Part shown: positions 1 to 13,510 of the stretch, one piece after another | Numbering within the stretch: the stretch's first letter is position 1 | Layout of the letters: each line of letters begins with the position of its first letter | Source of the DNA: a virus | Lineage: Duplodnaviria > Heunggongvirae > Uroviricota > Caudoviricetes | DNA length: 13,510 bases | Direction: 5' to 3' (one strand) | IMG/VR virus record: IMGVR_UViG_2671180556_000021 | Notes under the pieces: generated by a model | Databases searched by the model: none | The model's input: the letters and a program-made list of their open reading frames with translations, nothing else | What the model was told of the DNA's origin: nothing | Translations under genes and position numbers: made by a program

Positions 1-570
1 CGCCACCGCAGGACCGTTATACCCGCATTCATCTCCCCGGTAATCCCACATACAGGTGTTCGCCAGCATGATGCGACCAGGAAACAGCGCCCCGTCCGTC
101 TCCGTCGGTGTTGCCAGCACAAACGAGGCTGTCATGGCCGTCAGCTCTGACATCTGCTCCACCACCCAGCGGTCGCTCAGCTCCTGCTCCGGGTCCGCTT
201 CCGGATTGCCCGCCACAAAATTCACCGCATCCAGAAAACGGGCATACACCCGGCGGCGGACCACCGTGGCCCCCACCAGGCTCTGCAGGTCCTCCGCCAT
301 TCCGGTGACCAGACCGAACAGATTCGACACCGTCAGCGACGGGCGGGCACTGCTACCCTTCCCGTTCATCTCAAAACCGCTGCCGTCAATCGGGTATGCC
401 TGATATTGCCGCCCCTGCCAGGTGACCGCCTCCCCTTTTTCATTCAGCTCATTGCAGAAAAAATACCGCTCACCACCCTGTACCGTCAGGTCGATTTCCC
501 AGAGTACCACCCGCGGTGACTGCTCTGATTTAACCGACTCGTTCAGACTTTCTTCGTGAATATCCTGCAT
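1..570 (-). CDS. L: Tail tip assembly protein gpL, N-terminal 190 codons only; the 3' end runs off the window start
   Basis: Minus-strand ATG at 570..568 shares one nucleotide with the M stop (TGATG). The translation begins MQDIHEESLNE and the frame is still open at coordinate 1 (last residues ...ECGYNGPAVA), matching my recollection of lambda gpL. The plus-strand ORFs 56..403 and 108..308 are antisense to it. Confidence 0.88.
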   Translation of the reverse strand, partial: MQDIHEESLNESVKSEQSPRVVLWEIDLTVQGGERYFFCNELNEKGEAVTWQGRQYQAYPIDGSGFEMNGKGSSARPSLTVSNLFGLVTGMAEDLQSLVGATVVRRRVYARFLDAVNFVAGNPEADPEQELSDRWVVEQMSELTAMTASFVLATPTETDGALFPGRIMLANTCMWDYRGDECGYNGPAVA

Positions 571-899
571 CAGTTCACCACCTGCTTAAACTCGGCACTG
601 AATTCAACCCGCAGCATGCGAACCCGTGATGACCAGGCGGCACAGGTCACCTTTATCTGCCGCCAGGCATAAGGCGGTGTCCACAGAAACGCCTTCCAGC
701 CACCGTGCTCTGCCAGGAACGCTTCCAGATGCCGGGCCTCCTCCCGGGTCACGGAAAGCGTCACACGGTATGTTTTCAGGTCAGCATTCAGCCCTGCCGC
801 CATACGCTGTGAGTACCCGTCACCAAAACGCACTTCACGCACCGACGGCTGCGAGTTCACCTCCATATCCGGCTTCACTTTCCAGCGAAATGTTTTCAT
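570..899 (-). CDS. M: Tail tip assembly protein gpM (109 aa)
   Basis: ORF 570..899 on the minus strand, 109 aa (MKTFRWKVKPDMEV...), same length and sequence as I recall for lambda gpM. Its ATG at 899..897 overlaps the H stop at 898..896 (ATGA). Confidence 0.9.
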   Translation of the reverse strand: MKTFRWKVKPDMEVNSQPSVREVRFGDGYSQRMAAGLNADLKTYRVTLSVTREEARHLEAFLAEHGGWKAFLWTPPYAWRQIKVTCAAWSSRVRMLRVEFSAEFKQVVN

Positions 900-3457
900 C
901 GCCCGCTCCCCGATAACATACCGCCATCACGCAACTGCAGCCGGAGCTCATCCTGCGCCCCCTTGCGGGCCATGTCATACACCGCCTTCATCAGCTGCGG
1001 CCCCGCCTGTCCGTTGATACCGTCGTTCTGAATCACCACGTTGTTGTTCTGCTCAAATCTGATACCCTCTGAACGCCGCATTTGCGCCGGACTTCCGGTG
1101 CCACCGACATAACCACCGGTGGCATAGCCGCGCATCAGCCGGTAAAGATTTCCTACGCCAATCCGGCTGGTTGCCTCCTTCGTGAAGACAAATTCACCAC
1201 GGTGAACAATCCCCGCTGGCTCATATTTGCCGCCGGTTCCCGTAAATCCTCCGGTTGCAAAATGGAATTTCGCCGCAGCGGCCTGAATGGCTGTACCGCC
1301 TGACGCGGATGCGCCGCCACCAACAGCCCCGCCAATGGCGCTGCCGATACTCCCGACAATCCCCACCATTGCCTGCTTAAGCAGAATTTCTGTCATCATG
1401 GACAGCACGGAACGGGTGAAGCTGCGCCAGTTCTGCTCACTGCCGGTCAGCATCGCCGCCATATTCTGTGCAATACCATCAAAGGTCTGCGTGGCTGCAC
1501 TTTTTACCTGCGACATACTGTCCGTGGCGCTCTCTTCCCACTCACTCCAGCCGGACTTCAGGCCTGCCATCCAGTTCCCGCGAAGCTGGTCTTCAGCCGC
1601 CCAGGTCTTTTTCTGCTCTGACATGACGTTATTCAGCGCCAGCGGATTATCGCCATACTGTTCCTTCAGGCGCTGTTCTGTGGCTTCCCGTTCTGCCTGC
1701 CGGTCAGTCAGCCCCCGGCTTTTCGCATCAATGGCGGCCCGTTTTGCCCGTTGCTGCTGTGCGAATTTATCCGCCTGCTGCGCCAGCGCATTCAGGCGCT
1801 CCTGATACGTGACCTTATCGCCAAGTGCAGCCAGCTGGCGTTTGTACTCCAGCGTCTCATCTTTATGCGCCAGCAGGGATTTCTCCTGTGCGGACAGCTG
1901 GCGACGTTGTGCCGCCTCCTCCAGTACCGCGAACTGACTCTCCGCCTTCCACAAATCCCGGCGCTGCTGGCTGATTTTCTCATTTGCTCCGGCATGCTTC
2001 TCCAGCGTCCGGAGTTCAGCCTGAAGCGTCAGCAGGGCAGCATGAGCACTGTCTTCCTGACGATCGCCCGCAGACACCTTCACGCCGGACTGTTTCGGCT
2101 TTTTCAGCGTCGCTTCATAATCCTTTTTCGCCGCCGCCATCAGCGTGTTGTAATCTGCCTGCAGGATTTTCCCGTCTTTCAGTGCCTTGTTCAGTTCTTC
2201 CTGACGGGCGGTATATTTCTCCAGCGGCGTCTGCAGCCGTTCGTAAGCCTTCTGCGCCTCTTCGGTATATTTCAGCCGTGACGCTTCGGTATCGCTCTGC
2301 TGCTGCGCATTTTTGTCCTGTTGAGTCTGCTGCTCAGCCTTCTTTCGGGCGGCTTCAAGCGCAAGACGGGCCTTTTCACGATCATCCCAGTAACGCGCCC
2401 GCGCTTCATCGTTAACAAAATAATCATCCTTGCGCAGATTCCAGATGTCGTCTGCTTTCTTAAACGCAGCCTCTGCCTTAATCAGCATCTCCTGCGCGGT
2501 ATCAGGACGACCAATATCCAGCACCGCATCCCACATGGATTTGAATGCCCGCGCTGTCCTGTCTGCCCAGGTCTCCAGCGTGCCCATGTTCTCTTTCAGG
2601 CGGCGGGTCTGGTCATCAAACCCTTTCGTTGCGGCCTCGTTCGCCGCCTGCAATGCCCCGGCTTCATCGCCGGAACGCTGCAACTGAGCAACATACGCAA
2701 TCTGCTCCGCCGTCACGTTATGGAACTGGCGTGCCATCGCCGTCAGCCCCGACGTCGGGTCTGTGGTCAGCTTCCCGAAGGCTTCAGCGACCTTGTCCAC
2801 CTCCACGCCGGATGCAGAGGAGAAACGCGCCACACTCTGGCTGATGGACGCAATCTGAGCCTCACCGCTTACCCCCGCCTTAACCAGTGCGCTGAGTGAC
2901 TCGCTGGTCTGGTTAAACGTCAGCCCTGCCGCCTGCCCGGCTCTGGACAGGACCAGCATACGATCTGCCGTCAGTCCCGCCTGATTGCCGGAAAGGACCA
3001 GCGTTTTGTTGAAATCGGACAGGGTTGAGTTGCCCTGATACCAGGCATACGCCAGCGCACCGGTCGCCACCGCCAGCGAGGTGGCCCCCACCATCGGCAG
3101 GGTGATCGCACCGGCAAGCCCCCTGAACATGGGGATCATCCCGCCGAAGGAGTCCTTCACCTGCCCCCCCTGTTGCAGCAGGATCAGCCACGGACTTTGC
3201 CCGCCTGCAAGCTGCGTGGCCACGTCGGTGAACTGTGCAGGCAGCATACGCATGGCGGCTTTATACTGCCCGACGGAAATCCCCGCTTTCTGTGCAGCCA
3301 GCGCCTGTCGGCTCAGCGACTGTTCAACGACTGCCGCTGTTTTTTTCGCATCACTTTCCGTACCGGAAAAATGACGCCTGACTCTGGCCATCTGCTCGTC
3401 AAATCTGGCCGCATCCAGACTCAAATCAACGACCAGATCGCCTACCGGTTCAGCCAT
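896..3457 (-). CDS. H: Tail tape measure protein gpH (853 aa)
   Basis: ORF of 853 aa starting MAEPVGDLVVDLSLDAARFDEQMARV, with a long coiled-coil-like central region rich in A/Q/K/E/R and a glycine-rich C-terminal segment. Position immediately downstream of G/T is as in lambda. A strong SD (GGAGGAG) lies upstream of the ATG at 3457. Confidence 0.95.
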   Translation of the reverse strand: MAEPVGDLVVDLSLDAARFDEQMARVRRHFSGTESDAKKTAAVVEQSLSRQALAAQKAGISVGQYKAAMRMLPAQFTDVATQLAGGQSPWLILLQQGGQVKDSFGGMIPMFRGLAGAITLPMVGATSLAVATGALAYAWYQGNSTLSDFNKTLVLSGNQAGLTADRMLVLSRAGQAAGLTFNQTSESLSALVKAGVSGEAQIASISQSVARFSSASGVEVDKVAEAFGKLTTDPTSGLTAMARQFHNVTAEQIAYVAQLQRSGDEAGALQAANEAATKGFDDQTRRLKENMGTLETWADRTARAFKSMWDAVLDIGRPDTAQEMLIKAEAAFKKADDIWNLRKDDYFVNDEARARYWDDREKARLALEAARKKAEQQTQQDKNAQQQSDTEASRLKYTEEAQKAYERLQTPLEKYTARQEELNKALKDGKILQADYNTLMAAAKKDYEATLKKPKQSGVKVSAGDRQEDSAHAALLTLQAELRTLEKHAGANEKISQQRRDLWKAESQFAVLEEAAQRRQLSAQEKSLLAHKDETLEYKRQLAALGDKVTYQERLNALAQQADKFAQQQRAKRAAIDAKSRGLTDRQAEREATEQRLKEQYGDNPLALNNVMSEQKKTWAAEDQLRGNWMAGLKSGWSEWEESATDSMSQVKSAATQTFDGIAQNMAAMLTGSEQNWRSFTRSVLSMMTEILLKQAMVGIVGSIGSAIGGAVGGGASASGGTAIQAAAAKFHFATGGFTGTGGKYEPAGIVHRGEFVFTKEATSRIGVGNLYRLMRGYATGGYVGGTGSPAQMRRSEGIRFEQNNNVVIQNDGINGQAGPQLMKAVYDMARKGAQDELRLQLRDGGMLSGSGR

Positions 3458-4288
3458 ACCGGACTCCTCCTGCGATCCCTTCTGATACTGTCATCAGCAT
3501 TACGTCATCCTCCGTCATGTCCGCCACATCCGGGGAAGCGGGGATAACTTCATTCCCGTCCGGGCCAAAGCGGACACCTCCGGCAAGCCCTGCCGCTTTC
3601 TGCATCAGCACATCATCTTCAGGCTCTTCGTCAGCCTCGCGCCGGTTCAGCAGACTGAAATCCAGCGGATGCATATCCGGATCGCTGAAAAACAGGCTGA
3701 GCACGGTGTACGTCAGCCCGGAAAAGTGCATATCCAGCAGAACATCATGAAAATAATGGGTACTGTAAAAGCGGTGCCAGTCGGCATACTCCGTGGATGA
3801 CATCCCGGCAAGCATGGCACGCCAGTCGGGTCGCCCCATCTCACGCGCCAGTTTCAGGGCAAAACTCAGCTCACCGTCGAACACTTTCCCGCAGAAACAG
3901 GCTCTGCGGGCCCGGCGTCCTCTGTCTGTTCAGGGGCATTATTCACAACAAACTCATACATACCAGACAGCCGGTACACCACGTTTTCAGCATGAGAAAT
4001 TGCCTCCGTGGGCCAGGTGGTAAGCACTTCCTGCTCAATCTGTTTAACGGCTTCATTCATGGACGGCATCTGCGTCTTCTGCGGATGGTTATGCCACAGG
4101 GACATCGCCACCAGAAACGCGCCGGTTCTGATGGCGTCTTCCACAGTAAACTTCCGGTTGCTGTCTGACTCCGCCTGTTCTGCCTGCCGTTTCATCAGGG
4201 CGAGATGCTCAATACGCTGCAGGGCTGACAGTTCAGAAAGCGTGACGGTCACGCCGTTATGTTCAAATGATTCGGTTTTCAGGAACAT
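3450..4288 (-). CDS. T: Tail assembly chaperone gpG-T, made by programmed -1 ribosomal frameshift from the G frame into the T frame (T-frame part 3450..3884)
   Basis: The T-frame ORF 3450..3884 (144 aa, VFDGELSFALKLAREMGRPDWRAML...) has no independent start with an SD. It overlaps the 3' end of G in the -1 frame directly downstream of a G GGA AAG heptamer. Its stop (3452..3450) overlaps the H start. Confidence 0.85.
3866..4288 (-). CDS. G: Tail assembly chaperone gpG (140 aa)
   Basis: ORF 3866..4288, 140 aa (MFLKTESFEHNGVTVTLSELSALQRIEHL...), ending ...AGKCSTVS. ATG at 4288 is preceded by the SD GGAGAG. Lies downstream of V as in lambda. Confidence 0.92.
   Translation of the reverse strand: MFLKTESFEHNGVTVTLSELSALQRIEHLALMKRQAEQAESDSNRKFTVEDAIRTGAFLVAMSLWHNHPQKTQMPSMNEAVKQIEQEVLTTWPTEAISHAENVVYRLSGMYEFVVNNAPEQTEDAGPAEPVSAGKCSTVS
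3884..3890 (-). promoter_or_regulatory. Slippery heptamer G GGA AAG for the G to G-T -1 programmed frameshift
   Basis: The plus strand reads CTTTCCC at 3884..3890, i.e. GGGAAAG on the coding strand, in the G frame as G|GGA|AAG eight codons before the G stop. Reading on in the -1 frame gives VFDGELSF..., the start of the T ORF. Confidence 0.8.
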
Positions 4289-4303
4289 CGCTGACTCTCC
4301 GGA

Positions 4304-5044
4304 TTAACTGTCGGTGACAGTGATTTCTGCAACCGCAGCAAGTTCACCATTACCGGATACAACCGGAATGTTGACCTTACCTGCAGCAACGCCTTTCACG
4401 GTGATGGTCATACCACTGACCGACACGGTGGCTTTTGTTTTATCCGCTGACACCGCACGGAAGCTCTTGTCAGTTGCGCCCTCCGGCTGGAATGCCACGG
4501 TCAGCGTGGTGCTCTGCCCTTTCACCACCGAGGAGCTGGCAGGCGTCACAGTCATACTGGTTGCCGCCGTCACCGTACTGCGATCTTCTGCCATTGACGG
4601 ACGGCCCACATTGGTGACCTTCACCGTACGGGTGATCACTTCCTTCGCCGTCACCGCCTTACCGATACTGCTGACCCAGCCACGGAACACATCGACCGTG
4701 CCGTTCGGGAAGCGGATTTTATAGGCACGGGTATCACCTTCATTAAACCACGCCAGCAGCGCCTGCTGCCCCTGCTCTCCGGGCATCCACGCCAGCGTGA
4801 AGCTGGTATCTCCGGCGGATTTCTGCCCCTGCCCGGTCGCGGTCCAGTCCGCATCTTCATCATCGAGATAACTGTCGTCATAGGACTCAGCGGTCAGTTC
4901 GCCGGGCGTCAGGTCTTTAACTTTAGCCAGACGCGACCAGTCAACGTCTGAAAGCGGGTTCGCATAAGGGTCGCCGCTCCCGTTATAAACCCACAGGGTG
5001 GTCCCGGCACCTTTCACCGGTATTGCTGGATTTGGTACAGGCAT
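4304..5044 (-). CDS. V: Major tail tube protein gpV (246 aa)
   Basis: ATG at 5044..5042 is preceded by the SD GAGGA. Translation [20 protein letters not shown]... runs to 246 aa with a C-terminal Ig-like region (...[18 protein letters not shown]). The ORF-track entry 4304..5074 is a 10-codon upstream over-extension. Confidence 0.93.
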
Positions 5045-5051
5045 ATCGTCC

Positions 5052-5447
5052 TCACATTTCATAGGTAATGACATAAGTCAGATCGGCTGAACTCCACAGG
5101 CCCGCATCATCGTCGCGCCGGTAGTCATAGCCGCTGGCCACCATACTGGTGATCAAATCTGACAGTGCCGGGATATCGCTCATCACCGGATAAATCCGGG
5201 ACTCCATCCACGCATCCAGCTCTGAATCCGGCACCTGAGCAGGCAGGAAAACTTCGATATGCAGCTCCGCCTGCCAGGTATCGCTGTCCAGCTCTTCGCC
5301 CGTGTATTCAGCGCCGGTGAGATAAACGGCAACTGCCGGAAAATCCGCCTCATCAAAAACAGCGGGGCGACCATCAAAAAACGTCGCCCCGGTGTCATGC
5401 TTCTCCAGTGCATCCAGTACGGCTGCACGGAGTTCAGTATGTTTCAT
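5052..5447 (-). CDS. U: Tail terminator protein gpU (131 aa)
   Basis: ORF 5052..5447, 131 aa ([31 protein letters not shown]...). Its ATG overlaps the Z stop (ATGA at 5447..5444). Confidence 0.9.
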
Positions 5448-6022
5448 CGCTTTATTACCATCCTCAGTTGATGCTGCAGCGCATAGCCCAGCTCTTTCGG
5501 AAGACGTTCACGCCGTATCCGCTCAATATTTTGTTTAAACGCCGTGGTCAGCGGCACCGCCATCGGGATTTTCACCACATCAATGGGGTAACGGTTTTTC
5601 CCGGCCACACGCTGCATGACATGCCACCGGCCATTTTTCAGTTGCTGAATAAACGCGCCGGGAATACGACGGTTACCCACCACAAGCACGCTGCCGCCAC
5701 CTTTCAGGGATGAACGCTGCCCCTTTTTACGACGCCTGCGGCGCGAAAGGACAACCCGCGCATTACCCAGCTTGATTACGGGCAAATCCCCCCGGTTAAC
5801 TTTGATTCTGGCCTGCGGATTTTTGACCGTGGCCCTTTTCAGCCTGGCCCTTTCCTTTACCAGTTTCCGGCGTACCTTTGTCTCACGGGCAACCTGTGAC
5901 GCCGACTGCGATATCGCGGATGAAGCAACGCGGTTAATGGCCATTGCGGCGGCACCAGGCACCGCCGTTTTGCTGATACGGCAGAGGTTTTCAATGGCCT
6001 GCTCAAGACCTTTTATGGCCAT
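5444..6022 (-). CDS. Z: Tail completion protein gpZ (192 aa)
   Basis: ORF 5444..6022, 192 aa (MAIKGLEQAIENLCRISKTAVPGAAAMAINR...). The SD AAGGGGGA lies upstream of the ATG at 6022. Sits between FII and U as in lambda. Confidence 0.9.
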   Translation of the reverse strand: MAIKGLEQAIENLCRISKTAVPGAAAMAINRVASSAISQSASQVARETKVRRKLVKERARLKRATVKNPQARIKVNRGDLPVIKLGNARVVLSRRRRRKKGQRSSLKGGGSVLVVGNRRIPGAFIQQLKNGRWHVMQRVAGKNRYPIDVVKIPMAVPLTTAFKQNIERIRRERLPKELGYALQHQLRMVIKR

Positions 6023-6033
6023 ACATCCCCCTT

Positions 6034-6387
6034 TCAGCGGCGACGGTTAACGGCAGGCGGTACGCCCCGCCCAAGCCAGAGATGACAGCTTCCACCATCA
6101 TCCGGCGAAACCCGGTCTATCCAGAAGTTTTCCTCACCGATGGTCAGCGTGTCTCCACGCCGCAGCTGCCGCACATCATCAGTCCGGACAAACAGGGACG
6201 GGCTGGAGCCTTCAACGCGCACGCCCTGTCCGGCATAGCTGATATTTTCAGGGTCATCAAAAACACCACGTATTACTGCGCCGGACTGCTCACCGGATGT
6301 CATGGTGGCTGACGTTCCCATGTACCCGCGTATCGTTTCATCGGCGCGGACAATGGCAGCATCGAACAGGTTATCGAAATCAGCCAC
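6034..6387 (-). CDS. FII: Head-tail connector protein gpFII (117 aa); GTG start as read from the sequence
   Basis: ORF 6034..6387 (first codon GTG, then ADFDNLFDAAIVRADETIRGYMGTS...), with the SD GGGAGG four nt upstream. 117 aa, as I recall for lambda gpFII. Confidence 0.88.
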   Translation of the reverse strand: MADFDNLFDAAIVRADETIRGYMGTSATMTSGEQSGAVIRGVFDDPENISYAGQGVRVEGSSPSLFVRTDDVRQLRRGDTLTIGEENFWIDRVSPDDGGSCHLWLGRGVPPAVNRRR

Positions 6388-6398
6388 AGCGCCTCCCG

Positions 6399-6794
6399 TT
6401 ATTGCATTCTGGCCAGGCCGCGCTCTGTCATTTCGGCTGCCACACCGGCAGAGACACGAAACGCCGTTCCCGGCAGCACAAATGCCACAGGTTCATCCCG
6501 CGTGGCGTGAAGTGCATCGGTATGCAGCGTCACCAGTGCCACAACCGTGACCAGAGCAGCCGTATCAGTCACGGTATCCGTCTGTGCTGATACCACCTCA
6601 TTTTCATGTCCGGTCAGCGCATTTTCCGGGCTGACAGACGAGTCCTGACCGGCTCCGTCATCCGTGTCATCAAGCTCCTCTTCCAGCTCTGCCACACGGA
6701 GCGCCAGTTCTTCTTTCGTCCCCGTCAGGCTGACATCACGGTTCAGTTGCTCACCCAGCGACCGGAGACGGGCAATCAGTTCATCTTTCGTCAT
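6399..6794 (-). CDS. FI: DNA-packaging and head-assembly accessory protein gpFI (131 aa)
   Basis: ATG at 6794..6792 with a strong SD (GGAGGAG). Translation MTKDELIARLRSLGEQLNRDVSLTGTKEELALRVAELEEELDDTDD... The ORF-track entry 6399..6833 begins 13 codons upstream, but that start runs into the E terminus and the intergenic hairpin and has no SD. Confidence 0.85.
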   Translation of the reverse strand: MTKDELIARLRSLGEQLNRDVSLTGTKEELALRVAELEEELDDTDDGAGQDSSVSPENALTGHENEVVSAQTDTVTDTAALVTVVALVTLHTDALHATRDEPVAFVLPGTAFRVSAGVAAEMTERGLARMQ

Positions 6795-6815
6795 GGACTC
6801 CTCCACAGAGAGAAA

Positions 6816-6833
6816 ATGGCCCCGAAGGGCCAT
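6816..6833 (-). promoter_or_regulatory. Intercistronic RNA hairpin between E and FI: 7-bp stem AUGGCCC/GGGCCAU with a UUCG tetraloop, followed by a pyrimidine run
   Basis: The mRNA-sense (minus) strand reads UAA-UC-AUGGCCC-UUCG-GGGCCAU-UUUCUCUCU-GUGGAGGAGUCC-AUG(FI). The two arms are perfectly complementary (plus strand atggccc cgaa gggccat at 6816..6833) and the loop is the classic C(UUCG)G motif. Confidence 0.5.
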
Positions 6834-6835
6834 GA

Positions 6836-7857
6836 TTACGCCAGTTGTACGGACACGAACGCATCAGGGTCAGCCAGCAGCATCAGCGGTGCTGACTGAA
6901 TCATGGTGAACTCACGCGCCGGATCGCCGGTGGTCACCCAGTTTTTCGGGTAGCGGGCAGAGGCGTTAATACCTTCGCGCTGTGCGTCCGCATCCTGAAT
7001 GCAGCCATAGGTGCGCAGACCGCGTGCCTGAGTGTTCCCCAGCACCATCGTGTTGTCCGGCAGGAAGTTCTTTTTGACGTCGTTTTCCACGTACTGTCCG
7101 GAATACACGACGATCGCCGTATCGCCATACATTCCCTTATAGGACACCGCTTCGCCCAGGTCTTTTACCGCTGTCTCCAGCTCGGAATGAGAGCCGCGAC
7201 GGGTATCCAGCTTCTCCCTGACGGCTTTGAAGGAACGGAACAGCGCCCAGCCTTTCGGATCGAACACGATGATATTCACCACACCGCTGGCGTTCAGCGC
7301 GCTTCGATATCGTCGGTCGGGTCATACGTGGACTTGTCACGCTTGCTCCACTCCGTGCCGCCGGACTGCGTGATGTTATTCTCCTCACTGCGGCCCATAT
7401 CCACCTCAACCGGATCGAAGGCTTCACCGGTCATGGTGTATTTGCCCTTAAGCACGGCAGAAACTGCCTGCATCTCTTCGACCTGAGCAATGGCCAGCTC
7501 TTCGTCACGCATGTTCTGCATGATGATGCGACGGCGGCGGTAAGCCGGGTCCGCCAGATTCTGCGGATCTTCATCCGGCAGGCGACGCAGGGTCATCTGC
7601 GGATTCACTTCATGCTTCGGCTTGACATATCCCGGCGTAAATTCAGAGGTGGAGCCGCCACGGGAACGGATAACCTCACCGGAAACAATCGGCGAAACGT
7701 ACAGCGCCATGTTTACCAGTCCCGGAATTTGTGAGAGATAGACTTTCTCCGTAGTGAAGGGATAGCTCTCACGGAAAAAGAGACGCAGAAACAGCGGATC
7801 AAACTTAAATTTCTGCTCATTTGCCGCCAGCAGCTGGGCGGTTGTGTACATCGACAT
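6836..7857 (-). pseudogene. E: Major capsid protein gpE, interrupted by a frameshift (N-terminal frame 7294..7857, C-terminal frame 6836..7321)
   Basis: Starting from the ATG at 7857 (MSMYTTAQLLAANEQKFKFDPLF...), the frame stops at TGA 7296..7294 after ...STYDPTDDIEAR. The rest of the protein (ALNASGVVNIIVFDPKGWALFRSF...VSVQLA, stop 6838..6836) lies in another frame that is open only from 7321 downward. The two pieces total 1022 nt, where one continuous ORF of about 1026 nt (341 aa) is expected. Confidence 0.8.
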
Positions 7858-7870
7858 AAAAAAATCCCGT

Positions 7871-7895
7871 AAAAAAAGCCGCACAGGCGGCCTTT
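7871..7895 (-). terminator. Terminator-like hairpin in the D-E intergenic region: GC stem GCCGC/GCGGC, loop CUGU, then a U7 tract, on the late-mRNA strand
   Basis: The minus-strand RNA reads UAA(D stop)-CUUUACCCUUCAUCACU-AAAGGCCGC-CUGU-GCGGCUUUUUUU-ACGGGAUUUUUUU-AUG(E). Five G-C pairs extend by a G-U and three A-U pairs into the flanking A and U runs. A second U7 run lies directly before the E start codon. Confidence 0.4.
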
Positions 7896-7912
7896 AGTGA
7901 TGAAGGGTAAAG

Positions 7913-8245
7913 TTAAACGATGCTGATTGCCGTTCCGGCAAACGCGGTCCGTTTTTTCGTCTCGTCGCTGGCAGCCTCCGGCCAGAGCACATCCTCATAA
8001 CGGAACGTGCCGGACTTGTAGAACGTCAGCGTGGTGCTGGTCTGGTCAGCAGCAACCGCCAGAATGCCAACGGCAGCACCGTCGGTGGTGCCATCCCACG
8101 CAACCAGCTTACGGGTGGAGGTGTCCAGCATCAGCGGGGTCATTGCAGGCGCTTTCGCACTCAATCCGCCGGGCGCGGTTGCGGTATGAGCCGGGTCACT
8201 GTTGCCCAGCGGCTGGTAATGGGTAAAGGTTTCTTTGCTCGTCAT
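7913..8245 (-). CDS. D: Head decoration protein gpD (110 aa)
   Basis: ATG at 8245..8243 with the SD AAGGGA five nt upstream. Translation [41 protein letters not shown]..., 110 aa. The ORF-track entry 7913..8251 starts two codons too early (MFM...). Confidence 0.9.
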
Positions 8246-8254
8246 AAACATCCC

Positions 8255-8860
8255 TTACACTGGTGTGTTCAGCAAATCGTTAACGGCATCAGATGCCGGG
8301 TTACCTGCAGCCAGCGGTGCCGGTGCCCCCTGCATCAGACGATCCAGCGCAGTGTCACTGCGCGCCTGTGCACTCTGTGGTGCTGCAGCCAGAATGCGGC
8401 GGGCCGTTTCCACGGTCATTCCGGGGGTTTCTGCCAGAACGCGCGCCTGTTCTTCGCGTCCGTGAGCCTCCTCACAGTTGAGGATCCCCATAATGCGGCT
8501 GTTTTCTGCCGCAACCGCTGCGGTGATCTGCGCGTTCACGTCCGGCTGCGCCGCGCTGGCGTTTTCGCCCTCCGTCGCTGGCACCACGTCAGTAACGTCA
8601 GCCTGCGAAGCAGTGGCTGAAACAGTTGTTGATTGAGTCTCTTTGGTCATTCGCCCTCCTGAGAGACGGGATTTACGCGCATCCAGTGCATCACGCATGA
8701 CGGTGATCGCATCGGTGCTGTTAACAAGTTCATCAGCCAGTCCGGCATCAATGGCCTCCTGACCGCTGTACACTGCAGCCTCGGTATCCAGCACAGCCTG
8801 CACAGACAGGCCGGTATATGCCGACACCTTCTGCGCAAACATCTGGCGGGTTGCGTCCAT
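8255..8860 (-). CDS. nu3: Scaffolding protein gpNu3, an in-frame internal initiation product nested in the 3' third of C (201 aa)
   Basis: In-frame ATG at 8860..8858 (MDATRQMFAQKVSAYTGLSVQ...) sharing the C stop at 8257..8255. The 606-nt span matches the lambda C/nu3 nested arrangement. The call rests on homology with lambda, not on an independent sequence signal. Confidence 0.65.
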   Translation of the reverse strand: MDATRQMFAQKVSAYTGLSVQAVLDTEAAVYSGQEAIDAGLADELVNSTDAITVMRDALDARKSRLSGGRMTKETQSTTVSATASQADVTDVVPATEGENASAAQPDVNAQITAAVAAENSRIMGILNCEEAHGREEQARVLAETPGMTVETARRILAAAPQSAQARSDTALDRLMQGAPAPLAAGNPASDAVNDLLNTPV

Positions 8861-9554
8861 CCGGGACTGCAGTGTCTCCCGGACGTCATCCGGAAGATGG
8901 CTGTAGGGATTGCCATCCACCTTATGGCTGCCGCTGTAAATCAGCGTGATTTCCACACCCTGTTTCTCCAGGGCAGCACCGTAATTACTGTGAGCCATCA
9001 TGACGCCGATGGAGCCTGTCCGGGCGGTCTGCGTGACCAGACGCCGGGAGGCGGCACTGGCAAGCAGCTGACCTGCACTGCAGTTCATGTCGTTGGCCAG
9101 CGCCCATACCGGTTTTATGTCACGCACACGGGCGATGATGTCAGCGCAGTCAAATGCCCCCGCCACCATTCCGCCTGGCGTGTCCATATCCAGCAGAATG
9201 CCGTCCACCATCGGGTCACTGGCAGCCTGTTGCAGACGGGCGATAATGCCGTTGTAACCGGTCATCCCCGAATACGGCTGCAGCGCCCGCGTCCGGCTGA
9301 CCAGCGTGCCGGAAACCGGCAGCACGGCGATGCCATTCATGACCTGATAACTGCGGGCCTGTCGTGGTCCGTCATCATTAACGGATAACGCCAGCGTCGC
9401 GGGTGCCTCTCCGGCAGTCAGGCTGTCACCGGACACCGCATCCGTCAGGCGGCTGATCCCAAGCTGGCCTGCAAGCGCACAAAAGAAAACCCGCGCATAG
9501 GCGGGTTCAAGCATCAGCGGCTCATTAAAGGCCATGCTGGCAATATGCGGGAGA

Positions 9555-9574
<20 letters not shown>
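8255..9574 (-). CDS. C: Prohead protease gpC (S49/ClpP-like serine peptidase family), 439 aa, GTG start
   Basis: GTG at 9574..9572 begins VTAELRNLPHIASMAFNEPLMLEPAYARVFF.... The B stop (TAA 9557..9555) lies 20 nt inside it. The ORF-track entry 8255..9706 over-extends upstream through the end of B in another frame. The central region (...DMDTPGGMVAGAFDCADII...) is protease-like. Confidence 0.88.
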
Positions 9575-13255
<3,681 letters not shown>

Positions 13256-13281
<26 letters not shown>

Positions 13282-13510
13282 TCAGCAACCCCGGTATCAG
13301 TTCATCCAGCGCGGCTGCTTTGTTCATGGCTTTGATGATATCCCGTTTCAGGAAATCAACATGTCGGTTTTCCAGTTCCGGAAAACGCCGCTGCACCGAC
13401 AGGGGGATCCCGTCGAGAATACTGGCAATTTCACCTGATGAGTGCCCCGAACCACTGAAATCTGTCGTCAAGTTTGCGCTGGCAACTGGTCTGAGAAAGT
13501 CGAACATCAT
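13256..13510 (-). CDS. nu1: Terminase small subunit gpNu1, C-terminal 84 codons only; the 5' end and cosB/cos lie beyond the window end
   Basis: Frame open from the window edge to TAA at 13258..13256, ending ...[26 protein letters not shown], the C-terminus I recall for lambda gpNu1. The apparent MM start at 13510 is a window-edge artefact. Confidence 0.85.

Follow-up and report, generated by a model that had tools for sequence, protein, structure and literature searches.

The window, by which we mean the whole stretch of 13,510 nt that was analysed, aligned end to end with lambda 555..13998 at approximately 96% identity and carried the late genes on its minus strand. The reading frames corresponded to Nu1/A through H, M, and L. 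Among the non-coding spacers of the window only two were sizeable, one between D and E and the other between E and FI, and both of them held a hairpin. The E-FI spacer, consisting of 41 non-coding nucleotides, was occupied by the hairpin under study. At the E-FI junction the nearest deposited phage was Escherichia phage 2H10 (99.6% across 251 nt), and 3284 of 5426 complete E. coli genomes carried the junction region, which thus belongs to a very common prophage module. Sigma-70-like promoter matches were depleted over the whole window (1 versus 5.9 ± 2.7 in shuffled sequences), which is consistent with a long promoter-less late operon. The positions of the features are listed in Table 1.

Table 1. 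Features of the window around the capsid gene and the other RNA structures mentioned in the text
Feature	Position	Strand	Remarks
D-E hairpin, AAAGGCCGC-CUGU-GCGGCUUUU	7895..7874	-	Followed by UUUACGGGAUUUUUUUAUG; canonical terminator-like; d score +22
E (major capsid) gene	6836..7857	-	Broken here according to the lambda alignment; two frames in the ORF list
E stop codon UAA	6838..6836	-	2 nt (UC) upstream of the stem
E-FI hairpin	6833..6816	-	5' arm AUGGCCC 6833..6827; loop UUCG 6826..6823; 3' arm GGGCCAU 6822..6816
Pyrimidine tail UUUCUCUCU	6815..6807	-	3' of the stem; marginal U-tract; followed by GU and the Shine-Dalgarno (SD) sequence
FI SD sequence GGAGGAG	6804..6798	-	Followed by UCC and the FI AUG
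FI (DNA packaging chaperone) CDS	6399..6794	-	AUG 6794..6792; from the ORF list; FI annotated in lambda and 2H10
Weak hairpin GUGGA/UCCAU	6792..6806	-	5 bp, predicted
Gene C terminator-like hairpin, GAACCCGC-CUAUGC-GCGGGUUU	9487..9508	-	Followed by UCUUUUG; 46 nt past the B stop
G-T slippery heptamer G GGA AAG	3892..3886	-	Overlaps the 3' arm of the G-T hairpin
G-T hairpin CCCGCAGAGCCUGUUUCUGCGGG	3910..3888	-	About -14 kcal/mol; upstream of the slip site, not downstream

Reading of the sequence confirmed what the earlier note had described directly after the E stop, namely the perfect stem with its UUCG loop, their coordinates, the 2-nt gap, and the strong SD sequence of FI. Folding of the 22-nt piece also bore out the stability claimed for it, giving a ΔG of -12.4 kcal/mol with z = -3.35, and none of 200 shuffled sequences was as stable. 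The five G-C pairs were retained with a pairing probability of 0.95-1.0 in contexts of 151, 301, and 501 nt, and the outer A-U pair was weaker (0.44-0.76 in the 151-501 nt contexts). The loop and its closing pair, C(UUCG)G at 6827..6822, conformed to the UNCG tetraloop. The hairpin by itself is nevertheless not beyond chance; what goes beyond chance is its position in the 41-nt spacer together with its conservation. CUUCGG was observed three times on the sense strand versus 3.0 expected, and just the E-FI copy sits in a stem. Perfect Watson-Crick stems of at least 7 bp with a 4-nt loop numbered one on the sense strand, versus 1.05 per 13.5 kb in dinucleotide shuffles, and approximately 20 hairpins in the coding regions of the window were equally stable by energy alone when G·U pairs were allowed. 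No Rfam family was detected anywhere in the window at the gathering thresholds; a permissive scan of 6700..7950 gave two chance-level matches (Afu_514 and isrK), neither of them on the E-FI hairpin.

A second, weak hairpin (GUGGA/UCCAU) was predicted just downstream; its pairs take in part of the FI AUG and the first three bases of the SD sequence. The GGA of the SD sequence had an unpaired probability of 0.01-0.1 in this structure, which was not conserved in N15-type spacers. Two other structures were seen elsewhere in the window, a terminator-like hairpin inside gene C and a hairpin preceding the slip site of the G-T frameshift (Table 1).

The E-FI hairpin was identical at 18 of 18 positions to that of lambda itself (J02459, about 7163-7180), in which the same stem-loop is found with the same 2-nt gap from the E stop, the SD sequence, and the FI start. 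Lambda differs from the window at two positions of the tail (UUUCUCUCU in the window versus UGUUUCUCU in lambda), and its E gene is not frameshifted. Close relatives differed more in the tail than anywhere else in the spacer, and about a third of them had the version present in the window. In phage N15, a stem_loop at 7053..7073, between gene 8 (capsid) and gene 9 (FI), is labelled in GenBank as a 'putative rho-indep. transcription terminator'. The N15 structure (GUGGCCC-AUUC-GGGCCAC) occupies the homologous position and shares the GGCCC/GGGCC core, the 7-bp stem, and the 4-nt loop, whereas it differs in the outer pair (G-C instead of A-U), in the loop (AUUC instead of UUCG), and in a 9-nt gap from the stop; its tail, CUUUCUGG, gave a negative terminator score. 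The N15 record attaches the same putative terminator label to the D-E hairpin, and in mEp237 the D-E hairpin is likewise labelled a terminator. As the N15 homologue had been annotated, the element has been noticed before, and the hairpin is an already known, ordinary feature for which the role discussed here is a proposal. Full-text searches of a library of papers found none on the E-FI hairpin, and no printed copy of its sequence in a phage context.

Alignment with lambda also identified a 4-bp deletion in E between 7302 and 7301 (CCTA, lambda 6691-6694) that causes a frameshift. Translation from AUG 7857 therefore ends at a stop at 7296..7294 after 187 residues. The best matches among complete E. 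coli genomes were without the deletion, which reflects either a defective prophage copy or a sequencing error. Unless it is a sequencing error, E in the window is a pseudogene and the hairpin a well-preserved relic of a functional phage. With E broken, this copy has no capsid message to protect, and its hairpin is reached by no ribosome. The earlier note had pictured the two hairpins as bracketing the E cistron; both hairpins are indeed present, but the cistron between them is a pseudogene in this copy. The note had recognised neither this defect nor that the hairpin belongs to lambda. Premature stops in E were also observed in a Shigella flexneri locus (SFBU0723, L146) and in an IMG/VR contig (L035), at codons 141 and 277, respectively, and broken capsid genes were recurrent among lambda-like prophages.

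For the comparative analysis, the sequences following the E stop were taken from 80 IMG/VR contigs, deposited phages, one genome per species, and eight distant phages. The IMG/VR scan with lambda E returned just 99-100% identical copies, useful for variation within the population and not for covariation. Whole-spacer alignment by MAFFT misplaced the outer 3' base of the N15-type stems, so loop-anchored 24-nt pieces were used instead, and one lineage (L124), which MAFFT had shifted by one column, was excluded. Many of the 100% matches in the genome scan came from unrelated assemblies contaminated with lambda DNA and were set aside. Lambda sequence with 97-100% identity (mostly 100%) was seen in assemblies of Chromatium, Neobacillus, Kitasatospora, Paenibacillus, Bradyrhizobium, Shewanella, Enterococcus, and others, as well as in a record named Campylobacter phage CJLB-4 (L092-L107, L127, L132, L138-L145, L148, and hit H63), and its presence there is almost certainly due to such contamination.

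Among close relatives the hairpin appears to be under purifying selection. In 98 of them, only 1 of the 18 hairpin positions was variable, compared with 9 of the 23 other positions of the spacer (Fisher p = 0.025). The sole variable position in the hairpin was the basal A, which was changed to G, converting A-U into G·U so that the pair was kept.

A wider family sharing the GGCCC core comprised lambda, N15, and mEp237 together with prophages of Kluyvera, Enterobacter, Citrobacter, Klebsiella, Trabulsiella, Buttiauxella, Phytobacter, and Pluralibacter. The outer pair in this family was G·U in six members, G-C in four, A-U in two, and unpaired in two, and the second pair was U-A in eight, C-G in two, U·G in one, and unpaired in three. 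Pairing was found in 94.9% of the alignment cells, versus 35-58% when the partners were slid, and the covariation score of 0.148 (0.100 ± 0.022 in shuffles) was reached by 6 of 500 shuffles. As the five inner pairs were invariant, the covariation rests on two pairs; it runs through G·U intermediates and is modest but genuine. The loop was not fixed in the lambda family, in which UCCG, UGCG, AUUC, UGUC, UGUU, and UUUC were found besides UUCG.

The comparison across lambdoid phages that the earlier note had looked to for compensatory changes thus turned out in favour of a preserved pairing, and it also brought out wholly different stems at the same site. The site following the capsid gene was occupied by a hairpin in 23 of 24 prophage lineages, and in 20 of the 24 this hairpin lay at or below the 5th percentile of control windows from the same locus. 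Stems with unrelated sequences were carried there by at least eight independent lineages. They included CGGGGGC-GAAAU-GCCCCCG, with a covarying variant CGGGAGC-UAAAU-GCUCCCG, as well as CAUGCCCC-UGAAU-GGGGCAUG, CGGCGGG-GAAA-CCCGCCG, AGGGGC-UACG-GCCCCU, an 11-bp stem in Trabulsiella, and GGCGCCC-UCAC-GGGCGCC in a Methylorubrum prophage with 31% protein identity. Such unrelated stems at one site are stronger evidence than the covariation. Strong hairpins also followed the capsid gene in seven of the eight distant phages of the E family (26-35% capsid protein identity), within spacers of 55-81 nt; these were Sano, Vibrio K243, Serratia Smarc1 (with C(UUCG)G), phiAxp-2 (GCGA), Chi, Proteus Saba (UACG), and RcMcLean. 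Stable tetraloops of the UNCG and GNRA types recurred among the post-capsid hairpins. In the distant phages the next gene is, by annotation alone, a hypothetical protein and not FI. Since the hairpin is kept where the following gene is not annotated as FI, it seems to be tied to the 3' end of the capsid gene and not to the 5' end of FI. In every relative, distant phages included, the stem began 2-22 nt past the capsid stop.

Terminator features were then evaluated at the E-FI site. A stem of 7 bp with five G-C pairs, closed by a 4-nt loop and with the stability given above, is what is expected of an intrinsic terminator, and a simple terminator-like scan listed the site. The tail UUUCUCUCU had 5 U in 8 nt and a T score of 3.2-3.8. 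The approximate d score of d'Aubenton-Carafa, which was computed here with modern energies in the old formula and is indicative only, was marginal for the E-FI hairpin, at +8.2 for the full 7-bp stem and +19.7 with the outer pair trimmed in the window, and at -3.0 and +9.7, respectively, in lambda. A positive score was obtained at only three sense-strand sites in the window, namely the D-E hairpin (+22), the E-FI hairpin (+20), and the site inside gene C (+13), and in only 2.1% of control windows from related loci. Across phages, the score of the post-capsid hairpin was positive in 14 of 24 lambdoid lineages and in one of the eight distant phages. Clearly canonical scores were seen in L123 (+43), L121 (+32), and L128 (+25), and the canonical U-tracts of L123, L128, and L134 would fit true termination in these lineages. 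The score was negative in N15-type, Kluyvera-type, and several other lineages. Judged from these sequences, conservation applies to the hairpin and not to the U-tract, although the missing U residues of the distant phages are a weak argument, as hosts such as Xylella and Rhodobacter may use terminators without U-tracts. Action as a bidirectional terminator was rejected, as the antisense hairpin (ΔG -11.4 kcal/mol) is followed by GAUUACGCC, which contains no U-tract.

The D-E hairpin mentioned in the earlier note was found in its place, with more U residues behind it, and by sequence it is a much better terminator look-alike than the E-FI hairpin. The D-E hairpin and its U7 tract were conserved in most lambdoid lineages with a constant GCCGC/GCGGC core, and its loop varied freely (CUGU, CUGC, UUGC, UUAU, CAGC, AAAA, and others). 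Different stems were found at this site in PhiR12-type, Methylorubrum, and Vibrio K243 phages, and no D-E spacer was present in Chi-like phages. As this hairpin lies just upstream of E, the gene whose product is needed most, such sites must be read through in the setting of the phage.

The context of the E-FI hairpin did not favour the folding of a terminator behind the polymerase, as the gap after the E stop is only 2 nt and the polymerase that transcribes the late operon is antiterminated by Q (PMC8022706). In lambda tR2, a stop codon at 5 bp upstream cuts the efficiency of termination from approximately 90% to less than 10%, and full efficiency needs more than 27 nt, the repression being due to the trailing ribosome (PMC4824070). 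With the stem at 2-22 nt past the stop, the post-capsid hairpins lie inside the range in which ribosomes repress tR2 (PMC4824070). The antitermination by Q and the 2-nt gap together imply that termination should be suppressed in lytic growth.

In the explanation that we tentatively favour, polymerases mostly read through a stem-loop of the terminator type, with at most weak residual termination, and the stem-loop then serves as a 3' exonuclease barrier for the capsid message. This explanation may hold even though we would not put it at even odds. During lytic growth the Q-modified RNA polymerase would pass through the E-FI hairpin, and ribosomes finishing E, whose stop lies 2 nt from the stem, would prevent the hairpin from folding in time to terminate. 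Once polymerase and ribosome are gone, the very stable C(UUCG)G hairpin would fold in the mRNA. An endonuclease would cut farther downstream, the 3'-to-5' exonucleases entering from there would stall at the hairpin, and the D-E part of the message would outlast the part downstream. A polymerase that is not antiterminated and has no trailing ribosome could stop at the hairpin with low to moderate efficiency. Read-through in vivo and the stabilising effect are both what we infer from the arrangement of the sequence. Stem-loops at 3' ends are known to block PNPase and RNase II, as in the REP of malEFG and in the puf operon. The position is that of a stabiliser, with a stable hairpin on the 3' side of the cistron that is expressed more strongly, when E is ranked by established knowledge. 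D and E encode the two highest-copy head proteins, and that only these two genes in the window are followed by hairpin-bearing non-coding spacers fits a stabilising role. Among the functions considered in the earlier note, an exonuclease barrier would fit best. The 1988 PNAS study of Sampson et al. is said to have concluded that translation initiation, not the amount of mRNA, sets the ratios of the lambda late proteins, which would leave little room for a large effect of stability.

A bolder form of the exonuclease-barrier proposal is rather doubtful. In this form, the hairpin would be an RNA element conserved widely among phages with an E-type capsid, ranging from lambda to the Chi-, Sano-, and Rhodobacter-types, and selected for segmental stabilisation of the capsid message rather than for termination, with a folding that depends on capsid translation through the proximity of the stop. 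If it were true, mRNA decay would help, besides translation initiation, to set the stoichiometry of head proteins in the lambda late operon.

The features in common with terminators could also mean that the hairpin is a leaky intrinsic terminator, at which some late transcripts end in the U-rich tail, leaving less mRNA for FI, FII, and the tail genes than for D and E. The GC-rich stem, the stable tetraloop, the U-rich tail, and the place of the site among the three positive-scoring ones of the window agree with such leakage, as do the annotation of the N15 homologue and the canonical U-tracts of several relatives, with the scores of L123, L121, and L128 given above. Partial termination is listed among the possible roles of intra-operon terminators in the phage L paper (PMC8022706), but the late operon is Q-antiterminated (PMC8022706) and the 2-nt gap from the stop falls in the range of near-complete repression by ribosomes (PMC4824070). 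The score is moreover marginal in the window and in lambda, N15-type, Kluyvera, and most distant phages have retained the hairpin but lack the U-tract, and the stronger terminator-like hairpin upstream of E must itself be read through. We consider leaky termination unlikely, and a partial terminator that lowers the expression of FI, FII, and the tail genes was the weakest of the readings in the earlier note.

Alternatively, the hairpin could be inert to the Q-modified polymerase and stop polymerases that started spuriously, in a lysogen or early in infection, so as to limit stray late expression. This role has been proposed for the equivalent terminators of P22 and L (PMC8022706). The D-E and E-FI sites flank the capsid gene, and when E is not translated, as in the frameshifted copy, the repression by ribosomes would be lifted (PMC4824070). 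A hairpin downstream of E, however, cannot prevent the expression of E, and the U-tract is weak or absent in many lineages. The scarcity of sigma-70-like promoters in the window also leaves little stray transcription to be stopped, and a safeguard of this kind seems quite improbable.

It is very unlikely that the hairpin serves the translation of FI, as a fast-folding element that insulates its ribosome-binding site from the E coding sequence, exposes the pyrimidine tract and the SD sequence, or hides the in-frame AUG 6833. The hairpin, the pyrimidine tract, and the strong SD sequence do form a compact unit, UUCG hairpins have been proposed as nucleation sites of folding (PMC4371310), and in lambda, N15, and phi80 the 5' arm carries an AUG or GUG that shares the reading frame of FI, with one record annotating FI from there. 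Against this, Chi-like and other phages have a hairpin behind the capsid gene even where the next gene is annotated as hypothetical and not as FI, an observation that also leaves little support for the translational decoupler suggested in the earlier note. Many lineages (L115, L121, and PhiR5_1) lack this start or carry it in a different frame, the distance to the next start codon varies, and pairing is predicted for the first three bases of the SD sequence in any case.

AUG 6833 (minus strand), located in the 5' arm of the hairpin, is in frame with FI, 13 codons upstream of its start. An N-terminally extended FI initiated at this codon was rejected, because this codon has no SD sequence and lies hidden within the stem, and because many lineages either lack such a start or have it in another frame. 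Starts of FI were inconsistent between records, being placed in phi80 at the equivalent GTG inside the hairpin (L003, 725..1177) and in phage 1W at 4 nt past the E stop (L090, 1533..1955).

The view that there is no RNA function, the GGCCC-NNNN-GGGCC core being a module-boundary sequence kept by recombination or hitch-hiking, or a chance palindrome, draws on the one such hairpin expected by chance per 13.5 kb, on the compatibility of five invariant core pairs with conservation of sequence rather than of structure, and on the decay of lambda-N15 homology right around the E-FI junction, but it is highly improbable and appears to be already largely refuted by the comparative data, in which unrelated stems hold the site in at least eight independent lineages and in seven of the eight distant phages, changes in the outer pairs keep the pairing, and the hairpin varies less than the remaining spacer positions.

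Three further candidates were rejected. A signal for read-through or recoding of the E stop codon did not agree with a stop-to-hairpin distance varying from 2 to 22 nt and with the lack of a conserved extension frame. A 7-bp stem is, by established knowledge, too short for an RNase III site. The sequence does not fit a REP/BIME element or an SfiI-like DNA site, and no second copy was present in the window.

The comparative picture is tidy but unsurprising. Hairpins behind the capsid gene in late operons have been remarked on before (PMC8022706). The wider pattern, in which almost all E-type phages examined have a stable hairpin behind the major capsid gene and the U-tract is optional, is of modest value. 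The hairpin alone matters little, being lambda's own, lying in a defective prophage copy, and having an N15 homologue that was already annotated.

The action that we tentatively favour, stalling of exonucleases, is that of the malE-malF REP and the Rhodobacter puf stem-loops, in which a stable hairpin likewise lies 3' of the more abundant cistron. The E-FI hairpin differs from the malE-malF REP in that it is not a REP sequence and has only 18 nt, and the stabilisation remains putative here. A terminator-like hairpin after the capsid gene inside a continuing operon is also found in T7, in which T-phi follows capsid gene 10 and is a measured partial terminator that acts on T7 RNA polymerase. In P22-like phages such as phage L, a terminator-like hairpin lies directly after the procapsid/coat block and the operon continues downstream (PMC8022706); the roles of the intra-late-operon terminators of phage L 'are not known' according to the authors (PMC8022706). 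The capsid families and the sequences of P22-like phages and T7 are unrelated to the lambda type. The intercistronic C(UUCG)G hairpins of T4, described by Tuerk et al. (1988) according to PMC4371310, have no homology to the lambda-family hairpin, whose loop is not fixed, and yet share with it the same tetraloop, the C-G closing pair, and the setting in a phage mRNA.

What the first reader, a model, noticed from the sequence alone, without database searches (positions are those of the whole stretch)
7294..7324. Major capsid gene E is broken by a frameshift, so the phage is defective as sequenced
E is the only gene in an otherwise intact lambda-type late operon that is not a single ORF. The N-terminal frame stops at TGA 7296..7294 (...DPTDDIEAR*), and the C-terminal part (ALNASGVVNIIVFDPKGW...) is in another frame, open only below the stop at 7324..7322. 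The frame relationship requires a net loss of 1 nt mod 3 (a 1- or 4-nt deletion, or a 2-nt insertion) within 7297..7321. As I recall lambda gpE it reads ...TDDIEAYALNASG..., which would make the lesion a 4-nt deletion removing the Tyr codon plus one base at 7298..7302 (window GAAGCGCGCTGAAC). The sequence is not a homopolymer, so a trivial sequencing slip is less likely. Without capsid protein no particles form, so this is either a decaying prophage, a deliberately disabled lysogen, or an assembly error.
Basis: partly seen in the sequence, partly recalled or inferred. Interest (0 to 1): 0.65.

Follow-up and report, generated by a model that had tools for sequence, protein, structure and literature searches.

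The report
Capsid pseudogene with IS621-site scar
The lambda-type capsid gene really is broken by a 4-base deletion, but it lies in a long-dead prophage remnant, and the deletion falls exactly on a recurrent insertion site of the RNA-guided mobile element IS621, so it is most likely a scar left by that element.

Summary
Gene E (minus strand, ATG 7857) stops at TGA 7296..7294. Its C-terminal part continues in another frame, because 4 nt are missing (GAAG[CCTA]CGCG, or equivalently C[CTAC]G, at 7302/7301/7300). Otherwise the gene is identical to the intact E of E. coli F8704-2.

It is not an assembly error. The same junction occurs in 7 independent assemblies, one contig being shared by at least 20 sequencing runs.

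E is not the only lesion. The window is the end of an E. coli contig carrying a remnant prophage at the DLP12 site (argU). The 3' half of intD is fused directly to nu1 codon 123, so cos, lysis, Q, replication and immunity are all gone.

The closest complete genome, Z1323HEC0393, differs by 1-2 SNPs in about 16 kb. It has an IS629-like element at that fusion and an IS621 inside E, inserted at the CT core that the window's deletion removes. Ten other complete genomes carry IS621 at this same E site, and the site is listed in Durrant et al.'s natural IS621 target set.

Best reading (about 0.6): the frameshift is an imprecise IS621 excision scar in an already dead prophage. The pseudogene is ordinary biology. 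A natural scar from a "scarless" bridge recombinase would be new, but it is inferred, not shown.

The parts
7294..7857 (-). E' : N-terminal 187-codon ORF of the major capsid gene, ending at TGA 7296..7294
   Evidence: Translation. Pfam PF03864 on the 187-aa product. E is 98.1% identical to lambda E.
7300..7302 (-). Deletion junction: 4 nt (CCTA or CTAC, E nt 557-560 or 558-561) are missing between 7302|7301 or 7301|7300. The lost bases include the CT core (E nt 558-559) at which IS621 inserts in other genomes.
   Evidence: Alignments. IS621 junctions in Z1323HEC0393.
6836..7301 (-). 'E : C-terminal 466 nt of the capsid gene in the -1 frame relative to E'. It is identical to the F8704-2 allele.
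   Evidence: Pfam PF03864 on the 148-aa GTG ORF.
13438..13510 (+). Internal piece of the DLP12-type integrase gene intD. Only the 3' 580 nt of intD survive in the contig, and 73 nt of them lie in the window.
   Evidence: L005 3830-4422 is 100% identical to annotated intD in many genomes. Native sequence shown. Pfam PF00589 on the remnant.
13256..13437 (-). 'nu1 (nohD) remnant, codons 123-181, fused directly to intD'. The 84-aa ORF 13256..13510 is a chimera.
   Evidence: The lambda match begins at lambda coordinate 555-557.
7913..13281 (-). Intact head and packaging genes with lambda lengths: A (11356..13281), W (11153..11359), B (9555..11156), C/nu3 (8255..9574), D (7913..8245).
   Evidence: The DNA is identical to Z1323HEC0393 over 6,138 nt.
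896..6794 (-). Intact FI (6399..6794), FII (6034..6387), Z (5444..6022), U (5052..5447), V (4304..5044), G (3866..4288), T (3450..3884, made as G-T by a -1 shift at GGGAAAG 3890..3884) and H (896..3457).
1..899 (-). M (570..899) and the 5' part of L (1..570). Window 1..1247 is a divergent tail-module allele at the contig end.

Best explanation
The window is the late-gene block of a dead lambdoid prophage at the E. coli DLP12 site (argU tRNA-Arg, next to sfm/fimZ).

**Shown**
- A deletion runs from the middle of intD to nu1 codon 123. It removed cos and every early, regulatory and lysis gene.
- E is a pseudogene through loss of 4 nt that include the CT core of a recurrent natural IS621 target (ATCGAAGC-CT-ACGCG).
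- In the nearest complete genome, Z1323HEC0393, the same remnant carries an IS629-like element exactly at the intD'/'nu1 junction and an IS621 exactly at that CT core in E.
- Z1323 retains 3 native intD bases (ATA) and the 4 E bases that the window lineage lacks. At the intD junction the Z1323 arrangement must therefore be the ancestral one.

**Inferred**
- The window lineage descends from a Z1323-like ancestor and lost both insertion sequences by nearly precise excision.
- IS629 went together with 3 flanking bases, across a TCA microhomology.
- IS621 went together with its core dinucleotide and 2 neighbouring bases (1-nt microhomology). This would be recombinase-initiated breakage or strand switching, followed by error-prone rejoining, rather than the canonical scarless reversal.
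- The frameshift has no consequence for the host, because the element was already unable to be induced, packaged or lysed out.
For: **The lesion is real and inherited**
- The same junction occurs in 7 independent assemblies. One contig is shared by 20 or more runs.
- The organism is E. coli (protein CTW47847.1).

**Prophage remnant**
- tRNA-Arg(TCT) lies at L005 3751-3827.
- The flank sfmD-fimH-sfmF-fimZ is 100% identical to Z1323HEC0393 and E110019.
- 593 nt of intD at 100% identity are fused to nu1.
- E110019 and F8704-2 have the long form of the same prophage with an intact E.

**Relatedness**
- The sister assembly JHRX01000019.1 has the same two lesions. It differs from Z1323 by 2 mismatches in about 16.5 kb, from E110019 by 4 and from F8704-2 by 5.
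- The window lineage has no private SNP.

**Junctions in Z1323**
- E...GAAGC-CT-[TGTATT..IS621..ACAGTAT]-CT-ACGCG.
- intD side: intD'..CATCA-ATA-[1310-bp IS629-like]-GGTGAAATTG.
- Native intD reads CATCA|ATAAGG. The window state cannot be ancestral to Z1323, and two independent deletions would have to coincide within 3 nt at both ends.

**The E site is a true IS621 target**
- 11 complete genomes carry IS621 at this nucleotide and in this orientation.
- At least 3 of these are different prophage contexts whose E alleles differ by 16-30 SNPs, while the IS copies are identical.
- The site is seq480/481 among the natural targets for the TBL ATCGGGCCTAC in Durrant 2024 Supplementary Data 2.
- It is Levenshtein distance 2 from the WT target ATCAGGCCTAC.

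**A second deletion allele at the same spot**
- A 339-aa E lacking 2 codons (DDIEA[YA]LNASG) exists on 38 contigs.
- None of 10 control 2-codon deletions elsewhere in E exists in the collection.

**Chance**
- Only about 3 of about 1,000 possible placements of a random 4-nt deletion in E would remove the 2-nt core.
Against: - No intermediate was found. Every sample with the IS-free intD'/'nu1 junction also has the 4-nt deletion. It is therefore not shown that the ancestor of the window lineage ever carried IS621 in E.
- Because the site is a hotspot, the IS621 in Z1323 could be a later, private insertion.
- IS621 excision is described as regenerating the original target (PMC13626964; "scarlessly" in PMC11208160).
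- Kusumoto's assay, as summarised in 10.1101/2023.06.07.543989, saw no IS621 excision even with IEE.
- The junction has only 1 nt of microhomology.
- Two independent IS losses are needed in a lineage with zero private SNPs at the locus.
- The DNA of the 6-nt deletion allele could not be retrieved, so its overlap with the core is inferred from the protein only.
Confidence: 0.6

Rival explanations
1. IS621-inflicted damage without a stable insertion. The recombinase-bridge RNA complex attacked this near-cognate target in a cell carrying IS621 elsewhere, cleaved at the CT core, and the aborted reaction was repaired with loss of 4 nt. IS621 never resided in E in this lineage.
For: The site is a recurrent target. 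The deletion removes exactly the core plus 2 nt. No E::IS621 intermediate was found in the lineage.
Against: The nearest relative does have IS621 inserted there. The same lineage demonstrably lost another IS, with loss of flanking bases, 6 kb away, which favours excision. No published evidence for abortive cleavage scars was found.
Confidence: 0.17
2. An ordinary spontaneous 4-nt deletion during neutral decay of a dead prophage, unrelated to IS621. The coincidence with the IS621 core is chance.
For: The remnant is under no selection for function. A relative has an independent nonsense mutation in V. Small indels are common in pseudogenes.
Against: It is the only sequence change in about 15 kb relative to the inferred ancestor. 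It removes the 2-nt core of a documented IS621 site that is occupied in the sister genome, which has a probability of about 0.3% within E. The context is not repetitive and has 1 nt of microhomology, so slippage is not favoured. A second deletion allele exists at the same spot, but 0 of 10 controls elsewhere do.
Confidence: 0.18
3. Sequencing or assembly artefact; the real genome has an intact 341-codon E.
For: None beyond the general possibility. Strain A2 shows what error-driven frameshifts look like: scattered 1-nt indels in C, D and E.
Against: The junction is identical in 7 independent assemblies from different projects and assemblers, one contig being present in 20 or more runs. The context is not a homopolymer.
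Confidence: 0.01
4. A deliberately disabled laboratory lysogen, or a recoding event (programmed -1 frameshift) that still yields full-length capsid protein.
For: A -1 shift in the 8-codon overlap (7297..7321) would in principle restore the frame.
Against: This is a natural E. coli chromosomal locus at argU, about 2% diverged from lambda. No restriction-site logic fits the lost bases. The overlap CCG ACC GAC GAT ATC GAA GCG CGC TGA contains no X XXY YYZ slippery heptamer. The element lacks a late promoter/Q, cos and lysis genes, so expression would be pointless.
Confidence: 0.01

Closest known systems
Bacteriophage lambda gene E (major capsid protein gpE, 341 aa; NC_001416 6135..7160)
   Same: 98.1% DNA identity over the whole gene. 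The flanking gene order nu1-A-W-B-C/nu3-D-E-FI-FII-Z-U-V-G-T-H-M-L is the same, with the same lengths.
   Different: 4 nt missing at E nt 557-561, giving a 187-codon stub plus an out-of-frame C-terminal part. There are 15 further substitutions against lambda. The allele equals that of the E. coli F8704-2/E110019 prophage.
DLP12 cryptic prophage of E. coli K-12 (argU-integrated lambdoid remnant: intD ... nohD)
   Same: Same integration site (tRNA-Arg TCT next to fimZ). Same integrase gene intD (100% over 593 nt). The nu1 homologue is annotated nohD in relatives, and DLP12 marker genes (emrE, ybcK/L/M, ylcI, bor) are present in the long form in E110019. That these are DLP12 marker genes rests on my own knowledge of K-12.
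   Different: The opposite part survives here. The complete late structural operon is kept and everything from mid-intD to mid-nohD is deleted. In K-12 DLP12, as I recall it, early and lysis genes are kept and the structural genes are lost after nohD.
E::IS621 insertions in lambdoid prophages (Z1323HEC0393 and 10 other complete E. coli genomes; target seq480/481 in Durrant et al. 2024 Supplementary Data 2)
   Same: Exactly the same nucleotide position: the CT core at E nt 558-559. In Z1323, the same prophage remnant and the same E allele with 0 differences.
   Different: The window has no IS621. Instead the core and 2 adjacent bases are gone. Canonical IS621 excision should restore GAAGCCTACGCG (PMC13626964).
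Nearly precise IS excision scars of copy-out-paste-in elements (IS629/IS3 family with IEE; ISApl1 loss from Tn6330)
   Same: Loss of the whole IS plus a few flanking bases, with joining at 2-4 bp microhomologies (review 10.1101/2023.06.07.543989). The intD'/'nu1 junction fits this: an IS629-like element plus ATA lost across TCA.
   Different: For IS621 (IS110 family, DEDD/serine recombinase with bridge RNA) no such scars are described, and IEE did not stimulate its excision. The microhomology here is only 1 nt. Presence of iee in the strain was not tested.

Membership tests
Lambda-type major capsid gene E (Pfam PF03864 Phage_cap_E) | Sequence homology to gpE along the whole gene | tested here: met
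   98.1% DNA identity to lambda E. PF03864 hits on both the 187-aa and the 148-aa products.
Lambda-type major capsid gene E (Pfam PF03864 Phage_cap_E) | One continuous ORF of about 341 codons (a functional gene) | tested here: not met
   Stop after codon 187, with the remainder in another frame. This is a pseudogene.
Inducible lambdoid prophage | Complete int/xis, immunity, replication, Q, lysis, cos and nu1 | tested here: not met
   The contig reads argU - intD 3' half - nu1 codons 123-181 - A... with nothing in between.
DLP12-site (argU) lambdoid prophage family | Integration at tRNA-Arg(TCT) beside fimZ, with an intD-type integrase | tested here: met
.
Natural IS621 (IS110 family) target site | CT core with flanks resembling ATCAGGC-CT-AC(GCA) | tested here: met
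   The ancestral sequence is ATCGAAGC-CT-ACGCG. It is Levenshtein distance 2 from the 11-nt WT target. The right flank matches 4 of 5. The bridge RNA of the inserted copy contains ATCGGGCCT...TGCGTAG.
Natural IS621 (IS110 family) target site | Documented IS621 insertions at that nucleotide | tested here: met
   11 complete genomes, with 3 independent contexts examined. Listed in Durrant 2024 Supplementary Data 2.
IS621 excision product | Canonical product: original target restored with one CT core | tested here: not met
   The core and 2 adjacent nt are absent. If this is an excision product it is a non-canonical one.
IS621 excision product | The direct ancestor carried IS621 at the site | tested here: inconclusive
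   The nearest complete genome does (1-2 SNPs apart). However, no intermediate exists within the clade, and the site is a hotspot for independent insertions.
IEE-type microhomology IS excision scar | IS present in the ancestor; IS plus a few flanking bases lost; 2-4 bp microhomology at the joint | tested here: met
   This holds for the IS629-like element at intD'/'nu1: ATA plus the IS lost across TCA, and native intD proves the direction. For IS621 in E only 1 nt of microhomology is present.
IEE-type microhomology IS excision scar | iee gene present in the strain | not testable with these tools
   The whole assemblies GCA_001284525.1 and GCA_001265685.1 cannot be queried here.
Programmed -1 ribosomal frameshift | Slippery heptamer X XXY YYZ in the frame overlap | tested here: not met
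   None in 7297..7321. By contrast, the genuine G-T site GGGAAAG is at 3890..3884.

The most novel reading that the evidence does not exclude
IS621, the prototype "scarless" bridge-RNA recombinase element, sometimes leaves small deletions that remove its CT core when it leaves or attacks a target in nature. The lambda capsid gene E contains a near-cognate IS621 target that is hit repeatedly in E. coli prophages. At this one site there are at least two different deletion alleles: 4 nt in this lineage, and a 2-codon in-frame deletion on 38 other contigs. IS110-family activity would then be a so far unrecognised source of site-specific microdeletions and of prophage capsid-gene inactivation.
Probability: 0.5. 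Interest if true: 0.65.

Novelty: new variant of a known kind. Interest (0 to 1): 0.42.

Why it matters
As a broken capsid gene in a cryptic prophage it is routine, and it changes nothing for the host. The element had already lost cos, nu1, Q, lysis, replication and immunity.

What could matter is the position of the lesion. IS110/IS621 bridge recombinases are being developed as scar-free genome editors, and how they excise (cut-out versus copy-out) is currently debated (PMC13626964; 10.1101/2025.10.25.684509). A naturally fixed microdeletion that removes exactly the recombination core would be the first natural evidence that the reaction can end in a small deletion. This one sits at a site occupied by IS621 in the sister genome, and a second deletion allele exists at the same spot. 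The observation also gives a concrete, testable locus.

The result further shows that lambda's capsid gene carries a natural IS621 off-target that repeatedly inactivates lambdoid prophages.

Tried and rejected
- **Engineered lesion.** This was rejected because the real wild type is GCCTACGCG.
- **Same lesion in strain A2.** Its E spans 1022 nt in the record and is annotated as frameshifted, but the cause is scattered 1-nt indels elsewhere, typical of read errors.
- **Exact junction search.** No hits in the genome, viral or metagenome contig collections. A gapped pattern for any 1-6 nt deletion found only one metagenome contig of 0.68x coverage with a 1-nt loss.
- **Accession search in papers.** Nothing for JHRX01, CYCQ01 or the GCA numbers.
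- **Hypothetical scar alleles.** Exact-protein look-ups of 8 alleles (1-, 2-, 3-, alternative 4-, 5-, 6- and 8-nt deletions and a CT duplication) found only the 6-nt one.
- **Search for intermediates.** I looked for an IS-free intD'/'nu1 junction combined with an intact or IS621-interrupted E, using the chimeric 84-aa ORF. None was found.
- **Literature.** No paper in the held library describes imprecise IS110 excision or IS621 in capsid genes. The preprint [quoted passage not shown] could not be opened.
- **Window-like junction as ancestor of Z1323.** Rejected because Z1323 keeps the native intD bases ATA.
- **Replication slippage.** The only direct repeat (GC...GC) would give a 6-nt loss, not a 4-nt one.
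Full report
**1. The observation**

On the minus strand, E begins at ATG 7857..7855. It reads 187 codons (MSMYTT...DPTDDIEAR) to TGA 7296..7294. The rest of the protein (ALNASGVVNIIVFDPKGW...VSVQLA) is in another frame. That frame is closed upstream by TGA 7324..7322 and ends at TAA 6838..6836.

The 1020-nt query matches 1024 nt of lambda E at 98.1% identity. Alignment with lambda (NC_001416 6135..7160) and with the intact E of E. coli O39:NM F8704-2 shows a single 4-nt gap, GAAG[CCTA]CGCGCTG. This is equally written GAAGC[CTAC]GCGCTG. Against F8704-2 there is no other difference in 1026 nt.

The size and place of the lesion were right. The junction lies at 7302|7301 or 7301|7300. The context is neither a homopolymer nor a tandem repeat.

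**2. Is it real and is it common?**

- An 81-nt query across the junction finds 4,399 E copies in 3,127 of 5,426 complete E. coli genomes. The best full-length matches are 95.3% identical, which means all of them carry the 4 nt.
- The junction 28-mer has no match in the species-representative genomes, IMG/VR or JGI metagenomes.
- The exact 187-aa product is nevertheless encoded on contigs from two NCBI assemblies (GCA_001265685.1 JHRX01000019.1; GCA_001284525.1 CYCQ01000029.1).
- It is also encoded in five Logan run assemblies, and one of those contigs is present in 20 or more samples. All seven contain the identical junction.
- The window is, base for base, the first 13,510 nt of CYCQ01000029.1. 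The source names the protein CTW47847.1, Escherichia coli.

The lesion is therefore a genuine, inherited allele of one E. coli clone. It is not an assembly error and not a laboratory construct.

**3. The surroundings: not an otherwise intact phage**

Beyond the window's right end the contig reads sfmD-fimH-sfmF-fimZ, then tRNA-Arg(TCT). Next come 593 nt that are 100% identical to the 3' part of the DLP12-type integrase gene intD, on the opposite strand. These are joined directly to nu1.

The lambda-like match starts at lambda coordinate 555-557, which is nu1 codon 123 of 181. Window 13438..13510 is thus intD sequence, and the "84-aa Nu1" ORF (13256..13510) is a chimera.

Relative to the closest long form of this prophage (E110019), 15.5 kb are missing. 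The missing stretch includes the 5' half of intD, exo/bet/gam, the repressor region, replication genes, emrE and ybcK-M. It also includes the bor/ylcI region, cos and two thirds of nu1.

All other late genes in the window (A, W, B, C/nu3, D, FI, FII, Z, U, V, G, T, H, M) are single ORFs of lambda length. The element could not be induced, packaged or released even with an intact E. E is one of at least two inactivating lesions.

**4. The nearest relatives give the history**

The chromosomal flank is 100.0% identical to Z1323HEC0393 and E110019, and 99.9% to F8704-2.

| Genome compared with JHRX01000019.1 | Mismatches | Span |
|---|---|---|
| Z1323HEC0393 | 2 | about 16.5 kb |
| E110019 | 4 | about 18.7 kb |
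| F8704-2 | 5 | 13.6 kb |

JHRX01000019.1 carries both lesions. It has no private SNP over the roughly 15 kb of prophage DNA compared across all four genomes.

- F8704-2 and E110019 have the long prophage with an intact E. E110019 already has an IS629-like IS3-family element that replaced the Q-lysis region.
- Z1323HEC0393 has the short form. Its order is intD' - a 1310-bp IS629-like element - 'nu1 - A...D - E' (558 nt) - IS621 - 'E (468 nt) - FI....
- Its junctions read ...CACTCATCA-ATA-[TGAACCGCC...GGCGGTTCA]-GGTGAAATTG and ...GATATCGAAGC-CT-[TGTATTATCC...CATAACAGTAT]-CT-ACGCGCTG.
- The window lineage reads ...CACTCATCA-GGTGAAATTG and ...GATATCGAAG-CGCGCTG.
- Native intD continues CATCA|ATAAGG. 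Z1323 therefore keeps three intD bases that the window lineage lacks.

The window state cannot be the ancestor of the Z1323 state. Two independent 15-kb deletions would have to coincide within 3 nt at one end and 0-2 nt at the other. The window lineage therefore descends from a Z1323-like arrangement. It lost the IS629-like element together with ATA, across a 3-nt TCA repeat formed by the intD flank and the IS terminus. That is the classical signature of nearly precise IS3-family excision at 2-4 bp microhomologies (review of IEE, 10.1101/2023.06.07.543989). Only Z1323 among complete genomes has the IS-'nu1 junction, and none has the IS-free one.

**5. The E lesion sits on an IS621 recombination core**

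IS621 inserts at a CT core dinucleotide, which ends up on both sides of the element. The excised circle joins ACAGTAT-CT-TGTAT, and these are exactly the ends seen here (PMC13626964).

In Z1323 the core is E nt 558-559. The window's missing bases are nt 557-560 or 558-561, which is the core plus two neighbours.

The site is a genuine, recurrent target.
- Eleven complete genomes have IS621 at this nucleotide and in this orientation.
- Three that I examined lie in different prophage contexts. Their E alleles differ by 16-30 SNPs, while the IS copies are identical.
- The 50-mers GACCCGACCGACGATATCGAAGCCTACGCGCTGAACGCCAGCGG(C/T)GTGGT are listed as natural targets of elements with the target-binding loop ATCGGGCCTAC (seq480/481). 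The source is Supplementary Data 2 of Durrant et al. 2024.
- The site is Levenshtein distance 2 from the wild-type 11-nt target ATCAGGCCTAC. Its right flank, ACGCG, matches ACGCA in 4 of 5 positions.
- With the IS removed, Z1323's E equals F8704-2's E (0 differences), which is the window's E plus 4 nt.

**6. A second deletion allele at the same spot**

I generated the products of hypothetical small deletions overlapping the core and looked them up by exact sequence.
- The frameshift variants were absent.
- The in-frame 2-codon deletion (...DDIEA[YA]LNASG..., 339 aa) exists. It is P0016 (EEV8114842.1 and others) and occurs on 38 contigs.
- Ten control 2-codon deletions spaced along the same allele were all absent.
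- I could not obtain the DNA of that allele. Its overlap with the core is therefore inferred from the protein.
- The E'::IS621 read-through product (228 aa) and the 186-aa contig-end fragment are also in the collection. This is consistent with further IS621-interrupted copies in draft genomes.

**7. Mechanism**

Shown:
- the lesion, the prophage truncation and the ancestral presence of the IS629-like element;
- the identity of the deleted bases with an IS621 core;
- occupancy of that core in the sister genome.

Inferred: IS621 was present in E in the ancestor of the window lineage, or entered it later, and left imprecisely.

Canonical excision regenerates the target (PMC13626964; "scarlessly" in PMC11208160). 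No paper in the held library mentions scars, and IEE did not stimulate IS621 excision in Kusumoto's assay. The proposed event is therefore non-canonical. It would involve cleavage or strand exchange at the cores that is not completed, followed by trimming and rejoining with 1 nt of microhomology. Alternatively it would be a strand switch during a copy-out step, a pathway proposed for another IS110 element in 10.1101/2025.10.25.684509.

Alternatives are an abortive attack on the empty target, or a chance deletion. Only about 3 of about 1,000 placements of a 4-nt deletion in E remove the core. It is also the only change in about 15 kb. Chance is therefore unlikely but not excluded.

No intermediate genotype exists in the accessible data. 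Every sample with the IS-free intD'/'nu1 junction also has the 4-nt deletion.

**8. Rejected readings**

- Assembly error is excluded by the seven assemblies.
- An engineered lysogen is excluded because this is a natural argU locus about 2% diverged from lambda.
- A programmed frameshift is excluded because there is no slippery heptamer in 7297..7321. The true G-T site, GGGAAAG, is at 3890..3884.
- Slippage is not supported because the only flanking repeat, GC...GC, predicts a 6-nt loss.

**9. Verdict**

The phage was already dead for bigger reasons, and the interesting point is where the 4 nt are missing.

As a pseudogene it is ordinary. As a candidate natural footprint of a bridge-RNA recombinase it is a new variant of a known kind (transposon excision scars). 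It is supported by exact positional coincidence, a sister genome with the element in place, a parallel IS loss 6 kb away and a second deletion allele. It is not proven.

Noticed in passing
window 1..1247: The last 1.25 kb of the contig (3' end of H, M, 5' part of L) is only about 80% identical to the sister assembly JHRX01000019.1, Z1323, E110019 and lambda. It is 92% identical to the tail module of an O103 RM8385 prophage. This is either a recombinant tail module or a contig-end chimera between paralogous prophages.
   Followed up: partly
window 13256..13510 (minus strand): The ORF that looks like a short Nu1 (84 aa, Pfam Phage_Nu1) is a fusion. Its first 73 nt are antisense intD and the rest is nu1/nohD codons 123-181. 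The window edge coincides with its ATG.
   Followed up: yes
window 3884..3890 (minus strand): The conserved GGGAAAG slippery heptamer of the lambda gpG/gpG-T programmed -1 frameshift lies at the G/T overlap. This is a genuine recoding site in the same operon.
   Followed up: partly
protein P0016 (EEV8114842.1, EFD0841251.1, EFF0664775.1, EFG1373203.1); corresponds to window about 7297..7305: A 339-aa E allele lacking two codons (DDIEA[YA]LNASG) at exactly the same site exists on 38 contigs. Ten control 2-codon deletions elsewhere in E do not exist in the collection. Its DNA could not be fetched.
   Followed up: partly
L011 (NZ_CP148357.1 4708827-4727932), L013, L014: IS621 interrupts the lambdoid capsid gene at the same CT core in 11 complete E. 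coli genomes, in at least three unrelated prophage contexts. Lambda E therefore contains a natural IS621 off-target hotspot. It is present in Durrant et al.'s target list, and no paper in the held library links IS621 to prophage capsid genes.
   Followed up: yes
L012 (E110019) 15321..16630; L011 (Z1323) 1579..2888: The same 1310-bp IS629-like element (2 differences between the copies) sits at progressively larger deletions of the argU prophage: ybcM-IS-'bor in E110019, intD'-IS-'nohD in Z1323. Neither copy has target duplications. This looks like stepwise IS-mediated erosion of the prophage.
   Followed up: partly
L008 (Logan ERR13098625) 935..992 and 1770; corresponds to window 8387..8444 and 7609: One run carries the 4-nt deletion on a background with 5 SNPs: 4 clustered at the 3' end of C and 1 in E. 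These match other lambdoid alleles. The cause is a gene-conversion patch from another resident prophage or paralogue mixing in the assembly.
   Followed up: partly
L015 984..1014 (human gut metagenome contig OQIG01008636, coverage 0.68): A 1-nt deletion at the same spot (GAAGC-TACGCG). At that coverage it is probably a read error.
   Followed up: partly
L011 12563..13303 (Z1323 gene V): The sister genome has a private nonsense mutation in the major tail gene V. This is independent evidence that the remnant is decaying neutrally.
   Followed up: partly
L003 (E. coli A2, NZ_CP028772.1) 5293..8022: C, D and E are all annotated as frameshifted through scattered 1-nt indels. This is a pattern of assembly errors and a useful contrast to the clean 4-nt lesion here.
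   Followed up: partly

Follow-up and report, generated by a model that had tools for sequence, protein, structure and literature searches.

Late transcription of phage lambda is the textbook case of processive antitermination, and the purpose of the terminators buried inside its late operon has never been settled. A hairpin of terminator shape, with a run of U at its foot, stands between gene D, for the head decoration protein, and gene E, for the major capsid protein, where it is fused to the ribosome-binding site of E. The question raised by this locus is whether the structure is maintained by selection and, if so, what it does ahead of the capsid gene in a message that is made by antiterminated polymerase.

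The DNA analysed (13,510 nt, hereafter the window) covers the left arm of a lambda-like prophage and belongs to the late operon, with all genes on the minus strand in the order Nu1, A, W, B, C/Nu3, D, E, FI, FII, Z, U, V, G, T, H, M and the start of L. Aligned to lambda 555-13998, it shows 96.3% identity. The 801 bases around the D-E site are 99.4% identical to lambda and 100% identical to the prophage of E. coli VR50, and of 5426 complete E. coli genomes, 3223 contain this 801-base region. Over the 55 nt of the D-E spacer (window 7912-7858), the match to lambda 6080-6134 is complete (100% identity). At the other end of the window, the first 73 coding-strand bases (13438-13510, minus strand, the 5' part of Nu1) have no alignment to lambda and the remainder aligns, which suggests a putative mosaic junction inside or just before Nu1.

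Gene E of the window has lost 4 bp near 7300, corresponding to CCTA at lambda 6691-6694. The loss creates a premature stop at 7296-7294, and the protein reads ...DDIEAR at its end, with about 188 residues instead of 341; with E truncated in this way, the prophage should not manage to build capsids. This deletion was found in none of the complete E. coli genomes of the collection. In VR50, identical to the window over 7500-8300, E is intact, and the deletion may be an assembly error.

The features of the locus are as follows, all on the minus strand.

7913..8245, minus strand: gene D, head decoration protein, the upstream cistron (aligns to lambda D 5747-6079; taken from the list of open reading frames)
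7915-7913, minus strand: D stop codon, TAA
7912-7858, minus strand: D-E spacer, 55 nt
7896..7912, minus strand: G-free 5' part of the spacer, CUUUACCCUUCAUCACU, 17 nt, variable among relatives
7874..7895, minus strand: hairpin, from folding, with stem pairs kept or compensated in relatives
7895-7887, minus strand: 5' arm of the hairpin, AAAGGCCGC
7891-7878, minus strand: GC core of the hairpin
7886-7883, minus strand: loop, CUGU
7882-7874, minus strand: 3' arm of the hairpin, GCGGCUUUU
7877-7871, minus strand: first U7, immediately 3' of the GC core
7855..7870, minus strand: translation initiation region of E (AC, GGGA, U7, AUG)
7868-7865, minus strand: Shine-Dalgarno (SD) sequence of E, GGGA, within ACGGGA
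7864-7858, minus strand: second U7, between GGGA and AUG
7857-7855, minus strand: E start codon, AUG
6836..7857, minus strand: gene E, major capsid protein, the downstream cistron (from its translation and the alignment to lambda)
6816..6833, minus strand: post-E hairpin, AUGGCCC-UUCG-GGGCCAU, immediately past the E stop within the E-FI spacer (from a terminator scan)

The stem comprises nine pairs (five G-C, one G-U and three A-U) closed by a 4-nt loop; it begins 17 nt past the D stop codon and ends 16 nt ahead of the E AUG. The first four U of the first U7 are able to pair with the upstream G/A-tract (one G·U and three A-U). Measured against what is expected of an intrinsic terminator, the element has a GC stem within the range of about 5-14 pairs and a loop within 3-8 nt, an uninterrupted U tract (U7) at the 3' foot of the stem, and a defined direction. 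It also lies outside translated RNA, and the 17-nt G-free stretch is probably long enough for the stem to be free of a ribosome halted on the D stop codon. The first-pass annotation, drawn from the letters of the window, had described this hairpin with its CUGU loop, the U7, ACGGGA, a second U7 and the E AUG, and each of these was found where it had been placed. The annotation had also called the spacer the largest intergenic gap of the operon. This holds within the window, where the D-E gap measures 55 nt and the E-FI gap 41 nt, and fails for the lambda late operon, whose annotated L-K gap of 148 nt is larger.

Folding of the whole spacer gives -14.5 kcal/mol (z = -2.77; 1 of 200 shuffles equally good) and folding of the hairpin alone -12.2 kcal/mol (z = -3.2), both past the -8 kcal/mol that the first-pass annotation had set as its limit. 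The hairpin is present in both the minimum free energy (MFE) and the centroid structure of a 201-nt context. A standard terminator scan of the window did not return the D-E site in its list, probably because bases of the U run are counted into the stem, which leaves too few T in the tail. Since the standard scan had missed the site, another scan was written, in which the tail is scored from the end of the GC core. At strict settings (at least 5 G-C pairs and at least 7 T in the 8 bases past the GC core) it found 2 sites on the coding strand of the window (13.5 kb), against a mean of 0.02 in dinucleotide shuffles. Within the spacer, an equally good hairpin with a U tail arose in 1 of 1000 shuffles. 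At looser settings (at least 4 G-C pairs and at least 6 T of 8), run on the whole lambda genome, D-E is the sole intergenic site in the block from Nu1 to J, with one further site inside gene C; sites were also returned at map positions that we take to be those of known terminators such as t_oop and the tR2 and tL regions. Read on the plus strand, the stem leads into CUUUAGUG, and the scan of that strand does not contain the site; the earlier statement that no T tract follows the hairpin there thus holds.

Inside gene C of the window there is a second terminator-grade hairpin, CCCGC-CUAUGC-GCGGG followed by UUUUCUUUU (9505-9490, minus strand, with a U-rich tail to about 9482; lambda 4487-4502). 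Its extended 8-pair stem, AACCCGCC/GGCGGGUU, is predicted at -12.5 kcal/mol. This hairpin is situated about 70 nt inside the gene, within the conserved LEPAYARVFF coding motif, and it is retained in enteric relatives and lost in distant ones. At locus L043, a CCC-to-CCU change is matched by CGG-to-CAG (R-to-Q), and the pair is preserved.

The D-E hairpin is a known element of the lambda family and has already been marked as a terminator, or a putative one, in public phage records. The features named 'rho-independent terminator' in HK629 (NC_019711, 5911-5931) and in phage 434 (OL657227, 6100-6120) consist of exactly the GC core and the U7; the spacers of both phages match that of the window, and the element is the same. 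In phage 434, a ribosome-binding site is annotated at the E initiation region as well. In N15 (AF064539, 5980-6004), the stem-loop between genes 7 and 8 is described as a 'putative rho-indep. transcription terminator', and the record also marks a stem-loop after gene 8 as a putative terminator. The homologous N15 hairpin has the loop CUGC, followed by U7 and AUGGGA, and shows no structural difference in kind. The features in these three records are in-silico calls, and the lambda reference records NC_001416 and J02459 have no annotation of the element. The annotators of HK629, 434 and N15 concur independently with the reading of the first-pass annotation, which was right to see the shape of a Rho-independent terminator in the coding direction within a Q-antiterminated operon. 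Full-text literature searches returned no paper addressing the D-E hairpin, and a search with the hairpin sequence had a lambda display-vector preprint as its sole match; the function of the hairpin appears to have been tested by nobody.

The nearest described case is phage L, a P22-like phage, in which an intrinsic terminator is predicted after the procapsid module of the late operon (PMC8022706). Casjens and colleagues consider intra-operon terminators to be common in lambdoid late operons, with unknown roles, and name partial termination or the halting of polymerases without the antiterminator as candidate roles for the phage L terminator (PMC8022706). As at D-E, this is an intrinsic terminator that adjoins the capsid genes of a single-promoter, antiterminated late operon (PMC8022706). 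The phage L site, however, follows the whole procapsid module, whereas the one considered here lies between the decoration and capsid genes, and the phage L head genes are of a family unrelated to that of lambda.

Conservation of the element was followed through 220 loci encoding an E-type capsid protein, which gave 77 distinct decoration-capsid spacers. At capsid identities of at least 68%, a hairpin of -8 kcal/mol or lower with a U run directly after it (at least 6 T in 8) is retained in 59 of the 60 distinct spacers, the single exception being a lambda contaminant contig of about 1.5x coverage with apparent read errors. An uninterrupted T run of 6-9 (mode 7) starts right at the stem in 66 distinct spacers. 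Among the more distant relatives, the full shape of hairpin and U tail was found in 7 of 17 distinct spacers, among them those of Vibrio phage K243 (33% capsid identity) and of Amphritea, Motiliproteus and Marinobacterium prophages (39-42%). Four distant relatives have a strong hairpin without the U tail, namely E. coli phage 1W, loci L165/L166, and L069, where the tail is weak. The remaining ones have no hairpin or a spacer cut short by the parser. Between the decoration and capsid genes of Chi-like phages, which are separated by a 12-nt spacer, and of Xylella phage Sano, no hairpin was found. A tie between loss of the U tract and absence of Q was considered and rejected; no correlation was seen, 1W being a single case that lacks the U tract and encodes Q.

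Several side observations concern the collection itself. Short contigs of about 1x coverage that are identical to lambda (100%; loci L005-L020 and L039-L077) occur in assemblies of unrelated bacteria, including Chromatium, Neobacillus, Kitasatospora, Paenibacillus, Bradyrhizobium, Prevotella and others, and are almost certainly lambda DNA contamination. The capsid protein of 'Campylobacter phage CJLB-4' (MW057783) is 100% identical to lambda E. Phage 1W (L374, OM475428) has cargo genes at 24196-27645 and 39286-39618, namely sitABCD for a manganese transporter and genes for an EmrE-type efflux protein and an OmpD-type porin.

What is kept among the relatives is the structure of the hairpin rather than its sequence, as would be expected of an mRNA stabiliser. 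In each of the 11 lineages tested, no more than 3 of 1000 dinucleotide shuffles match the hairpin with its U tail. The loops vary freely, with 21 different ones among 23 representative lineages, and the stems are compensated, as in GCCGC/GCGGC, GGGUCGC/GCGGCCC, GGCCAC/GUGGCC, CCGCGC/GCGCGG and GAGCC/GGCUC; the upstream A-tract is commonly retained. The count of stem pairs in the 23 lineages is anchored on the loop and is circular by construction, its control being the shuffles in the 11 lineages. In an unsupervised MAFFT alignment, in which several distant hairpins fall out of register, 90.9% of the cells pair, against 35-70% for slid partners. Five of the nine pairs change on both sides, a number reached by 2 of 500 shuffles, and the covariation score of 0.256, against 0.187 in shuffles, was reached by none of 500. 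Compensatory turnover, free loops and the shuffle and covariation results together indicate that the structure is under selection. The terminator-shape reading of the first-pass annotation agrees with this deep conservation and with the compensatory changes in the stem.

In the block from hairpin to SD, lambda and N15 agree at 28 of 31 bases by our own count, or about 90%, and the proteins of the two phages are 69% identical for D and 90% for E. The block thus tracks the identity of E and not that of D, which implies that the hairpin travels with E. The 18-mer that joins the 3' arm, U7 and ACGGGA was matched exactly in at least 120 viral contigs, and every match listed directly precedes an E-type capsid open reading frame beginning with MS[MIVL]YTTAQLL. 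A portable terminator-RBS cassette serving other genes was rejected on this ground.

The two U tracts flanking ACGGGA do not have the same standing. The first-pass annotation had treated them as twins, and this part of its description does not survive comparison: the second run is not conserved, most relatives having AAAAATCT in its place, and a double signal was accordingly rejected. Between SD and AUG, UUUUUUU is found in the lambda lineage and AAAAAUCU in most others, with length and A/U-richness conserved and sequence not. Judged by this comparison, the second U7 is the SD-AUG spacer of E and no twin of the first. In all enteric lineages, GGGA or AGGA precedes the AUG by 6-8 nt (mostly 7), with flanks of A and U only; the earlier description of GGGA as a weak SD in a U-rich context was right, and the 7-nt spacing is conserved in nearly all enteric lineages. 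The first U run ends 1-2 nt ahead of the SD in enteric lineages. In Vibrio phage K243 and at locus L068 the distance from hairpin to SD is larger, yet the U run remains at the foot of the stem, from which it follows that the run belongs to the hairpin and not to the SD. Among near-identical prophages (L158, L248, L249, L131), the first T run varies from 7 to 9 and the second from 7 to 8, which is ordinary homopolymer polymorphism.

Pairing of the SD itself follows no rule. Its predicted unpaired probability is about 0.25-0.35, and it has no consistent partner. In the lambda MFE structure, CCC (spacer nt 6-8) pairs with the GGG of the SD, and in 60-odd natural relatives the predicted partner jumps among unrelated upstream and downstream sites. 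A conserved helix that masks the E SD and couples translation of E to termination on D was rejected.

A second conserved hairpin follows the capsid gene and serves as a natural comparison. The post-E hairpin folds at -12.9 kcal/mol (z = -3.85) and has a UUCG tetraloop; it and the D-E hairpin enclose the capsid gene. A hairpin in this position is present in almost every relative, down to Chi-like phages, Xylella phage Sano and Vibrio phage K243. The post-capsid hairpins (lambda E-FI, N15 gene 8-gene 9, Chi, Sano, K243) resemble the D-E element in being conserved GC hairpins in an intercistronic gap next to the head gene with the highest expression. They differ from it in their loop, often of the UUCG type, and in their U tail, which is erratic among relatives (0-8 T of 8), whereas D-E keeps U6-9 in nearly all enteric lineages. 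Since the post-E hairpin is equally conserved and its tail is erratic, the U7 at D-E is no by-product of the need for a stable hairpin, which argues that this tract is probably selected in its own right.

The module formed by the A-tract, short GC stem, tetraloop and U7, fused to the RBS of the major capsid gene, is best, though tentatively, read as a conditional terminator in lambda and its relatives, which would serve afterwards as a 3' barrier on the mRNA and as an insulator of E. Lambda late genes are transcribed by Q-modified polymerase, and read-through of terminators under Q is established. A polymerase without Q, whether in a lysogen, after leakage past tR' or from a spurious start, would form the hairpin over the U7 hybrid and release its transcript just after D, so that the capsid gene and all genes downstream would be left untranscribed. 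During lytic growth, the Q-modified polymerase would read through, as Q narrows the RNA exit channel and would thereby suppress hairpin-driven termination; according to a review, the polymerase so modified resists pausing and termination (PMC12360218). In the finished late mRNA the hairpin would then fold and block 3'-to-5' exonucleases after a downstream cut, which would protect the D segment. It would also keep the weak GGGA of E in an unstructured U-rich leader, insulated from the upstream coding sequence. The analysis establishes how the element is shaped, how strongly it folds, that it is strand-specific and that it is conserved; termination of unmodified polymerase at this site and the roles at the RNA level are what we infer. 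The first-pass annotation had put forward a 3' stabiliser or processing barrier for the upstream message and a structure that tunes translation of E, and both roles are plausible.

The conditional terminator is favoured by the shape of the element, its fold strength, rarity, strand specificity and conservation, and the prior annotations; the stem would also stay clear of a ribosome terminating at the D stop codon. Several points speak against it. The phage needs about as many copies of D as of E, and a step down in mRNA between the two genes has no obvious benefit. The hairpin is kept and the U tract is not in 1W, L165/L166 and (with a weak tail) L069, and since 1W still encodes Q, a hairpin incompetent for termination can suffice. 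Chi-like phages and Sano have no hairpin at the site at all, and there is no evident reason for placing a barrier against unmodified polymerase 6 kb into the head genes and not at tR' alone.

Two readings dispense with termination altogether. The element may be purely post-transcriptional and, as an obstacle to exonucleases or a landmark for processing, determine how stable the D segment, the E segment or both are, possibly acting with the post-E hairpin to give a long-lived capsid segment of the 26-kb late message. We consider this possible and somewhat unlikely. Hairpins on both sides of E are consistent with it, the second of them having the profile of a stabiliser (UUCG tetraloop, no consistent U tail), as are the tailless D-E hairpins of 1W and L165/L166 and the near-identical block in which the hairpin travels with E. 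Such a stabiliser needs no U run, yet 6-9 U stand at the stem in the 66 distinct spacers counted above and the A-tract is commonly kept too, while the post-E hairpin of the same genomes persists without such a tail. The malE-malF REP element and the processing of the pap operon are familiar cases of intercistronic hairpins that stabilise mRNA in bacterial operons. Like D-E, they offer a stable intercistronic stem-loop that could shield the upstream segment from 3' exonucleases; unlike it, they explain the unequal expression of neighbours, whereas D and E are needed about equally, and their hairpins have no canonical U tract. An unlikely alternative would have the locus work as a translation device for E, the U7 tracts forming an unstructured, S1-binding, U-rich leader that offsets the weak GGGA, with the hairpin as an insulator or standby platform and the terminator-like look as a side effect. 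U-rich leaders are known translational enhancers, and E is among the most abundant phage proteins despite its weak SD; the fixed position of GGGA/AGGA between A/U-only flanks in every enteric lineage, and the end of the U run 1-2 nt before it, fit the same picture. Against this, the U run stays with the hairpin and not with the SD when the distance between them grows (K243, L068), relatives freely substitute an A-rich spacer for the second U7, and the SD, with its modest unpaired probability and no consistent partner, gives no clear signal of accessibility.

Two further readings retain a transcript end at the site in other forms. A leaky attenuator to which even Q-modified polymerase responds, with a small fixed fraction stopping after D and less mRNA for E and for all the head-completion and tail genes downstream, would have the terminator-grade shape on its side and is nonetheless very improbable. 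A drop exactly before E is counter-intuitive, as E is needed at least as much as D, and V, the major tail protein, is abundant as well. Intra-operon terminators of lambdoid late operons might terminate partially (PMC8022706), and inefficient terminators balance expression in other phages (PMC9163698); Q-modified polymerase is, however, highly processive and resistant to termination (PMC12360218). That a small regulatory RNA derived from the D 3' UTR has its 3' terminus at the site, with an Hfq-binding hairpin and U tail, is scarcely credible, even with a match to the prophage sRNA family isrK (RF01394) overlapping the site. A hairpin followed by a U tail is the standard Hfq-binding 3' module. 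The isrK match falls far short of the family threshold, with 17.1 bits (E = 0.81) where the gathering score is 50. Any seed would have to lie in the 17-45 nt that precede the hairpin, which are the most variable part of the spacer, and a scan of the window found no promoter-like site nearby on the coding strand. Neither an Rfam match at the gathering score nor a conserved upstream seed was thus found. The Rfam search gave sub-threshold matches throughout (isrK, Leu_leader and a snoRNA, E about 0.6-0.8), and membership of the D-E element in a known RNA family was rejected for this reason.

Returning to the conditional terminator, a more specific form of it would make the element a safety catch that keeps E strictly dependent on Q, with no leakage of capsid protein from a lysogen at any time. 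Several capsid-sensing abortive-infection defences are triggered by this protein. This form is highly improbable as matters stand; if true, it would explain the retention, in deeply diverged lineages, of a terminator-grade U tract just ahead of the capsid gene, as well as the fact that the post-capsid hairpin needs none.

These results do not change the current picture of the late operon, and as the element itself is already annotated in public records, the value added lies in the comparative picture. From spacer comparison, selection appears to keep the D-E terminator across relatives whose capsids are only 33-42% identical. The U tract is part of the hairpin and not of the ribosome site, and the hairpin after the capsid gene follows different rules. 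The D-E element thereby offers a clean and small target for a direct test of what a terminator inside an antiterminated operon is for.
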